From NCBI GenBank assembly GCA_017517845.1, contig JAFWXW010000027.1, positions 17,076 through 81,075 of the forward strand: DNA of 64,000 bases, in the 5' to 3' direction. This DNA is from Paludibacteraceae bacterium. GTDB lineage: Bacteria > Bacteroidota > Bacteroidia > Bacteroidales > Paludibacteraceae. Position 1 is the first letter of the stretch, and every line of letters starts with the position of its first letter. Of this stretch, positions 1-64,000 are shown piece by piece. The translations under genes and the position numbers were made by a program. The notes beneath the pieces are model-generated. The model made no database searches. It saw only the letters and a program-made list of their open reading frames with translations, and was not told the origin of the DNA.

Positions 1-10
1 ATTTTGTACA

Positions 11-283
11 TTGGTGGCAACCTTATGGCAATTCATTATCAAATTAAGTGCAAACAAAGGTTCTGCTATTAAAACAGTTGTATCATTTAGTTTAGTTGCA
101 GTTATATTAATCGTTTCTTATTTCGTTTCTTCTGGCGAAGAAATTACTTTAATAGGTGATGGTTCTGTAGTTGGCGAAGATACAGTACGTATAGTAGATA
201 TGTTGATTTACACAATCTATGTACAAAGTGTAGTAGCTATTTTGTTAATGATTTTTGGTCCTTTGGCTAAAAAAATAAAATAA
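11..283 (+). CDS. small membrane protein, probably 5' truncated by the window edge
   Basis: Frame stays open back to base 2; hydrophobic helices VVSFSLVAVILIVSYFV and VVAILLMIFGPLA; directly upstream of the exbD pair; family not recognised. Confidence 0.3.
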   Translation: MVATLWQFIIKLSANKGSAIKTVVSFSLVAVILIVSYFVSSGEEITLIGDGSVVGEDTVRIVDMLIYTIYVQSVVAILLMIFGPLAKKIK

Positions 284-290
284 TATCACT

Positions 291-881
291 ATGGGAAAAG
301 TTAAACGTGAAGTACCTGAATTAAATTCAAGTTCAACGGCGGATATAGCATTCTTGTTGTTGGTATTCTTCTTGATGACCACCTCTATGGCGGTAAATAA
401 AGGTCTAGCACGTCGTCTTCCTCCTCCTGTTCCAGCTGAGCAAAAAACTGAGGACTTAAAGGTGAAAGAACGTAACGTATTCGTAGTGTTAATCAATAGT
501 AACGACCAATTACTAGTACAAGGCGAATATACAGACGTAGCTGAACTTAAAGAAAAGGCAAAGGAATTTATCAAAAACGAAGATAATGCTGAAAATCTAC
601 CTGAGAAAGAAGTAATAGAGGTGGACTATTTTGGCAATGTGTCAGTAACTAAAAATCACGTAATTTCATTACAAAATGACCGTGGAACATCATATTCTGC
701 ATATATTGAAGTGCAAAATGAATTAGTTGCGGCATATAATGAATTGCGTAATGATTTAGCGAAAGCAAAATTTGCTAAAACTTATGATGAATTGCAAGAA
801 GATCAACAAAAAGCAATTCAAAAGATATATCCACAAAAGATTTCAGAAGCAGAACCTAAAAACTACGGAGGAAAAAAATAA
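291..881 (+). CDS. exbD: biopolymer transporter ExbD/TolR family
   Basis: N-terminal TADIAFLLLVFFLMTTSM single TM helix typical of ExbD/TolR; TAATG stop/start overlap with next gene at 879-883. Confidence 0.8.
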   Translation: MGKVKREVPELNSSSTADIAFLLLVFFLMTTSMAVNKGLARRLPPPVPAEQKTEDLKVKERNVFVVLINSNDQLLVQGEYTDVAELKEKAKEFIKNEDNAENLPEKEVIEVDYFGNVSVTKNHVISLQNDRGTSYSAYIEVQNELVAAYNELRNDLAKAKFAKTYDELQEDQQKAIQKIYPQKISEAEPKNYGGKK

Positions 882-1360
882 TGGGAAGATTTAGAGCTAA
901 TTCATCTTCTTCGGGTACCCCAAAGATAAGTACAGCTTCGCTACCCGATATTGTGTTCATGCTGTTGTTCTTCTTTATGATTGCAACAACCATGAAAGAA
1001 GTAGATTTTAAAGTAGGCGTAACAATGCCAGAAGCAACTGAATTACAAAAACTTGAGAAAAAAACTCTAGTTCGTAATATTTACGTTGGTAAACCATTAG
1101 CTACTTTTAGAGCTCAATATGGTACAGAACCACGTATTCAGTTGGATGACGCTTTTGCCGAAATTAATCAAATAGAAAACTATGTAGTTTCTGAACGTTC
1201 TGCAATGCCTGAACATGAACAAGATTTATTGACTATATGCTTAAAAGTAGATAAAGATACAAAAATGGGTATCGTAACTGATATTAAACAAGCACTACGT
1301 AGAGCATATGCATTAAAACTTAATTATGCGGCAACACAACGTGCAAATGAAAATCTTTAA
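881..1360 (+). CDS. exbD: biopolymer transporter ExbD/TolR family (second copy)
   Basis: LPDIVFMLLFFFMIATTM signature helix; tandem with previous ExbD; followed by hairpin terminator. Confidence 0.8.
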   Translation: MGRFRANSSSSGTPKISTASLPDIVFMLLFFFMIATTMKEVDFKVGVTMPEATELQKLEKKTLVRNIYVGKPLATFRAQYGTEPRIQLDDAFAEINQIENYVVSERSAMPEHEQDLLTICLKVDKDTKMGIVTDIKQALRRAYALKLNYAATQRANENL

Positions 1361-1380
1361 TTCATAATACACTATCATTT

Positions 1381-1414
1381 AATAGGGCGACTTTAGAGTT
1401 GCCCTATTATTTTG
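1381..1414 (+). terminator. intrinsic terminator after exbD pair
   Basis: AATAGGGC-12 nt-GCCCTATT hairpin followed by ATTTTG. Confidence 0.5.
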
Positions 1415-1423
1415 TAATACCTA

Positions 1424-3079
1424 ATGAAAAACAATTTTTTATTTTTATTAATTTTATTTAGTGCCTCAATCACTGCACAAGTTCCCAATCATTTAATTTC
1501 TCCTGTAGATATTCCAGTTACATTAAGTGCTAGTTTCGGGGAATTAAGACCCAATCATTTCCATTCTGGTATAGACATAAAGACACAACAACAAATTGGT
1601 CTTCCTATGTATAGCATAGATGATGGTTATGTTTGGCGTATATCTATCTCACCTGGTGGATATGGAAATTGTCTTTACTTAAAACACAAAGATGTTATTT
1701 CTGTTTATGCTCACCTAGATAGATTTACTCCAGAGATAACAGAGTGGATAAGGGATTATCAGTATAAGAATAAAACATTCTCTATTGACGCTTATTTACA
1801 GCCAAATGAGATTCCTGTAAAGCAGGGTGATTTGGTGGCTTGGGGTGGAAATTCTGGCTCCTCTGGTGGACCTCATCTCCACTTTGAGATAAGAGACACC
1901 ACTGGTGTGTATGTATATGACGCACAGCCTTTGTACAATGTATATGATAATGTATATCCTCGTTTCAAGAATATTGCCATAAATCCTGTTTCTGGACTAG
2001 GTGTTGTGGACAATTCCTACACATATAAAATGTATGGAGTAAAAAGAACTGGAACAGGTAAATATGTGGCTAATAAAATTAAAGCATGGGGAAAAATTGG
2101 AATAGAAGTTAAAGCTTTTGATTATATGACAGGTCAAAACAACTTCTATGGTGTTAAGTCTTTGAAACTATTAGTAGATGATAAACTTACCTTTAGTTAT
2201 ATCATGGATAAATTTTCATTAGAAGATACTAGATATATCAACTCATTTATTAATTATGGTCAGTGGCAAAAGACTAGAGATACATTTATGAGATGTTATC
2301 TGCTACCCAACAATCCATTACCATTTTTTACCTCTTATAATAAGGGCTATTTGGATATAAATGAAGAAAAAGATTATAAAGTAAAAATCTTGATATCCGA
2401 TGTGGTAGGAAATACATCAGAACTTAACTTTACCATTCAAGGTGTGAAACAAGATATTCCATTAATGTTAAATGATAGTGGAACATACGTAGATTATAGA
2501 CTTCCTGCATTGATAGAAGGCAAAGGATATGGAATGGTGATCCCAAAAGGAAGTTTATATGACAATGTGTATTTTGACCATGGAGTGAAATTTGATAGCA
2601 CTTTGAATTCTAATATTTACAAACTACATTATTTAACTGAACCTCTACAAAAACACGTTAAGTTATTTATAAAGTTGCCCAATGATACTATACCTGCCGA
2701 TAAGCATTATGTAGCTCGTTGTGGAAGGAGAGGGGATTGGAATTCAGTTTCTACCAAATTATATAATGATAGTATTCTGCAAGTAAATACCAACTCACTT
2801 GGTGATTTTACTGTAAAAGTAGATACTGTGCCTCCTATTATAAGACCGCAGTCTCGCACATCTTCTAGAATTTTATTAAAAATATCAGACAAAGAGAGTG
2901 GTGTGAATAGATATGAAAGCTTTATAAATGGAGAATGGGTTCTTTTTGAACAAGACTTCTATGGTAGAGTTTCTTATAAATTGGATAAGAAAAGACTAAA
3001 AACCAAACGCCCATATAACCTAGAGTTTCGTGTTTACGACAACTGCGGAAATATGAGCGAATATAAGTTACGTTGGTAA
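1424..3079 (+). CDS. M23 family metallopeptidase with signal peptide
   Basis: Zn-ligand motifs HFHSGIDI (HxxxD) and GNSGSSGGPHLHFEI (HxH); N-terminal signal sequence. Confidence 0.85.
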   Translation: MKNNFLFLLILFSASITAQVPNHLISPVDIPVTLSASFGELRPNHFHSGIDIKTQQQIGLPMYSIDDGYVWRISISPGGYGNCLYLKHKDVISVYAHLDRFTPEITEWIRDYQYKNKTFSIDAYLQPNEIPVKQGDLVAWGGNSGSSGGPHLHFEIRDTTGVYVYDAQPLYNVYDNVYPRFKNIAINPVSGLGVVDNSYTYKMYGVKRTGTGKYVANKIKAWGKIGIEVKAFDYMTGQNNFYGVKSLKLLVDDKLTFSYIMDKFSLEDTRYINSFINYGQWQKTRDTFMRCYLLPNNPLPFFTSYNKGYLDINEEKDYKVKILISDVVGNTSELNFTIQGVKQDIPLMLNDSGTYVDYRLPALIEGKGYGMVIPKGSLYDNVYFDHGVKFDSTLNSNIYKLHYLTEPLQKHVKLFIKLPNDTIPADKHYVARCGRRGDWNSVSTKLYNDSILQVNTNSLGDFTVKVDTVPPIIRPQSRTSSRILLKISDKESGVNRYESFINGEWVLFEQDFYGRVSYKLDKKRLKTKRPYNLEFRVYDNCGNMSEYKLRW

Positions 3080-3424
3080 TTATAGTTTAACACAAACTTG
3101 TGTAACTTGCCCTCCAAGTGGAGGGTTAAGTTTACAGAGTTTTACTTCTGCTTCTATAATTTCTGGATATTCTTTTAGTACAGCTTGTTTTATTCTGTAT
3201 GCCACGTTTTCTATCAAATGAGATGGTTTGTCCATCTCTTTTTTTATGGTTTGATACACAGAAAGGTAACTTACTGCTCTTGTTATATCATCTGTTTCTA
3301 TTGCCTCGGTGGCATCGTATTTCATACGTAAAGAAACAGTAAAGTAAGTGCCCACCTTTTGCTCTAGGTCATAACACCCATGATGGGCATAAAACTGCAT
3401 ATCGTTTATTTCTATTTCTACCAT
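3080..3424 (-). CDS. folB: dihydroneopterin aldolase
   Basis: 114 aa, FYAHHGCYDLEQKVGTYF core typical of FolB. Confidence 0.8.
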   Translation of the reverse strand: MVEIEINDMQFYAHHGCYDLEQKVGTYFTVSLRMKYDATEAIETDDITRAVSYLSVYQTIKKEMDKPSHLIENVAYRIKQAVLKEYPEIIEAEVKLCKLNPPLGGQVTQVCVKL

Positions 3425-3426
3425 TA

Positions 3427-4167
3427 TTACATATTTAAACCGCCACAGCAGTTGATTACTTGACCAGATACGTAAGAAGACATATCAGAAGCTAAGAATA
3501 CAGCCACTCCAGCCACATCTTCTACTTTTCCTTCTCTATGTAATGGAATATTTAAAATCCATTGTTTTTTCATATCTTCATTTAATACGCCTGTCATTTC
3601 TGTAGCAATAAAGCCTGGGGCAATAGCATTAACTCTAATATTTCTGCCGCCTAGTTCTTTGGCAACAGACTTTGTTAAACCTATCAAACCAGCTTTTGAA
3701 GCAGCATAGTTTGCTTGACCAGCGTTTCCACTAATGCCTACTATAGAAGTCATATTAATGACACTTCCAGAACGTTGTCTCATCATAATAGGGGTAACTG
3801 CATGAATGTAGTTAAATGCAGATTTAAGGTTGGTATTGATAACCATATCCCATTGTTCTTCTGTCATTCTCATCAACAGACCATCTTTGGTAATACCAGC
3901 ATTGTTTACCAAAACATCTATTCTACCAAAGTCTTTCATTATTTCTGCTACTACATCTGCTGCAGAAGAAAAACAAGCCGCATCAGAAGCGTATGCTTTT
4001 GCAATACCACCCATTGCGGTGATTTCATTAACTAATGACTCACTACGTTCGTCCAATTTTCTAACTGTAAATGCCACAGTGGCACCTTGTTTTGCAAATG
4101 CTAGGGCTATTCCTTTACCAATACCTTGTGCAGCCCCTGTAATAAGTGCTATTTTTCCTTTTAACAT
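3427..4167 (-). CDS. fabG: 3-oxoacyl-[ACP] reductase (SDR)
   Basis: TGAAQGIGKGIA Rossmann motif, NNAG, YAASKAG catalytic YxxxK; start moved to ATG at 4167 (MLKGKIALITGA), which removes the overlap with the upstream gene. Confidence 0.88.
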   Translation of the reverse strand: MLKGKIALITGAAQGIGKGIALAFAKQGATVAFTVRKLDERSESLVNEITAMGGIAKAYASDAACFSSAADVVAEIMKDFGRIDVLVNNAGITKDGLLMRMTEEQWDMVINTNLKSAFNYIHAVTPIMMRQRSGSVINMTSIVGISGNAGQANYAASKAGLIGLTKSVAKELGGRNIRVNAIAPGFIATEMTGVLNEDMKKQWILNIPLHREGKVEDVAGVAVFLASDMSSYVSGQVINCCGGLNM

Positions 4168-4169
4168 AA

Positions 4170-4931
4170 TTAATCTGCGTTTTTCCAAAATGGAGCCAAT
4201 TCTCTGAATCTCTCCATTTGTTGTTTATCAATTGTAAATGTTCTAATTTCTTCTTTATTATCTTCCAATCTACCTAATACTTTCCCTTTGTGGTCAATAC
4301 ATACAGAACCGCCTTGGTATCTTAAGTGATTATTGTCTTTTCCCACTCTGTTGCACGCACATACGTATGCTTGATTTTCTATGGCTCTGGCTGTGAGAAG
4401 TGTATCAAAAGCAAATTGTCTATTAACTGGCCATTCTGCCACTAATATCAACAAATCATATTTGAGGTCTTTATTTCTCAACCATACAGGGAAACGTAAG
4501 TCATAGCAGATGGCTAGGTTGATATTCCAACCCTCATAATTGAAAATAAGGGGTTTATTTCCAGCTGTAAAGATTCTTTCTTCACCTCCCAAAAATAAGT
4601 GTCTTTTGTCATAGAAGAGTTTTTCTCCATTAGGAAAAACCACAAACCCTCTATTGTAGTAACACCCATTTTCTTCTGCTATAAAACTTCCTACAAAAAG
4701 AGAATTATATTCTTTAGCCCATCTGCTCACCGTTTTCATAGTAAATCCGTCATTTCTCTCGGCTAGTTGTGGAGCTGAGATACTAAATGCTGTAGTAAAC
4801 ATTTCGGGAAGAACCACTATGTCTGTTTCTGGAAGGTCTTTTATAAGTTCTTCCACGTGATTTAGGTTTGCATTAATATCTTCCCAAATCACATCAGATT
4901 GGACTAAACTAATATTTAAACTCTCTTTCAC
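4170..4931 (-). CDS. carbon-nitrogen hydrolase (nitrilase superfamily amidohydrolase, YafV-like)
   Basis: E-K-C triad contexts VVLPEMF, YDKRHLF, LAICYDLRFP. Confidence 0.8.
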   Translation of the reverse strand: MKESLNISLVQSDVIWEDINANLNHVEELIKDLPETDIVVLPEMFTTAFSISAPQLAERNDGFTMKTVSRWAKEYNSLFVGSFIAEENGCYYNRGFVVFPNGEKLFYDKRHLFLGGEERIFTAGNKPLIFNYEGWNINLAICYDLRFPVWLRNKDLKYDLLILVAEWPVNRQFAFDTLLTARAIENQAYVCACNRVGKDNNHLRYQGGSVCIDHKGKVLGRLEDNKEEIRTFTIDKQQMERFRELAPFWKNAD

Positions 4932-5482
4932 GCTAAACCTAGGTCAAATAATTCTGGATATTTGGCATTTATGCCTAGATATTTTTCCTTGATGTACTTA
5001 ATATCACGTTCTTCATCACCAGTAGGTCTAAATAATTCTAATATTATAGCCTTCTTTTCTTTGAAGTCTAAACCTACCAATAGAATAGGAATATTTGCCT
5101 TTCTAGCAATGTGATAGAATCCCATTTTCCAGTCTGGGTTTGCCTTACGGGTGCCTTCTGGAGTGATGGCTAGGTGCAATTCCTTGGCTTTTTTAAATTG
5201 TTCTGCTAGTTTGTCGGTCAATGAAGTTCTTTTGTCACGAGCCACACCTATAGCACCGTGAAGTTTAAGCCACCAACCCACTAGGATATTATCAACCCAT
5301 TCTTTTTTTATAAGAAATGAAGTCTTTTTGCCAAGAGAACCGTATGCTATTTTTCCTATAAAGAAATCCCAATTAGAAGTATGTGGAGCTACACAAATAA
5401 CTAATTTCTTATCCTTAGGAAGTACTCCTTCTATCTTCCAAGAAGAAAGTCTCATAAGGAGTTTATATATTTTTTGTTTCAT
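4928..5482 (-). CDS. 1-acyl-sn-glycerol-3-phosphate acyltransferase-like (PlsC family)
   Basis: HX4D motif HTSNWDF and ITPEGTR block. Confidence 0.75.
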   Translation of the reverse strand: MKQKIYKLLMRLSSWKIEGVLPKDKKLVICVAPHTSNWDFFIGKIAYGSLGKKTSFLIKKEWVDNILVGWWLKLHGAIGVARDKRTSLTDKLAEQFKKAKELHLAITPEGTRKANPDWKMGFYHIARKANIPILLVGLDFKEKKAIILELFRPTGDEERDIKYIKEKYLGINAKYPELFDLGLA

Positions 5483-5766
5483 TATTTATACAATTCTTCT
5501 AATTCTTTGCTAATACCCATTACATCATTTAATAGGTCTTGACCTAGTTTTTTGTAATAAGCCTTAACTAATTTTGGGTTGTCTTTACCGTCAGGTTTTC
5601 CTGTACGAATAATGAAGTCGTTACTACTTAAGAAAATCTTATTAAATAAAACTTCTATTTTGTCATGATTTTCTTTTGGACTAATAATAGATAATTTGAA
5701 GCATTCTGTAAGAAGTTCAGAATACAAGTAATTAATATCTTTCTTTAATGCTCTTCTACTTGCCAT
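5482..5766 (-). CDS. hypothetical protein
   Basis: 94-aa ORF, start/stop coupled to downstream acyltransferase gene; no family recognised. Confidence 0.45.
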   Translation of the reverse strand: MASRRALKKDINYLYSELLTECFKLSIISPKENHDKIEVLFNKIFLSSNDFIIRTGKPDGKDNPKLVKAYYKKLGQDLLNDVMGISKELEELYK

Positions 5767-5834
5767 AACTATAAAAATTTAAAATTATAATACAAATATA
5801 GTGCTTTTTTTACGTAAAAACGCAATCAAATTCT

Positions 5835-5842
5835 TATTTTTG
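5835..5842 (+). promoter_or_regulatory. Bacteroidota-type -7 box (TAnnTTTG)
   Basis: TATTTTTG 35 nt upstream of ATG 5877; lies too close to GTG 5862 for that to be the start. Confidence 0.4.
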
Positions 5843-5876
5843 CACAAAAAAGGACAATAGTGTGCAAAAAACTGAT

Positions 5877-7316
5877 ATGATAAAAAAAATATTCACCATA
5901 ATAATATTTGTAAACGTTTTAGTTTTATCTTTCGTTTCATGTGAAGAAGATAAGATAAGTACCGATACTTCTTTAATGTTAAACTTCTCTGCAGATACAG
6001 TTCGTTTCGATACTATATTTACTGCTCAGGGCTCTGCGACATATAAATTGAAGGTGTATAATCCTTCTAATAATAGAGTATTGATAGAGAGAATTACACT
6101 TAACGAAGCACAAAATTATAAAATGAGTGTATCTGGTATCTCAGAAGATGTGGTAAATGACACTTATCTCAATGCTCATGATAGTCTAATGATTTTTATT
6201 CAGGTATTTATAGACCCAAATGATGATAAAAATCCTTTTATTGTAAGAGATAGCATAGATTTCTTCTTTAATAATCACACGCAGGTGCTTCAGTTGGAGG
6301 CGTATGGTAGAAATGTGAAGCGTTTCAAAAATAAAACCATCTCTGCAGATACCATAATAACATCAGAAATCCCTATTTTACTTTCTGATACCCTAAAGAT
6401 TCTAGAAGGCACAACACTGACTTTGTCTCCAGGAACTAGACTCTATTGTCAAAAAGGTGCTGTAATCCTTGTGGAAGGAACATTAATTTCTGAGGGTACA
6501 ATGGAGTCAATGGTAGAGATAAGAGGTGATAGAGACGACTATATGAATACTATTCCGCCTTTAAGTTATGACCAAGCTTCTGGTCAATGGGGTGGTATAA
6601 GAATAGCAAAAAATAGTTTTGGTAATATTCTTAATCACACAGATGTGAGAAATGCAGACTTTGGTATAGTTATAGATTCTACCAATACAGAAAATTCCAA
6701 ACTTATAGTAAAAAATTCTATCCTTAGAAATATGCTTTATAATGTAATTCACTGTATAAATGCAAAGGTGGAGATTTATAATTCTCTTTTGTATAATGCA
6801 GGAGAAAATATCTTGAAACTCGAAGGTGGAAATTATAAAATTATACATTGTACCTTAACCAATAATTATTCTTTTTCTTGGGGTGGTAGAACAAAACAGA
6901 TTCTTTATTATTCCAACAAGTATATGGATGAAAACTTTAATTCTTATCCATTGGAGCTGAATGTAGAAATGATAAATAGTATAGTTTATGGAAATTATGC
7001 TTCTGAAATAGAATATAATATAGATGAGCAAACCCCATGTAAATATTTATTTAAGTCTTGTCATCTTAAGCAAAAACTCAAAGAAATAGATACATCTATT
7101 TATATAGATTGCATTCTAGATACTCCTGTAAAATTTGTTTATGATAAAATAAAAGATGATACATATAGAGTTTATGATTATCATCTAACAGCAGAATCTC
7201 CTGCTATAAGTAGGGCAGATGTAGAATATTCAAACCTTTTCCCATTAGATTTAGACGGAAAAGAAAGACTTTCTGATGGTTCTGCAGATATAGGTTGTTA
7301 CGAATATGTTCCATAA
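5877..7316 (+). CDS. lipoprotein, probable right-handed beta-helix repeat protein
   Basis: Lipobox LSFVSC after signal peptide starting at ATG 5877; repetitive N/I/G-rich turns (NSILRN, NSLLYN, HCTLTNN). Confidence 0.55.
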   Translation: MIKKIFTIIIFVNVLVLSFVSCEEDKISTDTSLMLNFSADTVRFDTIFTAQGSATYKLKVYNPSNNRVLIERITLNEAQNYKMSVSGISEDVVNDTYLNAHDSLMIFIQVFIDPNDDKNPFIVRDSIDFFFNNHTQVLQLEAYGRNVKRFKNKTISADTIITSEIPILLSDTLKILEGTTLTLSPGTRLYCQKGAVILVEGTLISEGTMESMVEIRGDRDDYMNTIPPLSYDQASGQWGGIRIAKNSFGNILNHTDVRNADFGIVIDSTNTENSKLIVKNSILRNMLYNVIHCINAKVEIYNSLLYNAGENILKLEGGNYKIIHCTLTNNYSFSWGGRTKQILYYSNKYMDENFNSYPLELNVEMINSIVYGNYASEIEYNIDEQTPCKYLFKSCHLKQKLKEIDTSIYIDCILDTPVKFVYDKIKDDTYRVYDYHLTAESPAISRADVEYSNLFPLDLDGKERLSDGSADIGCYEYVP

Positions 7317-7329
7317 AATCTAATACAAT

Positions 7330-8343
7330 ATGAGAAAACTAATAATTCTGTTCTTAATCTTTTATTGTTCAATAGGTTTTTCTACTCCAACATTTAGAAT
7401 TATGTTCTACAATGTAGAAAACTACTTTGATACCATAGATGACCCCGAAAAAAATGACAATGATTTTCTTCCAGATGGTAAGAAACATTGGACGTCGTCC
7501 AAAATGGAAGAAAAAAAGAATTCCATAGCTCGAGTTATTGCAACAGTAGGAGAGGGTAGTCCTCCAGCCATAGTAGGCTTATGTGAGGTAGAAAATGATT
7601 ATGTTTTGAAACTATTGACTCGATATTCTCCAATAAAGAAGTGGAAGTATAACTTTGTTCATTATGAGTCTCCAGATTCCAGAGGAATAGATGTGGCATT
7701 ACTTTATGATAAAACCCAATTTGAACTTATCTCTAGTAAATGTATTCCTATAATATTTTCCAAAGGTCGTTCCACTCGGGATATTCTTTATGTGTCTGGT
7801 AAAACAAATAATGGAATACTCCTACACGTGTTCGTTACTCACGCTCCTTCTAGAATAGGAGGAAAAAATAATTCAGAACCTCGTAGAGTAGCAGTGATGA
7901 GTATGATAAAACAGCATTGCGATAGCATTTTAGCAGTAAATTCCAATGCAAATATAGTTATTATGGGAGATTTTAATGATACGCCAGAGGATACAAGCAT
8001 TAGAGTAACATTAGGTGCAAAACCTTTAGTAGAACCTTTTTGTAATGATTCCTTATATAATATGCTTTATTCATTCGTAGGTAATCCCTATATTGGAACC
8101 CACAAACATCAGTCCCAGTGGAGTGTCTTGGATCAAATTATAGTTTCAGGAAACTTATTAAATACAGGTATGTTAAATCCTAATAGTGCTTATATTTTTA
8201 GAGCAGATTTCTTATTAGAAGAAGACAAAAGAAATATGAATGTTAGACCAAAACGTACTTATAATGGACTTAGGTATCAAGAAGGATACTCAGACCACCT
8301 CCCAGTGGTAATTAAGTTAGAAACTCAGTCGTTCATTCAATGA
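7330..8343 (+). CDS. endonuclease/exonuclease/phosphatase (EEP) family protein
   Basis: MGDFNDTPED and YSDHLPVVIKL catalytic motifs, signal peptide. Confidence 0.8.
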   Translation: MRKLIILFLIFYCSIGFSTPTFRIMFYNVENYFDTIDDPEKNDNDFLPDGKKHWTSSKMEEKKNSIARVIATVGEGSPPAIVGLCEVENDYVLKLLTRYSPIKKWKYNFVHYESPDSRGIDVALLYDKTQFELISSKCIPIIFSKGRSTRDILYVSGKTNNGILLHVFVTHAPSRIGGKNNSEPRRVAVMSMIKQHCDSILAVNSNANIVIMGDFNDTPEDTSIRVTLGAKPLVEPFCNDSLYNMLYSFVGNPYIGTHKHQSQWSVLDQIIVSGNLLNTGMLNPNSAYIFRADFLLEEDKRNMNVRPKRTYNGLRYQEGYSDHLPVVIKLETQSFIQ

Positions 8344-8421
8344 AATGTTATTTGCTACCAATTTTTTATATGGTTATAAGAAATTCTATTCTCTGTTATT
8401 GTTTTATTTTAGAATAAATGC

Positions 8422-8429
8422 TAATTTTG
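8422..8429 (+). promoter_or_regulatory. Bacteroidota-type -7 box (TAnnTTTG)
   Basis: TAATTTTG with TTG about 20 nt upstream; only such box seen between 8344 and the mod ATG. Confidence 0.35.
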
Positions 8430-8510
8430 CGTATATAAAGCTGAATTTATTCTTACCGAAGAATTCTTTTTTAAGACATATTAAAAGGCGTTTACTACGC
8501 TTTGGTTTTG

Positions 8511-8762
8511 ACACCTTGAAACTTCGCAACTTTCAATTTATCCGTCAAATACAAAGCAACGTGAATGTCTCATGGGTGTGTATTCTCATATCTACACGTA
8601 TCCATAGAGTAGGGACACTGCGTGCAGTGTCCGCTATAAGTTGGGTATATTGTGTACTATGATTACATATCGGCGTGAGGCTAATGCGTTGCTCGTTTCG
8701 ACGGATAGGGCAATGCGAAGGCCTCGAGGTGTGAAGCGAGCAACGAGCTTCACGCTTTTTTT
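8511..8762 (+). ncRNA. candidate structured RNA or terminator-containing leader upstream of mod
   Basis: Three-helix imperfect inverted repeat 8511-8561 / 8687-8732, internal 9-bp GC hairpin 8613-8632, terminal intrinsic terminator; locally elevated GC; the 105-aa ORF here has no coding character. Confidence 0.35.
8731..8762 (+). terminator. intrinsic terminator 34 nt before mod start codon
   Basis: GTGAAGC-9 nt-GCTTCAC stem followed by GC and T7. Confidence 0.6.
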
Positions 8763-8796
8763 ATGTCCATTTCTGAAATTTTAGAAAAAACAAGAT

Positions 8797-10746
8797 ATGG
8801 ATAATAAAAATCTGTTCACAGAATTAGAGAACCTTCTTCGCATGGAAAGCACCTATTGCACAGAAGATGGTGTGCTTTTGAAAAATGCAATTGTAGAGGC
8901 TGCTCTTGCACTTCACCCAGAGTTAATTGCAAAGTTGCTTACACACGAAGGATTGAAACATAATTTCTTTACTGAGGTAGAAGGTGTTTTAGTATTTGAC
9001 AAGGTGAAGTTCCAAAAGTTTGTAATGAACAAACGGTTCTTACCTGATAGTTATACGTCGTTCAAAAATAAAGTTGGATTGACCAATGAAAATGGAGATT
9101 TTCTTTCTGAAAGTCGAGAGGTTGTTCTTTCGTGGCCATATAAGGATTGTGTACTTGAAGGAGGACAAACAAAAGAGGACGCAAAGCGCAACGAGGTGTT
9201 TTGGAATGAGATTCTCGCTCCAGATGAAATCAATCGCTTGACAGAACCAAAGGTACTGACTAACTTCAAACGCTATGATTCAGATGGCGAACATGAGGTT
9301 GATAGCATATCTATGGAAGATAACCTTATCATAAAAGGTAATAATTTGCTTGCACTACATTCATTAAAAACGAAGTATGCGGGTAAAGTTAAGTTGATTT
9401 ATATTGACCCGCCATATAACACAGGCAATGATAGTTTTGGATATAATGATAGTTTTAAACAATCAACTTGGTTGACTTTTATGCAAAATAGGTTAGAGAT
9501 AGCTAAAAAGTTAATGAAAGAAGATGGGGTTATATGTGTACAATGTAGTTTTCATCAGTTTGCATATTTAAGAGTATTAATGGATTCATTGTTTGAAAAA
9601 CATTTATGTGATTTTAATATTCAGGTTCGTCATCCAGAACGTTCTTTGACTGGTGATAAAGAGTTCAACGATGTTATTGAATATGTACTTATATATTCAA
9701 ATAATATCGGTTCAAAAATGCCATATAAAGAGGAAATAAAAACTATAGACGAATACATTCTACAAGTTGAAATCATGGAAGGTGTTTCCCCAGAAGTAAT
9801 ACTATGTGGAGATAAAAAAGTAGAAGTGTACACTCCTGATAAATATAAACTCAAAACCATAGGACCCAACTGGTTAGGTTTAAAACGCATGAGTATTCGA
9901 GGTTCTATTCGTGAAAAAAATAGTAGCGGTAGATTTTTTGTTAAATATCTGGAACCTTTGACGCAATATCCTCCCGAAACATTATTCAAAGTTCCAAATA
10001 TGGGAGACGATGCCTTTAATTTTCGATATTTTTATTCTGCACCCAAGGGAAAGAAAAATGGAGGGTATTTCCCAGGAATGCCAACAAGCTCTAATGTTAC
10101 TAAAAAGCAATATTCTAATTTCTACAATTTTGAGAAAGAATATAATAATGTAGCTAAAGAAGGCGATGTTAGTTTTCGTAATGGAAAAAAACCAGAGGAA
10201 CTGATTGCTTTTTTAATAAAGATATTCACGAGTCCTAATGATATTGTTCTTGATTATCATCTTGGGAGTGGCACTACTTCTGCTGTTGCTCATAAACTGA
10301 CGCGACGTTATATTGGAATGGAACAGATGGAATCTCAAATTTCGCTTATCACTTCAAGATTATCGAATGTGATAAATGGGGATACTACAGGCATTTCAAA
10401 ATCAGCGAATTGGCAAGGAGGAGGTTCATTTGTTTATTGTGAACTTGCAAAAGCCAATCAGCAATTTGCAGATGATATTGAGCAAGCATCATCTTCTGAA
10501 GAACTTGCTACTATATGGGAAAAAATGCAAAAAACTGGATTCCTTAGTTGGAAAGTAAATCCAAAAGAAATTGATGCCAATGCGGAGGATTTTACTACTC
10601 TTGCCATTGAAGACCAAAAGAGTTTTCTCATAGAGTGTTTAGATAAGAACTTGCTTTATGTCCCATATTCCGAAATTGACAATGCAGAGTTTGGCATCAG
10701 TGAGAACGATAAGAAGATAAATAACCAATTCTATCAAACGAAGTAG
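8797..10746 (+). CDS. mod: Type III restriction-modification DNA methyltransferase (Mod)
   Basis: Motif IV IYIDPPYNTG precedes motif I LDYHLGSGTTSAVA (beta-class order); variable region between them; 4 nt before res. Confidence 0.88.
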   Translation: MDNKNLFTELENLLRMESTYCTEDGVLLKNAIVEAALALHPELIAKLLTHEGLKHNFFTEVEGVLVFDKVKFQKFVMNKRFLPDSYTSFKNKVGLTNENGDFLSESREVVLSWPYKDCVLEGGQTKEDAKRNEVFWNEILAPDEINRLTEPKVLTNFKRYDSDGEHEVDSISMEDNLIIKGNNLLALHSLKTKYAGKVKLIYIDPPYNTGNDSFGYNDSFKQSTWLTFMQNRLEIAKKLMKEDGVICVQCSFHQFAYLRVLMDSLFEKHLCDFNIQVRHPERSLTGDKEFNDVIEYVLIYSNNIGSKMPYKEEIKTIDEYILQVEIMEGVSPEVILCGDKKVEVYTPDKYKLKTIGPNWLGLKRMSIRGSIREKNSSGRFFVKYLEPLTQYPPETLFKVPNMGDDAFNFRYFYSAPKGKKNGGYFPGMPTSSNVTKKQYSNFYNFEKEYNNVAKEGDVSFRNGKKPEELIAFLIKIFTSPNDIVLDYHLGSGTTSAVAHKLTRRYIGMEQMESQISLITSRLSNVINGDTTGISKSANWQGGGSFVYCELAKANQQFADDIEQASSSEELATIWEKMQKTGFLSWKVNPKEIDANAEDFTTLAIEDQKSFLIECLDKNLLYVPYSEIDNAEFGISENDKKINNQFYQTK

Positions 10747-10750
10747 CATT

Positions 10751-13396
10751 ATGAAATACTTACAAGATACGCTTCGTGAAGAATTTGGCAAACGTTCAAT
10801 TGCAGATGTTGAAATGCCAAAATATTTTGCGACCTCGCTTAACCCGATGATGAAACTGCGTCCTTATCAAGAGGAATGCTTTAAGTATTTTATAACTTAT
10901 TGGGAGAATGATTTTGATGCGAAAGAACTTAAACCACATCTATTGTTTCATATGGCAACAGGTAGTGGTAAGACACTTATTATGGCAGGTGTTATGCTAT
11001 ATCTTTACGAACAGGGGTATCGTAACTTTCTTTTCTTTGTAGATTCTACAAATATCATAGAAAAGACGAAAGATAATTTTCTGAATACAGCATCGGCAAA
11101 ATACCTTTTCGGACAGTCAATCAATATTGGCAACAAGCAAGTAGAAATAAGACTTGTAGATAATTTTCAGACGGTAGATGATAACTGCATAAACCTATGT
11201 TTGACAACCATTCAAGGACTACACACTTCTCTTAATACACCGAAAGAGAATGCTGTTACCATAGAAGATTTTGCAGATAAAAGAATTGTACTTATATCCG
11301 ACGAAGCACATCACACCAATACTGCGACTAAGAAAGGCAAGAAAACTGTAGTTGCAGAACAAGGTTCATTGTTCGCTGATAGTGATTTTGAATCTACTGA
11401 AGACTGGGAAACAACTGTGATGAAGATTTTTCATAGCAATGAAGCTAATGTGTTATTGGAGTTTACAGCAACAGAAGACTTTCAAGATGCGAATATTGCA
11501 GATAAGTATGAGAATAAAGTAATATTTGATTATCCGTTGAAGAAGTTTCGTGAAGATGGGTACTCAAAAGATATATCGGTTGTTCAAAGCGATTTGTCAC
11601 CAATAGACCGAGCTGTTCAGTGTGTGTTATTAAGCCAATACAAAAGAAAATTATTCTCAAGCATACATCAGGATATTAAACCTGTTATGATGCTTAAATC
11701 AAAGACTATTGCCGATAATAAGAAATTTTATGACGAATTCATAAATACCATTAAACGACTGAATGTTGAAGACATTGAACGCATAGCCTCTAATGCAAAA
11801 GGCGATATGCTTGATGTATTCTCATATATAGCCGAGCAAAATATTGAATTTGAGAATCTGCTTCTTGAAATTAAAGAGGATTTTAAGGAGGAGAATTTAT
11901 TGCTCGTTGATGGTAACAATATCTCACCTGACAAGCAATTGAAATTAAATTCACTGGAAGCAAAAGACAATGAGTTCCGTGTTGTGTTCGCTGTTGATAT
12001 GCTTAATGAAGGTTGGGATGTTTTGAATTTGTTTGATATAGTTCGCCTTTATGATACGCGAGATGCAAGTAAAGGTAAAGTAGGAAAAACAACGATGCAA
12101 GAAGCTCAACTAATTGGTAGAGGTGCTAGATATATGCCTTTTACCGAGCCTACTGGAGAATTAAAAAGAGGAGAACGGAAGTTTGATAACGATACTACAA
12201 ATCGTCTTAGAATTTTAGAAACACTACATTATCATAGTGTAAGCAATCCTAAATATATAACAGAGTTAAAACAGGCTATGGTCCAAACTGGTATTATAGC
12301 AGAAAAAGCAAAAACAGTAGAACTTAAACTTAAAGAGTCATTTAAAAAGACTGCATTATTTAATAGCGGTGTAATATTTACAAATGATATAGAAGCCTAT
12401 TATATAAATGAAGAAACTTTTTCTTTAGGTGAATTGATATTAAATAAAGAATATAAGATTCGTATAAGAAGTGGTGAAATGAGTACATCACTAGTATTTG
12501 AGTCTGCAAATTCTAGCAATACGACATCTGTTCCTTATCGCACATTAAAATTTCATGAATTAGGAAATAATGTTATTCGTGCGGCAATAAATAGATTTGA
12601 GGTTTTTAAATTTTCAAATATCAGTAATTTATATCCAAATTTAAAATCTATAAAAGAATTTATTGAAAGTGATTCTTATTTATCTGGTATTAATATTTCA
12701 ATATACGCAAAAAAAGAGATTTTAGACAATTTGACCCAGAAGGAAAAATTATTTTGTGCTATTGAAACTCTTAAACAAATAGAACCATTACTATCAAAAG
12801 GTGGAAAAGGTTATAAAGGAACAAAAGAATTTAAACCTAGAGCAATAAAGAATATTTTTAGAGAACGAACACAGAAATTCTCTTTGGATGATTATTCAGA
12901 TAAGGAATTAGGAAAATCTATGTTAGATACAGATAATACTAATCTTCGTATGGACTTATCAAAAGTAGATTGGCATGCTTACGAGGATTGTTTTGGAACC
13001 TCTGAAGAAAAGTACCTTATTCGATATATTGAATCTATCTACCATAAATTAATAGAAAAATATCAAGATATTTACTTATTAAGAAACGAAAAAGATTTTA
13101 AGGTCTATAGTTTTACATCTGGTGAAGCATATCAGCCCGACTATGTTTTATTCATGAGAAAAAATAATGAAAGTAATAAGACTGATTATATCCAAATCTT
13201 TATAGAACCCAAAGGTGAACATTTACGTACAACCGATAAATGGAAAGAAGATGCTATGAAAGAGATTAGAGATAATGCTGATATTCAATTTTCAACAGAG
13301 GGAACTAATTTTAATGTTTGGGGTATGCCTTTCTTTACCGAAAATAAACGTAAACTATTTACTGATTCTTTTGAAAATGCGTTTTTAAAAGAATAA
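10751..13396 (+). CDS. res: Type III restriction endonuclease subunit (Res)
   Basis: Walker A MATGSGKT, DEAH box ISDEAHH, C-terminal PD-(D/E)xK-like QPDYVLF...IFIEPKG. Confidence 0.88.
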   Translation: MKYLQDTLREEFGKRSIADVEMPKYFATSLNPMMKLRPYQEECFKYFITYWENDFDAKELKPHLLFHMATGSGKTLIMAGVMLYLYEQGYRNFLFFVDSTNIIEKTKDNFLNTASAKYLFGQSINIGNKQVEIRLVDNFQTVDDNCINLCLTTIQGLHTSLNTPKENAVTIEDFADKRIVLISDEAHHTNTATKKGKKTVVAEQGSLFADSDFESTEDWETTVMKIFHSNEANVLLEFTATEDFQDANIADKYENKVIFDYPLKKFREDGYSKDISVVQSDLSPIDRAVQCVLLSQYKRKLFSSIHQDIKPVMMLKSKTIADNKKFYDEFINTIKRLNVEDIERIASNAKGDMLDVFSYIAEQNIEFENLLLEIKEDFKEENLLLVDGNNISPDKQLKLNSLEAKDNEFRVVFAVDMLNEGWDVLNLFDIVRLYDTRDASKGKVGKTTMQEAQLIGRGARYMPFTEPTGELKRGERKFDNDTTNRLRILETLHYHSVSNPKYITELKQAMVQTGIIAEKAKTVELKLKESFKKTALFNSGVIFTNDIEAYYINEETFSLGELILNKEYKIRIRSGEMSTSLVFESANSSNTTSVPYRTLKFHELGNNVIRAAINRFEVFKFSNISNLYPNLKSIKEFIESDSYLSGINISIYAKKEILDNLTQKEKLFCAIETLKQIEPLLSKGGKGYKGTKEFKPRAIKNIFRERTQKFSLDDYSDKELGKSMLDTDNTNLRMDLSKVDWHAYEDCFGTSEEKYLIRYIESIYHKLIEKYQDIYLLRNEKDFKVYSFTSGEAYQPDYVLFMRKNNESNKTDYIQIFIEPKGEHLRTTDKWKEDAMKEIRDNADIQFSTEGTNFNVWGMPFFTENKRKLFTDSFENAFLKE

Positions 13397-13463
13397 CTTG
13401 CTTTGCTCGGTTGAATCCCTCTACGTGTACTAAATTTGGTAGGTTACATTAATACAGGCGTCG

Positions 13464-13508
13464 AAATAGAACTGTTTGATTCATTGAAGTCATGCAGTTC
13501 TATTTTTT
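13464..13508 (+). terminator. intrinsic terminator after res
   Basis: AAATAGAACTG-19 nt-CAGTTCTATTT followed by T-run. Confidence 0.5.
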
Positions 13509-13544
13509 ATTACCTCAAAAGTATTTAAAGTGAAATAAATTCAC

Positions 13545-13552
13545 TACATTTG
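13545..13552 (+). promoter_or_regulatory. Bacteroidota-type -7 box (TAnnTTTG)
   Basis: TACATTTG about 200 nt upstream of the 13752 ATG. Confidence 0.3.
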
Positions 13553-13751
13553 CTATAAATAGATGCAATTATGGAAAATATAAACCGCATAAAAGAGTCT
13601 TAGTTGCGAAAAAGTTCACGAATAAATGGTTATAATCCAGATGTAATTGCAAATATAGGAGAATACAATATTTTAAAAACTCAACGAAGAGTAAAGATAT
13701 ATGCCATTCGTTATAAAAGTGGATTAAATAAATTCATCAAGAATATAGTAT

Positions 13752-15236
13752 ATGACAAAGGAAGAAATATACGAATTGCTTCATAGCACGGAGACCTCAC
13801 GTATTGAGCGTACCATAAGTACGGGTGATATGGACAAATTTCAGGAAGCTATTTGTGCTTTCAGCAATGATATGTCCAATTCTCGTCAGAATGGATATCT
13901 TATTATTGGAGCAAAAGATAATGGTGATTTGTCTGGACTAAAGGTGGATGATAACCTTTTCAAGAAGATATCAGGTATCCGTAGTGATGGGAATATTTTG
14001 CCTATACCAATGATGACATGTGAGCGATACGAATTGGAAGGTGGGGATATACTTGTCGTGGAAGTACAACCTTCTTTCTCTACTCCTGTAAGGTATCGGG
14101 GTAGGACATTTATTCGTATCGGACCAAGAAGGGATATCGCAAGCATTGACGAAGAAAGGATTCTTACAGAAAAACGTATGAGCAACATGGCAACTTTTGA
14201 TGCATCGCCTTGTTATGCTGCTACAATAGATGACGTGTACATAGATATCATTAAGAATGAATACATACCTAAAGCAGTTAGTGCAGAAGAGTTGGAGAAC
14301 GATACACGAAGCATCGAACAACAGATGGCGGCATTAGGGTTGTATGATATGGTTCACAACTGTCCTACAAATGCATGTATAGTGCTCTTTGGAAAGAATC
14401 CAAAACAATTCTTATATGGTGCATATTTGCAATATGTTCGTTTTAATGGATTTGATAAGAGTGCAGAAATTGATGATGATAAGCCATTTTATGATTGTCT
14501 AGCGAAGATGATGTCTAAATTGGAATCTTTCATCGATTTTGGCGTGATAAAGACACGTCCAATAGCGGTAAGTACATTGAGAGAAAAGAATCAATCCAAC
14601 TATCCTGCCGATGCTCTTAGAGAATTAATATTGAATGCTTGTATGCATAGAGATTATCAAGCTCACATGCCTACACGTTTTTATCAGTTTGCAGATCGTA
14701 TTGAGATAATGAATCCAGGAGGACTATATGGCAAGGCACGTCCTGAAAATTTCCCTGAGGTAAATGATTATCGTAACCCCATTATTGCTCAGGCATTAAA
14801 AATCATGGGTTATGTGAATATGTTCAATAGAGGTGTAAGTCGTGTAAAGAATATGATGGTTGAGAATGGTAGCAAAGAACCTTTGTTTAATGTTGACAAG
14901 ATTACTGCTTTTGAAGTGATAAGTTATTCTGCGATAAAACACACTGATTTACAGGGATTTTATGAAGATTTTCCTAAGTTATTTCCTAAGTTATTTCCTA
15001 AGTTGCTTGATAAGTTGATTCCAAGTTATTTCCAGGAAAAGGATAAGACCGTTATTGAGGTTATTTTAACTGCTTTAGTTGAACCTAAATCAGCAAAAGA
15101 GATTGCAGAAATGATATCATGTTCAACTCGAACAATAAAAGATAAATATTTAGATAAGATGCTTCAAGCAGAAGTTATCTCTATGACTATACCTGATAAA
15201 CCAACTAGTAGAAATCAAAAATATAAATTAGTTTAA
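13752..15236 (+). CDS. AlbA_2 (Schlafen-like) / HATPase_c_4 / wHTH protein, RecG-like putative DNA-binding regulator family
   Basis: N-terminal ...AICAFSNDMSNSRQNGYLIIGAKDNG... (AlbA_2-like); central LRELILNACMHRDYQAHMPTRFYQFADRIEIMNPGGLY (HATPase_c_4-like); C-terminal HTH-like tail. Confidence 0.75.
   Translation: MTKEEIYELLHSTETSRIERTISTGDMDKFQEAICAFSNDMSNSRQNGYLIIGAKDNGDLSGLKVDDNLFKKISGIRSDGNILPIPMMTCERYELEGGDILVVEVQPSFSTPVRYRGRTFIRIGPRRDIASIDEERILTEKRMSNMATFDASPCYAATIDDVYIDIIKNEYIPKAVSAEELENDTRSIEQQMAALGLYDMVHNCPTNACIVLFGKNPKQFLYGAYLQYVRFNGFDKSAEIDDDKPFYDCLAKMMSKLESFIDFGVIKTRPIAVSTLREKNQSNYPADALRELILNACMHRDYQAHMPTRFYQFADRIEIMNPGGLYGKARPENFPEVNDYRNPIIAQALKIMGYVNMFNRGVSRVKNMMVENGSKEPLFNVDKITAFEVISYSAIKHTDLQGFYEDFPKLFPKLFPKLLDKLIPSYFQEKDKTVIEVILTALVEPKSAKEIAEMISCSTRTIKDKYLDKMLQAEVISMTIPDKPTSRNQKYKLV
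14971..15030 (+). repeat. 12-bp in-frame tandem repeat (TTCCTAAGTTAT x3 plus two degenerate units)
   Basis: Encodes FPKL-FPKL-FPKL-LDKL-IPSY in the linker before the C-terminal HTH region. Confidence 0.8.
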
Positions 15237-15785
15237 TAATGAAGATTTTTTTGCATTCGCAAAAAACGAAAAGTGTACGTTGCCGTATTTTCTCATTTCT
15301 AGGAAATTGGGGTGAGCAGAAAAGTCATAATCCCTGCCATGCTCCAAGATTAATAAACCATCTTCTGATAATAAATTATTATTTAATATCAAATCTGGAA
15401 TCTTATCTAGGTCTTTTATTGCGTATGGAGGGTCGGCAAAAACTACATCATAACTTCCTTTTGCCACCTCTAAATATTTAAAAACATCGGCTTTTTGCAA
15501 AAAGTAGTTTTTAACATCTAGTTCGCTACACACTTTCTTTATGTAACCAATGTGTTGCATACTTATCTCTATTCCTATTACAGATTCTGCCCCTCTAGAA
15601 ACAAACTCCAATCCTATGCTTCCACTTCCAGAGAATAGTTCCAACACTTTTATCCCTTCCAAATCTATCTTTCCGCCCAATACATTAAATAACCCTTCTT
15701 TTGCAAAGTCTGTTGTGGGGCGAGCTTTCAATTTGGTTGGAGGAGTAAAACGTCTTCCTTTAAGTGTTCCGCTTATAATTCGCAT
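15228..15785 (-). CDS. rsmD: 16S rRNA (guanine966-N2)-methyltransferase
   Basis: ELFSGSGSIGLE SAM motif and VFADPPY; 185 aa. Confidence 0.85.
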   Translation of the reverse strand: MRIISGTLKGRRFTPPTKLKARPTTDFAKEGLFNVLGGKIDLEGIKVLELFSGSGSIGLEFVSRGAESVIGIEISMQHIGYIKKVCSELDVKNYFLQKADVFKYLEVAKGSYDVVFADPPYAIKDLDKIPDLILNNNLLSEDGLLILEHGRDYDFSAHPNFLEMRKYGNVHFSFFANAKKSSLLN

Positions 15786-16492
15786 AGGTCTGAAATATTA
15801 TTAGATAAGGAAATATGTTTCTTCAAAAGTGAGAAATGTTCATTGTCTCCACAAAAGTATAACTCTGTGTTTTTGGTAGAAAGGTTAAATTGTTCATAAA
15901 CACTTCCAATATAATACAATGAGTCTGTAGGCTTCTTTACATTAAAGCTATTAGTTAATAACAATTTTCCATTCTCCACTAGGTTTATAAAAATGGAGTT
16001 ATTAGACACATTTGCCCATACTTCTTTCAAACCACTATTTTTACTATGTTCTATGGATTTAACCATATTAGATAAACTATAGTGATGTATTTTGTGTAGT
16101 GGAAATTGTTTTTTTATAAAATCATAAAGACCTTTATGAATGCCGAATGTACTAATCATATAATGTCTGTCTATATCCTCAGACATTATAATGTGATTAG
16201 AATTTATTTCAGGAAAATTGAGTTTGAAGGCAGAAATGCAGATGTCTTTGTCTGCAATTTCTTTTGGGATAATGGTGTAGTATGGATTGTCAATATAGAT
16301 ATCCCAAATGTCTGTGCATGAGTCATTCAAACTGTTTTCACATAAACATATTGCTATGGATTTGTGAAAGTCATCATCAGATTTATCAAAAATGATGCTT
16401 TTGCATTTTCCATTTACACAAAAAGAAAGCCCACCCGTAGAAAAACGGATGGACTTATTATTATTTTGGATATTATTCCCAGTTACCTGCAT
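15773..16492 (-). CDS. hypothetical protein (resembles DUF3822 family usually next to rsmD in Bacteroidota)
   Basis: 239-aa ORF overlapping rsmD start; family assignment from memory of conserved neighbourhood only. Confidence 0.5.
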   Translation of the reverse strand: MQVTGNNIQNNNKSIRFSTGGLSFCVNGKCKSIIFDKSDDDFHKSIAICLCENSLNDSCTDIWDIYIDNPYYTIIPKEIADKDICISAFKLNFPEINSNHIIMSEDIDRHYMISTFGIHKGLYDFIKKQFPLHKIHHYSLSNMVKSIEHSKNSGLKEVWANVSNNSIFINLVENGKLLLTNSFNVKKPTDSLYYIGSVYEQFNLSTKNTELYFCGDNEHFSLLKKHISLSNNISDLCEL

Positions 16493-17108
16493 TATTGTTA
16501 GCCTGTTCTATGTCACCAAATTTAAGACCAGGGAATTTTTCTAGTTTTTCTGTAGTTTCTACTAGGTTGATAAGTTCTTGTTTATCTAAGTCGTTTAGAT
16601 AAGATACGTATGGAGCTTTTGCAGCCATAACTTTCACTTTGATACCAGCAGAACCAGTTGTGATTTCAGCTTTTTCTAGAGTAAATTCTTGTCTTGGAGA
16701 AGAGAAAGGAATATAACGTAAAGAATCCACTGGGTAGTTAGCACCGAATAAGTTTTCTAGCATACTAACGTATGTGGTATCACGTTTGATAAGGCCTTGT
16801 TTAACAGCTTCACGTTCGGTTAAACCTTCTTCTAATTGTTTGTCAGTAAGTTCGCCTTCTTTCAACACGATTTTTGCTTTTTCGTACTTAACGAAATTGA
16901 TAAGTGTGTCAAAACTTGTTGTAAAATCACCTTTGATGTTACGATATTCGGTTTCTGCACGACGAATATCAATTAAGCGTTCTACGATGACTTTTTCACG
17001 GGCATCTCTTACTTCATTAAATTCAATAGGAGTCATTACGCTTTGGTAGCATAGATATGCCAATGTGCACGCTGCTACAATTAATAAGAATTTTAATACG
17101 TTATTCAT
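16473..17108 (-). CDS. membrane-anchored hypothetical protein
   Basis: N-terminal TM anchor FLLIVAACTLAYLCY; CAAAAATA -7 box (minus strand) at 17144-17151. Confidence 0.55.
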   Translation of the reverse strand: MNNVLKFLLIVAACTLAYLCYQSVMTPIEFNEVRDAREKVIVERLIDIRRAETEYRNIKGDFTTSFDTLINFVKYEKAKIVLKEGELTDKQLEEGLTEREAVKQGLIKRDTTYVSMLENLFGANYPVDSLRYIPFSSPRQEFTLEKAEITTGSAGIKVKVMAAKAPYVSYLNDLDKQELINLVETTEKLEKFPGLKFGDIEQANNNAGNWE

Positions 17109-17251
17109 ATGATTAATTTTTTGTGATTTTCATAATACAAATGCAAAAATAAAGAATTTTATTTATTTCTACAACATAAAAGGAGAAAATAAATTGTTCA
17201 TTAAAAATATTATTCTCAAATTTGTATTAACTTATCAATCCGTATTAGAGA

Positions 17252-18643
17252 ATGTTATCAGATGCAGTGAGAAATACCATAATGAGAAACTTTAAGTTTG
17301 AACCTACAGAGGATCAAAAAGAGTTTATAGAACTTTTCTCTTCATTTATGATGAAAAGAGAATCTTACAAAACTTTTCTACTCAAAGGATATGCTGGTAC
17401 GGGTAAAACCACTTTGGTAAGTGCATTAGTAAAGGCTTGTAAGGAATTAAACATTCCTGTTATTTTACTTGCTCCCACAGGACGAGCTGCTAAGGTTCTA
17501 GGAAATTATTCATCTGCTCCAGCCTCCACCATTCATAGGGCTATCTATCATAAAAAATCTATGGATATTTCATCAAATTTTGTTCTAGGTTTTAATAAAA
17601 TCTCCAATGCACTTTTTGTGGTAGATGAGGCATCTATGATAAACACTTCAAGTGAAAGTTTCTTTGGAACAGGTGATTTGCTTTCAGATTTAGTAGAATA
17701 TGTTTTTTCTGGAGCTCCTAATACAAAACTACTTTTGTTGGGTGATGATGCCCAATTACCACCTGTTTTTCAAGATATTTCACCTGCGTTAGATGTAAAA
17801 AAACTAGAAAGTATGGGGCTTGATGTCACCTTTCATACATTAAAGGAAGTACTTCGTCAGTCAGAAGAAAGTGGAATCTTGGTCAATGCTACCCATATTA
17901 GGAAAAACATAGAAACTCCACAAGAGCTGAAATTGAAATGCTTTACAGATGTAAAAAGAGTAGATGGAACAAACTTTGTGGAATGCATAGAAAACTCATT
18001 TTCCACAGTGGGAATGGAAGAAACATTGGTGGTAACTCGTTCCAACAAAATGGCAAGTTTATATGCCAATGGCATTAGAAATAGAATTCTTAGCAAAGAA
18101 GGTATGCTTTCTAATGGTGATAAACTTATGGTTTTAAAAAATAATTATTTCTTTGGAAATGATTATGGATTGGAGCTTATTGCCAATGGCGATATGGCAG
18201 AAATTATTCGTATGGGAAAAACAAAAGAACTATACGGAATGAATTTTAGAGATATGACCCTATATTTTTCAGATTATTCCTACGAAATAGATGTAACCAT
18301 ATTAGAAGAATCACTCACTTGTGTCACTCCTGCAGAATTACAAGAGTTAAACTCCAAACTTTTCAAAGCAGTAGAAGAAGATTATGCTCATATAAAATCC
18401 AAAAGAGAGCGTTATAAGAAAATGCGAGAAGATAAATATCTTAATGCTCTGCAAGTGAAATTGGCATACGCAATAACCTGTCACAAAGCCCAAGGTGGAC
18501 AATGGAAACATATTTATGTGGATATGGGACGTATAAACAAAGAGGAGATAGATGTAAGTTTTATGCGTTGGTTATATACAGCAGTGACAAGAGCTACAGA
18601 AAAACTATATTTAATACAGTTTTCAGATGATTATTTTAAATAA
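17252..18643 (+). CDS. SF1 RecD-like ATP-dependent DNA helicase
   Basis: Walker A GYAGTGKTT, Walker B VVDEASM, C-terminal AYAITCHKAQGGQW motif. Confidence 0.8.
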   Translation: MLSDAVRNTIMRNFKFEPTEDQKEFIELFSSFMMKRESYKTFLLKGYAGTGKTTLVSALVKACKELNIPVILLAPTGRAAKVLGNYSSAPASTIHRAIYHKKSMDISSNFVLGFNKISNALFVVDEASMINTSSESFFGTGDLLSDLVEYVFSGAPNTKLLLLGDDAQLPPVFQDISPALDVKKLESMGLDVTFHTLKEVLRQSEESGILVNATHIRKNIETPQELKLKCFTDVKRVDGTNFVECIENSFSTVGMEETLVVTRSNKMASLYANGIRNRILSKEGMLSNGDKLMVLKNNYFFGNDYGLELIANGDMAEIIRMGKTKELYGMNFRDMTLYFSDYSYEIDVTILEESLTCVTPAELQELNSKLFKAVEEDYAHIKSKRERYKKMREDKYLNALQVKLAYAITCHKAQGGQWKHIYVDMGRINKEEIDVSFMRWLYTAVTRATEKLYLIQFSDDYFK

Positions 18644-18679
18644 AAGCATTACATTTGTAAATAAATATCAAAAAAAGTT

Positions 18680-20437
18680 ATGAAAATAAAGAATCTTGTT
18701 TATATTGGTTTGATTATGTTAGGGTTGTCTTCTTGTGTAGATGACAAGTATAATATGGAGAATTTAGATTCTACAATGGAGTTGGATACAGATTTGGTAG
18801 GTCCATTGGCGTATTCAAAGTTGAATATAGTAGATGTGTTAAATACAGATTCTTTGGGTGACTTTGAAATAAAAATAAATGGTGATACTATGTTCATAAT
18901 GAAGGCTGATAGCCAAAATCTTGGTAATGAACTTATAGACCAATTACAGGTATTACCATCTACAGAGTTTAATTTTGCAGTTCCTGTTGGACTATTAAAT
19001 ATGCTTGAACCTACAGAAGCAGAAATAGATCACTTAATAAAATTAGATTTTCCTAATATAAATACCAATGAAAATGAACGTTTGGATAGTATCCTAATGG
19101 GAGAATCCAATATAGATGTTACTATACACTTTCCTAGAAAGATGAAGGAAGGTTCTTATGTTAGATTACATTTTCATGAAGATGAATTATTACTAAATCC
19201 TGCTCTATATCCAGATAATGCCATAGAAATAGATCTTAAAAATATAGATGCAGAACACCCTAATATAGATACACATGTAAATTTGTATGGGGCTATGTTA
19301 AGGTTGGATGGGAGAGATTTTATTCATATAGACTTCAAAGGATATGTGAGTACAGAAAAGGTGATGGACGCATCTAATGTGTTTGAAATAAAATTGGACT
19401 GTTCTCACATGAAACCTCATGTTACATTCATAAATATAGGAAATGCCAGAGATATAGTAGAAAATGAAATGGAAATAGATTTTGGCTATGCTCAAGATGT
19501 ATATCTATCTGGAATGAATCTTCCATTTTATGATCCTGTGATTTATATGACTTGTCTCAACAATATAGGTGTTCCTGCACGTTATTATATAGATTATGTA
19601 GAAGGTATAAGTTCTAGTACAGGAGAAGTGGTGAGAGCTAAATTTGGAGAAAATGATTACACTTCATTAGTATTGAATACACCTACATATGATGAAATCA
19701 AAGACCTTAGCCACGAAGAATTATTAAATTTTGATGTTAATAAATTAACAAAATATTCAGAATTGGTATTGGATAGAGAATATGGTCATACAGATAGATT
19801 ATTTAAAATCAAGGTAGATAAACTCAGATATAAATATCGTATTCGTTCAGAAGAAACAGATAGACATAATGTTCACTTCTTCTTCCATGATAGCGATATA
19901 GAAACAAAAGAAAGTACCAAACTAGCATTATGGTTTGAAGGTGATGTAGAAAATCCAGATAAAAACTTTAGAATAACTAGAAAAGATACTGTAGATTTAG
20001 ATTTGGGTAAAGTTTCTTCAATCTTAGAAGATGCCAACGTGACAGAAAATACTAAGGGTATTTTAAAATTCTATTATAAAAATCACTTGCCATTGGGAGT
20101 AGATGCCAAAGTGAAATTTATAGATGAAAATGACAGAGAAATAATGCTTTCATGTGCAGATGAATTTATTATAGAATCTGGTGAGGTAGATGAATTTGGC
20201 AATGTAATTAAGGAAAAAGAACCTCAAGAAGCTCTAATGTTAGTCTTAACAGGTGCAGATTTAGATGAGTTATTTTCAAAACAAGTGAGAGTAGCATTAG
20301 AATATACTCTAGAAAATGAAAACCAAAAGAATATTTTCTTGAAATCCACAGATTGGTTAGAATTAAAGATTTTATTCCACTTAGATGGCTCTGTAATTAT
20401 AGACCCAGAAAAAATGAAAGAAGAAGCAGATGTATAA
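18680..20437 (+). CDS. lipoprotein, function unknown
   Basis: Lipobox LGLSSC; 585 aa. Confidence 0.55.
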   Translation: MKIKNLVYIGLIMLGLSSCVDDKYNMENLDSTMELDTDLVGPLAYSKLNIVDVLNTDSLGDFEIKINGDTMFIMKADSQNLGNELIDQLQVLPSTEFNFAVPVGLLNMLEPTEAEIDHLIKLDFPNINTNENERLDSILMGESNIDVTIHFPRKMKEGSYVRLHFHEDELLLNPALYPDNAIEIDLKNIDAEHPNIDTHVNLYGAMLRLDGRDFIHIDFKGYVSTEKVMDASNVFEIKLDCSHMKPHVTFINIGNARDIVENEMEIDFGYAQDVYLSGMNLPFYDPVIYMTCLNNIGVPARYYIDYVEGISSSTGEVVRAKFGENDYTSLVLNTPTYDEIKDLSHEELLNFDVNKLTKYSELVLDREYGHTDRLFKIKVDKLRYKYRIRSEETDRHNVHFFFHDSDIETKESTKLALWFEGDVENPDKNFRITRKDTVDLDLGKVSSILEDANVTENTKGILKFYYKNHLPLGVDAKVKFIDENDREIMLSCADEFIIESGEVDEFGNVIKEKEPQEALMLVLTGADLDELFSKQVRVALEYTLENENQKNIFLKSTDWLELKILFHLDGSVIIDPEKMKEEADV

Positions 20438-20455
20438 ACTCAAATAATAATTAAT

Positions 20456-21934
20456 ATGATGAAAAGAATTTTAGCGGTATATATAGTTTTATTATTGGGT
20501 TTGACCTCTATTTTTGCTACACCCAATACACTTTATTTTATGGAATATCTTCCATATCAGTCTTTTATGAACCCTGCTATGCAGCCTAGGTGTACCACAT
20601 ACGTAGAACTTCCTGCTATGTCAACAATTTCTGTGTATGGAAATACAGGTGGTTTATCATTAAATGACTTCATGTATGTAAAAGATGATAAATTGGTCAC
20701 CTTTTTGCATCCAGAGTTTGGAAATAAAGAAGCAGTGTATTCAAAACTTATGGAATCTCCAGGTGCAGATTTTGAATTAGACCTAAGTCTATTTGGTTTT
20801 GGATTTAGATTAAAAGAAAAAGGTTATGTGCATATAAATGCTTCTGTAAGAGCTGATGTTTCATTAGGATTACCCAAGGATATTATTACATTGGGTATGA
20901 ATGGCACTCCAGATACAGTAAATGTAAACTCATATAAGGTAGATGTTCCTTTGTCTATGAATGCTTATCTAGACCTTAATGGTGGATATTCAGAAAAAAT
21001 TAATGAAAAATGGACAGTGGGTGGTCGTTTACACTTGATGTATGGTTTGGCAAACGTCAGATTGAAATCAAGTGACCTAACATTAGACCTTTCTCAACAA
21101 GAATGGAAATTGTCTGGCGGAATAAAAGGAGATGTTTCCATACCTGGTATAAACGTAGAGACAGATGAAAATGGTGAAGTGACAGGATTAAAAACTGTAG
21201 AAGGTGTAGAAGAATTTTTTAAATCATTAAGTTATAGCATGGGTGCTTCTGTAGATTTAGGTGCAGTGTATAAACCTATTCCAGAACTCAAAATATCGCT
21301 TTCTGTAAAAGACCTAGGATTTATGTATTGGAAAACTAATGCTATGCAACTAGCAGGTGATTTTGATTTTTCATTTAAAGGTGTAGATTTACAAGAGAGT
21401 GAGGAGGAAGAAAAATCAGAAGGTACAGAAAACCCAGAGAAGGAAGAAAACTCCAATATAATGGAAGAATTGGGCGTATTTTATGCAAAAAATGGTGCTT
21501 ATACCTCATTGATGAATGGAAAAATTTATGCAGGAGTAGAATATAGTTTCCTAGAAAATATGATGAGTGTAGGGGTGGTTTCCAAAACCTCATATAATTA
21601 TAATCATTGGGACGAAGAAATCACAGTGGGGTATAATATAAGACCATGTTCATGGTTTGGTATATCAGCTAGTTATTCATTGATTTCTGGAAAAAGTAGC
21701 ACCATAGGTCTAGGAGTAAATTTAAGAATTCCTCCACTTAGTTTCTATGCTGTATCAGATTATACACCAGTACATTATTCTGCAGATGGTATTCCATACA
21801 AAACCTCAGCAGTCAATGTTCAAGCAGGTCTAGTATTAACCATGGGTTGTAAGAAGAAAAAACCAGTAGAAGAAACTCCAGAAGACGTTCTTCCAGAACC
21901 TGCACCTACAGAAGTCTCAACACCAGCAGAATAA
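20456..21934 (+). CDS. putative outer-membrane beta-barrel protein
   Basis: Signal peptide, alternating beta-strand-like pattern, acidic insert EESEEEEKSEGTENPEKEE, paired with upstream lipoprotein. Confidence 0.5.
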   Translation: MMKRILAVYIVLLLGLTSIFATPNTLYFMEYLPYQSFMNPAMQPRCTTYVELPAMSTISVYGNTGGLSLNDFMYVKDDKLVTFLHPEFGNKEAVYSKLMESPGADFELDLSLFGFGFRLKEKGYVHINASVRADVSLGLPKDIITLGMNGTPDTVNVNSYKVDVPLSMNAYLDLNGGYSEKINEKWTVGGRLHLMYGLANVRLKSSDLTLDLSQQEWKLSGGIKGDVSIPGINVETDENGEVTGLKTVEGVEEFFKSLSYSMGASVDLGAVYKPIPELKISLSVKDLGFMYWKTNAMQLAGDFDFSFKGVDLQESEEEEKSEGTENPEKEENSNIMEELGVFYAKNGAYTSLMNGKIYAGVEYSFLENMMSVGVVSKTSYNYNHWDEEITVGYNIRPCSWFGISASYSLISGKSSTIGLGVNLRIPPLSFYAVSDYTPVHYSADGIPYKTSAVNVQAGLVLTMGCKKKKPVEETPEDVLPEPAPTEVSTPAE

Positions 21935-21959
21935 AAAAACTCCCGTAGGGAGTTTTTTT
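21934..21959. terminator. bidirectional terminator between convergent genes
   Basis: AAAAAAACTCCC-GTA-GGGAGTTTTTTT. Confidence 0.7.
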
Positions 21960-23769
21960 ACTCGTACATTGCATTTATCTCTTTTGCAAATAATTCATTT
22001 ACCACTTTACGTTTAATCTTCAAGGTATTGGTTAAGTGACCTTGATCCATAGTAAACGCATTAGGAAGTAGGGTGAAGCGTTTGATTTGTTCGTAACGTG
22101 CCAAATCTGCGTTCTTTTCTACTATAATGCCGTCATAAAGTGAAACAACCTCAGGAAGGGCTATTAATTCTTCTCTAGAAGAGAATTTCAATCCTTTGCC
22201 CTCTGCATATTTTGTTAGGTTGTCAAAGTTTGGAACTATCAGCATAGAAACATATTTTCTCTCGTTACCTATTGCCACGCATTGGTCTATATAACTAGAA
22301 TCTGAGAATAAACCTTCTAGGTGTTGAGGAGCAATATATTTACCGCCAGCGGTTTTGAATAAATCCTTGATACGGTCTGTGATATAAAGATTGTTTTGCA
22401 TATCAATATAACCAGCATCACCAGTCTTGAAGAATCCGTCTTCTGTATAAGATTCTGCATTAGCATCTGGACGTTTGTAATATCCAGGAGTAATAGTCTT
22501 ACCTTTGAGAAGAATTTCGCCCTCATTAGAGATTTTAACCTGTAAATCTGGCATTATTTGACCAATAGAACCAATGATATAACCTCTATTATTTAATGGG
22601 AAACAACATACTGTGGCACAAGATTCTGTTAATCCATAACCATAAACTATGTTGATACCTATAGCGTGCATAAATTCTAGGATTTCATCTGCAAGTTTTG
22701 CACCAGCTACAGGGAAGAAGTTGCCATTGTCCAAACCAGCTGCTTTTTTTACCTTGTTAAACAGAGGTTTTGCTAAAAATTTATATGACAATCCCACGTT
22801 TAGTGGAGAAAGTTTTCCATTACGATAGTAGTCTATATTTCTGCGTTTGCCTATTTTTATAGACCATCTAAACAAAGATTGAAGTAATTTTGGGCTACCA
22901 TTAATTTTGTCATTTACAGCAGCATAAACTTTTTCCCAATAACGAGGCACAGCACACATTAGGGTAGGGCGTACCTCTGGCATAATCTTAGCTATCTCTG
23001 CAGGGCGTTTGTTTACATAAATCTTAATACCTTTTTGCAGACAGAACATATCCCAAGCACGTTCAAACACGTGAGTGATAGGAAGAAATGCCATAGAAGT
23101 GTCTTTGTCAGTTGCCTTAGTCAATCTAATGTTGTGAATTCTCATGGCTTCTGCATAATTATAATGACGCAGTTCCACACCCTTAGGATTTCCTGTAGTA
23201 CCAGAAGTGTAAAGGATATTTACCAAGTCGTCATTACTAGCTAGAGCCTTGCGAGCTGCAATCTCTTCTACATGTGGATTTTTTAGGCCTTCTGCCAATA
23301 AATCGCTATAGCGAATAGCATTTTTTTCGCCCTTTAGGTCGATGCTAGGGTCAATAGCAACGATGGTACGAAGGTATTTAGATCTTCTTAATACCTCCAA
23401 AGCCACATCATATTGATATTGCTCGCCAGCATAAATAATACCTATTTCGGAGTCATCTACGATAAATTCCACTTGTGCAGCAGTAGATGTTGCATAAAGT
23501 GGTACAGTGATAGCATGTGCAGAGTAGTTTGCGTAATCTGCCATAATGATTTCACACATGTTTTGTGAGAAAATTCCCACACGGTCATTGGATTTTACAC
23601 CTAATCCGATAATACCCGCAGCTAACCCCTCCACAGTCTTGTCCATCTCTCTCCACGAAATCCCCGTCCACTGACCTGTCTCATCATTCCTGCCATAAAT
23701 AGCTGCACGATCACCATACTTTTCTGCTTGTTGGTGAATCAAGGTTGATAATACAAATTCTTTTTCCAT
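21958..23769 (-). CDS. long-chain fatty acid--CoA ligase (AMP-binding family)
   Basis: YTSGTTGNPKGV AMP-binding signature, GYGLTE, TGDAGYID. Confidence 0.85.
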   Translation of the reverse strand: MEKEFVLSTLIHQQAEKYGDRAAIYGRNDETGQWTGISWREMDKTVEGLAAGIIGLGVKSNDRVGIFSQNMCEIIMADYANYSAHAITVPLYATSTAAQVEFIVDDSEIGIIYAGEQYQYDVALEVLRRSKYLRTIVAIDPSIDLKGEKNAIRYSDLLAEGLKNPHVEEIAARKALASNDDLVNILYTSGTTGNPKGVELRHYNYAEAMRIHNIRLTKATDKDTSMAFLPITHVFERAWDMFCLQKGIKIYVNKRPAEIAKIMPEVRPTLMCAVPRYWEKVYAAVNDKINGSPKLLQSLFRWSIKIGKRRNIDYYRNGKLSPLNVGLSYKFLAKPLFNKVKKAAGLDNGNFFPVAGAKLADEILEFMHAIGINIVYGYGLTESCATVCCFPLNNRGYIIGSIGQIMPDLQVKISNEGEILLKGKTITPGYYKRPDANAESYTEDGFFKTGDAGYIDMQNNLYITDRIKDLFKTAGGKYIAPQHLEGLFSDSSYIDQCVAIGNERKYVSMLIVPNFDNLTKYAEGKGLKFSSREELIALPEVVSLYDGIIVEKNADLARYEQIKRFTLLPNAFTMDQGHLTNTLKIKRKVVNELFAKEINAMYE

Positions 23770-23770
23770 T

Positions 23771-24577
23771 TTAATTGTTTATATTAGTATTGTTAGGATC
23801 TTTTATAACAGAAATATCTGGTTTTATACTACTTAGTTCTTTCTTAAAGCTCTTTTGTTTAATTCTAATCATTGCACTTTTACATGCCAATTGCTGAGCT
23901 TCTTTTTTTGTATAACCAGTACCAGTCCCCACCAAAATACCTTCTACTTTTAATTTTGTAGTAAATCTGGACGAATTAGTTGATTTCTCGTAAATAGGAG
24001 GTTCAAAGATAAATTCGTAATCTACTTTTCTATGTTGAGTCCATTCTATAAACTTAGATTTAAAGTTTATCTCTTTCTTAGACAACTTTTCTATATCTAT
24101 GTGTTTTTCTTTTATAAGTTTAAGAATGAATTTTTTACTCTTTTTATAACCTCTATCCATAAAAATGGCACCCATAAGTGCTTCAAATGCATTGCCATTG
24201 ATATGTGCTTTGAATTGTGCAGTGTGTTCTTGAGAGGTGACCAATTTATTAAGACCTATTCTCACTGCGAGGTCGTCTAATGTGGCACGTTGTACTATTT
24301 TTGAACGTAAATTTGTAAGTTCTCCTTCACGTTTATTGCTGTAGTTTTCATAAAGGATTTCGGATACAATAGTGCCCAGTACAGAATCACCAAGAAACTC
24401 TAGTCGCTCGTTGTTCTGTAATCTGCTCTTATTGCTGTTATATGTAGAACTATGTGTAAGAGCCAATTGGTAATAGTCCCATTTTCTGGGACTAAAACCT
24501 AATATATTTTTTAGCTTGGAATAATTTTTTCTCTGATTTGCAGGGAGTTTTATTCGTTGTATAAGAGCCTGTATCAC
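23771..24577 (-). CDS. rnc: ribonuclease III
   Basis: NERLEFLGDSVL signature, C-terminal dsRBD GYTKKEAQQLACKSA. Confidence 0.85.
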   Translation of the reverse strand: MIQALIQRIKLPANQRKNYSKLKNILGFSPRKWDYYQLALTHSSTYNSNKSRLQNNERLEFLGDSVLGTIVSEILYENYSNKREGELTNLRSKIVQRATLDDLAVRIGLNKLVTSQEHTAQFKAHINGNAFEALMGAIFMDRGYKKSKKFILKLIKEKHIDIEKLSKKEINFKSKFIEWTQHRKVDYEFIFEPPIYEKSTNSSRFTTKLKVEGILVGTGTGYTKKEAQQLACKSAMIRIKQKSFKKELSSIKPDISVIKDPNNTNINN

Positions 24578-24582
24578 AAATT

Positions 24583-25836
24583 TTATTTGTATTTTTTGAC
24601 TATTATACTTGCATTGTGTCCGCCGAATCCAAATGTATTGGATAAGGCTGCATTAACTACGCGTTTTTGTGCTTTATTGAAGGTAAAATTCAGATTATAA
24701 TCTATATTTTCATCTTCCTCACCTGTAAAGTTAATGGTAGGAGGAACAATGTCATTTTTTACAGCCAATATGCTCGCTATAGCCTCTACTGCACCTGTAG
24801 CACCAAGCAAGTGTCCAGTCATAGATTTTGTAGAACTAATGTTTAGTTTGTACGCATGTTCACCAAACACCTCTTTAATGGCTTTAGTTTCTGCAATATC
24901 GCCTTGAGGAGTAGATGTTCCGTGTACATTAATATAATCTATATCTTCTGGCTTCATATTGGCATCGTCTAGGGCATTTTTCATAACTGCTATAGCACCT
25001 ATACCTTCTGGATGTGGAGCTGTGATGTGGTATGCATCTGCAGAAGCTCCAATACCTGCTACTTCTGCATAGATTTTAGCTCCACGAGCCAATGCGTGTT
25101 CCAATTCTTCTAGAACTAAGCAACCAGCACCTTCTCCCATAACAAATCCATCACGAGATTTACTAAATGGGCGAGAAGCTGTTTCTGGACTATCATTTCT
25201 GGTAGAAATGGCGTGCATAGAGTTGAAACTACCTACACCTACTTTTGTTATAGGAGCTTCTGCACCACCAGTTATCATGATGTTTGCTCTGCCTAGTTTA
25301 ATTTGGTCGTATGCCACTGATATAGCACTTGTACTAGAAGCACAAGCAGAAACGCATGCATAATTGGGACCTCTAAATCCGTATTCCATAGAGATATGAC
25401 CGCTTGCACTATCAACTATCATTTTAGGAATAAAGAAAGGGTTGAATCTAGGGGTTCCATCGCCAGCACAGAAATCTTCCATTTCTTTTTCGAAAGTTCC
25501 GATTCCGCCAATACCCACACCCATGATAACTCCGATTTTATTTAAATCTTCTGCCTCTGTATCTATGTTGGCGTCTGCTACAGCTTGACGTGCAGCCACA
25601 ATAGCATAGATAGAAAACAAATCATGTTTTCTTACTTCTTTTCTATCGAAATGATCTTGGGGATTAAAATTCTTTACTTCGCAGGCGAACTGCGTTTTAA
25701 ACTTGGAAGTGTCGATGTGTGTAATAGGTCCTGCTCCACTTACTCCATTAACCAATGATTCCCAAAAGGTTGGTACATCATTTCCTATTGGGGTAAGTGC
25801 ACCAAGACCTGTTACAACTACTCTTTTTTCTCTCAT
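24583..25836 (-). CDS. fabF: beta-ketoacyl-ACP synthase II
   Basis: Active-site CASSTSAI, HGTSTP, GHLLGATG, FGFGGHN. Confidence 0.92.
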   Translation of the reverse strand: MREKRVVVTGLGALTPIGNDVPTFWESLVNGVSGAGPITHIDTSKFKTQFACEVKNFNPQDHFDRKEVRKHDLFSIYAIVAARQAVADANIDTEAEDLNKIGVIMGVGIGGIGTFEKEMEDFCAGDGTPRFNPFFIPKMIVDSASGHISMEYGFRGPNYACVSACASSTSAISVAYDQIKLGRANIMITGGAEAPITKVGVGSFNSMHAISTRNDSPETASRPFSKSRDGFVMGEGAGCLVLEELEHALARGAKIYAEVAGIGASADAYHITAPHPEGIGAIAVMKNALDDANMKPEDIDYINVHGTSTPQGDIAETKAIKEVFGEHAYKLNISSTKSMTGHLLGATGAVEAIASILAVKNDIVPPTINFTGEEDENIDYNLNFTFNKAQKRVVNAALSNTFGFGGHNASIIVKKYK

Positions 25837-25849
25837 TTTCTATAGAGAA

Positions 25850-26086
25850 TTATTTAACGTTTTTTTCAATAAAAGCAATAGCGTCACCTACTGTAGAGAT
25901 GTTTTCTGCTTCTTCTTCTGGAATAGAGATTCCAAATTCTTTTTCGAAGTCCATGATCATTTCTACTGTGTCTAGTGAATCTGCACCTAGGTCATTAGAG
26001 AAGCTTGCACTTTCTACAACTTGGCTTTCTTCAACACCTAATTTTTCTACGATAATTGCTTTTACTTTTTCTGCAACTGCTGACAT
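25850..26086 (-). CDS. acpP: acyl carrier protein
   Basis: [10 protein letters not shown] phosphopantetheine site; 78 aa. Confidence 0.92.
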
Positions 26087-26124
26087 AACATTAAGTTTTA
26101 GTTAATAATTTGTTTTTAGCGTTA

Positions 26125-26132
26125 CAAAGATA
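26125..26132 (-). promoter_or_regulatory. -7 box (CAAAGATA on plus = TATCTTTG on minus) for acpP
   Basis: 39 nt upstream of acpP start. Confidence 0.4.
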
Positions 26133-26163
26133 TGGATAATATTTTTACTTTTCTAATTTTTTA

Positions 26164-26203
26164 CAAAAAAAATGCACAAATTTGAAAAAAATGTGCATTT
26201 TTG
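26164..26203 (-). terminator. hairpin terminator after META-domain gene
   Basis: ATGCACA-13 nt-TGTGCAT flanked by A-run and T-run. Confidence 0.5.
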
Positions 26204-26249
26204 GAAACTACAATTAAATGTAGTGCAATTTTGAAATATTTTTGTAAAA

Positions 26250-26666
26250 TTACTTAGCGATAGGAGATAATTCCATTAGAATTTTGCCATTGTTATCTTT
26301 AAGTTTCATGTTGTTATTATCATATTCCACAGATGCCACTTGTGAGAAAGCTGAGAAAATTGCGTCTTCTGTGGTCATATCAACACAAAGTTTTTTAGTT
26401 GAACCTAAATTTGATATAGTAATATCATTTTTATTTTCTGTGGTATTAAATTCTCCAAAGAAACTATTGCAACCAGTGCTACCATAGAAACGTGCTTCTT
26501 CTTTTTGGAAACCAATAAATGGCATTTCTTCTTCAGAGGCATTTACTTGTGTTCCTAATACTTGGTCAATTTTCCATTCTCCGTTAAGATTTGCAGCTGC
26601 ATATTTATTAGAACAACAAGATATACACATAACACATAAAATAATAGATAAAATAATGTTTTTCAT
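26250..26666 (-). CDS. META domain (HslJ-like) lipoprotein
   Basis: Lipobox-like ISCCS; GEWKI...GCNSFFGEF...STKKLC pattern of META domains. Confidence 0.7.
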   Translation of the reverse strand: MKNIILSIILCVMCISCCSNKYAAANLNGEWKIDQVLGTQVNASEEEMPFIGFQKEEARFYGSTGCNSFFGEFNTTENKNDITISNLGSTKKLCVDMTTEDAIFSAFSQVASVEYDNNNMKLKDNNGKILMELSPIAK

Positions 26667-26737
26667 AACTTATAAGATTAATTTGTTTATATATCTTAGA
26701 CGATAATAATTTCCAAAGGTTTAATTAAAATAATTTT

Positions 26738-26774
26738 CTCCTAACTTCTCACTCCTAACTCCTAACTCCTAACT
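26738..26774 (+). repeat. heptamer array (CTCCTAA)n, locus A
   Basis: CTCCTAA CTTCTCA CTCCTAA CTCCTAA CTCCTAA CT; last unit contains the TAG stop (26769-26771, minus strand) of the thiamine diphosphokinase gene. Confidence 0.9.
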
Positions 26775-27386
26775 GTAATCAAGGATTACCAAAAACTCCC
26801 CATCTGCACTAATGCAACATTCATCTGCTGTGCACTCATTTAGAGTCCCTTGCCATAGAGCAGTGAAATCATAGATAGGATATTTCAGCCCCTTGCTACT
26901 AAGATTTTTTGCACCAAAATTTATAATTGAAATCTGTTGTCCCGCTTTGGACTGTATTTTTACAAAATCCTTACATGGAAAAATACTACAATAATCTGTT
27001 AGCATAATCACATTGAGTCCCATTCTTCTGTATTCCATAAGCAGACTGATGTTTCCTAATGTGTGACATTCCCTTTTTCCTGTAGCTCCTAGAATAGCAA
27101 TATTTCTAAAACCTAAATTTTGGGCATAGTTTATTGCTTTTGTAAGGTCATTGGTCTCTTGGTCTTCGACCAATATAAATTTTAGTTTGCTTTTTAGTTC
27201 TTTGTCTATAGAATCTCCATCGCCAATAGTTGCCATTGGCATTTTGCCTGTTTTTATATAACTATTGGCAGCTCCATCGCAACAAATTACTTTATCGCAA
27301 TGATTGAGTATGCTTAGGGGCAACTCGTGAGTAGGGTAGTCGCCTTCGGCTAATATTACAACTTCTATGTCGTTTAGGTTAAGCAT
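26769..27386 (-). CDS. thiamine diphosphokinase
   Basis: ATIGDGDSI motif and overall TPK-like layout; 205 aa. Confidence 0.75.
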   Translation of the reverse strand: MLNLNDIEVVILAEGDYPTHELPLSILNHCDKVICCDGAANSYIKTGKMPMATIGDGDSIDKELKSKLKFILVEDQETNDLTKAINYAQNLGFRNIAILGATGKRECHTLGNISLLMEYRRMGLNVIMLTDYCSIFPCKDFVKIQSKAGQQISIINFGAKNLSSKGLKYPIYDFTALWQGTLNECTADECCISADGEFLVILDYS

Positions 27387-27978
27387 TTTTCATTAATTTG
27401 GTCCATTCTTTATAGCCTGCTACACCAACTATTATATATAAGGTGTAAAGTCCTGCTGTGAAATATAGTCCAGTGATGATGTATAAAATAACAGAAATGA
27501 CATCTGCTATAATCCAGCCTATCCACTGTTCTTTGTACTTTTTGGCTAGCAAATATAATGAAATTATACTAATACCAGCAGCAAAACCATCTAATGTGCT
27601 GTTCAAAATGCTTTCTGAGGCAGTGAATTTGTATAAGATAAAACTTAGGATTATAGAAATCAATGTAGCTATAATGCTAGAAGTGATTAATACCTTGGCA
27701 GGAGCTTTACTGATAGGAACTTCTTTTTCTTCTTTATTTTTAAAGAATTTCCAAGCTATTAATCCATAAATAGCGGCAAGAATATAATAAATGCTTATGC
27801 AACCTAGTGCATATATGCCTCCAGAGAAGTAAATAAATACATAAATGGCAGACATTAGTATGTTTACTATCCAAAGTAGTGAATTGGCACGATACTGATA
27901 ATAAAGGTATATTAAACCCAAGATTGTGCCTATGATTTCTAGGATTTGTAAAAGATTTTCACTTATGAAGTCTTCCAT
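27379..27978 (-). CDS. PnuC-family vitamin transporter (nicotinamide riboside or thiamine type)
   Basis: Seven hydrophobic helices, EIIGTILGLIYLYYQYRANSLLW N-terminus typical of PnuC family; overlaps TPK gene. Confidence 0.75.
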   Translation of the reverse strand: MEDFISENLLQILEIIGTILGLIYLYYQYRANSLLWIVNILMSAIYVFIYFSGGIYALGCISIYYILAAIYGLIAWKFFKNKEEKEVPISKAPAKVLITSSIIATLISIILSFILYKFTASESILNSTLDGFAAGISIISLYLLAKKYKEQWIGWIIADVISVILYIITGLYFTAGLYTLYIIVGVAGYKEWTKLMKNA

Positions 27979-27981
27979 ATT

Positions 27982-28686
27982 TTATTCGTATTTGGCTATT
28001 CTTTTTAGAAGCTCTAGGTCTAGAATCTTAATGCTTCTGCCTGTTACTCTAACTAAACCGTCAGAAGAAAACTGAGAAAGTGTTCTTATGGCATTAGAAG
28101 TTGTCATATTAGAAAGACTTGCTAAGTCTTCTCTAGATAGATTAAGTACTAGTGTAACACCGTCTTCTAGTGTGCCGTAATTATCTTTTATGTGAAGAAT
28201 GGTTTCTGCCAATCTTCCACGTAGATGCTTTTGAGTGAGTATTATACTACGTGTATCAGAAATTCCTAAATCTATTGATAAGAATCTAATAAATTCAAAT
28301 GCTAGTTTGGCATTTTCACTTAGGAGTTTAGTTATAACTTCTTTTGGTATGGCAAATATTACACATGGCTCAGCTGCGTATGCTGTGGTAATGTATTTCT
28401 CGCCTGCAAACATGGCTCTGTAGCCGAATAATTCATTTGGTTTAATAATTCTCACTATCTGGCTACGTACACCAACTCCTTCTCTGTTTATCTTGACAAA
28501 TCCGCTCAATACACCTAGAAGTTTAGAAGGCTCTTCTCCGTCCGAATATATTATAGAGTTCTTTTTATAAGTAATGAATTCTATATTAGATTCTAGAAAT
28601 AATTGTTCTTCCTTGGTCAACGACTTCCAAAGATCTAGGGTCTCAATCACCTGTTTAGGATTAAAATTTTTCTTTTTATTTGCCAT
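27982..28686 (-). CDS. Crp/Fnr family transcriptional regulator
   Basis: cNMP-binding-like N-domain; C-terminal HTH REDLASLSNMTTSNAIRTLSQF. Confidence 0.8.
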   Translation of the reverse strand: MANKKKNFNPKQVIETLDLWKSLTKEEQLFLESNIEFITYKKNSIIYSDGEEPSKLLGVLSGFVKINREGVGVRSQIVRIIKPNELFGYRAMFAGEKYITTAYAAEPCVIFAIPKEVITKLLSENAKLAFEFIRFLSIDLGISDTRSIILTQKHLRGRLAETILHIKDNYGTLEDGVTLVLNLSREDLASLSNMTTSNAIRTLSQFSSDGLVRVTGRSIKILDLELLKRIAKYE

Positions 28687-28784
28687 TATTTATATATCTA
28701 TGTTTAGAAAATATGTTTTTCGGCACAAAAATACAATATTTTTCGCAAATTATAGCATTTTTTGCTTTTTTTATTTTTAAAGTT

Positions 28785-28792
28785 TATCTTTG
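28785..28792 (+). promoter_or_regulatory. -7 box TATCTTTG with TTTG at 28761-28764
   Basis: Both elements at canonical spacing upstream of the Lrp/AsnC gene. Confidence 0.45.
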
Positions 28793-28840
28793 TCAATATT
28801 TAATAAATTTAATGTCCATTAAATACATAAAAAATATAGT

Positions 28841-29320
28841 ATGGAAAAAATATCTTTAGATAAATTAGATGAGAAAATTCTCCAATTAGTTTCTTCTAAT
28901 GCAAGGACTCCTTTCTTAGAAGTGGCACGTGAGTGTAATGTTTCTGGTGCAGCTATACACCAACGTATTCAGAAATTAATAAATTTAGGAGTGATTACAG
29001 GTTCTGAATTTACTCTAGACCCTGTGAAGGTGGGATATACTACTTGTGCTTATATGGGAATTTATCTAAAAGATGCTAATGATTTTACCAATGTAGTAGA
29101 TGGTTTAAAAAATATTCCAGAAGTTGTAGAATGTCATTATACAACAGGTAAATTTGCTCTGTATGTAAAAATCTATGCAAGGGATAACAAACATTTCTTG
29201 AGCATAATACATGATAGAATTCAATCTATCAAGGGCATTGCCTCTACAGAAACACTTATTTCTCTAGGTGAGGCCTTCCGTCGCCAAATCCCCGTAGAAG
29301 GCATAGCATCAGAAGAGTAA
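28841..29320 (+). CDS. Lrp/AsnC family transcriptional regulator
   Basis: HTH ARTPFLEVARECNVSGAAIHQRIQKL followed by RAM-like domain. Confidence 0.85.
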   Translation: MEKISLDKLDEKILQLVSSNARTPFLEVARECNVSGAAIHQRIQKLINLGVITGSEFTLDPVKVGYTTCAYMGIYLKDANDFTNVVDGLKNIPEVVECHYTTGKFALYVKIYARDNKHFLSIIHDRIQSIKGIASTETLISLGEAFRRQIPVEGIASEE

Positions 29321-29342
29321 TTAACTTTAAAATCAATATTTT

Positions 29343-30905
29343 ATGAGAAGAAAATTTATTATTTTAACTTTCATTACTTTAATGGTAATGAACGCATTTG
29401 CAGCACAAGTTACTATAGATGGTATAGTTTATGGTGATAAAGCTGAATATAGTTCTCTGCAAGATGGAGAAGCTATAGTTCTTAATTATACCAATGATTT
29501 ACCTGCGGCAATGGTAATTGCAGACAAAGTGGAAATTGAGGGAGTTGAACTTACTGTTGTAGAGATTACAGATGGTTTATTTTTGTATAATACTGTACGT
29601 ACTAACGAAATAACTTCTGTGAAGTTGCCTTCTGGACTTAAAAGAATTGGACGTTATGCATTTGAAGATTGTAAAAACCTAGAAACAGTAACAGGAATTC
29701 CTACTACACTTGAGTATATGGGAGGGCGTGTTTTTAATGGTACTAAATGGATAAACTCTCTAGAAGGAGAAGGTGTATATTTGTTTGGTGGTTGGGCTAT
29801 AGCTCATAGAGGTGTGGTTCCTCAATCTTTAACAATGCCAGAGGAAACAATTGGTATTACAGATGGTTTCTTGAAACGTGGTCCAACAAGTGGTTATTAT
29901 AACTTGAAAACACTAGTATTAAACGAGGGATTAAAGCAAATAACTTATTGTGCCTTTGACAATTCTTCTAATTTATCAAAAGTAACTTTACCTGCTTCTT
30001 TAGAATACCTTGATCCAGAGGGATTCTCTGGATGCGGAATTAAAGAATATGAAGTAGCAGCAGGTAGTATGTATTATAGTGCAGTTGATGGTGTTTTGTT
30101 TAATTTAGACAAAACAGAATTGGTTTCGTATCCATCTTACAAAGAAGGTGATTCTTATATTGTTCCAGATGGTGTGACAGATTTATCAGAACATGCATTT
30201 TATGGAACACGTTTAAAGTCTCTTGTACTACCAGAAGGAGTTCAAGTAATAGAATCTCAAGCTATTCGTCAAATGAATAATTTAGAAATTCTTATTCTTC
30301 CTTCAACTATAACTACAATGGGAATGGGTACGTTCTATGCATGTAAAAAATTGAAAACAGTTGTTTTAAAAGCAGAAGAATGTCCTGCATATGGTGGAGT
30401 AGACTTAAGTGCTTCAGATTTTGATAATATGATTCTATATGTTCCATCAGAAAGTGTTGAAACTTATAAGGAAAATTCTTCATGGGGTAAGCTAAATAGT
30501 AATGGTAGAGATAATATTAAATCTATAGATTTACTTAATGTTAGTGGTATTACATTGGATCAAACATCAGCAACACTTGTTGCTGGAGGAACAATCACTC
30601 TTGTTGCTACTGTAAGCCCAGAAAATGCACTTGATAAAACAGTAACATGGTCTAGTAGTGATGAAGGAGTAGCCTTGGTTGAAGGTGGTGTTGTTACAGC
30701 TGTGGCTCAAGGAACAACAACTATTAAAGCTACTGCAGGAGAATTCTCTGCAACTTGTGAAGTGACTGTATCTATACCTACTTCGGTTGAGGATGTTGAA
30801 GAGGATACAGAAGAGACTGTTATTTATGACCTTGCAGGACGTCGTGTTAAGGAAGCAACAAATGGTATTTATATCGTTAATGGTTCCAAGAAATTTATAA
30901 AATAA
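29343..30905 (+). CDS. BspA-type leucine-rich-repeat surface protein with Big_2 domain and T9SS C-terminal tail
   Basis: Repeated LP..L..IG..AF..C..L units; Big_2-like ITLDQTSATLVAGGTITLVATVSPENALDKTVTWSS; tail YDLAGRRV...GIYIVNGSKKFIK. Confidence 0.7.
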   Translation: MRRKFIILTFITLMVMNAFAAQVTIDGIVYGDKAEYSSLQDGEAIVLNYTNDLPAAMVIADKVEIEGVELTVVEITDGLFLYNTVRTNEITSVKLPSGLKRIGRYAFEDCKNLETVTGIPTTLEYMGGRVFNGTKWINSLEGEGVYLFGGWAIAHRGVVPQSLTMPEETIGITDGFLKRGPTSGYYNLKTLVLNEGLKQITYCAFDNSSNLSKVTLPASLEYLDPEGFSGCGIKEYEVAAGSMYYSAVDGVLFNLDKTELVSYPSYKEGDSYIVPDGVTDLSEHAFYGTRLKSLVLPEGVQVIESQAIRQMNNLEILILPSTITTMGMGTFYACKKLKTVVLKAEECPAYGGVDLSASDFDNMILYVPSESVETYKENSSWGKLNSNGRDNIKSIDLLNVSGITLDQTSATLVAGGTITLVATVSPENALDKTVTWSSSDEGVALVEGGVVTAVAQGTTTIKATAGEFSATCEVTVSIPTSVEDVEEDTEETVIYDLAGRRVKEATNGIYIVNGSKKFIK

Positions 30906-30919
30906 TTTTCCTATATATA

Positions 30920-30966
30920 CAAAACGCCGCACTCAAAGTTTTTTATTTTGGGTGCGGCGTTTGTAT
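30920..30966 (+). terminator. intrinsic terminator
   Basis: AAAACGCCGCAC-19 nt-GTGCGGCGTTT. Confidence 0.6.
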
Positions 30967-30983
30967 TATATAAAGAATTTTCT

Positions 30984-30991
30984 TATCTTTG
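30984..30991 (+). promoter_or_regulatory. -7 box TATCTTTG
   Basis: 32 nt upstream of ATG 31023. Confidence 0.45.
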
Positions 30992-31022
30992 CGAGGCAGT
31001 TCTGATTCTTACAAATTGATAA

Positions 31023-31613
31023 ATGAAAACTTCTGAACAAATATTAAAGATTAAATCTACAATACTTTACATCTTAGAAAAATTTCCAGAAGGTATAGAT
31101 TATATCCGACTTTTCAAGATAATGTATTTTGCACAGAGACAACATTTAGTTGTTTATGGCAGTCCTCTTATGGAAGATACATTTGTTGCAAGAAAATTAG
31201 GGCCGGTACCTGCGTTTTCATATAAAGTGGTTAAATATAAAGAAGGTGCTTTGTTGGATAAGTGTGCTATAACAGAAGAGTTGATGGATGTGGCAAATAG
31301 CATTGTTGTTTCTTGTGAAGGTGATGTTAAGATAATAAAGAAAGTTTCTGATGTAGTGTACGATGAAGATGAACTATCTGTTTCTAATATAAAAATGCTA
31401 GACAATAGCATAGAATTCTGTAAATCAAAGGATTCTAAGGAATTATCAAAACTCTCTCATGATAAGGCATGGAAGTTTTGCGATAAAATTTACAAAGAAA
31501 CGGGTGAAAATATCCCAATGACGTATTATAAAATAGCTGAGGCAGGTGATGCTACAAAATCAATGCTAAAGGTTATAAAAGAAAGACAAATGATTAAAGC
31601 AGATTTGTGCTAA
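31023..31613 (+). CDS. Panacea (DUF4065, SocA-like) antitoxin-domain protein
   Basis: RLFKIMYFAQRQHLVVYGSPLMEDTFVARKLGPVPAFSYKVV matches the K.LY.AQ...G.PL....F.A...GPV core of DUF4065 as I recall it. Confidence 0.65.
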   Translation: MKTSEQILKIKSTILYILEKFPEGIDYIRLFKIMYFAQRQHLVVYGSPLMEDTFVARKLGPVPAFSYKVVKYKEGALLDKCAITEELMDVANSIVVSCEGDVKIIKKVSDVVYDEDELSVSNIKMLDNSIEFCKSKDSKELSKLSHDKAWKFCDKIYKETGENIPMTYYKIAEAGDATKSMLKVIKERQMIKADLC

Positions 31614-32080
31614 TGACTTCTCTAGAAGATTTGCAGTTGAAATTTAGAGAAGTCACAGTTGAAAAACTAAAACCTGGTGCTCTCTTAATTACAACTTTAA
31701 CTCCCCAAGACGGCTTAATTCTTAAGAATAACAAGAAATTTCGCAAAAAAAGAATAGTCGTAGTAGGTGTTGATAAGAATACAGAAAAGATTTATGGTTC
31801 TGTTCTTGTTAATACTCACCTGAGTTTGTTGTCAGAATACTCAAGTGAGCATCTCTCTGCTCAATATGAATTGTCTGCAGAGAATTATCCATCATTTTTA
31901 GAATATAATAGTTATGTTGACTGCGGTGAGTTATTTGAAATAGATGTTGATAAACTACTTGCAGGAGAATATCACGGCGAATTAATGGATGAAGATAGGT
32001 CTGCCATTTGGAATATCTTAGAAACCACAGACACCCTAACAACCAAACAAAAGAAAAAATATAATATAAAAAGAAGATAA
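31613..32080 (+). CDS. hypothetical protein, candidate toxin partner of the Panacea-domain gene
   Basis: ATG overlaps upstream TAA (TAATG, 31611-31615); 156 aa; lysine-rich tail KQKKKYNIKRR; no family recognised. Confidence 0.5.
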   Translation: MTSLEDLQLKFREVTVEKLKPGALLITTLTPQDGLILKNNKKFRKKRIVVVGVDKNTEKIYGSVLVNTHLSLLSEYSSEHLSAQYELSAENYPSFLEYNSYVDCGELFEIDVDKLLAGEYHGELMDEDRSAIWNILETTDTLTTKQKKKYNIKRR

Positions 32081-32127
32081 AATAGAGATTAAATCGTTTG
32101 AAAAACTAGATTTATTAGAAAATTTAT

Positions 32128-32135
32128 TATTTTTG
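32128..32135 (+). promoter_or_regulatory. -7 box TATTTTTG
   Basis: About 280 nt upstream of ATG 32416, ahead of the structured leader. Confidence 0.4.
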
Positions 32136-32221
32136 CATTCAAACCAATTAAAAATTAAGACAAACAGACAGAAATTTAGAATTATAAAATAGAAAAATAT
32201 TATTTGAGAAGCGTTATGCTC

Positions 32222-32373
32222 TTCTTTAGATGAAAACCTGAGAAATTTTCAAAATAAGCAAGAATGGCATAGTGGTTTTTCACGTATATGCGTGGACTGC
32301 TATATCTACATCTGCTTATTAGGTTTTCTCAGGACCTTCATCTAAGACGTGGCATGGTAGTCCACGTTTTTTT
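32222..32373 (+). ncRNA. candidate cis-regulatory leader or sRNA with terminator
   Basis: Stacked helices 32223-32233/32338-32347, 32237-32245/32325-32333, 32252-32259/32313-32320, then the terminator; GGCATAGTGG...CACG (32265-) duplicates the terminator sequence GGCATGGTAGTCCACG. Confidence 0.35.
32348..32373 (+). terminator. intrinsic terminator 42 nt before ATG 32416
   Basis: ACGTGG-9 nt-CCACGT followed by T7. Confidence 0.55.
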
Positions 32374-32415
32374 ATGTCTTTACTTAACAGAAATATTAAC
32401 CAATAAATATAATAT

Positions 32416-32928
32416 ATGAAAAGAATCTACATTTATTTTTTAAGCATTTTTGCTTTTTTGTGTGTGGGATTAACTGCTAATGCTGCTGAAAAAGAAGCAA
32501 TGAATGTAATGAGTGATGAAATTAATATTTCTTCTACTCAATTAGAAAATCTAAAGAATATCACTTTTAGTGATACTCAAATGCTCATTTATCTTGAAAA
32601 CGGCAGTGTTATAAAACATGATTTCTCAAAGTTTGACAATGTTATTTTCGGTGAATATGTTCAATTTGTAGGATTAGAAGAGATGTCTTCTGAAAATATA
32701 GAATTCAATGTGTACCTATCAGAAGATAAACTACTCTCAGTGTCAAGCTCTTCTATTATTAATTCTCTTCAACTAGTAGATTTATCTGGTAAAACCATTA
32801 AAATAAATCTTTCTGGAGCAGAATCAAATAGCGTAAAAGTATCCATTGAGTCGTTATCTACAGGTTTATATATAGTATTAGCGCAAACAGAAAATGGAGT
32901 TAAAACAAGTAAAATAATAATCAAATAA
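32416..32928 (+). CDS. secreted protein with T9SS C-terminal sorting domain
   Basis: Signal peptide; tail LVDLSGKTI...LSTGLYIVLAQTENGVKTSKIIIK. Confidence 0.6.
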   Translation: MKRIYIYFLSIFAFLCVGLTANAAEKEAMNVMSDEINISSTQLENLKNITFSDTQMLIYLENGSVIKHDFSKFDNVIFGEYVQFVGLEEMSSENIEFNVYLSEDKLLSVSSSSIINSLQLVDLSGKTIKINLSGAESNSVKVSIESLSTGLYIVLAQTENGVKTSKIIIK

Positions 32929-32940
32929 AATCAATACAAT

Positions 32941-35274
32941 ATGAAAAAGTTATTAATCACAGCTTTTACACTGCTTATTTCGCTAGGTGTAATGGCACAA
33001 ATGGCAAATGACCGCACACTTCGACTTTATTATGGCGGTGAAGTTATCTTCTCACGTCTAGTCTCTCAACTAGATAGTCTTAACTTTAAAGTAAATGCGG
33101 TAGAAGAAGATGAAGAAGATAAACCTGTTGTTCCAGACATTTCTACTTGCGATAAAAATTATTCACAAGAAGGTTTATATTTAGGAATTATAGGTTTTAA
33201 TAATAAACTAAAAGAAAGAGAAATAGGCTTATTAAATCCTAATACCATAAATTCTTATAAGACTTTTGTAAATAATTTAAGTGTAGGCAATGCAACAGTT
33301 CTTTATTACGCAGAAGAAAATGGGTTAGACCGCTTAACACAGGCTTCATTCCCATCAAATTTAATTTCTGCATCTATTGTTACATTTACCGATGGATTGG
33401 ATCAAGGCTCTGTAGCATACAATGAATATTATGAAAATATGGGTATTGCTCAATACTTAACAGACTTGAATGGACGTATTTTATCTGAAAAAGTATGTGG
33501 TTCAAATATTAAAATAGATGCCTACGCTATAGGTTTGCAAGGTAAGGACGTTCAAGATGTAGATGCTTTTAAGAATAACTTAAAGAAACTATCAAGTAGT
33601 GATGATAAGATGTTTGAGGCAAATGATATGGATGAGGTAAATGAAACATTTAATAATATTGCTCGTTCACTATATAGTGCAACATCAATATTTAGTATGA
33701 CATTTAATATTCCAATGCCATCAAATGGAGAGGTTATTCGCTTTACATTTGACAATGTAGAAAAGGCAGAAGATTCAAAATGTTATATAGAAGGTACATA
33801 TAGAAGTAGAAACTTAGAAGATTTAAAATTTGAAGGTTGCTTGTACCAAGGTTCAGCTGTCATTTCTGGTGTAAAATCAGGAGTTGAAATGTCTTTCTCT
33901 TTTGAAGGTTTGTCTGATACAAATAATGAACAACTTCCTAGAACTAATATTCAGAATTTCAAAAAATCATCAGTTAATGGCATTTGGCAATTAAACTCTG
34001 AATTTGATGGAAACTCAAATGTAGAAATTGAAGAAGAACAAAAAACAGCAGTTGTAATGTTAGTCCTAGACTGTTCTAGTTCTTTGGGTGATGACTTCGC
34101 AAGAATGAAATCTGCAGCAAATAACTTCATTTCATTACTTCTAAATGCTAGTGAGCAAAATAATACTGTTTCCTTTAATGCCAATGGTGGTACTGGTAGC
34201 ATGTCTAGTATGACATTTGGTAAAGGTGAAACAAAAACACTAACTGCTAATACTTTCACTCGTACAGGTTATACTTTCACAGGTTGGAATACCAAAGCAG
34301 ATGGCACAGGTACTTCATATTCAGATAAACAATCTATTACTCCTACAGATAATTTAACTCTTTATGCACAATGGGAAGAGTCAAAAGGAACAGGTACTGC
34401 TAATAGTCATGAATGGGTAGATTTAGGTCTTCCTAGTGGAATAAAATGGGCTACGACCAATGTGGGTGCAACCACTCCAGAGGGTTATGGTAATTACTAT
34501 GCTTGGGGTGAAACTCAACCCAAAGCTACATATACTTTAGATAATTACAAATGGTATGATTCGGAAACCGAAACGTATACCAAATATCCTAAAGCCAAAA
34601 GAAATGTAGTATTGTCAGGGTCTGAACAAGGAAGAAAGAGTCTAACATTTAATGTTACAGTTCCTTATGGAACTCATGTCTGTTATATAGCAGGTTCTCC
34701 TAGTTGGGAGCATTTAAAAATGCAGAAAGTTGATGATACTCACTTTACTCTTACTACAGATGAATTAGATGGTTTGGCATACAAATATTGTGCAGGTGAT
34801 ACTTGGACATTTGTTGAAAAGCTAGCTGATGGTGCTCACCCTGATGATAGAGAATATGCAGAAAGTGATGTTGTTGTAGCATGGAACGCTATTCAAGATC
34901 CAGAAATAACTATACTAGAACTAGAAGACGATGCTGCTTATGCTAATTGGGGTGGTGATTGGCGTATGCCTACTATAGACGAAATTGATGAACTTGTAGA
35001 CAATTGTACATGGACTTGGACTACTCAAAATGGAGTTAATGGATACAAAGTAAGTAGTAAAGTAAATGCTAATAGTATTTTCTTGCCTGCCGCAGGCTAT
35101 CGCTATAGTTCCGACATGTACTATGCGGGTTCTAGCGGCTCCTACTGGAGTAGTTCGCTTGGTACGAGCAGCTCGAACAGCGCTTGCAGTTTGTTCTTCG
35201 GTTCGAGCAATGTGGATTGGGGCAACAACTACTTGCGCGACTATGGTCGATCTGTGCGTGCAGTACTGCGTTAG
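32941..35274 (+). CDS. multidomain surface protein: vWA-like, Listeria-Bacteroides repeat, FISUMP (Fibrobacter major paralogous) domain with inserted beta-sandwich module
   Basis: VVMLVLDCSSSLGDDF (vWA MIDAS-like); FNANGGTGSM...RTGYTFTGWNTKADGTGTSY...LYAQW; WVDLGLPSGIKWATTNVGA...YYAWGE...LPAAGYRY...SYWSSS...GRSVRAVL. Confidence 0.7.
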   Translation: MKKLLITAFTLLISLGVMAQMANDRTLRLYYGGEVIFSRLVSQLDSLNFKVNAVEEDEEDKPVVPDISTCDKNYSQEGLYLGIIGFNNKLKEREIGLLNPNTINSYKTFVNNLSVGNATVLYYAEENGLDRLTQASFPSNLISASIVTFTDGLDQGSVAYNEYYENMGIAQYLTDLNGRILSEKVCGSNIKIDAYAIGLQGKDVQDVDAFKNNLKKLSSSDDKMFEANDMDEVNETFNNIARSLYSATSIFSMTFNIPMPSNGEVIRFTFDNVEKAEDSKCYIEGTYRSRNLEDLKFEGCLYQGSAVISGVKSGVEMSFSFEGLSDTNNEQLPRTNIQNFKKSSVNGIWQLNSEFDGNSNVEIEEEQKTAVVMLVLDCSSSLGDDFARMKSAANNFISLLLNASEQNNTVSFNANGGTGSMSSMTFGKGETKTLTANTFTRTGYTFTGWNTKADGTGTSYSDKQSITPTDNLTLYAQWEESKGTGTANSHEWVDLGLPSGIKWATTNVGATTPEGYGNYYAWGETQPKATYTLDNYKWYDSETETYTKYPKAKRNVVLSGSEQGRKSLTFNVTVPYGTHVCYIAGSPSWEHLKMQKVDDTHFTLTTDELDGLAYKYCAGDTWTFVEKLADGAHPDDREYAESDVVVAWNAIQDPEITILELEDDAAYANWGGDWRMPTIDEIDELVDNCTWTWTTQNGVNGYKVSSKVNANSIFLPAAGYRYSSDMYYAGSSGSYWSSSLGTSSSNSACSLFFGSSNVDWGNNYLRDYGRSVRAVLR

Positions 35275-35299
35275 GATTTAATTAAAAAATAATAGATTT

Positions 35300-35340
35300 A
35301 CCGCACTTGAAATTTATTGTTTCGAGTGCGGTTTTGTTTT
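35300..35340. terminator. hairpin terminator between convergent genes
   Basis: ACCGCACT-16 nt-AGTGCGGT followed by TTTGTTTT. Confidence 0.6.
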
Positions 35341-35357
35341 ATTTTGCAATATTGACT

Positions 35358-36440
35358 TTACTTCTTAAAATACGAATCTAGAAGTTTGCTAGCAGCAATG
35401 AAGGAACTTAATTCGTCATTGCTGATTTTTATTTCCATGTCTGAAAGCTGTGCTTCTATTTCTGGATTTTTGTAGAAATGATTGCGTAGGGCTTCGTCGA
35501 TGGTTTCGTACATCCAATATTTAGCTTGAAGTTTGCGTTTGACGTTGAAATAACCATTCTTTCTAGTAAATGCAATGTATTCTTCTATCATTTGCCAAAC
35601 TTCTTCTATGCCTATTTTGTGAAATGCAGAGCAGGTAAGCACTTTTGGTACCCAACCAGACTCATGGGCAGGGAATAGGTGAAGTGCGTTTTGGAATTGG
35701 CATTGTGCAAGTTTGGCTTTCTCTAGGTTTGCACCTTCGGCTTTGTTTATAATAATGCCATCTGCCATTTCCATGATACCACGTTTTATGCCTTGAAGTT
35801 CATCGCCAGTGCCTGCAAGTTGGATAAGTAGGAAGAAATCTACCATGGAATGCACTGCAGTTTCGCTTTGACCTACACCTACAGTTTCTATTATAATTTT
35901 GTCAAATCCTGCTGCTTCGCAAAGCACTACAGTCTCTCTAGTTTTGCGTGCTACACCGCCAAGAGAGCCTGCCGATGGTGAAGGACGAATAAATGCTTTG
36001 TCGCTTACAGATAGTTCTTCCATACGGGTTTTATCACCTAGGATACTACCTTTTGACCTTTCGGAACTAGGGTCGATGGCAAGTACAGCAAGTTTGCTAC
36101 CTTTGTTTACAAGGTGCATACCCAATGCTTCAATAAATGTACTTTTACCTGCTCCTGGTACACCTGTAATGCCTATGCGAGAAGAACGACTAGCATATGG
36201 CAAGCATTTTTCTATTACTTCTTGTGATAGGGCATAATGTTCTGGAAGTGTACTTTCTACAAGTGTAACTGCTTGTCCTAAAATGGAAATATCTCCTTTT
36301 AGTATTCCTTCTACATATTCGCCCGATGTCAAAGTTCTTTTTCTTTTAACTCTAACTAAGTAAGGATTTACAGAAGGTGGCTGTGCAATACCTTTGTTTA
36401 CTGTAAGTCCTTTGTATCTTGGATCATTCTCTGGATGCAT
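35358..36440 (-). CDS. meaB: methylmalonyl-CoA mutase-associated GTPase MeaB/ArgK
   Basis: P-loop GVPGAGKST, ETVGVGQSE, INKAEG (NKxD-like). Confidence 0.85.
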   Translation of the reverse strand: MHPENDPRYKGLTVNKGIAQPPSVNPYLVRVKRKRTLTSGEYVEGILKGDISILGQAVTLVESTLPEHYALSQEVIEKCLPYASRSSRIGITGVPGAGKSTFIEALGMHLVNKGSKLAVLAIDPSSERSKGSILGDKTRMEELSVSDKAFIRPSPSAGSLGGVARKTRETVVLCEAAGFDKIIIETVGVGQSETAVHSMVDFFLLIQLAGTGDELQGIKRGIMEMADGIIINKAEGANLEKAKLAQCQFQNALHLFPAHESGWVPKVLTCSAFHKIGIEEVWQMIEEYIAFTRKNGYFNVKRKLQAKYWMYETIDEALRNHFYKNPEIEAQLSDMEIKISNDELSSFIAASKLLDSYFKK

Positions 36441-36451
36441 AGTTTAAATAA

Positions 36452-36922
36452 TTAATACCTTGGTCTTAAAACGGTTCCCGATAATGTCAGTTTTTTTGTT
36501 GGTGTATTAGAATAAATGTATATTGATTTTTTAAATTTTCCTTTTATTTCATTAGGGTCAATAACAAATCTTATAGTTCCACCCTCATCAAAACCGTATT
36601 GGTCAATTAAGTCTCTCTCCAATATGGTTACTCCTGGAGCAGTGATGATTCTGTGAATCTTCAAGGTGTCAAGCCCCTCATTACAGAAATTAAAATCATA
36701 TTCCAAATCTTGTCTTAGAGTGTCCAATGTGCCAAAATGGTATGTCTCAGAATCAAAACTTAGAACAGGTTCTTGACTTATAACAATAGAATCGGCACTT
36801 ATAGAATCTGTGCAGATAGTGTCTGGTTCTATCTTTATTGTTTCTTTTGGTTCTTTTTTATTAGGCTTTGCCAATAAGTTAAGACTAAGTAAAAACAATA
36901 TGCTCAATATTATATTTCTCAT
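36452..36922 (-). CDS. DUF1573-like secreted protein
   Basis: Signal peptide; YHFGTL...FNFCNEG...L.I beta-sandwich pattern similar to the next gene; weaker match. Confidence 0.5.
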   Translation of the reverse strand: MRNIILSILFLLSLNLLAKPNKKEPKETIKIEPDTICTDSISADSIVISQEPVLSFDSETYHFGTLDTLRQDLEYDFNFCNEGLDTLKIHRIITAPGVTILERDLIDQYGFDEGGTIRFVIDPNEIKGKFKKSIYIYSNTPTKKLTLSGTVLRPRY

Positions 36923-36951
36923 ATCAGGTTAAATATGATGTAAAGGTACAA

Positions 36952-36988
36952 AAAAAGAGTGAAACACGAAAAATGTTTCACTCTTTTT
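36952..36988 (-). terminator. hairpin terminator between the two DUF1573 genes
   Basis: AAAAAGAGTGAAACA-7 nt-TGTTTCACTCTTTTT. Confidence 0.6.
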
Positions 36989-37004
36989 ATATATTGATAA
37001 TTCT

Positions 37005-37125
37005 CAACTCTTCCCCGCAAAATTAATTATAACGAGGAATTTTTAGATATCCGAGGTAGGAAAAACCGGAGTGTACACCCGTACTCGAGGATTTTTACTA
37101 CAAGGATAGCGAGAAAATTACCGTT
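37005..37125 (+). repeat. degenerate member of the mosaic repeat family, locus F
   Basis: CGCAAAATT (37016-37024) and TGTACACCCGTAC (37072-37084) resemble modules Md-end and Ma; internal direct repeat CGAGGAATTTTTA / CGAGGATTTTTA. Confidence 0.35.
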
Positions 37126-37129
37126 AGAA

Positions 37130-37546
37130 TTAGTTTTGTTCAGGTTTTGGTTTTGGTATTACATTACCCTTTATATTAAGTACAATAACTTGTGGTTTTT
37201 CTTCACCAGCTTGTTGGTAACGTACTGTGATACTCTTATTAAAGTTGCCTGGACGACCTGCTGGGTTATAAGTAACTTTGATTAAACCTTTTTTCTTTGG
37301 AGCGATAGGTTCTTTTGGCCAGTTTGGAGTGGTACAACCGCAAGAAGCTTGTACGTTGGTTAAAGTAACAGCTTTTTTGCTGATGTTTTTAAATTCAAAA
37401 TCAAAAGATACTCTGCCATCTACTTCTTGGATAGAACCAAAGTCGTGAACTCTTTCTTCAAATTCAATAGCTTGTGTTGCGTCTTGTGCCCATAATGCTC
37501 CGCATACAGAGAATAATAGAGCTAATAAAAATAATCTTGTTTTCAT
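37130..37546 (-). CDS. DUF1573 domain-containing protein
   Basis: HDFGSI...FEFKN.....L.NVQASCGCTTP motif characteristic of DUF1573. Confidence 0.75.
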   Translation of the reverse strand: MKTRLFLLALLFSVCGALWAQDATQAIEFEERVHDFGSIQEVDGRVSFDFEFKNISKKAVTLTNVQASCGCTTPNWPKEPIAPKKKGLIKVTYNPAGRPGNFNKSITVRYQQAGEEKPQVIVLNIKGNVIPKPKPEQN

Positions 37547-37688
37547 ATTATTTAATGTTTAATGTTTGTTGTTTGATTCTAGGACGCAAAATTACATAAA
37601 AAGTTTATTAAAGTGGTCACTTTTTGTAGTTTTTTTTAGAATATCCTATTTTTAATAATTCTGTAACAAATAATGAAAAGAAAATAAC

Positions 37689-37696
37689 TATCTTTG
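37689..37696 (+). promoter_or_regulatory. -7 box TATCTTTG
   Basis: 18 nt upstream of dapB ATG. Confidence 0.4.
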
Positions 37697-37714
37697 TAAA
37701 AAAATATAAAACTT

Positions 37715-38434
37715 ATGAAAATAGCATTAATTGGATACGGAAAAATGGGTAAAACCATAGAGCAAATAGCTATATCTAGAGGTCATGAAGTGGTATGCAG
37801 AATAGATATAGATAATCAAGAAGATTTTAACAGTGAAGAATTTAAGTCTGCCGATGTGGCTATAGAGTTTACAGCACCAAAAGTGGCAGTAAGTAATTAT
37901 ATAAAGGCTTTTAATTCTGGAGTTTCTGTTGTGTCTGGTACAACTGGTTGGACAGAAAAAATGCCAGAAGTAGAAGCATTATGTAATGAAAAAGGATTGG
38001 CATTCTTCTGGACATCAAACTTTAGTCTAGGTGTGAATGTATTTTTTGCTGTGAATAAATATTTAGCCAAGATTATGAATCAGTTTGAAAACTACAATGT
38101 TTCTATGACTGAGGTACACCATACACAAAAATTGGACGCTCCTAGTGGTACAGCTATTAGTTTGGCAGATGATATTCTTTCTCAACTAGATAGAAAAACT
38201 TCTTGGGAACTAGCAGAAGAAGAAACAGCTTCTGATAAATTACCAATTAAAGCAATTCGTGAAGGACAAGTTCCTGGTATCCATACTATTAGGTACGAAT
38301 CAGAAGTTGATTCTATTACTATTACTCACGATGCAAAAAGCAGAATGGGATTTGCACTAGGTGCAGTTTTAGCTGCCGAATTTACCTGTGGTAAAAAAGG
38401 TATGTTAAGTATGAATGATATGTTAAAATTCTAA
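37715..38434 (+). CDS. dapB: 4-hydroxy-tetrahydrodipicolinate reductase
   Basis: KIALIGYGKMGK NAD(P) motif, EVHHTQKLDAPSGTA. Confidence 0.9.
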   Translation: MKIALIGYGKMGKTIEQIAISRGHEVVCRIDIDNQEDFNSEEFKSADVAIEFTAPKVAVSNYIKAFNSGVSVVSGTTGWTEKMPEVEALCNEKGLAFFWTSNFSLGVNVFFAVNKYLAKIMNQFENYNVSMTEVHHTQKLDAPSGTAISLADDILSQLDRKTSWELAEEETASDKLPIKAIREGQVPGIHTIRYESEVDSITITHDAKSRMGFALGAVLAAEFTCGKKGMLSMNDMLKF

Positions 38435-38436
38435 GC

Positions 38437-39840
38437 ATGATTAAATTTAAAGAAATTCCTTTAAAACAATGGATCAAGGCATTAATTGCTAGTATCATAT
38501 ATATTCTATTCATAGTTTGGGTAGGAAATTTTTGGTGGTTATTGCTTCTGCCATTAATTTTGGATGTATATTTAACCAAAATAATACCTTGGACATTTTG
38601 GAAAAAAACAAAGAATAAATTTCTATATAGTGTGATGAGTTGGGTTGATGCCATTGTATTCGCATTAGTAGCAGTTTATTTTATTAATACCTACTTATTC
38701 CAAAATTATAAGATTCCAACATCTTCACTAGAAAAGTCACTTTTGGTGGGGGATTATTTGTTGGTAGATAAGGTGACATACGGTCCACGTGTGCCTATGA
38801 CTCCTCTGTCTTTTCCATTAGCACAACATACATTGCCTGTGCTTAATTGTAAATCATATCTAGAAACACTTTCATGGGATTATCGCAGATTGGCGGGATT
38901 GGATACTATTAAAGCATTGGATATAGTGGTGTTTAACTTTCCTGCAGGTGATACTGTGGCATCTAAGGTTCAAGTACCAGATTATTACACATTGTGTGAG
39001 TTTTATGGAAGAGAACAGGTCTGGAACAATAAAGAATATTTTGGAGAAATAGTGGTGCGTCCTGTGGATAGACGTGAAAACTATGTTAAGCGTTGCGTAG
39101 GACTTCCAGGTGATAGTCTGCAAATTATAGAAGGGCAAATATACATTAATGGCATAGCTCAACATAATCCAGATAATCTTCAGAAAAATTATTTAGTAAT
39201 GACCGATGGCAGAAAGATTTCTGATGAACAATTTGAAAGATTAGGGGTGAGTGTAAATGACAGAACATTGATTAATAATTGGAGAAACGGAGATGTTATT
39301 TTACAGTCTCTTCAATATCCAGTTAATGAGAAAAATGGATATAATCCTGTATATTATCTACCATTGACTGTGAAGGCTCTTAATCAAATCAAGAATTTCC
39401 CAAATGTATTGGAAGTGATAAATGATCCAGATTTGTTCTCACATCAGGTATATCCTAAAGCATATACACAATGGTCTAGAGATAATTATGGTCCTATATA
39501 CATACCACGAAAAGGTGCTACAGTGGATATTAATCTAGAAAATTATCCTTTGTACGAACGTTTAATTCGTGCATACGAGGGTAATGAACTTCAAGTGAAA
39601 GATTCTACCATTTATATAAATGGAGAAGTTGCTACTGAATATACATTCAAGATGAATTATTACTGGATGATGGGTGATAATCGTCATAATTCAGAAGACT
39701 CTCGTTATTGGGGATATGTGCCAGAAGACCACATTGTGGGTAAACCACAATTTGTTTGGTTATCTGTGGATAAAGATAAATCTGGTTTCAATGCTATTAG
39801 ATGGAACCGTTTCTTTAAATGGGTAGATAATATAAAATGA
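38437..39840 (+). CDS. lepB: signal peptidase I
   Basis: SSLEKSLLVGDYLLVDK (Ser box), YVKRCVGLPGD (Lys box), GDNRHNSEDSRYWGYV. Confidence 0.85.
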   Translation: MIKFKEIPLKQWIKALIASIIYILFIVWVGNFWWLLLLPLILDVYLTKIIPWTFWKKTKNKFLYSVMSWVDAIVFALVAVYFINTYLFQNYKIPTSSLEKSLLVGDYLLVDKVTYGPRVPMTPLSFPLAQHTLPVLNCKSYLETLSWDYRRLAGLDTIKALDIVVFNFPAGDTVASKVQVPDYYTLCEFYGREQVWNNKEYFGEIVVRPVDRRENYVKRCVGLPGDSLQIIEGQIYINGIAQHNPDNLQKNYLVMTDGRKISDEQFERLGVSVNDRTLINNWRNGDVILQSLQYPVNEKNGYNPVYYLPLTVKALNQIKNFPNVLEVINDPDLFSHQVYPKAYTQWSRDNYGPIYIPRKGATVDINLENYPLYERLIRAYEGNELQVKDSTIYINGEVATEYTFKMNYYWMMGDNRHNSEDSRYWGYVPEDHIVGKPQFVWLSVDKDKSGFNAIRWNRFFKWVDNIK

Positions 39841-40457
39841 TAGCTCCAATAGTTATACCTGCATATTCTGGAAATGTTCAGTATTATTCTATACTTTCAC
39901 ATTTCTCAGAGGTATATCTAGAGCAATATTCTCATTATATCAAGCAAACATACAGAAATAGATGTCAGATTCTTACAGCCAATGGGGTGATGAATCTGAC
40001 CATTCCTGTAGATAAGATTTCTGGAGAAAAGATGCTAGACAAGGATGTGAGAATTTCTAATACAGATTGGCAACGCGTACATTGGGGAGCAATAGAGTCT
40101 GCTTATAACAATAGTCCTTTCTTTTTATATTATTCCGATGATATTAGACCTATGTATGAGAAAAAATATGAATTTCTTTTAGATTTCAATTTGGAATTAC
40201 AAGAGGTTTTGTTGTCTTTGTTGGGTCTAGATGTGCAGTTGAAACTCACAGAACATTATATAGAGTCTTCAGAAATAGATTTTAGAGAAAAATTGTCTCC
40301 TAAATATAAAGGTGAAACACCAAATTTTAATCCTAAGCCATATTATCAAGTCTTTAAAGAAAAGTTTGGATTTGTAGAAAATCTGAGCATTTATGACCTA
40401 TTATTTAATATGGGCAATGAAAGTATTTTAGTCTTAAAAGATTCATATATTAAATGA
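39837..40457 (+). CDS. WbqC-like family protein
   Basis: YIKQTYRNRCQILTANGVMNLTIPV and NSPFFLYY blocks as in WbqC family; overlaps both neighbours by 4 nt. Confidence 0.65.
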   Translation: MIAPIVIPAYSGNVQYYSILSHFSEVYLEQYSHYIKQTYRNRCQILTANGVMNLTIPVDKISGEKMLDKDVRISNTDWQRVHWGAIESAYNNSPFFLYYSDDIRPMYEKKYEFLLDFNLELQEVLLSLLGLDVQLKLTEHYIESSEIDFREKLSPKYKGETPNFNPKPYYQVFKEKFGFVENLSIYDLLFNMGNESILVLKDSYIK

Positions 40458-42565
40458 AAAGATTCTCTCTACTTATATTATCAATCTTATTTTTTTGCCA
40501 ACTAATGGCACAATATGAATCTGCAGGAAAACCATTGAGGTTTTCTACCGAAAGTGTAGGATTAAAACGCAGTTTATCATCATTCTACGTCGATATACAG
40601 GCAGATACTACCAAAATATTTGCAGAAACTCAGGGGAGAAAATTGATTTCTGGTGTTACATCAAATGTGGATATTTCTATGAATGACGGTGTTACATTTG
40701 TAGAAGAAGGATTAAAAGTGTGGAGAGTAGGGGTGAAATCAAAGAATGCCAAAGGGATTTCATTGTTTTTTGATAGATTCTTGTTGCCAGAAGGAGGAAA
40801 ACTCTTTGTATATAATCCAGATCAGTCTATAGTTTACGGGGCATTTACATCAGAAAATAATAATTCTGAAAATAAATTATTAATAAGACCATTGAGTTCT
40901 GATTCTCTAGTGGTAGAATATTTAGAACCGATAAATGCTTCATTTAAAGCAGATTTACATATTTCGTTGGCTACACATGAGATGCGTTCAGTAAATCAGT
41001 TTTTAAAATCAAATCTTTGTTCTCCTCATGCATCACATGAAGACAAAGCTTCTTTGCTGAAACAGTCTGTGTGTCTGCTATTTATGGTGGGAACTACTAG
41101 CTCTAGTTATGGTTCTGGTTCATTGATAAATAATCCAGAACATAAACCATACGTTTATACTGCGGGACACAATATAGAATACGCAGATTTGGCCACTAGG
41201 ACTATTTATTATTTCAATTATGAGGTACCTGTGCAGGATAGTACATTTCAGGGAAGTTACCAATTTACCATTTCTGGTTCCAAATTGCTTTCTAGAGATA
41301 TTGATGTAGATTTTGCCTTAGTAGAGCTTAATAAAATGCCTCCTGCTGAGTATAGACCTTATTTGGCTGGTTGGACTAGAAATACACCCAAAGCACCACT
41401 TATGTGCATTCAGCATCCCTATGGTGATGTTAAAAAGGTAAGTTATACAGAAACAGTACCAACTATTAGTTATTTTGAAGATTCTAATATCAAGACTTAT
41501 TGGTGGGTAAAAACTTGGAACAAAGGTGTTACAGAAGTTGGTTCTTCTGGTTCTCCACTTTTCGATGCAGATGGTTATATTGTAGGTGAACTTACGGGTG
41601 GCGAATCATATTGTGATACTCCACATGATGATTATTTCTGTATGTTGTCTCAAGCGTGGGATTATTATTCCGAAAAAGAAAAACATTTAGTTTCATATTT
41701 AGATCCTCAAGGTGAAAATCTTATGTATATGGAGGGGTATAATCCATATTCAACAGCTCCGGTTAGAAGAATAAGTAATATTACCAACGAGGATAAAGTT
41801 TCTATAAATAGAATAAATCATAATCCATTAATTGGTCATAATTCATATGGCTATACAGAATATGCAGAGAAGTTTGAACTAGAAAATCCAGTTTATGTTT
41901 ATGGCACTTATATGATACCATTTAAGGGAAAATATAATGCTAGTCTTCCTGTTAAGGTAAATGTATATTCTGGAACTGACAAACCAGAAAAGTTATTATC
42001 TAGTGCAGAAGTTTATCCAACAGAGGCATTTTGCAATAGGTCTGGTGTTTGGTCAGAAAAACTCATTGAGAAATATAATAAAAAGGAAATTTATGTTCAT
42101 TTGGAAAAACCAGTATTGGTAGAAGATAATTTATTTGTATCTATACAGATAAAGTATGAAAATTTGACATCTGCAGATTCTCTTATTTTGGCATCTGCTG
42201 TAAACAAAGAAGAATGTACTGCATTTTTCTATAATGGAGGTTGGAAATCATTTAATAATCACCCAAGTGGAAATTTAAATGCTAGTATATGGTTGGATCC
42301 TGTGGTGGCAAATAAAAATGTGGTGAGTATAGAAGAAATAGAATCAAAATCTTTTAATTATAGAGTATATCCAAACCCAACACAAGGCGATGTGTTTGTA
42401 GATGTTTCGTTTGAAGGAGAGTATAAACTATATAATCTAATAGGAAATCTTATTCAATATGAAAACTATTCTGGTTTAATTAGTTTGCCAGAAAAAGGTG
42501 TTTATATATTGGAGTTAAATCCTAAGGTAGGTAAAAAAGAAACTCATAAACTAATCTGCCGTTAA
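40454..42565 (+). CDS. trypsin-like (S1) serine endopeptidase with T9SS C-terminal domain
   Basis: Catalytic contexts YTAGHN, DFALVEL, GSSGSPLF; tail YRVYPNPTQGDVFV...GVYILEL. Confidence 0.7.
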   Translation: MKRFSLLILSILFFCQLMAQYESAGKPLRFSTESVGLKRSLSSFYVDIQADTTKIFAETQGRKLISGVTSNVDISMNDGVTFVEEGLKVWRVGVKSKNAKGISLFFDRFLLPEGGKLFVYNPDQSIVYGAFTSENNNSENKLLIRPLSSDSLVVEYLEPINASFKADLHISLATHEMRSVNQFLKSNLCSPHASHEDKASLLKQSVCLLFMVGTTSSSYGSGSLINNPEHKPYVYTAGHNIEYADLATRTIYYFNYEVPVQDSTFQGSYQFTISGSKLLSRDIDVDFALVELNKMPPAEYRPYLAGWTRNTPKAPLMCIQHPYGDVKKVSYTETVPTISYFEDSNIKTYWWVKTWNKGVTEVGSSGSPLFDADGYIVGELTGGESYCDTPHDDYFCMLSQAWDYYSEKEKHLVSYLDPQGENLMYMEGYNPYSTAPVRRISNITNEDKVSINRINHNPLIGHNSYGYTEYAEKFELENPVYVYGTYMIPFKGKYNASLPVKVNVYSGTDKPEKLLSSAEVYPTEAFCNRSGVWSEKLIEKYNKKEIYVHLEKPVLVEDNLFVSIQIKYENLTSADSLILASAVNKEECTAFFYNGGWKSFNNHPSGNLNASIWLDPVVANKNVVSIEEIESKSFNYRVYPNPTQGDVFVDVSFEGEYKLYNLIGNLIQYENYSGLISLPEKGVYILELNPKVGKKETHKLICR

Positions 42566-43218
42566 TGTTACATTCCACCAAAGGTATAGTTCTTCGTTTA
42601 GTCCAATACAAGGATAATAGTTATATAGCAGAGATTTTTACACAGAAATTTGGTAAGGTAAGTTTTTCTGTGCATCGTCCGCAGAGTAAAAAGGCATCTA
42701 TTAGAAACTATCATCTAATGCCGTTTTCTCTTATTGATATGCAGATAGAATATAAGGAGAATAGGGATATTCAGAAAATCTGTGAAGCAAATCTCTCTCC
42801 AGAATATTATGCCGTTGTAGAAAGTCCTGTGAAACAGTTAATCTGTCAATTTATGGCTGAGGTGGTGAGTAAAACCATAGAAAGAAATAATGCAGATGAA
42901 ATGCTTTTTGGTTATTTCACTTCTCTAATTAATACAATATCTTCCGAAAATAATTTAGGAAAATTTCCTTTGGATTTTCTTTTGGGATACGCCCAATATT
43001 TGGGAATCTATCCAGATGATAAAGAGAGTAATGAGTTTATTTCACTACTTTCTGTTGCAGATAGGGAGGTTTTATTATCTGTTATAAATGAGGACAAGGA
43101 ATTAAATAGGGTAGATAGACGTAGGGCAATACATCTTCTTTTGAAGTATTATCAATATTTTCTCCCTTCTATGGGTACAATTAAATCACTTGATGTGATT
43201 ACTGATGTACTTGGCTAA
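42565..43218 (+). CDS. recO: DNA repair protein RecO
   Basis: N-terminal OB-fold-like TKGIVLRLVQYKDNSYIAEIFTQKFGKVSF; 217 aa. Confidence 0.75.
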   Translation: MLHSTKGIVLRLVQYKDNSYIAEIFTQKFGKVSFSVHRPQSKKASIRNYHLMPFSLIDMQIEYKENRDIQKICEANLSPEYYAVVESPVKQLICQFMAEVVSKTIERNNADEMLFGYFTSLINTISSENNLGKFPLDFLLGYAQYLGIYPDDKESNEFISLLSVADREVLLSVINEDKELNRVDRRRAIHLLLKYYQYFLPSMGTIKSLDVITDVLG

Positions 43219-44256
43219 ATATTCTTGCTCTGTTTGACCAGGGGTTGGGATAAGTGTAGCATTTTGTAGTTTTCCTAAAGCATATAAGTCCATAATACTA
43301 CTATATCCGCTGCGGCAAATAATTTTATCTGCTTTGAGTATATATTCTTGTAGTTCTTCTGCACTCATGTAGTTGTACACTATTACTTTACCTACTTTTG
43401 TAATCTTTTGCTGAGCTTCAATTTTTCCTTGCACAAGTATGATATTTTCATGTGGATTATCTTGAAGTGAAGTCAAAAGTTCTTCTTCAAACATTGTTCG
43501 TTGAGGCTCCGCTCCAGATAATATAGTTAGGAGTGAGGAGTTAGGAGTGAGGAGTGAGGAATTTTGCGAGTAAGCGAGAGCAATGTTAAGCTTGCTTATG
43601 CATAGCCGAGCGGGAGCAAAATCACGGGCGCAGTCCGTAATTATGGTTTCATGCCCGTAGGGTGTGCATCTTTTAGAAAATCTAGAAATCGCCCCAATAT
43701 ATTTCACACATCGTGGCATTATAGCCGGATGTGAAAGTTCACCCGCAAGCGATTTCTCTTTGTTTTCATAGTCTGGAACCCAGCATTCTGTAAACCTATT
43801 TATAATGCACCTGTGAACAAATGCAACAAAAGGCTCTAGCCACGTCCAACCTTTGGGTAATTTTATCCAAAGTTGGTGGGTAATATATGCAGAAGGGGTG
43901 GTATTATGAAAAAGTCCAAATCTATTGTCAGAGACAATGAAGTCTATATTTTCTTCCTTTACTATTCTTTTTAAGACTTGATGCTCCTTAATGCTATAAA
44001 AGATAAGTCTTGGGAATGCTTTCACCACAGCCCATACCTGAGAATTTCCAGAAGAATATTTCATCTTAAAAGATGGAATCTCTATAGAATGCAGAGTGGG
44101 GAATTGCTTTTTTAGGAGTTCCAAAGACAGACCAGAACCAGCGATAATAACATTATCGCCTAGTTCTATGTATCTGTTTATAATGGGAATAATTCTAGAC
44201 GCATGACCCAATCCCCAGTCTAATGGTGAAATTAATATGCGTCTATTATTTTTCAT
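43186..44256 (-). CDS. GT-B glycosyltransferase (GT28/MGT-like) carrying a 49-codon repeat-element insertion
   Basis: N-terminal ISPLDWGLGHASR, C-terminal CRSGYSSIMDL...IPTPGQTEQE; residues RCTPYG...SSLLT are encoded by repeat locus B. Confidence 0.7.
   Translation of the reverse strand: MKNNRRILISPLDWGLGHASRIIPIINRYIELGDNVIIAGSGLSLELLKKQFPTLHSIEIPSFKMKYSSGNSQVWAVVKAFPRLIFYSIKEHQVLKRIVKEENIDFIVSDNRFGLFHNTTPSAYITHQLWIKLPKGWTWLEPFVAFVHRCIINRFTECWVPDYENKEKSLAGELSHPAIMPRCVKYIGAISRFSKRCTPYGHETIITDCARDFAPARLCISKLNIALAYSQNSSLLTPNSSLLTILSGAEPQRTMFEEELLTSLQDNPHENIILVQGKIEAQQKITKVGKVIVYNYMSAEELQEYILKADKIICRSGYSSIMDLYALGKLQNATLIPTPGQTEQEYLAKYISNHIK
43525..43671 (-). repeat. mosaic repeat element, locus B, inside the glycosyltransferase ORF
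   Basis: Minus strand reads Ma TGCACACCCTACGGGCATG, Mc GATTTTGCTCCCG, Md CTCGGC-hairpin-TGCTCTCGCTTACTCGCAAAATT, then 5 heptamers (TTCCTCA CTCCTCA CTCCTAA CTCCTCA CTCCTAA). Confidence 0.85.
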
Positions 44257-45011
44257 GGAGTAACTAATGTGTTTAAACCTATCTTTTTAACTCGTTTTTC
44301 TATTTCGCGAAGTTCATTTTCATCTACATGCACAAGTCCTTCAATTGGCACTTTTCTGTCTATGCTATAAATTTGCACTAGTCGTGGTTGGATAAGTTTC
44401 AATGCATTAATCCATGCAGTTACCTCTTCTTCTGTAGTGTTATCTATGCCGTTCCCTTTAACAAACATAGTTTGAACTATGCAGTTGTCTTTGAACTGTG
44501 CTATCTGTGAAATAAGAGTTTCTATGTCAAAATTTGGATTAACTGGTTGGTTAATTTTTTGAATAGTTTCTTTTTTTGCACTATCTAGCTTCAAGATGTT
44601 GTTATCTACTCTTTTAAGTGCAAAAACAACATCTTTGTTGGCAAGTTGCCAAGCATTGGTTAATACAGAAATTACAGCATCTGGGTAATAGGTGTTTCTA
44701 AGGTGAATAACATCTTCTACTATGTTTTTGAAATCTGGGTGCATAGTAGGTTCTCCATTACCAGCAAATGTAAATGTATCAATCACAGCATTAGAAGACT
44801 TTAGTTCTTTGAGTCTGGCTTCTAATTCTTTGCTAACTTCTTCTCTTGTAGATAGTTTTGTGTCTTCTCTGCCGTCTTTGTTCAAACCGCATTCACAATA
44901 AACACAGTCAAAAGAGCATATTTTCCCATTGTTAGGTAAAAGATTTATACCCAACGAATTTCCTAGTCTGCGACTACGAATAGGTCCAAATATAGTGGTA
45001 TTAAATAACAT
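44253..45011 (-). CDS. radical SAM protein
   Basis: CSFDCVYCEC CxxxCxxC cluster near N-terminus; ATGA overlap with the glycosyltransferase gene. Confidence 0.8.
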   Translation of the reverse strand: MLFNTTIFGPIRSRRLGNSLGINLLPNNGKICSFDCVYCECGLNKDGREDTKLSTREEVSKELEARLKELKSSNAVIDTFTFAGNGEPTMHPDFKNIVEDVIHLRNTYYPDAVISVLTNAWQLANKDVVFALKRVDNNILKLDSAKKETIQKINQPVNPNFDIETLISQIAQFKDNCIVQTMFVKGNGIDNTTEEEVTAWINALKLIQPRLVQIYSIDRKVPIEGLVHVDENELREIEKRVKKIGLNTLVTP

Positions 45012-46332
45012 TTAAAAGTTCTTTTTCTTTTTCTTCTACTTTTTCAAATGGGAATTCTTCCAAAATACCTTCCATTAGAGCAGATATTTTGTCGTTGCAA
45101 AGATTTCCTATACTACCTTCGTGAGTGTGATTGACAGTTTTGTTAGGAGTAAAATTACCTTTTTCAATTGCCATGCCCACTTGCTTATATGCATCTCTAA
45201 ATGGAACGCCCTCTAGTGTTAGTCTATTAACTTCTTCTACACTGAATATTAAATCATATTTAGGGTCGTCTAGGATATTTTCGTTGATTTTGATTTTTTC
45301 TATCATGCTACGAGTCATGGCTAGAATATCAACCATTTCATCAAATAGAGGTAGATAAACTTCTTTAATGATTTGTAAATCACGGAAATAACCAGAAGGA
45401 AGGTTGTTAATAATCATTGTGATTTGTTGAGGAACGCCTTGTATTTTGTTACATTTTGCTCTGGTCAATTCAAATACGTCAGGGTTCTTTTTGTGTGGCA
45501 TAATACTAGAACCAGTAGTAAACTCGTCTGCTAGTTTAAGGAAACCAAAGTTTTGGTTGGTAAACATACAACTATCAAATGCTAGTTTTGATATAGTTCC
45601 AGCCACAGATGCTAGTGCAGAAGCTACTATTCGTTCTGTTTTACCACGCCCCATTTGGGCATAAACCACGTTATAGTCCATACTATCAAAACCTAGTAGG
45701 TCTGTAGTCATTTGTCTGTTTAGAGGGAAAGAGTTTCCATATCCTGCAGCGGAGCCAAGAGGGTTACGATTAACCACTTTATATGCACTTAGAAGTAGTT
45801 GCATATCATCTAGAAGACTTTCTGCATATGCTCCAAACCATAACCCAAAAGATGATGGCATTGCTATTTGTAGGTGAGTATAACCAGGCATTAGAACGTT
45901 TTTATAACGTTCACTTTGGCTTATTAAACTATTGAAAAGAGCATAAACTTCTTCTACAACTTCTTTTAATTTTGCACGAGAGAAAAGGCGTAAATCTACT
46001 AGAACTTGGTCATTTCTAGAACGACCGCTGTGTAGTTTTTTGCCTACTTCGCCAAGTTGCATTTCCACTTGAGAGTGAATATCTTCTACACCATCTTCTA
46101 TTACAAATTCGTCATTTTCTATTTGGTTAAAGATTTCTTTAAGACCTTTTAAAATGGCACTTAGGTCTGTTTTTTCTAGTAAACCAATAGATTCTAGCAT
46201 TTTGGCGTGAGCCATAGAACCTAATACATCATAGCGTGCTATATACATATCCATCTCTGCATCTTTGCCTATAGTATAACGTTCTATGTCGCTATTTACG
46301 ATGGTTTCTTTTTGCCAAAGTTTGTTTGCCAT
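45001..46332 (-). CDS. argH: argininosuccinate lyase
   Basis: GSSIMPHKKNPD fumarate-lyase signature; 443 aa. Confidence 0.9.
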   Translation of the reverse strand: MANKLWQKETIVNSDIERYTIGKDAEMDMYIARYDVLGSMAHAKMLESIGLLEKTDLSAILKGLKEIFNQIENDEFVIEDGVEDIHSQVEMQLGEVGKKLHSGRSRNDQVLVDLRLFSRAKLKEVVEEVYALFNSLISQSERYKNVLMPGYTHLQIAMPSSFGLWFGAYAESLLDDMQLLLSAYKVVNRNPLGSAAGYGNSFPLNRQMTTDLLGFDSMDYNVVYAQMGRGKTERIVASALASVAGTISKLAFDSCMFTNQNFGFLKLADEFTTGSSIMPHKKNPDVFELTRAKCNKIQGVPQQITMIINNLPSGYFRDLQIIKEVYLPLFDEMVDILAMTRSMIEKIKINENILDDPKYDLIFSVEEVNRLTLEGVPFRDAYKQVGMAIEKGNFTPNKTVNHTHEGSIGNLCNDKISALMEGILEEFPFEKVEEKEKELLNVI

Positions 46333-46336
46333 ATAA

Positions 46337-46753
46337 TTAATATTGAATTTTAGTAAGTAAATCTGCCACTTGGTCTAGACCATTGGCAAGTTTGTCTTTA
46401 ATAAACATTTTTATCATGAAAGGAAGGTCTGCCTTAAATGTAATTTTGGCTTTGGTGTCATAAGGTGCCTTTTCTACTAGTTGAATCCAAATGTTGAATT
46501 CTACAGGAGACTTGTCTGATGCAAACTTTATACACTTATACTCCTCTCTTTCCACTATTTTAACACCTACTTCACCCATATTTTCCACATTGAAACTACA
46601 AGTATCTGCAGTAAGATGAATATCTTCTGCTTTAATCTTGTCTTGTGGAATATTGGCTAATATAGGTCTTAAATTTTCTAGATTAGAAAGTTTCTCAAAA
46701 ATAGATTTAGCGTTGCTATTAATGTGAACTATCTTACTTTCAAATGTATCCAT
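46337..46753 (-). CDS. hypothetical protein (possibly SRPBCC-like)
   Basis: Start moved to ATG 46753 (MDTFESK) to remove a 65-nt overlap with pyrE. Confidence 0.45.
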   Translation of the reverse strand: MDTFESKIVHINSNAKSIFEKLSNLENLRPILANIPQDKIKAEDIHLTADTCSFNVENMGEVGVKIVEREEYKCIKFASDKSPVEFNIWIQLVEKAPYDTKAKITFKADLPFMIKMFIKDKLANGLDQVADLLTKIQY

Positions 46754-46754
46754 A

Positions 46755-47393
46755 TCAATCTTTTTTCCAATTACTTGGATCTTTACGCCATTCTTGTAGG
46801 GTAGGAAGCATGTCTTCACTAATATAATTGGTTTCTAATGCTAGTTTAAGAACAGCCTCATAATTGGAAAGAGTGGTAAGTTCCACATTTGCAGCAGCAA
46901 ATTGTTCTTGTGCTATAGGGAAACCGTATGTGAAAATGGCAACCATACCTAAAACATCACATTTCTTTTCATTTCTAAGAGCAGCTACAGCTTTTAAACT
47001 ACTACCACCTGTAGAAATAAGGTCTTCTACTACTACCACTTTTTTGCCTTCTTCTAGATAACCTTCTACTAGGTTTTCCATACCGTGGTCTTTTTTAGAA
47101 GAGCGAACATATACAAAAGGAAGTCCTAGAGCATCAGCTACTAGAGCACCTTGTGCAATGGCACCTGTAGCAACACCAGCAATGGCTTCTACATCTGGAT
47201 ATTTTTCTAGAATGATACGAGATAATTCCAATTTTATTAAACTACGAACATCTGGATAAGAAAGAGTTTTTCTGTTATCACAATAAATAGGTGATTTCCA
47301 ACCAGAAGCCCATGTAAAAGGTTGATTAGGTTGTAATTTAACGGCTTGAACGCCAAGTAAGCGAGACGCTACTAAACTTTCTACTGTATTCAT
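46755..47393 (-). CDS. pyrE: orotate phosphoribosyltransferase
   Basis: PRPP motif VVVVEDLISTGGS; start at ATG 47393 (MNTVESL) is consistent with the -7 box at 47422-47429. Confidence 0.9.
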   Translation of the reverse strand: MNTVESLVASRLLGVQAVKLQPNQPFTWASGWKSPIYCDNRKTLSYPDVRSLIKLELSRIILEKYPDVEAIAGVATGAIAQGALVADALGLPFVYVRSSKKDHGMENLVEGYLEEGKKVVVVEDLISTGGSSLKAVAALRNEKKCDVLGMVAIFTYGFPIAQEQFAAANVELTTLSNYEAVLKLALETNYISEDMLPTLQEWRKDPSNWKKD

Positions 47394-47421
47394 TTTGTAA
47401 TATTTTAAGTGTCTATTTTTG

Positions 47422-47429
47422 CAAAGATA
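47422..47429 (-). promoter_or_regulatory. -7 box (CAAAGATA on plus strand) for pyrE
   Basis: 28 nt upstream of ATG 47393; lies inside the longer ORF prediction, arguing against it. Confidence 0.4.
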
Positions 47430-47492
47430 CAACAGAAAAATGAAAAGATAAATAAATTTTAATACTGATTTTGTCAATATGAAAAAATAACG

Positions 47493-47500
47493 TATTTTTG
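47493..47500 (+). promoter_or_regulatory. -7 box TATTTTTG for pgm
   Basis: 79 nt upstream of ATG 47580. Confidence 0.35.
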
Positions 47501-47579
47501 CAACTATATTGATGTAAGATTTGACATCATATTGTAATCATTTAATAAACAATTCAGAATACAATTTTATACATTATAT

Positions 47580-49322
47580 ATGGAAAACAATTTAATTAAC
47601 GATGTAAAGAAAAAAGCTCAAGTATGGTTAGATGGTAACTATGATGAAGCTACTAAGAGTGCAGTACGTGCTATGCTTGAAAACTCTGATTCTACAGAAT
47701 TGGTAGAGTCTTTTTACAAAGACCTAGAGTTTGGTACAGGTGGTTTAAGAGGCATTATGGGTGTAGGAACTAACCGTATGAATATATATACAGTGGGTAG
47801 TGCTACACAAGGTTTAAGTAACTACCTTAAAAAAGAATTTGCAGGAGGACAAATTAGCGTGGTTGTAGGTCACGACAGCCGTAACAACAGCCGTTTATTT
47901 GCAGAAACTGCAGCAGATATTTTCTCTGCAAATGGTATCAAGGTATATTTATTTGAATCACTTCGTCCTACTCCAGAAATCTCATTTGCTATCCGTCATT
48001 TAGGTTGCCAAAGTGGTATCGTAATCACTGCTAGTCACAACCCAAAAGAATATAACGGTTATAAAGCATATTGGTCTGATGGTGCGCAAGTTATCGCTCC
48101 ACACGACCACAATATTATCAACGAAGTAAACAAAATCAAATCTGTAGATGATATCAAATTTCAAGGAAACAAAGAATTAATCCAAATCATCGGTGAAGAT
48201 ATTGACAGTGTTTATCTAGATAAAATCAGTAAATTAACACTTTCTCCAGAGTCAATCAAGAGAAACAAAGACATGAAGATAGTTTATACCCCTATCCACG
48301 GAACAGGTATAACTGTTATTCCTCGTGCTCTTAAAATGTACGGATTTGAAAATATCATTGATGTTCCAGAACAAAACGTTATTTCTGGTGACTTCCCAAC
48401 AGTAATTTCTCCAAACCCAGAAGAACCAGCTGCTCTACAAATGGCTGTAGATAAAGCTAAAGCAATTGATGCAGACATTGTTATGGCATCAGACCCAGAT
48501 GCAGACCGTGTTGGTATCGCAGTGAAAAATGACAAAGGTGAATGGATTTTGGTTAATGGTAACCAAACAGCAATGATGCTAGTTTATTACCTAGTAAAAC
48601 GTTGGTCAGAACTAGGTAAGATTACTGGAAAAGAATATTTAGTAAAAACTATCGTTACCACAGAACTTATTGCTACAATGGCTAAGAAATTTAAAGTTCC
48701 TTATTTCGACTGTTATACAGGCTTTAAATGGATTGCTGCTATCATTCGTGAACAAGAAGGCAAAATGCAATACATAGGCGGTGGTGAAGAAAGTTACGGT
48801 TTCTTATGTCAAGACTTCGTTCGTGACAAAGATGCTGTTTCTGCTTGTGTTATGATTGCAGAAGTGGCTGCTTGGGCAAAAGACAATGGCAAAACCGTTT
48901 ATGAATTAATTCAAGATATTTACCTAGAATTTGGATTCTCAAAAGAAAAAGGTATTTCTGTTGTGAAAAAAGGTAAGAGCGGTGCAGAAGAAATCAAACA
49001 AATGATGTCTGGGTTCCGTGTTGCTCCTCCAAAAGAATTAGCAGGTTCACAAGTAGTAGTAATCAAAGACTACAGCACATTACGTATGATTGATGTTCTA
49101 GCAGGCAAAACCGAGTCTCTAGAAATGCCAGAATCATCTAACGTGCTTCAATACTTCACTGCAGACGGTACTAAAGTTTCTGTTCGTCCTTCTGGTACAG
49201 AACCAAAAATCAAGTTCTATATAGAAGTGAAACTTCCTATCGCTTCTCGCGAAGAATACGACGCAGTAAATGCAGCTGCAGAAGAAAAAGTCCTAGCAGT
49301 TAAGAAATCATTGGGATTATAA
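47580..49322 (+). CDS. pgm: phosphoglucomutase/phosphomannomutase family protein
   Basis: Active-site TASHNPKEYNGYK; metal loop ASDPDADR; GGEESYG. Confidence 0.9.
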   Translation: MENNLINDVKKKAQVWLDGNYDEATKSAVRAMLENSDSTELVESFYKDLEFGTGGLRGIMGVGTNRMNIYTVGSATQGLSNYLKKEFAGGQISVVVGHDSRNNSRLFAETAADIFSANGIKVYLFESLRPTPEISFAIRHLGCQSGIVITASHNPKEYNGYKAYWSDGAQVIAPHDHNIINEVNKIKSVDDIKFQGNKELIQIIGEDIDSVYLDKISKLTLSPESIKRNKDMKIVYTPIHGTGITVIPRALKMYGFENIIDVPEQNVISGDFPTVISPNPEEPAALQMAVDKAKAIDADIVMASDPDADRVGIAVKNDKGEWILVNGNQTAMMLVYYLVKRWSELGKITGKEYLVKTIVTTELIATMAKKFKVPYFDCYTGFKWIAAIIREQEGKMQYIGGGEESYGFLCQDFVRDKDAVSACVMIAEVAAWAKDNGKTVYELIQDIYLEFGFSKEKGISVVKKGKSGAEEIKQMMSGFRVAPPKELAGSQVVVIKDYSTLRMIDVLAGKTESLEMPESSNVLQYFTADGTKVSVRPSGTEPKIKFYIEVKLPIASREEYDAVNAAAEEKVLAVKKSLGL

Positions 49323-49342
49323 AATAATACTAGATAAAAACG

Positions 49343-49378
49343 ATAATGGCCTCAAGAAATTGAGGTCATTATTTTTTT
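49343..49378 (+). terminator. pgm terminator hairpin, direct-repeat copy 1
   Basis: AATAATGGCCTCAA-GAAA-TTGAGGTCATTATT + T-run; near-identical copy at 50467-50503. Confidence 0.65.
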
Positions 49379-49397
49379 GTATGCGGTTGGAGATTTA

Positions 49398-50273
49398 TTA
49401 TTTCAACTTATTTAAAATATCTTCTGCTGTTATTGAGTTTAACAATGTTACTGCACAGAGTTTCTGACCAATGTCTTTTATTGAGGCTCCTATATGATAA
49501 ACTTTATTATCTACAATCATAAATCTGTCGTGACAAGTTTTGTTCACATACACAGTTACTGGTGGATATTGAATATTATGTTTATCTAAATCATGAGTAA
49601 ATTGTTCACTCTTTTTATAAGTGTAAATTTCTGCTATCAAACCTGTTTTACGTTTTGATAGTAATGTTAAAACAGAATCATCAACATAATTATCTATAAT
49701 GATAATGCGAACTTTTGCTTGTTTTACCAAATCAGACATCAAAATATGAGCATCAAAGACTTGATTATTGTGAAATACTCCTTCTACTGGTGGTAATGAA
49801 GTACGAACAAAGAAGTCAACCTGCTCTGTAAGATGCTCAATCTTTTGTTCGTGCTCGTATAGTTTATTATCAATCTTATTTTCAAGAGTTTCAATGCGTT
49901 GATTAACAGCATATCCACGAAGTAAATAATCTTTCAAGACTTTATTCGCCCATTGGCGAAATTGAACTCCTTGTTTACTTTTAACCCGATAACCAACAGA
50001 TGTTATAACTTCTATATTGTAATATTCTACATTGTATGTTTTACCATCCGTCGCAGTTGTCGCAAAATTTGCGACAACTGAACAATTAGATAATTCTTCA
50101 CGTAATGCATTATTAATGTGTTTGCCAATAGTTTTGATGTCACGTCCAAAAAGTTGTGCTATTTGTTGTCTGTTCAACCAAACAGTTTCATTTTCCAAGC
50201 GTACTTCTAAACTAATACTCTCATTAGGAGAATAAAGAATGATTTGATTTTGATCTAAATTTTGATTTTTCAT
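49398..50273 (-). CDS. RhuM family (virulence RhuM-like) protein
   Basis: WLNRQQIAQLFGRDIKTIGKHINN...YYNIEVITSVGYRVKSKQGVQFRQWANKVLKDYLLRGYAVNQR matches the RhuM family core as I recall it; C-terminal HDRF...HIGASIKDIGQK module. Confidence 0.75.
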   Translation of the reverse strand: MKNQNLDQNQIILYSPNESISLEVRLENETVWLNRQQIAQLFGRDIKTIGKHINNALREELSNCSVVANFATTATDGKTYNVEYYNIEVITSVGYRVKSKQGVQFRQWANKVLKDYLLRGYAVNQRIETLENKIDNKLYEHEQKIEHLTEQVDFFVRTSLPPVEGVFHNNQVFDAHILMSDLVKQAKVRIIIIDNYVDDSVLTLLSKRKTGLIAEIYTYKKSEQFTHDLDKHNIQYPPVTVYVNKTCHDRFMIVDNKVYHIGASIKDIGQKLCAVTLLNSITAEDILNKLK

Positions 50274-50395
50274 AATTACTAAGAATTAAGATTTATAGTT
50301 CAGTTAATTAAAACAAAAGTTGCTGTTTGTGGCATTAATTTTACAATTACAAACACAACTTCAAGACCTGTTCCTTGTTGAGTTCAAGGGTGTTA

Positions 50396-50403
50396 CAAAG
50401 GTA
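50396..50403 (-). promoter_or_regulatory. -7 box (CAAAGGTA on plus strand) for the RhuM gene
   Basis: Inside the cassette, about 120 nt upstream of ATG 50273. Confidence 0.3.
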
Positions 50404-50466
50404 GCAAAAACTAGCGAAATAACAAAACATAAATATAGGCATAAATATCAATATAGGGTAATAAAA

Positions 50467-50503
50467 ATAATGACCTCAAGAGATTGAGGTCATTATTTTT
50501 TTT
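50467..50503. terminator. terminator hairpin, direct-repeat copy 2
   Basis: AATAATGACCTCAA-GAGA-TTGAGGTCATTATT + T8; differs from copy 1 at two positions within the hairpin. Confidence 0.6.
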
Positions 50504-50522
50504 ATGGTAATTTAAAAGAAAA

Positions 50523-50720
50523 TTAATCCATAGATTTTCTGGTGCAGAATACGTGAAGGATTGCACCAATTAATAATAATGCACCACCAATCATTAGCAT
50601 TGTGTTGCTATATTGTGCTGTGGTAAGGAATGATTGAGCGATTAAAACAATTGCTCCGATAAGAACTACTATAACGCCTAAGAATCTCATAATATTTAGT
50701 TTTTTTATTTGGTTATGCAA
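50523..50720 (-). CDS. small two-helix membrane protein
   Basis: FLGVIVVLIGAIVLIAQSF and MLMIGGALLLIGAILHVF helices; true start may be the internal MRFLG. Confidence 0.4.
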   Translation of the reverse strand: MHNQIKKLNIMRFLGVIVVLIGAIVLIAQSFLTTAQYSNTMLMIGGALLLIGAILHVFCTRKSMD

Positions 50721-50778
50721 ATTTGTATTTGTAATGCAAAGTAAATCAATATTTTTTATCTATACAAAGAAATGATAG

Positions 50779-52707
50779 TTAAATTTCAGTTTCTTCAAAC
50801 ATTTCTTCATTTATATCCTGGTCTATCCTTAAATTTTCGATAATAAAGTTTTGTCTTTCTGCGGTATTCTCTCCCATATAGAAACGTAGAAGTTGGTTTA
50901 CCGCATCTTCTTTGTTTAAACTAACAGGTTCCAATCTTATGTCTTTGCCAATGAAATGCTTAAATTCATCTGGTGAGATTTCACCTAGACCTTTGAATCG
51001 GGTTATTTCTGCTTTGGCACCAACTGCTTTAATTGCCGCTATTTTTTCTTCGTCGGTGTAGCAATAATGTGTCTCTTTTTTATTCCTAACCCTAAATAGT
51101 GGAGTTTGTAGAATATATACGTGACCAGCCTTAACTAATTCTGGGTAGAATTGTAGGAAGAAACTCATAAGAAGTAGTCTAATGTGCATGCCATCATCAT
51201 CGGCATCGGTGGCTATTATGACTTTGTTGTATCTTAGATTTTCCAATCCGTCATCTATGTTGAGTGCAGCTTGCAGAAGGTTGAATTCTTCGTTCTTGTA
51301 AGCCTCCACTTTGCTCATTCCATAACAGTTAAGTGGTTTCCCTCTAAGCGAGAAAACAGCCTGTGTTTTTACATCTCTACTAGTGGTAATAGATCCGCTT
51401 GCAGAGTCGCCCTCGGTGATAAATATGCAGCTTTCAGACCTTCTATCTCCTTTGTTATCATTGAAGTGAATATGACAATCACGAAGTTTTCTATTGTGCA
51501 TATTTACTTTTTTGGCCCTTTCTCTTTCTTGCTTGGAAACATTGGCAATTGCCTTACGTTCACGCTCAGAAGCCTGTATTTTCTTCAAAAGAACCTCTGT
51601 CATTTCTGCATTCTTATGTAAATAATTGTCTAGTTCCTTTTTAAGGAAATCACCAACAAATTTATTCACACTTAATCCAGAAAGTGCATATGGATTTCCG
51701 TCTTTATCTTTGTCTGGAGCCATATTAGTGGAACCTAATTTGATTTTGGTTTGACTTTCAAATGTAGGTTCAATAACATTTATGGCAATAGTGGCAACAA
51801 TACCACTTCTAATGTCTTGAAGTTCAAAGTTTTTTCCGTAAAAATCTTTGATGGTACGAGCAATGTGTTCTTTTAATGCAGTTTGGTGTGTACCTCCCTG
51901 CGTAGTGTGCTGACCATTGACAAACGAGTAATATTCTTCTCCATATTGATTGGAGTGAGTAAATGCAATCTCAATATCTTCACCTTTTAAATGAACTATA
52001 GGGTAAAGAATATCTGTAGTACATTTCTCATTAAGTAAGTCCAAAAGACCATTTTTTGAAACGAATTTTTGCTTGTTGAACCAAATTACCAAACCTTGGT
52101 TTAGATAACAATAGTTTCTAAGCATGGTTTCTACATATTCAAATCTGAAATGGTAATTTCCAAATATGGTGGTGTCTGTATCTGGTGTGAAACAGATATA
52201 AGTTCCGTTCTTTTCGGTAGTTGGTTCTAGGTCATATTCTTTGACTAATACACCCTTGGAAAATTCTGCTTTTTTTGCCATTCCATCACGGTAAGAAATA
52301 GCTACAAATGAAGAAGAAAGGGCATTGACCGCTTTGGTACCCACACCATTTAAACCAACAGATTTTTGGAATGATTTTGTGTCATATTTTGCCCCTGTAT
52401 TCATTGTTCCAACACAATCTACAAGTTTCCCTTGTGGAATGCCTCGTCCATAATCTCTAACACTTACTTCTCGTTCGTTAATGTTGATTTCTATTTGATT
52501 ACCGAAGTTCATTCTAAACTCGTCAATAGAGTTGTCTATAACTTCTTTAAGGAGTACATAAATACCATCATCATTAGAAGAACCATCGCCAAGTTTACCT
52601 ATGTACATACCAGGACGTAGGCGAACGTGTTGGAGACCTTCTAATGTAATAATATTATCTTCTGCGTAGTCGTGTGCTTTATTGGGAGTATTTGCAATAT
52701 CACTCAT
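50779..52707 (-). CDS. parE: type IIA topoisomerase subunit B (topoisomerase IV ParE-like)
   Basis: GHKL blocks [27 protein letters not shown]; Toprim ITEGDSASG and [11 protein letters not shown]; ATG 52707 preferred over GTG 52725, which abuts the -7 box at 52728-52735. Confidence 0.85.
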
Positions 52708-52727
52708 ATATTTGATTTTAGGCACTA

Positions 52728-52735
52728 CAAATATA
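52728..52735 (-). promoter_or_regulatory. -7 box (CAAATATA on plus strand) for parE
   Basis: 20 nt upstream of ATG 52707. Confidence 0.35.
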
Positions 52736-52782
52736 ATAAATTTAATTAAATATTAAAAGTGTAGAATTGCTTAAAATCTCAA

Positions 52783-53268
52783 TTATTTATTAATTATGAG
52801 TGGTTTGTTGAGGTATTCTGGTCTGGGACAGATATAAAATGGAAGAAATTGGGTCGTTTTATATAAACCTTTTGGAAATACAGCATAATCTTTCCAGATG
52901 TTTATATTCTCTGCAGGATATTTATTGAAATAGTTTCGGTCTGTAAAGTATATATATTGATTTACTTTATTTTTAACCTTTTCGTAAACCACTACGTAAT
53001 CACTATTGTGATTTGCATAGTATGCGACGGCACTATCAAACTGTTCTGGAGAAATTCCATGTTTATCAAAAAGTTTGGTGTATAGGATTCTACTATCTGT
53101 AGATGAAATTATGTTTTCTCGTTCTAGAGCTTCTGATAAGTGAATGTCAAAAAGAAAATTGGCCATATTATTAGTATTTTCTATTAATGGGTTTGTATTA
53201 TTAACCTCGTTATTTGAACATGAGATTAATAATACAATAGATGATAATATGACTAATAGTTTCTTCAT
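52783..53268 (-). CDS. lipoprotein (resembles DUF4296 family)
   Basis: Lipobox LLISCS; overlaps lspA stop; family name from memory of conserved lspA neighbour. Confidence 0.5.
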   Translation of the reverse strand: MKKLLVILSSIVLLISCSNNEVNNTNPLIENTNNMANFLFDIHLSEALERENIISSTDSRILYTKLFDKHGISPEQFDSAVAYYANHNSDYVVVYEKVKNKVNQYIYFTDRNYFNKYPAENINIWKDYAVFPKGLYKTTQFLPFYICPRPEYLNKPLIINK

Positions 53269-53819
53269 TTATATAGTCGCTTTTCAAATATCAATAATAA
53301 GAATATTCCAATACAAATGGCTGAATCTGCCAGGTTAAAAATAGGGGAGAAGAAAATAAAATGTTCTCCACCTACCCACGGAATCCAATCCCAGAAATGT
53401 CCTTCTATAAGTGGAAAGTATAACATATCAACCACTCTTCCATAGAAATATGGGGCATAATCAAACCACTGACCATAGAAAACACAGTCTATAATATTTC
53501 CTGTGGCTCCTGCCAATATTAGGCTTATACAGGTTAAGAATAACCAACTTTCATTCTTTTTTATGCTATATGCTAAGTAACCAGTTATGCCCAATGATGC
53601 AATGATTCGGAAAATGGTTAAGAAAATTTTATTTCCCCATTCTATTCCAAACGCCATTCCATTATTCTCAACGAATAAAAGTCTAAACCAAGAAAAGATA
53701 TATAATTCCTCATATAATTCAAATGAGGTTTTGACCCAGATTTTAGAAACCTGGTCTAATAGTAGTATTATAAAAACAAGAGAGGCACTATACAGTGCCT
53801 TTTTTGTGATAGAGTTCAT
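53265..53819 (-). CDS. lspA: lipoprotein signal peptidase II
   Basis: NNGMAFG and FNLADSAI conserved boxes. Confidence 0.85.
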   Translation of the reverse strand: MNSITKKALYSASLVFIILLLDQVSKIWVKTSFELYEELYIFSWFRLLFVENNGMAFGIEWGNKIFLTIFRIIASLGITGYLAYSIKKNESWLFLTCISLILAGATGNIIDCVFYGQWFDYAPYFYGRVVDMLYFPLIEGHFWDWIPWVGGEHFIFFSPIFNLADSAICIGIFLLLIFEKRLYK

Positions 53820-53821
53820 AT

Positions 53822-54199
53822 TTATTTTTTACCTTCTTTTGCTTCTATACTTAGAGTAGCATGAGGAACAGCACGAAGTCTTTCTTTAGGAATTAACTTA
53901 CCAGTTACTCTGCAAATTCCGTAAGTTTTGTTCTCTATACGTACCAAAGCAGCTTGTAAGTTTTGAATAAACTTCATTAAGTGCTGTGCACTGCGTCCTA
54001 TTTCTTCTTTATTACTTGCAGCTGCTCCGTCTTCTAGCACCTTAAATGTAGGAGATGTGTCATTAATGTCGTTACCATCTACATTATTTAGTGCTTTTCT
54101 ATAGACTTCGTAGTCTGCGTTAGCTTGCTCTAATTTTTGGTTAATAAGTGCACGGAATTCTTCTAGCTCCGCGTCACTATATCTAGTTTTTTCAGCCAT
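53822..54199 (-). CDS. TraR/DksA family protein
   Basis: Coiled-coil N-half and C-terminal YGICRVTGKLIPKERLRAVPHATLSIEAKE. Confidence 0.75.
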   Translation of the reverse strand: MAEKTRYSDAELEEFRALINQKLEQANADYEVYRKALNNVDGNDINDTSPTFKVLEDGAAASNKEEIGRSAQHLMKFIQNLQAALVRIENKTYGICRVTGKLIPKERLRAVPHATLSIEAKEGKK

Positions 54200-54283
54200 A
54201 TAACGTAATGATTTTAAAGTATAATGCGAATATATGAAAAATATTCTATATTAACTAATCATTTACGTCCTTTTTATTAACAA

Positions 54284-57200
54284 TTAAGCTTTTTCTAATA
54301 GAATAAATATGTTTTCTGCACCGAATTCTATTTCTTCACCATTTTTTGCATCATAGTTGTCTGATAATTCTAGATTGTCACACAAAATTTGTGCTAGAAT
54401 ATATTCTTTGTGGTTATTGATAGCATTATTAATGTCAGAGAAATTTTCTCCTTGTGCATATACCGAAATATTTATGCGGTCTGTGATTTCCAAACCATTA
54501 GACTTTCTCAAGTTTTGGATACGGTTTATAAGTTCACGAGCAGTACCTTCTGCTTCCAATTCGGCAGTAAGAGTAATGTCAAGTGCAATAGTCAATTTTC
54601 CTTCATTAGCCACTAACCAACCTGGAATATCTTCTGAGAAAATAGCCACATCTTCTGTACTAATTTCTATTTCTGCTGCGTCAATATTTACTTTGTAGAA
54701 ACCATCAGCCTCAAAGCGGTAGATTTCTTCTTGAGAAAGATTTTGAAGTGTATTAGCCACAGTCTTCATATTCTTACCGCATTTAGGACCAAGCTTTTTG
54801 AAGTCTGGTTTGATACGTTTCACAAATACACCTTGTGAATCGGTAACTATTTCTATATCTTTAATATTAAGCTCGTTTTTAAGCAAATCCTCTACACTCT
54901 TAATGTGAGAGTCTGTAGTGGCATCTGCACTAGGAATCATAATGCGACTTAATGGTTGGCGAACTTTAATATTAGCCTTTTTACGTAGAGCTAGTGCCAA
55001 TGATGTTATGCTTTGGGCAATATCCATCTTGTCTTCCAATTCGCTATTGATTAATTCCTCATTAACTTCTGGGAATTTGCATAAGTGAACAGAAATTTCT
55101 GAGAATCTACCAGTTGCATTGTTTAAGTCGCAGAACAAACGGTCTGCGTAGAATGGAGCAATAGGAGCCATTAATCTAGCAACGGTTTCCAAACATGTGT
55201 AAAGAGTTTGGTATGCAGAAAGTTTGTCTGTATCCATTTTGCCTGCCCAATAACGTTTTCTGTTTAGACGAACATACCAGTTACTTAAACTTTCTGTAAC
55301 AAAATCAGAAATAGCACGTCCTGCACGTGTAGGCTCGTATGCATCAAATCCGTCCTTAACATCTTTAATCAAGGTGTTAAGTTTAGAAAGAATCCATTGG
55401 TCTATCTCTGGGCGTTCATTCATAGGAACTTCTGCTTCTGCGTATGTGAAATTATCCACATTGGCATAAAGAGCAAAGAATGAATATGTATTATAAAGTG
55501 TGCCAAAGAATTTTCTAAGTACTTCTTCTACACCAGCAGGGTCAAATTTTAAGTTGTCCCAAGGAGCAGAGTTGGTCATCATATACCAACGCACTGAGTC
55601 TGCACCATATTTCTCAATAGCATTAAATGGATCTACAGAGTTGCCTAAACGTTTAGACATCTTGTTGCCATTTTTATCTAGAACTAGACCGTTTGAGATT
55701 ACATTTTTAAATGCCACAGAACCTTTGATCATGGTAGAAATGGCATGTAAAGTAAAGAACCAACCACGAGTTTGATCTACGCCTTCATTAATGAAATCTG
55801 CTGGGAAGAACTTGTTCTCGTCTATAAGTTCTTTGTTTTCAAATGGATAGTGAAGTTGTGCGTATGGCATAGCACCAGAGTCAAACCAAACATCTATAAG
55901 GTCTGATTCACGATACATAGGTTTGCCAGAAGCAGATACTAATACTATATTATCCACGTATGGACGGTGTAAGTCAATATTTTCTGTGCTGTAGTTTTCT
56001 TTTGAATAATCACCCACTTTAAAGTTTTTGAATGGGTTTTCACTCATAAAGCCTGCGGCAATAGATTTTTCTATTTCATTCATTAGTTCTTCTATAGAAC
56101 CAATACAGATTTCTTCTTTGCCTTCTTCTGTACGCCAGATTGGAAGTGGAGTTCCCCAATAACGACTACGAGAAAGGTTCCAGTCTTGTAAGTTTTCCAA
56201 CCATTTACCAAAACGACCAGCACCAGTAGAAGCAGGTTTCCAGTTGATAGTTTTATTTAGTTCTACCATTTCGTCTTTACAAGCAGTAGAACGAATAAAC
56301 CAACTATCTAGAGGGTAATAAAGCACAGGTTTGTCTGTACGCCAGCAGTGAGGATAGTTGTGAGTGTGTTTTTCTATCTTGAATGCTTGACCTTTTTGTT
56401 TTAGGTACATACAGATAGAAATATCCAATGTTTCGTCTTGGTCGGTAAGGTTTGCATCGTATGCATTTTTGACAAAACGGCCAGCGAATTCTTTATAAGC
56501 ATCTACGTTTACATATTTAGATACATATTCTGCGTCCAAGTCTTCGATTGTATAGAATTTACCTTGTAAATCTACTAGTGGACGAAGATTTCCGTTTTTA
56601 TCTATTACTTGCATTGGAGGAATGCCAGCAGCTTTGGCTACACGTGCGTCATCTGCACCAAATGTAGGAGCGATGTGAACTATACCTGTACCATCTTCTG
56701 TGGTAACATAGTCACCAGCGATTACTCTAAATGCACCCTCTTCTATAGGAGTGAAGAAAGGAAGAAGTGGTTCGTACTCTAAGCCAACTATCTCAGAACC
56801 TTTAAATGTTTCGGCAGGACATTCTGCATCTTTAAAATATGCTTTGAATAAGTCTTTTGCCAAAATTACTTCTATATCTTCCTTTGTATAAGGATTTTGT
56901 GTTGCGTATCGAACATAATCTATATTTGGACCAACACATAGAGCAGTGTTAGAAGAAAGTGTCCATGGAGTAGTGGTCCATGCTAGAATATATAGATTTT
57001 CTTCACCTTTAACTTTGAATTGAGCAGTAACAGTAGTATCTTTTACATCACGATAACAGCCAGGTTGGTTAAGTTCGTGTGAACTCAAACCACTACCAGC
57101 AGCAGGTGAATATGGTTGGATAGTATAACCTTTGTATAGAAGACCTTTGTTATAAAGTTGTTTTAGTAACCACCATAAACTTTCTATATAGTCGTTGGTA

Positions 57201-57658
57201 TATGTGATATATGGGTTTTCCATATCTATCCAGTAACCCATTTTACTGGTCAAACTTTCCCATTCTTTGGTATATTTCATCACGTCTTTGCGACAGTGTG
57301 AATTATAATCCTCTACAGAGATAGTATTACCGATGTCTTCTTTTGTAATGCCAAGTGCTTTTTCTACACCAAGTTCTACAGGAAGACCATGAGTGTCCCA
57401 ACCTGCTTTACGAGTAACCTTAAATCCTTGCATAGTTTTGTAACGAAGGAAAAGGTCTTTGATAGAACGAGCCATAACGTGGTGAATACCAGGCATACCG
57501 TTGGCAGAAGGTGGTCCTTCAAAGAAAACGAATGGAGTGCAACCCTCTCTAGTCTCTATACTTTTCTTGAAAACATCATTCTTTTCCCATTCTGCTTGTA
57601 CTTCTTTGCCCACAGCAGATAGGTTAAATTGTTGATACTCTGTAAATTTCTTGCTCAT
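54284..57658 (-). CDS. ileS: isoleucine--tRNA ligase
   Basis: HIGH-type PSANGMPGIHH, KMSKS KMSKRLGN; 1124 aa. Confidence 0.95.
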   Translation of the reverse strand: MSKKFTEYQQFNLSAVGKEVQAEWEKNDVFKKSIETREGCTPFVFFEGPPSANGMPGIHHVMARSIKDLFLRYKTMQGFKVTRKAGWDTHGLPVELGVEKALGITKEDIGNTISVEDYNSHCRKDVMKYTKEWESLTSKMGYWIDMENPYITYTNDYIESLWWLLKQLYNKGLLYKGYTIQPYSPAAGSGLSSHELNQPGCYRDVKDTTVTAQFKVKGEENLYILAWTTTPWTLSSNTALCVGPNIDYVRYATQNPYTKEDIEVILAKDLFKAYFKDAECPAETFKGSEIVGLEYEPLLPFFTPIEEGAFRVIAGDYVTTEDGTGIVHIAPTFGADDARVAKAAGIPPMQVIDKNGNLRPLVDLQGKFYTIEDLDAEYVSKYVNVDAYKEFAGRFVKNAYDANLTDQDETLDISICMYLKQKGQAFKIEKHTHNYPHCWRTDKPVLYYPLDSWFIRSTACKDEMVELNKTINWKPASTGAGRFGKWLENLQDWNLSRSRYWGTPLPIWRTEEGKEEICIGSIEELMNEIEKSIAAGFMSENPFKNFKVGDYSKENYSTENIDLHRPYVDNIVLVSASGKPMYRESDLIDVWFDSGAMPYAQLHYPFENKELIDENKFFPADFINEGVDQTRGWFFTLHAISTMIKGSVAFKNVISNGLVLDKNGNKMSKRLGNSVDPFNAIEKYGADSVRWYMMTNSAPWDNLKFDPAGVEEVLRKFFGTLYNTYSFFALYANVDNFTYAEAEVPMNERPEIDQWILSKLNTLIKDVKDGFDAYEPTRAGRAISDFVTESLSNWYVRLNRKRYWAGKMDTDKLSAYQTLYTCLETVARLMAPIAPFYADRLFCDLNNATGRFSEISVHLCKFPEVNEELINSELEDKMDIAQSITSLALALRKKANIKVRQPLSRIMIPSADATTDSHIKSVEDLLKNELNIKDIEIVTDSQGVFVKRIKPDFKKLGPKCGKNMKTVANTLQNLSQEEIYRFEADGFYKVNIDAAEIEISTEDVAIFSEDIPGWLVANEGKLTIALDITLTAELEAEGTARELINRIQNLRKSNGLEITDRINISVYAQGENFSDINNAINNHKEYILAQILCDNLELSDNYDAKNGEEIEFGAENIFILLEKA

Positions 57659-57694
57659 ATTGTTGTGTTTTTTATTTTCTAAATTCTAATTATT

Positions 57695-57966
57695 CGGGCT
57701 ATGCCCTCATGATTGCTGGCTGTGTATTAGCTTCGCTGAAGTTGCTTACGTTCGGCATAATCAAAGTAAACTTTGCTTCTGCTCTCACTAACTCGCAACA
57801 TTCGGCATAACTTAAGCAAGCTTAGTTCTGCTCTCACTTGCACAAATTACTCGCTTCGCTCGTGATTTTGCTCCCGTTCGGCAATGATTAAGTAAACTTA
57901 TCATTGCTCTCACTTACTCGCAAAATTCCTAACTCCTAACTCCTAACTCCTAACTATTAACTATTA
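57695..57966 (+). repeat. mosaic repeat element, locus C (three tandem hairpin units plus heptamer tail)
   Basis: Units 57751-57800, 57801-57846, 57847-57925 each carry TTCGGCA-hairpin-TGCTCTCACT...; Mb 57847-57861, Mc 57864-57876; heptamers 57926-57966. Confidence 0.9.
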
Positions 57967-58383
57967 TCGTAGTCTATCAAGCGAGCGAACTAACGCTTCA
58001 TCCTTCCCTATGGCACGAATAGCTAGATATGTTAATATGATATTAATGAACGGAATTGCAAAAACGCCTAAAATATGTGTTGGAAGTACTTCTTCTACTG
58101 TGTAATTAGATTTAAAATAGAAGAAATATGCCACCATACTAATGATTTGGAATATCATTAATATTATATTAAAACTATTTACTCGCATCTGTAAAATGCG
58201 TTTTTTAAATAGGAAAATACTAATAAAAGATACGATAGGAATTAATACTGTAAGACCTGCGTAAATGTAACAGTTATCAAGACCTAAAGTAAGTCCTTTT
58301 ACACTAGCAAAGGGACTACAACATTGAAAAATGCCTAAGGCAGTAACAATGAATAAATAAATACTTTGGATACGTTGAATCAT
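57964..58383 (-). CDS. multi-pass membrane protein (resembles DUF4293)
   Basis: Four hydrophobic helices; start at ATG 58383 (MIQRIQSIYLF); stop codon lies in a degenerate heptamer unit. Confidence 0.55.
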   Translation of the reverse strand: MIQRIQSIYLFIVTALGIFQCCSPFASVKGLTLGLDNCYIYAGLTVLIPIVSFISIFLFKKRILQMRVNSFNIILMIFQIISMVAYFFYFKSNYTVEEVLPTHILGVFAIPFINIILTYLAIRAIGKDEALVRSLDRLR

Positions 58384-58400
58384 AGCGTCGCAAAGATACA

Positions 58401-58440
58401 AAAAAAACCGCAAAGCTGAGCTTTACGGTTTATTTTTTTT
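58401..58440 (-). terminator. hairpin terminator after the small acidic protein gene
   Basis: CCGCAAAGC-TGA-GCTTTACGG flanked by A7 and T-run. Confidence 0.55.
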
Positions 58441-58450
58441 GTTCAAGAAA

Positions 58451-58642
58451 TTATTCAGCAACAACTGAGTCTGCAACTTCAGCAACTTCTTCTACAACTT
58501 CTACGATAGAGTCAGCAACTTCAGCAACTTCTTCAACTGCAACTTCTTCTACAACTGCTTCTTCAGCATTTTCTTGGCATGCATTGCAAGATGCGAAAGC
58601 GATAGCAACTGCAGCAGCTACGAATAAAACGATTTTTTTCAT
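58451..58642 (-). CDS. small acidic repeat lipoprotein
   Basis: Signal/lipobox AFASC; repeated EEVAEVADS(I/V)V; -7 box CAAAGATA (plus strand) at 58690-58697. Confidence 0.45.
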   Translation of the reverse strand: MKKIVLFVAAAVAIAFASCNACQENAEEAVVEEVAVEEVAEVADSIVEVVEEVAEVADSVVAE

Positions 58643-58744
58643 TTTTCTTAGATTTAAATATTAAACAACTGTTGTTTTTTTTGACGCTACAAAGATAATT
58701 ATAACTAAAAATGCTTTAAAACATATTAAGTTAAAAAACGTTAA

Positions 58745-60412
58745 TTAAACTTGTATGTTTGTATATAGGTATCTTTTAATACTTTTCTTAGGAGTTTTTT
58801 CAAATTCTGTAGGATAAAGTATTAATTTGGTGATGCCTTCATAAGAAGCTACTATGCTGTTAAGATTCTTTCTGTTTTCTTCCATTACCAATTCTAGGTC
58901 TTTTGTACTAATACAAGCAGAATCTACAGCCTCAAAGTCTGGATATACCAAACCATATAGTTTGCCTTCTTTTTCTATCACGATGCTTTCCAAAACAAAA
59001 GGCATGTTGTTTAATTTGGCTTCTATTTCTTCTGGATAGATATTTTGGCCATTAGCACCCAAAAGCATTGTTTTGCAACGACCTTTTATAAAGATAAATC
59101 CTTCTTCGTCTATCACACCCACGTCACCAGTTTTTAACCAACCATCTTCTGTAAAGGTATCTTTACTAGCTTCCACATTTTTGTAATAGCCACTCATAAC
59201 ATTTTCGCCACGCACTTGTATTTCACCTGCCACATTATAAGGGTCTGTAGAATCTATTCTTACCTCCATAGTGTCAAGGATTTTGCCAGAAGCACCAGGC
59301 TTGTTTTCTTGCCAGTTTGCATAACTGATAAGAGGAGCACATTCTGTCATACCATAACCAACAGTGAAACGGAAGTTTATTCTTCTTAAGAAGTCTTCTA
59401 CTTCTTTGTTTAATGGGGCTCCGCCAATAATAATTTCTTTGAATTCATTGCCAAATGCTGTATGAAGTTTTTTGCTTATTTGACCATAAATCTTATTATC
59501 AACCAATGGAATATTAAGTGCCATCTTCATACTTCTTTTGTTCAATTGTGGTTGAAGTTGTTTTCTATAGATTTTTTCTAGAATTAGTGGCACAGTGAAA
59601 ATCATGGTAGGGCGAATTTCTTCAAATGCTTTCAAAAGGACCTTTGGACTAGGTATCTTATTCAAAAGGTAAACGTGTGTACCACAACAAGTAGCAGTTA
59701 AAAAGTCGAATGCCATACCGTATGCATGTGCAAGTGGTAAGAAGTTCAAAACTCTGTCACCACGTTGTAAAAGTTTGGTACGAATACCAAATGTAATATT
59801 GCCAGCTAGGGCGTTTGCAGAAATCATAACACCTTTGCTGAAACCAGTTGTACCAGAAGTGTAACTAATCATTACTAATTCTGTATTGTCACGTTCTGCG
59901 TATGAAATATCATCTGGAGTATATCCCTTAGGATATTTTTCGTTGAATTTTTCATCTAGGCTCAACATGATTTTCTGGATTCCTTGACCATCTTTTTGGT
60001 GCACACAACGGAAGTCATCAAGAGAGAAAATTCCGTTTAGGTTTTCCATTTTTTCTTCTTCAAGTTTATCCCAAATATTGTCGCTACAGAATAAAAGAAC
60101 AGAATCTGAGTGATTTACTATGTGGTGAATATCGTTGGCATTAAAGTCTTGTAGAATAGGAACAATAACTGCCCCGTATGTAACAGCAGCAACGTATGTA
60201 AGTGTCCAGTTTGGAGTGTTTTTGCCGATAAGAGAGATCTTATCACCAGGTTGAATTTGCAACTCGTCAAATAAAAGGTGAAGTTTAGCTATTTGTGTAG
60301 CAGCTTCTCCATAAGTTAGAGTTTGTTTTTTGTAATAATTTGTATAAGCAGGTAGTTCCCAGTTTGTTTTGAAACTATGCTCAAAAAGCTTGATAAGATT
60401 TTGTTCAATCAT
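58745..60412 (-). CDS. AMP-dependent synthetase / long-chain acyl-CoA ligase
   Basis: YTSGTTGFSKGV, GYGMTE, TGDVGVID; start at ATG 60412 (MIEQNL), consistent with the -7 box at 60439-60446. Confidence 0.85.
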   Translation of the reverse strand: MIEQNLIKLFEHSFKTNWELPAYTNYYKKQTLTYGEAATQIAKLHLLFDELQIQPGDKISLIGKNTPNWTLTYVAAVTYGAVIVPILQDFNANDIHHIVNHSDSVLLFCSDNIWDKLEEEKMENLNGIFSLDDFRCVHQKDGQGIQKIMLSLDEKFNEKYPKGYTPDDISYAERDNTELVMISYTSGTTGFSKGVMISANALAGNITFGIRTKLLQRGDRVLNFLPLAHAYGMAFDFLTATCCGTHVYLLNKIPSPKVLLKAFEEIRPTMIFTVPLILEKIYRKQLQPQLNKRSMKMALNIPLVDNKIYGQISKKLHTAFGNEFKEIIIGGAPLNKEVEDFLRRINFRFTVGYGMTECAPLISYANWQENKPGASGKILDTMEVRIDSTDPYNVAGEIQVRGENVMSGYYKNVEASKDTFTEDGWLKTGDVGVIDEEGFIFIKGRCKTMLLGANGQNIYPEEIEAKLNNMPFVLESIVIEKEGKLYGLVYPDFEAVDSACISTKDLELVMEENRKNLNSIVASYEGITKLILYPTEFEKTPKKSIKRYLYTNIQV

Positions 60413-60438
60413 TTTTGCACAAATTTTAAAATTCTGTG

Positions 60439-60446
60439 CAAAAATA
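60439..60446 (-). promoter_or_regulatory. -7 box (CAAAAATA on plus strand)
   Basis: 26 nt upstream of ATG 60412. Confidence 0.4.
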
Positions 60447-60523
60447 TAAAAAAAATGAGAGATATGCAAAAATATCTCTCAAAAAGTATGTTTTACAGCA
60501 TATTTGTTACAAATTTAATACAA

Positions 60524-60702
60524 TTACTCGCTACGCTCACTCCTCATTGCCTACGGCGATTTTGCTCCCGCTCGGCATAATCAAAATAAATTTTGCTTCT
60601 GCTCTCACTTACTCGCAAAATTATTCCCTTCGGTCATCAACTCGTCCTAACTCCTAACTCCTAATTCCTAACTCCTAATTCCTAACTCCTAACTCCTAAC
60701 TA
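60524..60702 (+). repeat. mosaic repeat element, locus D
   Basis: Mb 60524-60538, Mc 60558-60570, Md 60571-60622, eight heptamers 60644-60699 plus CTA, which is the nadE TAG stop. Confidence 0.9.
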
Positions 60703-61488
60703 TATCCCGTATTCCTCTAAGAAATAGTCAGGTAAATTTGGTAGGAATGCAGGCAATTGCACCGCATGAAGTTTAAACTGCATAAACTTATACCTATTTA
60801 TTATCTTCTCATAGTGTTCACCCACTTCATTTAATCTAATTACTTGATTAATTTCATGGTAGGTCCAGCCTAAATTGTCTTCGTCAGTCTTTCCGCACAT
60901 GCCATCAGAAGGTGCTTTGTGAGTAAGGTCAAATGGGAGTCCTAAATAATCACCCATTGCCACAACTTCTTCTGTGGTAAGTTTTGCCACAGGAGCAAAG
61001 TCACCAGCACTATCTCCATAATGAGTAGAATATCCTTGAACATCTTCTGAACGATTACAAGTATTTACCACGCGTGCGTTACCTATTATCGCACCTATTC
61101 CATATAGTGTAGTCATACGTAGTCGGGCAGGGGTGTTTGTAAGGTATTGAGGACTCAAGGATTCTAGATCCAACTTTGATTTTATTTCTTCTGTTAGTCC
61201 ATTGTAGGCATTGTTTATATTAATAGTAATATGAGGGATTTGTAAGAAATCTACTATTTTTTGTGAATCGGAGATATCTGGTTGTATCCCATTGGGCATC
61301 ATAACACCCAAAATACGTTCTTTGCCTATAGCTTTGGCACACAATGCTGCCACCACAGTAGAATCTTTTCCACCGCTAATGCCAATGACCACTTTGGTGG
61401 AATCATTTCCATTTTTACTCATCCATTCTTGTATCCATTTGATACAAGAGTCAGTGATTTGTGCTACATTAAATACGTATGGTTTCAT
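60700..61488 (-). CDS. nadE: NAD(+) synthase (ammonia-dependent type)
   Basis: PP-loop GISGGKDSTVV; start at ATG 61488 gives an ATGA overlap with the galE stop. Confidence 0.85.
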   Translation of the reverse strand: MKPYVFNVAQITDSCIKWIQEWMSKNGNDSTKVVIGISGGKDSTVVAALCAKAIGKERILGVMMPNGIQPDISDSQKIVDFLQIPHITININNAYNGLTEEIKSKLDLESLSPQYLTNTPARLRMTTLYGIGAIIGNARVVNTCNRSEDVQGYSTHYGDSAGDFAPVAKLTTEEVVAMGDYLGLPFDLTHKAPSDGMCGKTDEDNLGWTYHEINQVIRLNEVGEHYEKIINRYKFMQFKLHAVQLPAFLPNLPDYFLEEYGI

Positions 61489-62504
61489 TTTTTGCCCAAT
61501 TTTTCTTGCCAACGCCATGCAGAAAGTAGAGTTTCTTCTACAGACTTTTCTGCTTTCCAACCTAGTTCTGTGTTAGCCCAAGTAGGGTCTGCCCAAACTT
61601 GTTCTATATCTCCTGCACGTCTGCCTACTATTTTATAGTTGAGTTTTACTCCAGTTACTTTTTGGAAAACATCTATAATTTCTAATACAGAAAGACCTTT
61701 ACCAGTACCTATATTAAATATTTCAACAGGTTTTTTATTTAATTTTTCAGAAAGTCTTTTTACTGCTACAACGTGAGCCTTAGCCAAGTCTGTAACATTA
61801 ATATAGTCACGAATACATGAACCATCTGGAGTGTTGTAATCATCGCCGAATACACTTAAACATTCTCTAATACCAGCAGCAGTTTGGGTGACGTATGGAA
61901 TAAGGTTTTGAGGCACACCTATTGGAAGTTCACCTATTTCTGCACTTTCGTGAGCACCTATTGGGTTGAAGTAACGTAATAGGATGGCAGAAATATTTCC
62001 GTCTGCACTCACAGTGTCTGTGATAATTTCTTCGCAAATCTGTTTGGTATTGCCGTATGGCGAAAGAGCTGTTTGGATAGGTGCGTTTTCGGTAACAGGA
62101 AGTATTTCTGGTTGTCCGTAAACAGTACAAGAAGATGAAAAAACTATGTTTTTAATTTCATGTTTCTTCATAAGTTCTAGCAAGTTTATCAGTGAAACTA
62201 GATTGTTTCTGTAGTACAAAAGTGGATTCTCTACAGATTCGCCTACTGCCTTGCTTGCCGCAAAGTGTATAATGGAATCAATGCCTTTGTTTTCTTCCAT
62301 TAGTTTATCCAATGCGTCTTTGTCTCTACAATCTATTTCGTAAAATTTAGGTCTTACGCCACAGATTTTTTCGATACCATCTAGCACTCCAATGTTTGAG
62401 TTTGAAAGGTTGTCTACAATTATTGGCTCGCAACCTGCGTTTATAAGTTCTACCACAGTGTGTGAACCAATAAAACCAGTACCTCCAGTTACTAAAATTT
62501 TCAT
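61485..62504 (-). CDS. galE: UDP-glucose 4-epimerase
   Basis: VTGGTGFIGSH, catalytic YGNTK; 339 aa. Confidence 0.92.
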   Translation of the reverse strand: MKILVTGGTGFIGSHTVVELINAGCEPIIVDNLSNSNIGVLDGIEKICGVRPKFYEIDCRDKDALDKLMEENKGIDSIIHFAASKAVGESVENPLLYYRNNLVSLINLLELMKKHEIKNIVFSSSCTVYGQPEILPVTENAPIQTALSPYGNTKQICEEIITDTVSADGNISAILLRYFNPIGAHESAEIGELPIGVPQNLIPYVTQTAAGIRECLSVFGDDYNTPDGSCIRDYINVTDLAKAHVVAVKRLSEKLNKKPVEIFNIGTGKGLSVLEIIDVFQKVTGVKLNYKIVGRRAGDIEQVWADPTWANTELGWKAEKSVEETLLSAWRWQEKLGKK

Positions 62505-62536
62505 ATTATCGTTGTTTTGTATTGTTTATTTGTTTA

Positions 62537-62716
62537 GATGCACACCCTATGGGCGTGCCCTTTGGGGTCTATTATATACAGGCGTTGCGCTACGCTTAAC
62601 ACCTGCCTACTTAGAGAAAAACCCCTACGGGGTTGAATTAATTCCTAATTACTCGCTTCGCTCGGCATAGTTCAAACAAGTTTGACTCTGCTCTCGTTTG
62701 CACATTAATTCCTAAC
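62537..62716 (+). repeat. mosaic repeat element, locus E (fills the def-galE spacer)
   Basis: Ma 62539-62557, Mb 62649-62663, Md 62661-62710, single TTCCTAAC unit 62709-62716 that encodes the last codons of def. Confidence 0.85.
62615..62634 (-). terminator. weak terminator-like hairpin inside repeat locus E
   Basis: Minus strand AACCCC-GTA-GGGGTT followed by TTTTCTC; short stem. Confidence 0.3.
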
Positions 62717-63253
62717 TTTATAATGCGTTCTCACCTTGCCTTTGCTTAGCGAAGAAAGTTTTGAAGATATCATTTGTCTGCGGATAGGAGAGATTCTATC
62801 AACAAACACGTGACCCATTAGGTGATCGTATTCGTGTTGAATGGCACGAGCCTCAAAACCAGAATAAGTTTCAGTTTTTTCTACCCAGTTTTCATCAAAA
62901 TAATGAATGGTAACAGAAAGTGAGCGTGGTACTCTCTCAGATATTCCAGGAATGCTTAAACAACCCTCTTCCTTGCTTTCTTTTTCTTCACTAAAGAAAG
63001 TAATTTCTGGATTAATAAATACCTTTTTAAAGTTTGCCCATTCTGGATTTTCGTCCTTTATAATACTTAAATCTACAATAAACAATTTTATAGGTAATCC
63101 TATCTGTGGGGCAGCAAGACCCACACCCTCTGCTCTCTCCAATGTTTTAAACATATCTTCTATAAGAGTAGGGAGCTCAGGATAATCTTTGGTAATAGGT
63201 TCTGCTTGTTTTTTTAAAACTGAATTTCCGTAAATAACTATAGGGTATATCAT
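62705..63253 (-). CDS. def: peptide deformylase
   Basis: GLAAPQIG, EGCLSIPG, QHEYDHL metal-binding motifs. Confidence 0.9.
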   Translation of the reverse strand: MIYPIVIYGNSVLKKQAEPITKDYPELPTLIEDMFKTLERAEGVGLAAPQIGLPIKLFIVDLSIIKDENPEWANFKKVFINPEITFFSEEKESKEEGCLSIPGISERVPRSLSVTIHYFDENWVEKTETYSGFEARAIQHEYDHLMGHVFVDRISPIRRQMISSKLSSLSKGKVRTHYKVRN

Positions 63254-63672
63254 ATACTGTATTTTTTGAATTCTAAGTAATCTTGTAATATAATAGTTGC
63301 ACTAATTTCATCTACTAATGCTTTGTTCTGTCTGTCTTTTTTCTTTAAACCACCATCTAGCATTGCTTTATGGGCAAGTACAGAAGTGAAACGCTCATCG
63401 GAGTACTCTATAGGCATATTGGGCAAGCGTTTTTTTAGCGTTGCAACAAAAGGTTTTATGTACTTCATAGACTCAGAAGGTTGATTGTTCATTTGTTTTG
63501 GTAGCCCAACAATGATTCTTTCAACGTTTTCTTTACTAACGTAGTTACAAATAAAGTCAACGATATTTGCAGAAGGAACAGTAGTTAGTCCATTTGCAAT
63601 AAGTTGAAGAGGGTCTGTTACGGCAACACCCACTCTTTTTCTTCCATAATCTATTGCCAAAATTCTTCCCAT
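63250..63672 (-). CDS. ruvX: Holliday junction resolvase-like RuvX/YqgF
   Basis: ILAIDYGRKRVGVAVTD N-terminus; start at ATG 63672. Confidence 0.85.
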   Translation of the reverse strand: MGRILAIDYGRKRVGVAVTDPLQLIANGLTTVPSANIVDFICNYVSKENVERIIVGLPKQMNNQPSESMKYIKPFVATLKKRLPNMPIEYSDERFTSVLAHKAMLDGGLKKKDRQNKALVDEISATIILQDYLEFKKYSI

Positions 63673-63715
63673 ATAGAATGCAAAGTTACAGAAAATCAAT
63701 TAAATTATCAATATA

Positions 63716-64000
63716 TTATCTTCTTTCTCCAAAAAACAACTCATTAATTATTTTAGTGAGTTGTTTGTTTATAAAATCATTTGGATTATTATAGATAACG
63801 TAATCTGCTAATTCACATTTTCTTTGGTCGCAGATTTGATTTTTTATTCTTTCTTCTATGCTTTTACGGTCTGTAAGGTCACGTTTCATGCTTCTTAAGA
63901 TGCGAGTTTCTTTATCTGCATAAATCATAATAACCTTATCAACTTTTTTGTTGAAACCACTTTCAAATAGAATAGCACTTTCTATAAATACCATGTCATG
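63716..64000 (-). CDS. coaE: dephospho-CoA kinase, C-terminal part (gene continues beyond window)
   Basis: ESAILFESGFNKKVDKVIMIYADKETRILRSMKRD; frame open to base 64000. Confidence 0.7.
   Translation of the reverse strand, partial: HDMVFIESAILFESGFNKKVDKVIMIYADKETRILRSMKRDLTDRKSIEERIKNQICDQRKCELADYVIYNNPNDFINKQLTKIINELFFGERR

Follow-up and report, generated by a model that had tools for sequence, protein, structure and literature searches.

Does this locus, which lies in a 64,000-nucleotide stretch of DNA (the window), pair a Panacea antitoxin with a toxin of a new family? A preliminary description of the sequence had proposed as much for two adjoining open reading frames, ORF1 and ORF2. Our analysis indicates that the two genes form an ordinary PanAT cassette, a member of a combination already described, in which PanA accompanies a predicted MazF-fold toxin. 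The setting is chromosomal, in an uncultured rumen bacterium, and the genes neighboring this copy are housekeeping and surface-protein genes.

Cassette layout and expression signals

The features of the locus are collected in Table 1. The TAATG joint that had been described between the two ORFs is present in the sequence; with such an overlap, panA and the toxin gene are expected to be coupled in translation. ORF2 could alternatively start at a GTG in the same frame at 31607, which would lengthen the product to 157 aa, yet both the alignment of homologues and the database entry for the protein favor 155 aa. The length of 156 aa given previously is corrected to that value. In GC content (about 31-33%) the cassette is like its flanks, with no anomaly. 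The window contains no Rfam family above gathering thresholds.

Table 1. Coordinates of the features of the panA-panT cassette (positions in the window)
Feature	Position	Strand	Description
Intrinsic terminator of the upstream LRR_5/Big_2 gene	30922..30962	+	18-pair stem, 8 G-C pairs, T-rich tail
Putative Bacteroidetes-type promoter	30960..30991	+	sequence read and motif match; presumed function
panA (ORF1)	31023..31613	+	196 aa, stand-alone Panacea (DUF4065) domain, antitoxin-like
TAATG stop/start overlap	31611..31615	+	sequence read; ORF2 ATG at 31613 inside TAATG
panT (ORF2)	31613..32080	+	155 aa, divergent MazF/PemK-fold predicted toxin, PanT cluster T5

The strong terminator reported ahead of the cassette is real. 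It is the sole terminator-like site within positions 30700-32500, a separate inverted-repeat search recovers the same repeat, and it insulates the cassette transcriptionally from the upstream gene. The same scan found no terminator-like site 3' of ORF2, so the transcription unit may run on downstream. The putative promoter consists of a -33-like TTTG at 30960-30963, a 20-nt spacer, and a -7 box, TATCTTTG, at 30984-30991, which sits 32 nt before the ORF1 ATG. The consensus applied here, TAnnTTTG, is that of Bacteroides promoters. It is fitted both by this -7 box, as had been claimed, and by TATTTTTG at 32128-32135, where the next promoter had been placed and where the support is a motif match. 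The motif occurs 122 times in the window where 96 ± 10 matches are expected, a mild excess only, and a lone match is therefore weak evidence. Among 62 distinct homologous cassettes, however, 49 have a TAnnTTTG in the 120 nt that precede PanA, which supports the cassette having its own promoter. No operator-like inverted repeat was found between the promoter and the ORF1 ATG.

Conservation of the pair in other genomes was examined across homologous loci, collected with a close-family profile of ORF2 (A1). Seventy-two toxin ORFs were found; three start at a contig edge, leaving 69 testable loci, and in all 69 a PanA ORF lies directly upstream on the same strand. The outcome that would have spoken against the proposal, an ORF2 mostly unlinked to Panacea genes, was therefore not seen. 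Overlaps of 1, 4, or 10 nt between panA and the toxin gene (gaps of -1, -4, and -10) are the rule. The two genes are conserved together as a cassette, their translation is coupled, and their linkage is obligate. The testable loci are Bacteroidales nearly throughout, and the taxa represented include Prevotella, Segatella, Paraprevotella, Muribaculaceae, Tannerella, Capnocytophaga, and Chlorobaculum, among others. Clustered at 90% identity, the ORF2 family as a whole forms 152 groups (E ≤0.001); at 50% identity, it has 529 representatives. To look for an empty site, contigs with an exact copy of the 520-aa protein encoded upstream were collected, and all of them had the cassette.

ORF1 is a stand-alone Panacea protein

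The assignment of ORF1 to DUF4065/Panacea is borne out by an HMM search. ORF1, which contains the previously quoted DUF4065 core RLFKIMYFAQRQHLVVYGSPLMEDTFVARKLGPVP, matches Pfam PF13274 (SocA_Panacea) with an E-value of 3.8e-17 and 63.7 bits, above the cutoff of 25.7, and the full 113-position model is covered. It also matches PHROG 1281 (E 4.6e-22), and PF13274 is present in 95/95 ORF1 homologues. The architecture is Panacea domain only, with no N-terminal HTH, ZBD, or PAD1 domain. No other credible Pfam domain was found in ORF1, the sole extra match listed being PPI at E 0.11, below threshold. The AF2 model of PanA is confident (pLDDT 95, pTM 0.91) and lacks a low-confidence, likely disordered, tail. 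A PanA profile gave no match among PDB sequences, and Foldseek comparison of the model with the PDB gave nothing significant; the best E-value was 0.36, with weak winged-helix look-alikes.

PF13274 is common to this antitoxin and that of SocAB, the type VI system of Caulobacter crescentus, where SocA acts as an adaptor for ClpXP and the replication clamp is the target that SocB blocks. By analogy, PanA could hand its toxin to a protease such as ClpXP for constant degradation without blocking the toxin itself. The name of the Pfam domain ('SocA-like') and a weak match of ORF1 to the NCBIfam SocA_antitoxin model (NF047745, E 2.5e-8) point in this direction, and some database copies of PanA bear the name 'SocA family protein'. 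The match to this equivalog model reaches just 33.8 bits against a cutoff of 190, the partner is MazF-like rather than SocB, and PanAT pairs examined to date associate stably, in the manner of type II systems. We consider such a mechanism very improbable. Membership in SocAB itself was rejected on the score of the equivalog model and the MazF fold of the partner.

Predicted fold of ORF2 and its place in PanT cluster T5

Direct searches of ORF2 against Pfam, NCBIfam, and PADLOC gave no match even at E 10, and PHROGs gave nothing usable. Its resemblance to MazF/PemK, previously called vague and tied to the stretch KPGALL...VVVGV (ORF2 residues 20-53), is real at the levels of fold and profile, and the view of ORF2 as an unrecognized toxin does not hold. 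The best 50 PDB matches of the AF2 model (pLDDT 79, pTM 0.76) found by Foldseek are all MazF-family toxins, most of them annotated MazF, with E-values of 1.2e-6 to 3e-3, a probability of 1.00, and target-normalized TM-scores of 0.7-0.77. Against the viral models of BFVD, most significant matches, the best included, are annotated PemK-like or endoribonuclease. At the sequence level, Pfam PF02452 (PemK_toxin) is matched by 34 of 92 distant ORF2 relatives at E ≤1, with a best value of 4.1e-6. A wider family profile (A2) finds S. aureus MazF among PDB sequences at E 1e-4, and its matches there are MazF, EndoA, and PemK. MazF was reached with A2 only; the close-family profile (A1) gave chance matches alone, to a crystallin and TnpB, at E >1. 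With hhalign, the family aligns to a five-sequence MazF/Kid/ChpBK alignment over 110 columns (probability 82%, E 1e-5), a reference set of which one sequence, S. aureus MazF, was compared with a PDB chain and mostly agrees with it. When A2 was aligned to a single EndoA sequence, the C-terminal half alone aligned, with a probability of 24%. The model and the family profiles identify ORF2 as a divergent MazF/PemK-fold protein. Its predicted MazF-like core (approximately residues 18-144) is accompanied by an N-terminal helix and by the basic C-terminal tail noted previously (TKQKKKYNIKRR), which is conserved.

This family is not new. Kurata et al. in 2022 catalogued a PanT cluster, T5, of 66 entries, for which HHpred gives EndoA/MazF at 99.5% (PMC8832971). 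Their Dataset S1 places the C. granulosa proteins WP_016420683.1 (PanA) and WP_016420684.1 in T5 with a 3-nt gap (PMC8832971). These two proteins are the PanA and the toxin of our Capnocytophaga granulosa locus (L067), and the ORF2 family HMM detects WP_016420684.1 with an E-value of 4.5e-25, while BLASTP aligns it to ORF2 itself at 31% identity (E 2e-8). A gap of -10 is common to the Prevotella copri T5 entry and the Segatella copri loci L026-L028. Homology to the listed member WP_016420684.1 identifies the ORF2 family as the published T5 cluster. Since T5 is annotated MazF/EndoA-like, a PanA with a MazF-fold toxin is already a described combination, and the candidacy of ORF2 as a new PanA-associated toxin is not supported.

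T5 pairs such as those of C. granulosa and Chryseobacterium bovis resemble the cassette in that a Panacea-only ('noNTD') antitoxin comes first, the genes are a few nucleotides apart or overlapping, and the toxin is a MazF/EndoA-like protein of ~150 aa. Many T5 members are, like the cassette, from Bacteroidetes. ORF2 stands apart from them by its Prevotellaceae/Bacteroidales sub-branch, with proteins of 155-158 aa, by an identity of just ~31% to the Capnocytophaga T5 toxin, and by a strongly conserved TTDTLSTKEKKRFGIRRR-type tail. In the sister cluster T6, one PanA and MazF-fold pair has been experimentally validated (PMC8832971). The Pseudomonas moraviensis (T6) and Bifidobacterium ruminantium systems, like the cassette, combine PanA with a MazF-like toxin (EndoA/PemK/MazF by HHpred). 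For both pairs, experiments have confirmed that the toxin is toxic, blocks protein synthesis, and is neutralized by its own PanA, with which it forms a complex. Compared by description, these toxins fall in sequence clusters other than that of ORF2 and come from Proteobacteria and Actinobacteria.

The MazEF, PemIK, and Kid-Kis systems are like the cassette in predicted toxin fold, bicistronic organization, and antitoxin-first order, and ORF2 shares with classical MazF toxins both the 'DS' serine and the Gly that opens strand 1. The cassette differs in that a Panacea protein takes the place of MazE/PemI as antitoxin, Lys/Asn stand where the profile alignment puts the catalytic Arg/Thr, and ORF2, which is ~40 residues longer by virtue of its N-terminal helix and basic tail, misses the Pfam model. 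A classical MazEF/PemIK operon was rejected as an identity for the locus because the upstream gene encodes a Panacea protein and no MazE/PemI-type antitoxin.

The MazF fold is also that of CcdB, and the HHpred listing for T5 includes CcdB at 98% (PMC8832971), so ORF2 might be a DNA gyrase poison instead of an RNA cleaver. No CcdB occurs among the best 50 PDB fold matches, the PDB profile matches are those to MazF-family toxins given above, and the Pfam matches of the relatives are to PemK_toxin, with no CcdB family among the 25 families listed. Moreover, the validated MazF-like PanTs inhibit translation. A gyrase poison is the least probable of the readings weighed here.

Catalytic positions, proposed mechanism, and biological role

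Across 92 family sequences, K46 (100%), N67 (98%), S100 (96%), and C104 (97%) are strongly conserved. In hhalign, an alignment of low identity, the first three pair as K46-R25, N67-T48, and S100-S73 in B. subtilis MazF numbering; the HMMER alignment sets Asn67 four positions off this placement, and Ser/Thr68 directly follows Asn67 in the family. Ser100 aligns with the conserved MazF 'DS' serine, the invariant C104 lies in a YDSYVDC motif, and the conserved basic tail reads K-x-KK-x-FG. The catalytic residues of MazF are Arg25 and Thr48 (PMC7354611). Lys46 would therefore stand at the catalytic-Arg position and Asn67 at the catalytic-Thr position, and we infer catalytic roles for both from the alignment. 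Because the canonical Arg/Thr dyad reads Lys/Asn in this family, catalysis is not assured.

This substitution, together with the failure of ORF2 to reach any Pfam threshold and the finding that one MazF-like PanT of cluster T8 is non-toxic in E. coli (PMC8832971), could indicate that ORF2 is a MazF-fold protein that lost or never had nuclease activity and works alongside PanA as an RNA-binding or regulatory protein. We give this interpretation little credence. Nowhere in the family is conservation higher than at the catalytic positions, which argues for function rather than decay, and M. tuberculosis MazF4 is active with Lys in place of Arg (PMC7354611). The single T5 member tested, the toxin of the Chryseobacterium bovis pair WP_076782182.1/WP_076782181.1, is toxic in E. 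coli; the PanA of this pair, the sole T5 pair tested, is itself toxic in that host, and so neutralization was never shown (PMC8832971). Strict antitoxin-first linkage with gene overlap is typical of a toxic partner, and decayed copies of the cassette (L036, L037, and L069) have lost the toxin and retained PanA.

These comparisons allow us to propose a mechanism. Judged from sequence and predicted structure, the cassette is probably a PanAT-class toxin-antitoxin system of type II, carried on the chromosome, whose PanA would bind a MazF-like endoribonuclease and thereby block it. The two genes would be co-transcribed, probably from their own Bacteroidetes-type promoter just past the terminator of the upstream gene, and their translation would be coupled through TAATG with the antitoxin made first. 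ORF2 most likely acts as an endoribonuclease that halts translation. ORF1, having no separate neutralizing or DNA-binding domain, most likely neutralizes the toxin by direct protein-protein binding. Direct neutralization of a toxin by a stand-alone Panacea domain is possible (PMC10440598). The toxin would become free once PanA is lost or triggered; proteolysis may be the trigger, or another cue, possibly phage infection. The biological role of the cassette as a toxin-antitoxin module is one that we infer.

The same molecular parts could serve a different role under a different trigger. In an abortive-infection or phage-defense module, PanA would sense a phage cue and release or activate the MazF-like toxin. 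Ernits et al. (2023) favor a sensory Panacea and tie toxin-antitoxin modules to phage defense (PMC10440598). They also point to the fused toxin-antitoxin CapRel, which becomes active without its antitoxin part dissociating and in which that part is related to one of the domains associated with PanA (PMC10440598); its own source paper reports that a viral capsid protein activates CapRel directly. The flanks of homologous cassettes are variable and unrelated from locus to locus, including capsule loci, efflux genes, and plasmids, and in one locus (L001) a PLD/helicase (DUF3427) gene adjoins the cassette. Against this, neither protein has a match in PADLOC (PADLOC-DB 2.0) at E ≤10, toxin homologues are absent from 50,697 phage records, no recognizable defense gene occurs among the housekeeping and surface-protein neighbors of the window copy, and no experiment with a T5 pair touches on phage. 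We regard a defense role as unlikely. A broader proposal, slightly less likely still, is that T5-type PanTs, ORF2 included, are not ordinary mRNA interferases and that the stand-alone Panacea domain, instead of inhibiting passively, could sense a phage cue. In T5 PanTs, the Lys/Asn pair, C104, and the basic tail could be signs that catalysis is arranged differently or that the toxin acts on a specific structured RNA, for example rRNA or tRNA.

With a type II PanAT module as the preferred reading, the cassette adds one member to T5 and no new toxin family, and it leaves the current picture of toxin-antitoxin biology unchanged. Its value lies mainly in annotation: a family of 'hypothetical proteins' from the Prevotellaceae, the Muribaculaceae, and further Bacteroidales of gut and rumen can now be named as the MazF-like PanT toxin of cluster T5, with PanA as its partner.

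Cassette layout and candidate transcription signals

ORF1, encoding PanA (the Panacea antitoxin-like protein), and ORF2, encoding its candidate toxin partner PanT, sit in the chromosome between genes for an LRR_5/Big_2 surface protein and a Por_Secre_tail protein. A preliminary description gave their coordinates and TAATG overlap, both of which were correct on re-reading; its 156 aa for ORF2 becomes 155 aa, with homologue alignment and the database copy of the protein favoring the ATG over an in-frame GTG at 31607. The two genes would be co-transcribed and translationally coupled. The strong terminator described before the cassette is present and is the sole terminator-like site in 30700–32500; the same scan found none 3′ of ORF2.

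Features of the window cassette and decayed homologous cassettes (L loci, from other genomes or contigs, in their own coordinates)
Feature	Coordinates	Strand	Remarks
Terminator of upstream LRR_5/Big_2 gene	30922–30962	+	strong hairpin, T-rich tail
–7 box TATCTTTG	30984–30991	+	matches Bacteroidetes consensus TAnnTTTG
ORF1 (PanA)	31023–31613	+	196 aa
ORF1/ORF2 overlap TAATG	31611–31615	+	sequence read
ORF2 (toxin candidate)	ATG 31613, stop 32080	+	155 aa
–7-like box TATTTTTG	32128–32135		matches TAnnTTTG; ~280 nt before start of Por_Secre_tail gene
Por_Secre_tail protein gene	32416–32928		next gene beyond ORF2
Decayed cassette	L036:2337–3216
Decayed cassette	L037:3001–3144
Decayed cassette	L069:2330–3066

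Bacteroidetes promoters carry a –7 TAnnTTTG element with an upstream TTTG. In the sequence as read, the box preceding ORF1 has a TTTG 20 nt 5′ of it. Because the window contains 122 TAnnTTTG matches versus 96 ± 10 expected, a motif match alone is weak evidence. TAnnTTTG also occurs within 120 nt upstream of PanA in 49 of 62 distinct homologous cassettes; therefore, the idea that the cassette has its own putative promoter holds up. The box of the next promoter, proposed at 32128, matches the same motif. The 335-nt AT-rich spacer from the toxin stop codon to the Por_Secre_tail gene (32081–32415) has no Rfam match.

Muribaculaceae cassettes (L040, L044–L047, L053, L054, L058–L060) share a conserved leader of ~60 nt that separates the TAnnTTTG box from the PanA start (around locus positions 2330–2392). 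It contains conserved blocks AAACYGCA and ACGTTAGAT and could be an operator or leader element.

The Panacea protein and the fold of its partner

The assignment of ORF1 to DUF4065/Panacea was borne out by HMM search, with Pfam PF13274 (SocA_Panacea) matched over the full model (E 3.8e-17, 63.7 bits; gathering score, 25.7 bits) and PHROG 1281 at E 4.6e-22. PF13274 is present in 95 of 95 ORF1 homologues found, which are 157–228 aa long. The NCBIfam SocA equivalog scores 33.8 bits against a threshold of 190, so far under it that ORF1 is a Panacea protein and not SocA. A SocAB-like system with the antitoxin as protease adaptor is very improbable. The AlphaFold2 model of ORF1 is compact (pLDDT 95, pTM 0.91), with neither a low-confidence, likely disordered tail nor an extra N-terminal domain. 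Among solved structures, no significant match was obtained with the PanA profile on PDB sequences or by Foldseek of the model, the best Foldseek E being 0.36 (a Lamassu subunit and winged-helix proteins). The Panacea fold thus seems unrepresented or unrecognizable in the PDB copy searched.

ORF2 alone has no direct match in Pfam, NCBIfam, PADLOC, or PHROGs. Its family, at E ≤ 0.001, comprises 152 clusters at 90% identity, nearly all of them unnamed and 154–162 aa long, and 529 representatives at 50% identity. The AlphaFold2 model (pLDDT 79, pTM 0.76) is a small β-barrel with flanking helices, and MazF-family toxins, most annotated MazF, fill 50 of its 50 top Foldseek hits in the PDB (best E 1.2e-6, probability 1.00, target-normalized TM-score 0.7–0.77). 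Significant hits among viral predicted structures, including the best one, are mostly annotated PemK-like/endoribonuclease. Sequence profiles agree with this fold: PF02452 (PemK_toxin) is matched by 34 of 92 distant family members (best E 4.1e-6), and the family profile finds S. aureus MazF among PDB sequences (E 1e-4). In hhalign against a small MazF/Kid/ChpBK reference alignment, ORF2 residues 18–144 align with EndoA residues 2–115 (probability 82%, E 1e-5, 110 columns). This alignment is provisional: of its five reference sequences, one, S. aureus MazF, largely agrees with the PDB chain in the profile search. The MazF/PemK resemblance, noted earlier as a vague one in a single stretch, was thus right. 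A CcdB-like gyrase poison is extremely improbable. Additions to the MazF core in this family are an N-terminal helix and a conserved, basic tail at the C terminus.

Cluster T5 and gene linkage

Kurata et al. (2022), who introduced PanA/PanT, predicted 1,268 pairs with 88 toxin clusters, among which T5, T6, T8, and T29 are EndoA/MazF/PemK-like by HHpred (Dataset S1; PMC8832971). Of the 66 entries in T5, many are from Bacteroidetes, among them Prevotella copri, P. histicola, Parabacteroides, and Capnocytophaga (PMC8832971). ORF2 homology retrieved a C. granulosa locus encoding WP_016420683.1 (PanA) and WP_016420684.1 (toxin), a pair assigned to T5 with order A|T and gap 3 (PMC8832971); the measured gap is likewise 3 nt. 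The ORF2 family HMM recovers WP_016420684.1 at E 4.5e-25, and its match to ORF2 alone has E 2e-8. A gap of –10 is given for the T5 entry from P. copri (PMC8832971) and is also seen at Segatella copri loci, whose toxins are 47–48% identical to ORF2. On this evidence, ORF2 belongs to T5. The earlier suggestion of a new family of PanA-associated toxins is therefore unsupported; the cassette is a new member of a catalogued PanAT kind.

Conservation of the gene pair was examined in one genome per species and in contigs of selected homologues. After setting aside 3 of 72 toxin ORFs that begin at a contig edge, a PanA-like ORF lies directly upstream on the same strand in 69 of 69 loci. The usual arrangement is an overlap of 1, 4, or 10 nt or a spacing of up to ~25 nt; a few loci have computed gaps as large as 45–173 nt. 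Nearly all hosts are Bacteroidales (Prevotella, Segatella, Paraprevotella, Muribaculaceae, Tannerella), and Capnocytophaga, Chlorobaculum, and cyanobacterial MAGs account for a few more distant copies. Flanking genes are unrelated between loci; capsule biosynthesis loci, efflux genes, and a PLD-helicase gene are among them. The window cassette, in rumen metagenome contigs and near genes for RNase III, FabF, ACP, and DapB, has no unusual GC content and is present in every contig sharing its flank. The toxin occurs on four Bacteroidales plasmids or extrachromosomal records, and the phage records searched contain no homologue. A sensor role has been proposed for Panacea (Ernits et al. 2023, PMC10440598); phage defense with PanA as sensor, compatible with the same parts, is rather unlikely.

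Two cassettes (L003:5401–6465 and L005:5420–6489) are embedded in loci for capsular or O-antigen polysaccharide synthesis, flanked by Wzz or Bac_transf genes and by sugar-nucleotide genes, and share the strand of the operon around them. A Bacteroidales MAG has two tandem pairs (L030:1085–3465); the first toxin (1671–2105) is weakly related to the ORF2 family (HMM E 1.3e-4), and the second pair (2402–2986 and 2986–3465) contains a clear member. Decayed cassettes keep either PanA or just a toxin remnant. In a copy on the Phocaeicola vulgatus chromosome, PanA is intact and the toxin N-terminal half is replaced or frameshifted; L069 retains intact PanA and a short C-terminal toxin remnant, and L037 has a 48-aa C-terminal remnant without PanA.

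Proposed mechanism and candidate catalytic residues

The cassette is probably a type II PanAT toxin–antitoxin module with a MazF-fold toxin and a Panacea antitoxin. ORF2 would act as an endoribonuclease-type toxin, and ORF1, as a stand-alone Panacea antitoxin, would bind it directly until a presumed trigger. PanAs complex with their toxins (Kurata et al. 2022, PMC8832971). Direct neutralization by a Panacea domain on its own has been demonstrated, and MazF/PemK is among the commonest folds of the network (Ernits et al. 2023, PMC10440598). Validated MazF-like PanTs from P. moraviensis (T6) and B. ruminantium inhibit translation (PMC8832971). The C. bovis T5 toxin is toxic in E. coli, as is its cognate PanA, which left neutralization undemonstrated for that pair (PMC8832971). 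One T8 MazF-like PanT was non-toxic (PMC8832971). It is improbable that ORF2 is a non-catalytic MazF-fold partner.

For the favored toxin–antitoxin reading, hhalign pairs Lys46 (100% conserved in 92 sequences) with MazF Arg25 and Asn67 (98%) with Thr48, in a tentative register because HMMER places Asn67 four residues away. The residue after Asn67 is Ser or Thr in 96% of family sequences, and the serine of the MazF "DS" motif is paired with Ser100 (96% conserved). Catalysis in MazF is carried out by Arg25 and Thr48, and M. tuberculosis MazF4 is active with Lys in place of Arg (PMC7354611). The residual novelty would lie in T5 toxin biochemistry: Lys and Asn at putative catalytic positions, an invariant Cys, and the basic tail.

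Follow-up and report, generated by a model that had tools for sequence, protein, structure and literature searches.

Rickettsia palindromic elements (RPEs) are dispersed repeats of about 100 to 150 bp that occur in frame in unrelated housekeeping genes (Ogata et al. 2000, as summarized in PMC10969869). Intragenic in-frame copies also exist among bacterial MITEs, including ERIC, BOX, Correia, and cyanobacterial MITEs (PMC10969869). REP and BIME elements of enterobacteria and pseudomonads are mostly extragenic and occupy the interval that separates a gene's stop codon from its terminator, just 3' of the gene; they are hairpin-forming mosaics of a few module types that often stand in tandem. In Haemophilus, Neisseria, and Campylobacter, phase variation is classically switched by repeat tracts within genes for glycosyltransferases.

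A repeat copy read in frame within a GT-B glycosyltransferase (GT) gene was analyzed in 64 kb of DNA from a Paludibacteraceae bacterium (this whole stretch is referred to as the window). We consider it highly probable that this segment belongs to a mostly intergenic, mosaic repeat family able to form hairpins, that it occupies the loop between the two domains of a conserved, selectively maintained GT-B enzyme, and that translation turns it into a disordered loop on the protein surface, at a site that is a recurrent hotspot. The family consists of a core unit of 80 to 86 nt within runs of the heptamer CTCCTAA, with optional GC-hairpin modules, and behaves like REP/BIME elements or MITEs; the linkers of related strains are assembled from shared modules in either orientation.

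By analogy, the element is a member of the in-frame intragenic repeats (RPE/MITE/REP-like class), and the likeness to RPEs meant here is one of behavior. Both RPEs and this family are small, hairpin-capable elements translated at fold-compatible positions in host genes under selection. Nearly half of the copies in some RPE families are genic, whereas genic copies are a minority here (two hosts among 92 core matches), and RPE insertions are mostly old and fixed, whereas many modular alleles in both orientations occur here at one site. This family also differs from RPEs in residing in Bacteroidota and in its heptamer arrays, whose all-frame stops need neutralization. Like MITEs, it appears small and non-autonomous, with presence/absence polymorphism and occasional in-frame fusion with host ORFs (PMC10969869), but its core appears to be placed specifically inside heptamer arrays, and terminal inverted repeats and target-site duplications are not clearly defined. 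With REP/BIME elements it shares the extragenic 3' position and the mosaic, often tandem, hairpin-forming structure, but the REP core measures 20 to 40 nt, against about 80 nt here, and flanking heptamers and translation within genes belong to this family. Contingency loci (lic2A, lgtC, and lgtA) and the GT gene have in common a nontriplet tandem repeat in a glycosyltransferase coding region, but here the repeat tract has few units and is imperfect, its host belongs to the conserved core genes, and almost every allele keeps the frame. The phenomenon is already known; what is new is this example and its unusually variable site, which extend translated in-frame selfish repeats in housekeeping genes, best known from Rickettsia, to Bacteroidota of the gut and rumen, here Paludibacteraceae near Candidatus Enterocola.

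The glycosyltransferase and its interdomain insert

The GT gene and the parts of its insert were delimited as follows.

43186..44256, minus strand: GT-B glycosyltransferase gene, 356 aa (ORF; Pfam PF04101; AlphaFold and Foldseek fold)
43678..44256, minus strand: N-terminal Rossmann-type domain, codons 1 to 193, ending ...YIGAISRF (579 nt; pLDDT mostly 85 to 97)
43525..43677, minus strand: interdomain linker, 51 codons (GC content; ortholog lengths; pLDDT)
43189..43524, minus strand: C-terminal Rossmann-type domain, ILSGAEPQR...HIK (336 nt; Pfam Glyco_tran_28_C)
43650..43666, minus strand: 5' GC-rich hairpin module CACACCCTACGGGCATG, encoding TPYGH (direct repeat in relatives; non-genic copies)
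43560..43643, minus strand: core unit with small 5' hairpin ACGGAC-TGC-GCCCGT, GATTTTGC...GCAAAATT, and inner hairpin (nhmmer E = 6.8e-23)
43580..43606, minus strand: inner hairpin GCTATGCATAAGC-AA-GCTTAACATTGC (covariation across 32 copies)
43527..43561, minus strand: five heptamers, TTCCTCA CTCCTCA CTCCTAA CTCCTCA CTCCTAA, encoding SSLLTPNSSLL (gene-sense reading)

The original prediction of a GT-B glycosyltransferase at 43186-44256 on the minus strand was borne out by an ORF of 356 aa with a predicted GT-B fold and a match to Pfam Glyco_tran_28_C (PF04101) at residues 269 to 354 (33.6 bits versus a cutoff of 22). The best Foldseek matches were GT1-family GT-B enzymes (probability 1.00, TM-scores 0.55 to 0.62), and a PDB profile search of solved structures gave no matches. 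Membership in TIGR00661 (MJ1255/VC2487, NCBIfam) was rejected at 35.1 bits versus a cutoff of 195.9, and the protein is related to that subfamily as a nonmember. This core gene occurs in single copy, its neighborhood is conserved across Bacteroidota, and the order radical SAM-GT-RecO was kept in loci L081 to L085 and L148 to L152.

The repeat copy in the GT, about 150 nt long, has three parts, namely the GC hairpin module, the core unit (84 nt), and five heptamers of the CTCCTAA type. Positions 43525 to 43671, originally described as a 49-codon insert, translate in frame to RCTPYGHETIITDCARDFAPARLCISKLNIALAYSQNSSLLTPNSSLLT, exactly as had been given. The linker has a GC content of 48%, compared with 35 to 37% in the two flanking domains. 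Foreign sequence extends a few bases past these limits: the ATA codon of Ile245 comes from the usual end of the element, CTAACTATAT, and TCTAGATTT, immediately upstream of the linker, also matches the sequence of another clade. Element-derived sequence was found at the linker in every allele seen within the genus, with no otherwise empty site. The claim that a 147-nt copy had been inserted was upheld as to a foreign repeat lying in frame, but a modular hotspot takes the place of one clean insertion event.

AlphaFold modeling from close homologs alone was unusable (pLDDT 54.5), and the usable run was obtained with an alignment to which homologs of 45 to 57% identity had been added (pLDDT 82.6, pTM 0.81). 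In this model, residues 196 to 233 form the sole long low-confidence stretch (pLDDT < 50), lacking secondary structure between two confident domains, and the predicted disordered loop has pLDDT values of 32 to 35. The proposed location of the insert, in the interdomain linker of the fold, thus agrees with the predicted coil between the Rossmann-type domains, and the structure prediction called for at the outset places the insert in an unstructured interdomain loop. The heptamer-encoded LLT and the following IL are predicted to form the first strand of the C-domain (E241-245).

The spacing from LSRF to ILSG(A/P)EPQR was 14 to 18 residues in 20 distant Bacteroidota orthologs (35 to 48% identity), versus 51 here; the 49-residue segment was absent from all 20 and is thus specific to this lineage. 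Neither the N-domain (579 nt) nor the C-domain (336 nt) contained an indel in any of 12 alleles. Across eight compared alleles, dN/dS was 0.10 to 0.21 in the N-domain and 0.03 to 0.15 in the C-domain, values that indicate purifying selection on the gene and not decay, the point on which a dN/dS comparison of the flanking domains had been proposed. The GT with its insert probably stays functional, as judged from these substitution patterns, and the insert peptide is presumably functionally neutral.

Copies, modules, and hairpins of the repeat family

A 21-nt heptamer probe matched the window 15 times, versus 0.00 matches expected by chance, and a core-unit HMM placed copies at 43560-43643 (minus), 57730-57927 (plus, three units), 60546-60622 (plus), and 62658-62699 (plus). 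About five repeat loci were present in the window; those outside the GT were as follows.

26738..26772, plus strand: heptamer-only array of five units, one of them CTTCTCA (heptamer probe)
57730..57966, plus strand: intergenic composite copy with three core units, four heptamers, and then CTATTAA units (core HMM)
60546..60701, plus strand: intergenic copy with a core unit, sub-module ATTCCCTTCGGTCATCAACTCGT, and then eight or nine heptamers (core HMM)
62658..62699, plus strand: partial core unit, intergenic (nhmmer E = 4e-8)

The heptamer-only array contains the CTTCTCA variant noted earlier, and its last unit provides the TAG stop of a thiamin pyrophosphokinase ORF (26769..27386, minus). The core units of the composite copy lie at 57730-57801, 57802-57841, and 57846-57927, and this copy adjoins the stop of a DUF4293 gene (57964..58413, minus). 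The copy at 60546-60701 (copy D) has the NAD synthase stop (60700-60702) on one side and, on the other, a hairpin resembling a terminator (60481-60456). A 12-nt repeat at 14970-15033 contains TTCCTAA and was rejected as a family member, being an unrelated in-frame FPKL repeat.

Sixty-two metagenome loci contained the core motif of 23 nt in exact form, and the core HMM produced 92 matches in 1.98 Mb of fetched DNA; no matches were produced in 80 loci from distant genomes. Copies were mostly intergenic, with the heptamer end abutting the stop codon of an opposite-strand gene in 34 of 47 cases, and modules were recombined in many arrangements. The CACACCCTACGGGCATG module, for example, occurred twice in L084 and L103 as a direct repeat around an extra 90-nt module and also adjoined non-genic copies in L090 and L092. 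Long ORFs read through 9 of 77 near-full core matches, all in GT or ComEC and several representing the same allele. The element was carried by the GT in the window and in L081 to L084, L099, L103, and L132, and in frame by ComEC, the second of the two host genes found, in L086 and L135; for behavior, the analogy to RPEs that had been drawn for this locus is apt. A search with the 49-residue peptide against 1.84 billion representative proteins returned five weak matches (the top match being 3004 aa) and revealed no new host gene; four of them were read, and each was a short ORF spanning an intergenic or tandem copy.

An intergenic site between DapB and DUF1573 was filled in L084, held heptamers only in L085, and was empty in L081 and the window, and a second presence/absence site was found in L084 (18122-18204). 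This polymorphism, together with copy number, suggests that the element is mobile. Heptamers border the core at either end, and they could represent a 7-bp target-site duplication or a preexisting array.

Across 32 copies of the inner hairpin, 92% of cells were paired, and changes on both sides were present in 6 of 10 pairs. The covariation score (0.223) was reached by none of 500 shuffles (0.103 ± 0.010), and slid controls scored at most 0.10. The small 5' hairpin, with 52% pairing and misaligned subfamilies, is a candidate structure. Because RNAalifold, applied to a MAFFT alignment, retrieved the structure only in part, pairing was counted in manually defined hairpins. The 8-bp pairing of GATTTTGC with GCAAAATT is subterminal and never varied; its 3' side was fixed by the search motif, and the elements are mosaics. 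The copies contained no site resembling a terminator, and canonical terminator function was rejected. Searches of Rfam with the whole window at gathering scores, and by E value with positions 57600 to 58050, gave no matches. The family, with its covarying hairpin and unusual arrays with stops in all frames, appears to be undescribed.

Linker alleles and the open reading frame

Among 120 homolog clusters there were 118 linkers of 13 to 88 residues, which shared one set of modules, used in either orientation, and the opposite-strand copy was confirmed at the DNA level. Linkers of related strains differed by whole modules and by heptamer triplets, and sister strains at 92 to 95% identity carried reversed or degenerate alleles. 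The GT core of the window was 100% identical (84/84) to that of L099 and 98.8% identical to that of L084, whereas the gene bodies there were only about 80% identical. Of 41 informative sites in the N-domain up to nt 567, the window agreed with its own clade at 39, and other-clade states were absent from this region, and the switch to other-clade states was confined to the last 9 nt of the N-domain. Read from these comparisons, the history of the linker is separate from that of the gene. The window allele was probably acquired through recombination, most likely as a cassette gained from another clade in a short tract rather than by fresh transposition. The high similarity of GT cores across clades could also partly reflect sequence constraint and not recent transfer. 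Gene conversion by other copies of that genome was rejected as a cause of this conservation, with 80 to 86% identity to same-window copies C3 and D versus 99 to 100% to GT cores of other clades. An in-place invertible segment was likewise rejected, as the reverse complement of the 147 nt contains stops in all three frames.

In canonical heptamer arrays, no frame of either strand is free of stops (one strand has TAA, the opposite one TAG), so a genic copy would survive only with a total length that is a multiple of three and with stop-free variants at in-frame units. These variants would be TCA in the forward orientation and TGAGGAG in the reverse. In the window, the gene-sense heptamer series and its pattern were confirmed at 43561-43527: units 1 and 4, in which TAA would be in frame, read TCA, while units 3 and 5 keep TAA out of frame. 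Only one of the six frames of the 147 nt was open (sense frame 0), and the other five contained two to five stops each. Across forward alleles, TCA was found in 6/6 in-frame units versus 2/12 out-of-frame units, and in non-genic arrays it was found in 30 of 156 heptamers (19%). Reverse-orientation alleles matched the requirement for an open frame, with TTAGGAG in 7/7 phase-0 units and TGAGGAG in 2/2 phase-2 units. The reading frame of the GT is, on this pattern of codons, kept open by selection. The original prediction that potential stops had been edited out holds in that TCA is frame specific, but mutation after insertion is not required: TCA already makes up 19% of non-genic heptamers, so the apparent editing may be selection among standing variants. 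The core needed no editing because it is already open in the frame used by the GT in 62% of non-genic copies. A G variant of the core motif (CTCTCGCTT) was rejected as a coding adaptation, G being the majority state in non-genic copies (42 versus 21). The linker alleles form a natural experiment on one enzyme, and the removal of stops in the translated frame only is a direct signature of selection; the alleles therefore show how much inserted sequence a GT-B hinge tolerates.

Alternative explanations

Phase variation, in which slipped-strand mispairing would shift the heptamer count by one (7 nt) and switch the GT on or off, with in-frame alleles as ON states, was judged improbable. The ORF does contain five 7-nt units (not divisible by three; 43527-43561), and the length difference between ON alleles is exactly three heptamers, or 7 residues. 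L152 has four reversed heptamers versus five in the intact L149, a frameshift that produces an in-frame TAG and leaves the C-domain called as a separate ORF; this one-heptamer difference leaves room for on/off switching. L152 could, however, be an assembly error, and it was the one credible OFF allele among about 80 close homologs in an N-domain-only search, which found two alleles truncated in the linker; the other, P0121/L153, is unreliable (low-coverage contig, 1.1). The tracts are short (2 to 8 units) and heterogeneous (TAA/TCA, TTAGGAG/TGAGGAG), and many alleles have two or fewer units or units degenerated to AAAGGAG (L151), so slippage is expected to be poor. The host is also a single-copy core gene with dN/dS near 0.1, unlike accessory surface-variation genes. 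That the GT is a decaying pseudogene, or that the in-frame reading arose by chance or as an assembly artifact, was largely refuted and retains next to no credence. All of the data are metagenome assemblies, in which repeats are hard to assemble and invite error, and one frameshifted allele lies on the contig with a coverage of 1.1. Such origins are opposed by the dN/dS range (0.03 to 0.21), the identical domain lengths in 12 alleles, and the single open frame in six with frame-specific stop avoidance. The same or related alleles also recurred in many independent assemblies, with 5 contigs carrying P0029 and 8 carrying P0034, and the protein identical to that of the window had four member sequences on two contigs.

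Very little probability was assigned to co-option, in which the extra loop or its length would tune the interdomain hinge or provide an interaction surface and its variation would be adaptive. The extraordinary allele diversity at one site of a strongly conserved protein, the apparent spread of a cassette between clades, and the predicted encoding of part of the first C-domain strand by heptamers are compatible with it. The alleles, however, encode unrelated peptides (SKRCTPYG... versus QLGVRSEE...), since opposite strands of the same DNA are read; disorder is predicted for the loop; the shortest alleles (13 to 19 residues) are near the 14 to 18 residues of distant orthologs; and the same modules are present in non-genic copies. 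A more far-reaching reading, which is conceivable but doubtful, is that the heptamer arrays and the core of about 79 nt are the two parts of a previously undescribed mobile system, with the arrays as landing pads, footprints, or target duplications and also as all-frame stop insulators, and with the linker as a genus-wide hotspot. As insulators, the arrays would allow insertions at gene 3' ends to do little damage. If this were true, cassettes would be inserted, inverted, trimmed in threes, and swapped between species by very short tracts, and an essential-type enzyme would end up with a hypervariable linker that is translated. In practice, loci of this kind raise the number of protein clusters counted and can be split wrongly by gene callers.

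The glycosyltransferase and its in-frame insert

An ORF search of the window placed the glycosyltransferase gene at 43186..44256(-), encoding 356 aa, with Pfam Glyco_tran_28_C at residues 269 to 354 (33.6 bits versus a cutoff of 22). The original observation that this ORF reads through a copy of a dispersed repeat was borne out: the 147-nt insert (43525-43671) encoded the stated peptide, RCTPYGHETIITDCARDFAPARLCISKLNIALAYSQNSSLLTPNSSLLT, and only sense frame 0 was open, with 2 to 5 stops in each of the other five frames. GC content was 48% in the linker versus 35 to 37% for the gene. The protein was 100% identical to one from a Paludibacteraceae MAG, and the nearest named genome was that of Candidatus Enterocola sp. 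All results draw on metagenome assemblies and a predicted structure, and translation and activity of the glycosyltransferase are predicted.

Because the order radical SAM-glycosyltransferase-RecO was conserved in every related contig, the related genes are orthologues. In alignment, the inserted segment was absent from distant orthologues: the spacing from LSRF to ILSG(A/P)EPQR was 14 to 18 residues in 20 distant Bacteroidota orthologues (35 to 48% identity) versus 51 in the window. The AlphaFold model (pLDDT 82.6, pTM 0.81, from the run with the more diverse alignment) contained two confident Rossmann-type domains, and residues 196 to 233 between them formed the sole long low-confidence, structure-less segment, consistent with the proposed location in the GT-B interdomain linker. 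The first C-domain strand (241-245, LLTIL) was encoded in part by heptamers, and the top Foldseek matches were GT1-family GT-B enzymes.

Further copies were dispersed through the window. A 21-nt heptamer probe gave 15 matches versus 0.00 expected, and repeat finding paired 43521-43642 with 57845-57964 (120 nt, 85% identity) and linked it with the 26.7- and 60.6-kb arrays. Core units were located with an HMM of the core unit.

Core units in the window
43560-43643, minus strand: core unit (core-unit HMM)
57730-57927: three core units (core-unit HMM)
60546-60622: core unit (core-unit HMM)
62658-62699: partial core unit, between ORFs 61485..62504(-) and 62705..63253(-) (nhmmer E = 4e-8)

The intergenic copy at 60546..60701(+) had the NAD synthase stop on one side and a terminator-like hairpin on the other. 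Two flanking genes had their stop codons within the element or at its border, at 26766-26772, where the last heptamer of the array makes the TAG of a thiamin pyrophosphokinase ORF (26769..27386, minus strand), and at 60700-60702, where the TAG of NAD synthase (60700..61560, minus strand) lay in the terminal CTATAT. The NAD synthase orthologue on L143 had the same final residues (EEYGI) but TAA at the junction.

Anatomy and distribution of the element family

The exact 23-nt motif TGCTCTCRCTTACTCGCAAAATT was present on 62 metagenome contigs. Their alignment gave a canonical layout of CTCCTAA heptamers, a small 5' hairpin (GGGC/GCCC, GGAC/GTCC, or AGGC/GCCT), GATTTTGCTCCCGCTCGGCA, a variable inner hairpin, TGCTCTCRCTTACTCGCAAAATT, and further heptamers, with a core between heptamers of typically 79 nt. 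Evidence for the inner hairpin came from covariation in 32 units: 92% of the cells were paired, 6 of 10 pairs had both sides changed, and the covariation score was 0.223, versus 0.103 ± 0.010 in shuffled (0/500 as high) and ≤0.10 in slid controls. Any three consecutive canonical heptamers close all six frames, by TAA on one strand and by TAG on the other. The make-up was mosaic, in that units could be in tandem and sub-modules such as ATTCCCTTCGGTCATCA.. nested. One sub-module of ~24 to 26 nt, ATTCCCT(T/A)CGGTCATCA(G/A)(T/C)ACGTG, was nested at differing places (3' of GCAAAATT in the copy beside NAD synthase and 3' of GATTTT within other cores); it occurred at window 60623-60645, in the L103 glycosyltransferase linker, and on L106, L129, L130, L133, L136, and L147, and it encodes the optional IPFGHQYVS segment of glycosyltransferase alleles.

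Copies were largely intergenic, with the heptamer end adjoining the stop codon of an opposite-strand gene in 34/47 cases. Core matches numbered 92 in the 1.98 Mb of DNA examined and 0 in the 80 loci taken from genomes of distant Bacteroidota; an Rfam search returned nothing resembling the element, and no description of the family was found in the literature. The intergenic site between DapB and DUF1573 held a core unit within a heptamer array at L084:16590-17000, heptamers without a core at L085:7823-8085, and neither at L081:16580-16780 or window 37530-37730. Such filled, heptamer-only, and empty orthologous sites show that the element is mobile and that the core lies inside a heptamer array, and they suggest that the core enters, or leaves, heptamer arrays. 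Two short predicted proteins from other metagenomes (P0186 and P0187) consisted of tandem units like the core peptide (e.g., DTPARQCSNKFDIALAYSYFGCAE x3), so diverged relatives of the element form tandem arrays in other taxa that are called as genes.

Linker alleles and maintenance of the reading frame

The 120 closest homologue clusters (69 to 100% identity) were 318 to 393 residues long, and length variation was confined to the linker in the 38 homologues aligned. Linkers extracted from 118/120 clusters spanned 13 to 88 residues and were composed of the following recurrent modules.

Linker modules
SKRCTPYGR(E/A)T
30 residues, between direct repeats of CACACCCTACGGGCGTG
core, with or without the nested IPFGHQYVS sub-module
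heptamer triplets, 7 residues each

Many alleles encoded QLGVRSEELGVRN..., the same DNA read from the opposite strand, as a 40-nt match in L081 confirmed (87.5% identity, minus orientation). Within the window's species-level clade, nucleotide identity was 92 to 95% in each of the two domains, yet four different linkers were found.

Linkers in the window's clade
Window: full element, forward
L081: composite, reversed
L149: heptamers only, reversed
L151: reversed heptamers, degenerate

The 325-residue allele of Candidatus Enterocola sp. (linker at L001:10568-10630) read NLSERSVGTLGSCVRNQILA, with degenerate reversed heptamers (TTATCAG AGAGGAG TGTAGGG) followed by another GC hairpin, GGGACGC-TTGGCTCAT-GCGTCC. 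Its sequence suggests that hairpin elements have long occupied this linker in the genus.

The window's glycosyltransferase core was identical to that of L099 (84/84) and 98.8% identical to that of L084, contigs that share ~80% identity with the window in the gene body (dS ~1.1); the core shared just 80 to 86% with copies elsewhere in its genome. Up to nt 567 of the N-domain, the window matched its own clade at 39/41 informative sites, the remaining 2 being unique to it, and carried the other clade's state at 0/41; the change to that state came only over the domain's final 9 nt. This breakpoint indicates that the linker cassette has a history of its own, most likely acquisition by short-tract recombination between clades.

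The gene remains under purifying selection: dN/dS across 8 alleles with DNA was 0.10 to 0.21 in the N-domain and 0.03 to 0.15 in the C-domain, and domain lengths (579 and 336 nt) were invariant in 12/12 alleles with DNA. The reported substitution of TCA where the heptamer stop would fall in frame extended to all forward alleles (6/6 units), versus 2/12 out-of-frame units and 30/156 (19%) in non-genic arrays. In reverse alleles, phase-0 units were TTAGGAG (7/7) because TGAGGAG would put TGA in frame, and phase-2 units were TGAGGAG (2/2) because TTAGGAG would put TAG in frame; the sole altered heptamer of L149 was its single obligatory (phase-2) unit. The core requires no editing to be read in the glycosyltransferase frame, which was open in 62% of non-genic cores versus 30 to 32% for the other two sense frames.

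Unconstrained length changes would be expected to leave two thirds of alleles out of frame. Since 79 and 7 both leave remainder 1 on division by 3, a plain core insertion shifts the frame, and in-frame alleles must therefore be a filtered subset. As an ascertainment control, a search with the N-domain alone, which scores full-length and truncated proteins alike, returned ~80 close homologues, just 2 of them ending in the linker. One truncation (P0121, on L153) is unreliable because the contig is 884 nt long with coverage of 1.1. The other (P0122, on the 9.9-kb contig L152) had 4 heptamers, not 5, putting TAG in frame, and may reflect either slippage to an OFF state or misassembly. Phase variation, with heptamer slippage switching the glycosyltransferase, is a weakly supported possibility. 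Both the earlier observation and its interpretation are supported. At L152:2050-2095, the reversed heptamers read TTAGGAG TGAGGAG TTAGGAG TTAGGAA (versus 5 units in L149), and after the frameshift into TAG the C-domain was called as its own 102-residue ORF.

A second host gene, known systems, and unrelated repeats

A gene for a ComEC/Rec2-type membrane protein (L086:2149-3759 and L135:2193-3797) also read through a core unit, from the opposite strand (...NSQRSNFASKREQRQVYLTMPSESK...; ...YVNSQRSNFASKREQRQVYLTMPSESKIMSEANKVESQRSE...), its product being ~40 residues longer than the TIGR00360 profile. It is a second host of in-frame copies, and peptide and core searches found no host genes beyond these two.

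In-frame intragenic repeats, with Rickettsia palindromic elements as the type case and intragenic MITEs as occasional ones (PMC10969869), are the nearest known phenomenon to the glycosyltransferase insert, which likewise lies in frame inside a gene; the intergenic copies behave like REP/BIME elements. The resemblance of the family to all three is one of functional analogy, not of demonstrated descent. New here are the phylum in which in-frame intragenic repeats occur, the family itself, heptamer arrays with all-frame stops and the frame-specific neutralisation of those stops, and exceptional allelic turnover at a single permissive hinge, with both orientations and inter-clade exchange.

A 12-nt tandem repeat at window 14970-15033 (TTTCCTAAGTTA x5, in ORF 13752..15236(+), encoding FPKL FPKL FPKL LDKL) was rejected as a family member, its TTCCTAA being coincidental. 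Another palindrome, AATAATGRCCTCAAGARATTGAGGTCATTATTTTTTT, is present at 49326-49378 and again at 50450-50505, the copies being related in direct as well as inverted orientation; the two look like bidirectional terminator hairpins on either side of gene 49398..50273.

Follow-up and report, generated by a model that had tools for sequence, protein, structure and literature searches.

To our knowledge, nearly all work on REP/BIME-RAYT systems has been done in Proteobacteria. As described in E. coli and Pseudomonas (PMC2817692, PMC3116915, PMC3733652), they combine GTAG-tagged imperfect palindromes, mosaic palindrome clusters of variable composition that are mostly extragenic and near gene 3' ends, and a single-copy Y1/HUH gene between inverted repeats, the repeats themselves being without a transposase. 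For the Bacteroidetes, only CGTC-type repeats are listed by Di Nocera (2013; PMC3733652). The features named for E. coli and Pseudomonas recur, with a Y1/HUH gene that is putatively single-copy, in the repeat family described here, which is represented by five loci in 64 kb (the window) of a ruminant-gut Paludibacteraceae MAG. It differs from those systems in its host clade, the gut Bacteroidales; in mosaics that add an untagged 63-nt two-helix core, a nested 23-nt mini-module and 7/8-mer arrays; in the translation of several copies in frame; and in a short Y1 protein (~145 aa) that is an ordinary IS200 transposase by NCBIfam.

IS200/IS605 elements and their miniature derivatives (PATEs) share with the family subterminal hairpins, an orientation bias, a Y1 HUH enzyme, the lack of a target duplication and insertion 3' of a short motif resembling the element's 3' end. 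The repeats here, however, are without tnpA/tnpB, the Y1 gene appears to stand in one context per lineage rather than in multiple copies, and the target motif (..ATT/..TT) is loosely defined. Rickettsia palindromic elements (RPE) are alike in behaviour, not by homology: they too are in-frame palindromic inserts, translated as an extra peptide at tolerated positions. RPEs are single units of 100–150 bp without tandem arrays, whereas most copies here are intergenic and the intragenic site is occupied in both orientations, with rapid module turnover between strains. We know of no reported link between RPEs and a RAYT.

TAACTGA direct repeats occur in Beggiatoaceae, cyanobacteria and five Bacteroidetes including Paludibacter (MacGregor, 2015; PMC4679880). 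Like these and the STRR of cyanobacteria, the arrays here are intergenic runs of 7-nt units at many loci per genome that contain stops in three frames, overlap ORF ends and are unexplained in function; the units themselves are similar (TAACTCC here, TAACTGA there). The arrays of Beggiatoaceae lie just upstream of start codons (PMC4679880), whereas those described here directly follow stop codons, with TTAGGAG on the sense strand. They differ further in that several unit types coexist and in that the arrays host hairpin modules. Elhai is said to have described in 2008 cyanobacterial small dispersed repeats (SDR) of ~21–27 nt, nested in larger repeats or hairpin loops near heptamer arrays; sequences and host phylum differ from those here, and the likeness is no more than a lead. 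In Porphyromonas gingivalis, BrickBuilt (MITEPgRS) is described as a MITE containing a minisatellite (Klein, 2015; PMC4596501). It resembles the present family as a non-autonomous Bacteroidales repeat with internal tandem repeats; in the present family, filled sites are without target duplication and the 7-8-mer arrays lie outside the hairpin units. BrickBuilt reportedly ends in inverted repeats, and its repeat units are reported to be longer.

Loci A–E of the window are a genuine family of small hairpin-forming DNA modules within 7-base tandem arrays. The same modules flank an IS200-like (RAYT-type) gene in sister genomes, and the family is therefore regarded as a version of REP/BIME from gut Bacteroidales, not as a novel kind of element. 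With a probability of about 70%, the window loci are non-autonomous copies of a REP/BIME-type mosaic palindromic family that moves through a RAYT-like transposase acting in trans, and a repeat family specific to Paludibacteraceae and related Bacteroidales is the best explanation for them. The modules would form hairpins in single-stranded DNA, a single-copy RAYT-like Y1 (HUH) transposase would cut and join them in trans, and copies would be kept where they are harmless. The original prediction had not recognised the family among described Bacteroidota repeats, and no published description was found in the literature searched. A gut Bacteroidales lineage has its own version of the REP/BIME-RAYT system.

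Composition and spread of the family

The data comprise MAG fragments, namely 64 kb of the window genome and 8-kb fragments of others. The window features are as follows.

26738..26774, + strand: locus A, a (CTCCTAA)~5 array without hairpin module (TRF, sequence)
26769..27386, - strand: thiamin pyrophosphokinase gene (Pfam), its TAG stop overlapped by the locus A array
43186..44256, - strand: locus B host gene, a Glyco_tran_28_C glycosyltransferase of 356 aa
43525..43560, - strand: locus B heptamer array, CTCCTCA/CTCCTAA on the - strand (TRF, sequence)
43560..43622, - strand: locus B core unit, with ATTTTGC/GCAAAAT as outer stem and a variable inner hairpin (cmsearch 79.6 bits, E 6e-20)
43623..43640, - strand: locus B 5' hairpin HP1 (TTACGGACTGCGCCCGTG; sequence)
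43650..43668, - strand: locus B Ma hairpin (TGCACACCCTACGGGCATG; sequence), translated as CTPYG
57690..57712, + strand: locus C first HP1 hairpin (TTATTCGGGCTATGCCCTCATG; sequence), a module recurring in other copies
57739..57802, + strand: locus C core unit 1, outer stem variant AAGTTGC/GCAACATT (73.9 bits)
57803..57843, + strand: locus C core unit 2, partial, the inner hairpin only (37 bits, model positions 15-55)
57847..57864, + strand: second HP1 of locus C in its degenerate (Mb) form, TTACTCGCTTCGCTCGTG (sequence)
57865..57927, + strand: locus C core unit 3 (88.5 bits, E 1.6e-22)
57927..57966, + strand: locus C heptamer tail, four CTCCTAA followed by degenerate CTATTAA units (TRF, sequence)
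57964..58413, - strand: DUF4293 gene (Pfam), its TAA stop reached by the locus C tail
60524..60558, + strand: locus D Mb, one CTCCTCA unit and HP1 (ATTGCCTACGGCG; sequence)
60559..60622, + strand: locus D core unit (83 bits)
60623..60645, + strand: locus D 23-nt mini-module (ATTCCCTTCGGTCATCAACTCGT; sequence)
60645..60701, + strand: locus D heptamer array, 8.1 units CTCCTAA/TTCCTAA (TRF, sequence)
60700..61560, - strand: NAD synthase gene (Pfam), its TAG stop abutted by the locus D array
62539..62557, + strand: locus E Ma hairpin (exact module match)
62578..62610, + strand: locus E REP proper, GTAG-GCAGGTGTTAAGCGTAGCGCAACGCCTGT when read on the - strand; imperfect palindrome enclosing a GNA-loop hairpin
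62620..62634, - strand: locus E small hairpin AACCCCGTAGGGGTT, then TTTTCTCT on the - strand, terminator-like
62642..62716, + strand: locus E 3' part, one TTCCTAA, Mb, a variant core and one more heptamer unit (41.4 bits)
62705..63253, - strand: peptide deformylase ORF (Pfam), ending inside the locus E 3' part

The family is built from the 63-nt core, a GTAG-tagged palindrome, further small hairpins, the 23-nt mini-module and (CTCCTAA)n arrays. Module matches exceed those in 100 shuffles of the window: Ma has two exact matches (0.02 expected), Mb three (0.06 expected), the pattern TCGGCA-N20-32-TGCTCTC five (0.01 expected) and the heptamer dimer 23 (2.9 expected); Mc has three exact matches. 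Tandem Repeats Finder places CTCCTAA arrays at 26738-26774, 43525-43560, 57927-57966 and 60645-60701, and loci B and C have 120 nt in common at 85% identity, inverted. A covariance model of Mc plus Md finds six units in the window (E-values 1e-7 to 1e-22), five on the + strand (57739-57802, 57803-57843 partial, 57865-57927, 60559-60622 and 62648-62710) and one on the - strand (43560-43622). The six core units and one REP amount to ~1 locus per 13 kb; REPs typically exceed 100 copies per genome.

The grouping of loci A–E in the original prediction stands far above chance. Its probable sixth member, locus F (37005-37125), does not belong, having no core match even at E<=10; it is part of another conserved motif, ~110 nt long and on the - strand. 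The modules were also redrawn. Mc and Md, listed as two, form one 63-nt unit in which the 5' ATTTTGC pairs with the 3' GCAAAAT, and Mb is a degenerate form of the small 5' hairpin preceding each unit rather than a module of its own. Locus E holds, besides the modules already named there, the GTAG-tagged palindrome (62578-62610) and the small hairpin (62620-62634); its variant core (62648-62710) ends in TCTCGTTTGCACATTAATT. Composition and order differ between loci and between orthologous sites, in agreement with the proposal that the family is no single MITE but a BIME/REP-like mosaic. The 23-nt mini-module of locus D is found elsewhere either nested in the core internal loop (L022, L025, L057, L076; L numbers are loci of the wider search) or alone (L053).

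Beyond the window, the exact 23-nt core end is present at 72 genome loci, mostly of Paludibacteraceae, Ca. Enterocola and other Bacteroidales MAGs, and the core covariance model gives 95 matches in 73 sources. One of them is on contig L052 of Porphyromonadaceae bacterium H1, a cultured relative. Many core-end matches fall at the very end of a short contig or close to it. No viral contig matched the core end, and hence there is no sign of phage carriage. The repeat units, of 63-90 nt, contain no ORF, and neither tnpA nor tnpB lies between their ends. The genes flanking copies are housekeeping genes (ileS, NAD synthase, def, a GalE-like epimerase gene and TPK), and ORF clustering over the 72 loci found no recurrent protein family adjoining copies. 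A tRNA/tmRNA scan found none. Hairpin and array repeats of this kind break MAG assemblies.

The GTAG palindrome and the Y1/HUH gene

On the - strand, 62610-62578 reads GTAG-GCAGGTGTT..AACGCCTGT, an imperfect palindrome, and 17 further copies of this architecture occur among the loci. A GTAG-tagged imperfect palindrome is the classical REP signature; REPs are ~20-40 bp, with a conserved GTAG (or CGTC) at one end. In the locus E stem, one pair is a T.G wobble on the GTAG strand and C.A when the opposite strand is read; two diverged subfamilies (CAGGTGT/ACGCCTG and CAGGTAT/ATGCCTG) retain this wobble. The core unit, Md, has no GTAG tag.

The original prediction saw no transposase or integrase in the window, and IS200-type and RAYT-type Y1 queries matched none of its six-frame ORFs (>=60 aa). 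Sister genomes carry a Y1/HUH transposase gene (~145 aa) that has the family's modules on its flanks; it was detected only by an IS608-like query. The L002 gene is assigned to Y1_Tnp by Pfam (E 1.3e-23) and to IS200 by NCBIfam, which classes the protein simply as an IS200/IS605 transposase; the catalytic H55-x-H57 and Y113 are invariant across nine Y1 proteins, and tnpB adjoins neither the gene nor its homologues. Several places were returned for P0122, P0123, P0134 and P0135, the lineages with close REP relatives, in one genomic context each, and one place each for P0129, P0125 and P0141.

Upstream of the Y1 gene, L002, L078, L080/L083, L085-L087 and L090 have a Ma-REP-hp composite, and in L080/L083, L085-L087 and L090 it also lies downstream, inverted. 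As read from the sister-genome sequences, where alone it is found, a Y1 gene with inverted modules on both sides corresponds to the defining REP-RAYT arrangement. Hairpins homologous to the small hairpin of locus E are present in the Y1-gene flanks, and the downstream flank in L090 is REP-hp-(CTCCTAA)4. The core is tied to the Y1 gene only by co-occurrence in composites and by one weak flank match, in L089, whose upstream flank has TTAGGAG units, Ma, a core variant (39 bits) and REP. L090 is from nearly the same strain as the window (PGM 97% identical), and its Y1 gene stands at the position of a RhuM gene in the window; the window strain may lack the Y1 enzyme altogether. A near-identical strain that has the transposase gene where the window strain has none is one of the natural experiments held in public metagenomes. 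Others are sites both filled and empty, and a glycosyltransferase linker with either orientation and many module combinations. Gain, loss, in-frame tolerance and enzyme dependence are thus testable by comparative metagenomics.

Hairpin covariation, insertion sites and in-frame copies

The 63-nt core consists of two covarying helices and is preceded by a small GC-rich hairpin. Changes on both sides occur in 18 of the 19 pairs, with 176 compensatory cells, and 88.6% of cells are paired compared with 75.6% in shuffles and 35-52% in slid controls; the hairpins are under selection. Variation in the HP1 stem is compensatory as well, and core unit 1 of locus C has a compensatory T-A to G-C change in its outer stem (pair 3/99). 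Single-sequence folding gives only modest z-scores, covariation analysis being the informative test. One-sided G-U intermediates are almost absent among the 176 compensatory cells, which fits pairing at the DNA level. The small hairpins (Ma, HP1 and hp) have mostly G-N-A loops on the GTAG strand; the commonest HP1 loops, TTC, TAC and TGC, are GAA, GTA and GCA on the opposite strand, and GCGAAGC is present in the reverse complement of the second HP1 of locus C. The T.G wobble of the REP, these loops and the scarcity of G-U intermediates are indirect hints that the transposase may bind and cleave the repeat as single-stranded DNA. The mismatch types were tried as a guide to the folded strand of the core and were mixed: pair 19/79 is an invariant forward-strand G.T, while the REP wobble points to the opposite strand, and many T.C cells correspond to G.A on the other strand.

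Filled and empty sites were compared at a conserved motif (alignment A4), of which six copies are empty. A 72-75-nt HP1-plus-core unit is inserted within the motif in L041 and L013, and the 23-nt mini-module in L053, none of the three with a target duplication. Empty sites read ..CTCATT|TACG.., and the filled site of L041 reads ..CTCATT|GCCTAACGGCG...GCAGAATT|TACTG.., with a 2-3-nt (ATT) ambiguity. The hairpin-plus-core unit thus inserts after ..ATT/..TT, its own end being ..AATT. In all 10 copies that could be evaluated, the arrays on either side of the element keep the same phase; the claim that there is no duplication rests on the filled and empty sites, since a one-unit duplication would be invisible in array phase. 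The sole terminal complementarity of the core unit is its 7-bp covarying stem, and no terminal inverted repeats were seen in the copies inspected, as the original prediction had it.

Copies lie within 7/8-base arrays, immediately 3' of stop codons, within 3' UTRs or between cistrons, the last being the position of locus C; a minority are in frame inside genes. Antisense copies outnumber sense copies by 28 to 9 at independent sites with co-directional flanking genes (p=0.0026). In this preferred orientation the mRNA would read (UUAGGAG)n followed by hairpins, and, by analogy with E. coli REPs, the copies would probably also serve as 3'-end hairpins or terminators. The native terminator of the NAD synthase gene is beyond the element, at 60481-60456(-), so that locus D lies between stop codon and terminator.

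Locus B is not intergenic; it is in frame inside ORF 43186..44256(-). The repeat accounts for residues ~194-243 of the host protein, between ..YIGxxSRF and ..ILSGAEPQR; its heptamer array is translated as SSLLTPNSSLLT, and TCA replaces TAA in the units where TAA would be in frame. Orthologues are 70-89% identical and range from 318 to 393 aa, with all length variation at this linker, where translated inserts occur in both orientations and vary between strains; the insert of L075 resembles that of L074 minus an internal segment. A search of PDB sequences with the glycosyltransferase gave no match, and loop placement of the insert by AlphaFold was abandoned, the model being unusably poor (mean pLDDT 42). 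Other in-frame copies read NFASKREQR.VYLTMPS.SKI and lie in genes resembling ComEC and U32, judged from the translations only, and in a further ORF. Such copies result in length-variable protein annotations.

These observations bear on the possibility that the modules are functional RNA elements (3'-UTR stabilisers, RNase processing sites, attenuators or small RNAs), transcribed together with the gene upstream, selected for their RNA structure and spread by duplication or recombination without a dedicated transposase. The strong covariation, the transcription-related orientation bias, the positions of loci D and C between stop codon and native terminator or between cistrons, and the hp hairpin with its T-run, terminator-like on the sense strand, would all suit such a role, and E. 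coli REPs do stabilise upstream mRNA. We nevertheless consider this origin unlikely. No Rfam family matched the whole window at gathering thresholds or the elements (57600-63000) even at E<=10, and the near lack of G-U intermediates, the glycosyltransferase site that holds the element in both orientations and is translated, the clean insertions within an unrelated conserved motif and the Y1 transposase gene flanked by modules all argue against it. A secondary RNA role is compatible with the REP/RAYT explanation and is no substitute for it in accounting for origin and spread.

Tandem 7/8-mer arrays and further alternatives

The arrays outnumber the cores, 123 of the 174 lying >150 nt from any core. 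This abundance would suit a reading in which no transposition is involved and the family is satellite-like, a product of replication slippage, gene conversion and illegitimate recombination, its association with Y1 being coincidental. Modules are indeed shuffled, tandemly duplicated and deleted between short repeats (for example L075 against L074), and units such as CTCGCTTA-CTCGCAAA look array-derived. Such processes are nonetheless an improbable source of a 72-75-nt unit that has precise boundaries in unrelated contexts (the conserved motif and several genes), keeps a conserved 3' end (..GCAAAATT) and inserts after ..TT; nor is coincidence an easy source of inverted modules on both sides of Y1 genes in several lineages.

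It is still harder to see the family as a conventional MITE derived from an insertion sequence with a DDE transposase, which its short, non-coding, many-copy and partly self-complementary units (ATTTTGC/GCAAAAT) might suggest: filled and empty sites differ without a target duplication, the 7-nt outer stem covaries as a helix, and the 72 loci have no recurrent adjoining protein family, the Y1 gene being the sole transposase-like find of the Y1 queries. The copies can hardly be integron attC or other site-specific recombination sites, despite hairpins that are imperfect, contain bulged bases and vary at the centre, for their flanking genes are housekeeping genes and not cassettes, no R''/R' core sites (RYYYAAC / GTTRRRY) were seen on reading the loci by eye, and copies lie inside genes.

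The REP/RAYT model, which we prefer, does not account for the origin of the 7/8-mer arrays. It is conceivable, as something of a long shot, that the Y1/HUH enzyme itself builds them, repeated cleave-rejoin cycles duplicating the stretch between cleavage site and hairpin foot. If so, arrays, nested mini-modules and cores would be one self-building repeat system, and the same mechanism would be available for the cyanobacterial STRR and the TAACTGA heptamers of Beggiatoaceae. The tight link to 7/8-mer arrays may also help to explain heptamer repeats in other phyla.

Two further ideas were set aside. Near-matches to the Bacteroidetes -7 box (TAnnTTTG) are present at both ends, but they point into the element, and a sigma-70 promoter scan found fewer sites than in shuffles. 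A role of (UUAGGAG)n as a Shine-Dalgarno trap for post-termination ribosomes is at odds with the other units (TAGTCGAT, CGACTTT, CTTCACT), which are not SD-like. The coexisting array unit types are CTCCTAA, TAGTCGAT, CGACTTT, CTTCACT and GTTTAGTC, and the sense strand reads TTAGGAG in 14 of 14 stop-adjacent arrays.

Modular repeats of the window and related genomes

The repeats form a modular, structured and widespread family that includes a REP-type module (REP, a GTAG-tagged imperfect palindrome). The original prediction had placed the family at five or six loci, A to F, assembled from modules Ma to Md and a CTCCTAA heptamer array. Loci A to E are real, with module matches far above chance; locus F, listed as a probable member, belongs to another conserved motif of ~110 nt and does not match the core defined below. 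Within the window, Ma was found exactly twice (0.02 matches expected), Mb three times (0.06), TCGGCA-N20-32-TGCTCTC five times (0.01) and heptamer dimers 23 times (2.9), counts that far exceed expectation; Mc has three exact matches. Loci B and C are 85% identical over 120 nt in inverted orientation, and the G+C content of the modules lies above the 30–39% of the window, as had been claimed. No Rfam family matched at gathering thresholds in the window, or at E≤10 over 57600-63000, and the window contains no tRNA genes.

Repeat features in the window (arrays located by Tandem Repeats Finder)
26738-26774, CTCCTAA array of locus A
43525-43560, CTCCTAA array of locus B
57927-57966, CTCCTAA array of locus C
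60645-60701, CTCCTAA array of locus D
60623-60645, 23-nt mini-module, ATTCCCTTCGGTCATCAACTCGT
62610-62578, minus strand, REP of locus E, GTAG-GCAGGTGTT..AACGCCTGT
62620-62634, further small hairpin of locus E

To define the core, 77 copies were read with their flanks and then aligned. Mc and Md, proposed as separate modules, proved to be a single 63-nt two-helix unit with the layout ATTTTGC-TCNCGYTCG-GCA[variable hairpin]TGC-TCTCRCTTACTC-GCAAAAT-T. A covariance model made from this core, a check that the original prediction had called for, detects six units in the window, none at locus F, and 95 units among 73 sources. In the core-model alignment 18 of the 19 pairs carry both-sided changes (176 compensatory cells) and one-sided changes of the G-U type are almost absent; 88.6% of cells are paired, compared with 75.6% in column shuffles and 35–52% when the partners are slid. 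A small hairpin, HP1, lies 5′ of every core unit, its variants including GGGC-TTC-GCCC, AGGC-TTC-GCCT, GGAC-TGC-GTCC, GCC-TAC-GGC and a degenerate GC-TWC-GC, to which the supposed module Mb corresponds. The most frequent HP1 loops are TTC, TAC and TGC, reading GAA, GTA and GCA on the opposite strand; G-N-A loops of the d(GCGAAGC) type form exceptionally stable DNA mini-hairpins, which offers a lead for these loops. The 23-nt mini-module ATTCCCTTCGGTCATCAACTCGT occurs elsewhere nested inside the internal loop of the core. Another GTAG-tagged palindrome (GTAGGGACGCACGGNNCGTGCGTCC) adjoins family members in three related loci (L030, L034 and L049), and in L049 it stands in place of the variable hairpin of the core, immediately before TGCTCTCACTTACTCGCAAAATT.

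Cores are usually bracketed on both sides by an identical short tandem repeat. Its unit varies among copies, even in one genome (CTCCTAA, TAGTCGAT/TCACCGAT, CGACTTT, CTTCACT, CGCCTAAA), and its phase is kept across the element in 10 of 10 evaluable cases. Such 7/8-mer arrays number 174 in 554 kb (loci L002-L073 plus the window), mostly away from cores; 51 of the 174 are no more than 150 nt from a core, in sequence making up 5.6% of the total, an enrichment that is inflated because the loci were picked for their core content. Recurring array units in these Bacteroidales include CTCCTAA, CGATTAGT, GTTTAGTC and CGACTTT, among others, and in L052, from the isolate Porphyromonadaceae bacterium H1, arrays of ACCTAAC/ACCCAAC reach 15 units. 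The nearest description found is that of TAACTGA heptamer direct repeats, of unknown function, in Beggiatoaceae, cyanobacteria and five Bacteroidetes including Paludibacter propionicigenes (PMC4679880).

The window is a section of a 201,887-bp ruminant-gut metagenome scaffold, listed by NCBI as "MAG: Paludibacteraceae bacterium". A search of a species-representative genome collection, extending the count beyond this single window, located the exact 23-nt core end in 72 stretches, mostly from Paludibacteraceae, Candidatus Enterocola and other Bacteroidales MAGs of ruminant and horse guts, with isolate H1 the one cultured carrier; viral contigs contained no exact core end.

Insertion, orientation and survival within genes

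Copies of the family insert without duplication, show an orientation bias and survive in frame within genes. The insertion sites were revealed by the motif at locus F.

37031-37146, minus strand, conserved motif of ~110 nt between two DUF1573 genes (..AAAGGGTGCTTT..CGTTGCCCTCGTCTTCAAAATCCTC..TAAACTCCGGTTTCTCAGACTTCGGGACGCCTAAAAATCCCTCC..)

This motif recurs at 8 further loci in related genomes, has no match in Rfam and gives a weak consensus hairpin in RNAalifold; the motif is possibly a small RNA or leader missed by annotation. In the alignment of the nine copies, six are uninterrupted, two (L041 and L013) contain a 72–75-nt HP1-plus-core unit and one (L053) is interrupted by the 23-nt mini-module alone. 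The empty junction reads ..CTCATT|TACG.. and the filled one ..CTCATT|GCCTAACGGCG...GCAGAATT|TACTG.., with no target duplication in the nine copies. Since the inserted unit lacks a duplication, lands 3′ of ..ATT and itself ends in ..AATT, its signature is, as read from these junctions, that of Y1/HUH (IS200/IS605-type) single-strand transposition and not of a DDE-type MITE.

Genes with housekeeping roles surround the copies in the window (ileS, DUF4293, an AMP-binding enzyme, NAD synthase, a GalE-like epimerase, peptide deformylase, thiamin pyrophosphokinase and META), and in view of this context the units seem unlikely to be integron attC sites. At loci A, C, D and E the genes run on the minus strand, with the upstream gene's stop codon touched or overlapped by the heptamer end of the element.

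ORF ends at the heptamer side
26769, locus A
57964, locus C
60700, locus D
62705, locus E

The predicted mRNA order at these four loci is thus stop-(UUAGGAG)n-hairpins. At locus D the element separates the stop codon from the intrinsic terminator that belongs to the gene itself (60481-60456); at locus E the small hairpin together with the TTTTCTCT after it receives a terminator-like score on the sense strand. The suggested count of orientation relative to genes, with orthologous sites merged and only co-directional gene pairs considered, gave the antisense orientation at 28 of 37 independent sites (p=0.0026). Where a CTCCTAA-type array comes within 20 nt of a stop codon, the sense strand reads TTAGGAG (14 of 14 arrays). 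Two other tandem repeats were noted in the window. Overlapping 9/12-nt repeats (TCAGCAACT / CAACTGCTTCTA) at 58455-58568, between the DUF4293 gene and that for the AMP-binding enzyme, would give a putative acidic E/V/A-rich repeat on the minus strand. The 12-nt repeat TTTCCTAAGTTA, which includes TTCCTAA, occurs five times at 14970-15033 within ORF 13752..15236(+), translated as (FPKL)n; being coding and having no hairpin modules near, it is probably unrelated to the hairpin family.

Locus B lies within an ORF (43186..44256, minus strand) encoding a Glyco_tran_28_C glycosyltransferase, whose frame stays open through the repeat; an AlphaFold model and PDB search of this protein gave nothing usable. 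Orthologues 70–89% identical range from 318 to 393 aa, the variation being confined to the repeat site between the ..YIGxxSRF and ..ILSGAEPQR blocks. Comparison of the site in the DNA of four orthologues showed inserts that differ in modules and orientation: Ma-[REP-Ma]-HP1-core-heptamers forward (L076 and the window), heptamers-core-HP1-heptamers-second unit in reverse (L074), and deletion derivatives (L075 and L077), all in frame. The array in the window gene reads CTCCTCA wherever CTCCTAA would give an in-frame TAA. More in-frame copies, translated as NFASKREQR.VYLTMPS.SKI, are found in putative ComEC-like and U32-like genes, named by eye from their translations, and in another ORF. Rickettsia palindromic elements likewise survive in frame within genes.

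Y1 transposase genes flanked by the modules

Sister genomes carry a Y1 transposase gene with modules of the family on its flanks. No recurrent protein family lies beside the repeat copies across all loci. Six-frame ORFs of all loci were searched with IS608-like and E. coli RAYT-like (YafM; RAYT, REP-associated tyrosine transposase) Y1 queries, and one gene was found, in L002. The same queries found no Y1 gene in the 64-kb window, in keeping with the earlier remark that no transposase was visible. The L002 protein (144 aa) matches Y1_Tnp (Pfam E 1.3e-23) and IS200/IS605 (NCBIfam); its gene is immediately preceded by a pair of GTAG palindromes, one Ma hairpin and small hairpins like those of locus E. 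Seven homologues, 57–94% identical, were traced in public contigs, none with tnpB beside the gene; for P0122, P0123, P0134 and P0135 the several places located share one genomic context apiece, and one place apiece was located for P0129, P0125 and P0141. The HUH motif and catalytic Tyr are invariant in the Y1 proteins compared.

In lineages with close REP relatives, the Ma-REP-small hairpin composite lies upstream of the Y1 gene (L002, L078) or on both sides in inverted arrangement (L080/L083, L085-L087, L090). The downstream flank in L090 reads REP-small hairpin-(CTCCTAA)4, and the upstream flank in L089 contains TTAGGAG units, Ma, a core variant (39 bits) and a REP. Two diverged subfamilies both retain a T.G wobble on the GTAG strand of the REP stem, beside a compensatory change, and this points to the GTAG strand as the folded one. 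The Y1 gene P0129 of L084 (1100-2300) is surrounded by its own, quite different REP class, many copies of the pair GTAACCCYGTGTTAAGGTCG..CGACCGCAACGCRGGGAT and TTACCCCGTCAGGGGTAA, which suggests a separate REP class for every Y1 lineage. Differing REP classes are expected among RAYT lineages.

The phosphoglucomutase (PGM) of L090 is 97% identical to that of the window, so the two are essentially the same species. A variable island lies between the PGM terminator and the ~55–56-aa/gyrB genes (window 49323-50502; L090 834-3000). In L090 it contains REPs and the Y1 gene, along with a 300-aa gene that is unrelated; in the window two copies of one terminator, 83% identical to each other (49326-49378 and 50450-50502), enclose a RhuM-family gene (49398-50273).

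Likeness to REP-RAYT systems

The family shows those defining features of a REP-RAYT system that can be tested, namely a tagged palindrome, a Y1 gene with flanking repeats, and HUH and Tyr motifs, in agreement with the REP/BIME-like mosaic originally proposed; it lacks what defines DDE-type MITEs or the known Rfam families. The family would accordingly be classed, on comparative grounds, as REP-RAYT-type with some variant features. The Y1 enzyme would mobilise the core and the other modules in the form of single-stranded hairpins, and copies in the preferred orientation may double as mRNA 3′ hairpins. Three points about the core count against the REP-RAYT reading: it lacks a GTAG tag, it is linked to the enzyme by association only, and its mismatch pattern identifies no folded strand. 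The reading accounts neither for placement in 7/8-mer arrays nor for the origin of these arrays. The original prediction had not recognised the family, and no published description was found in the searchable literature. Compared with the classical proteobacterial REP-RAYT systems, the host clade differs, a two-helix core with a nested mini-module and tandem arrays are added, and in-frame copies are frequent.
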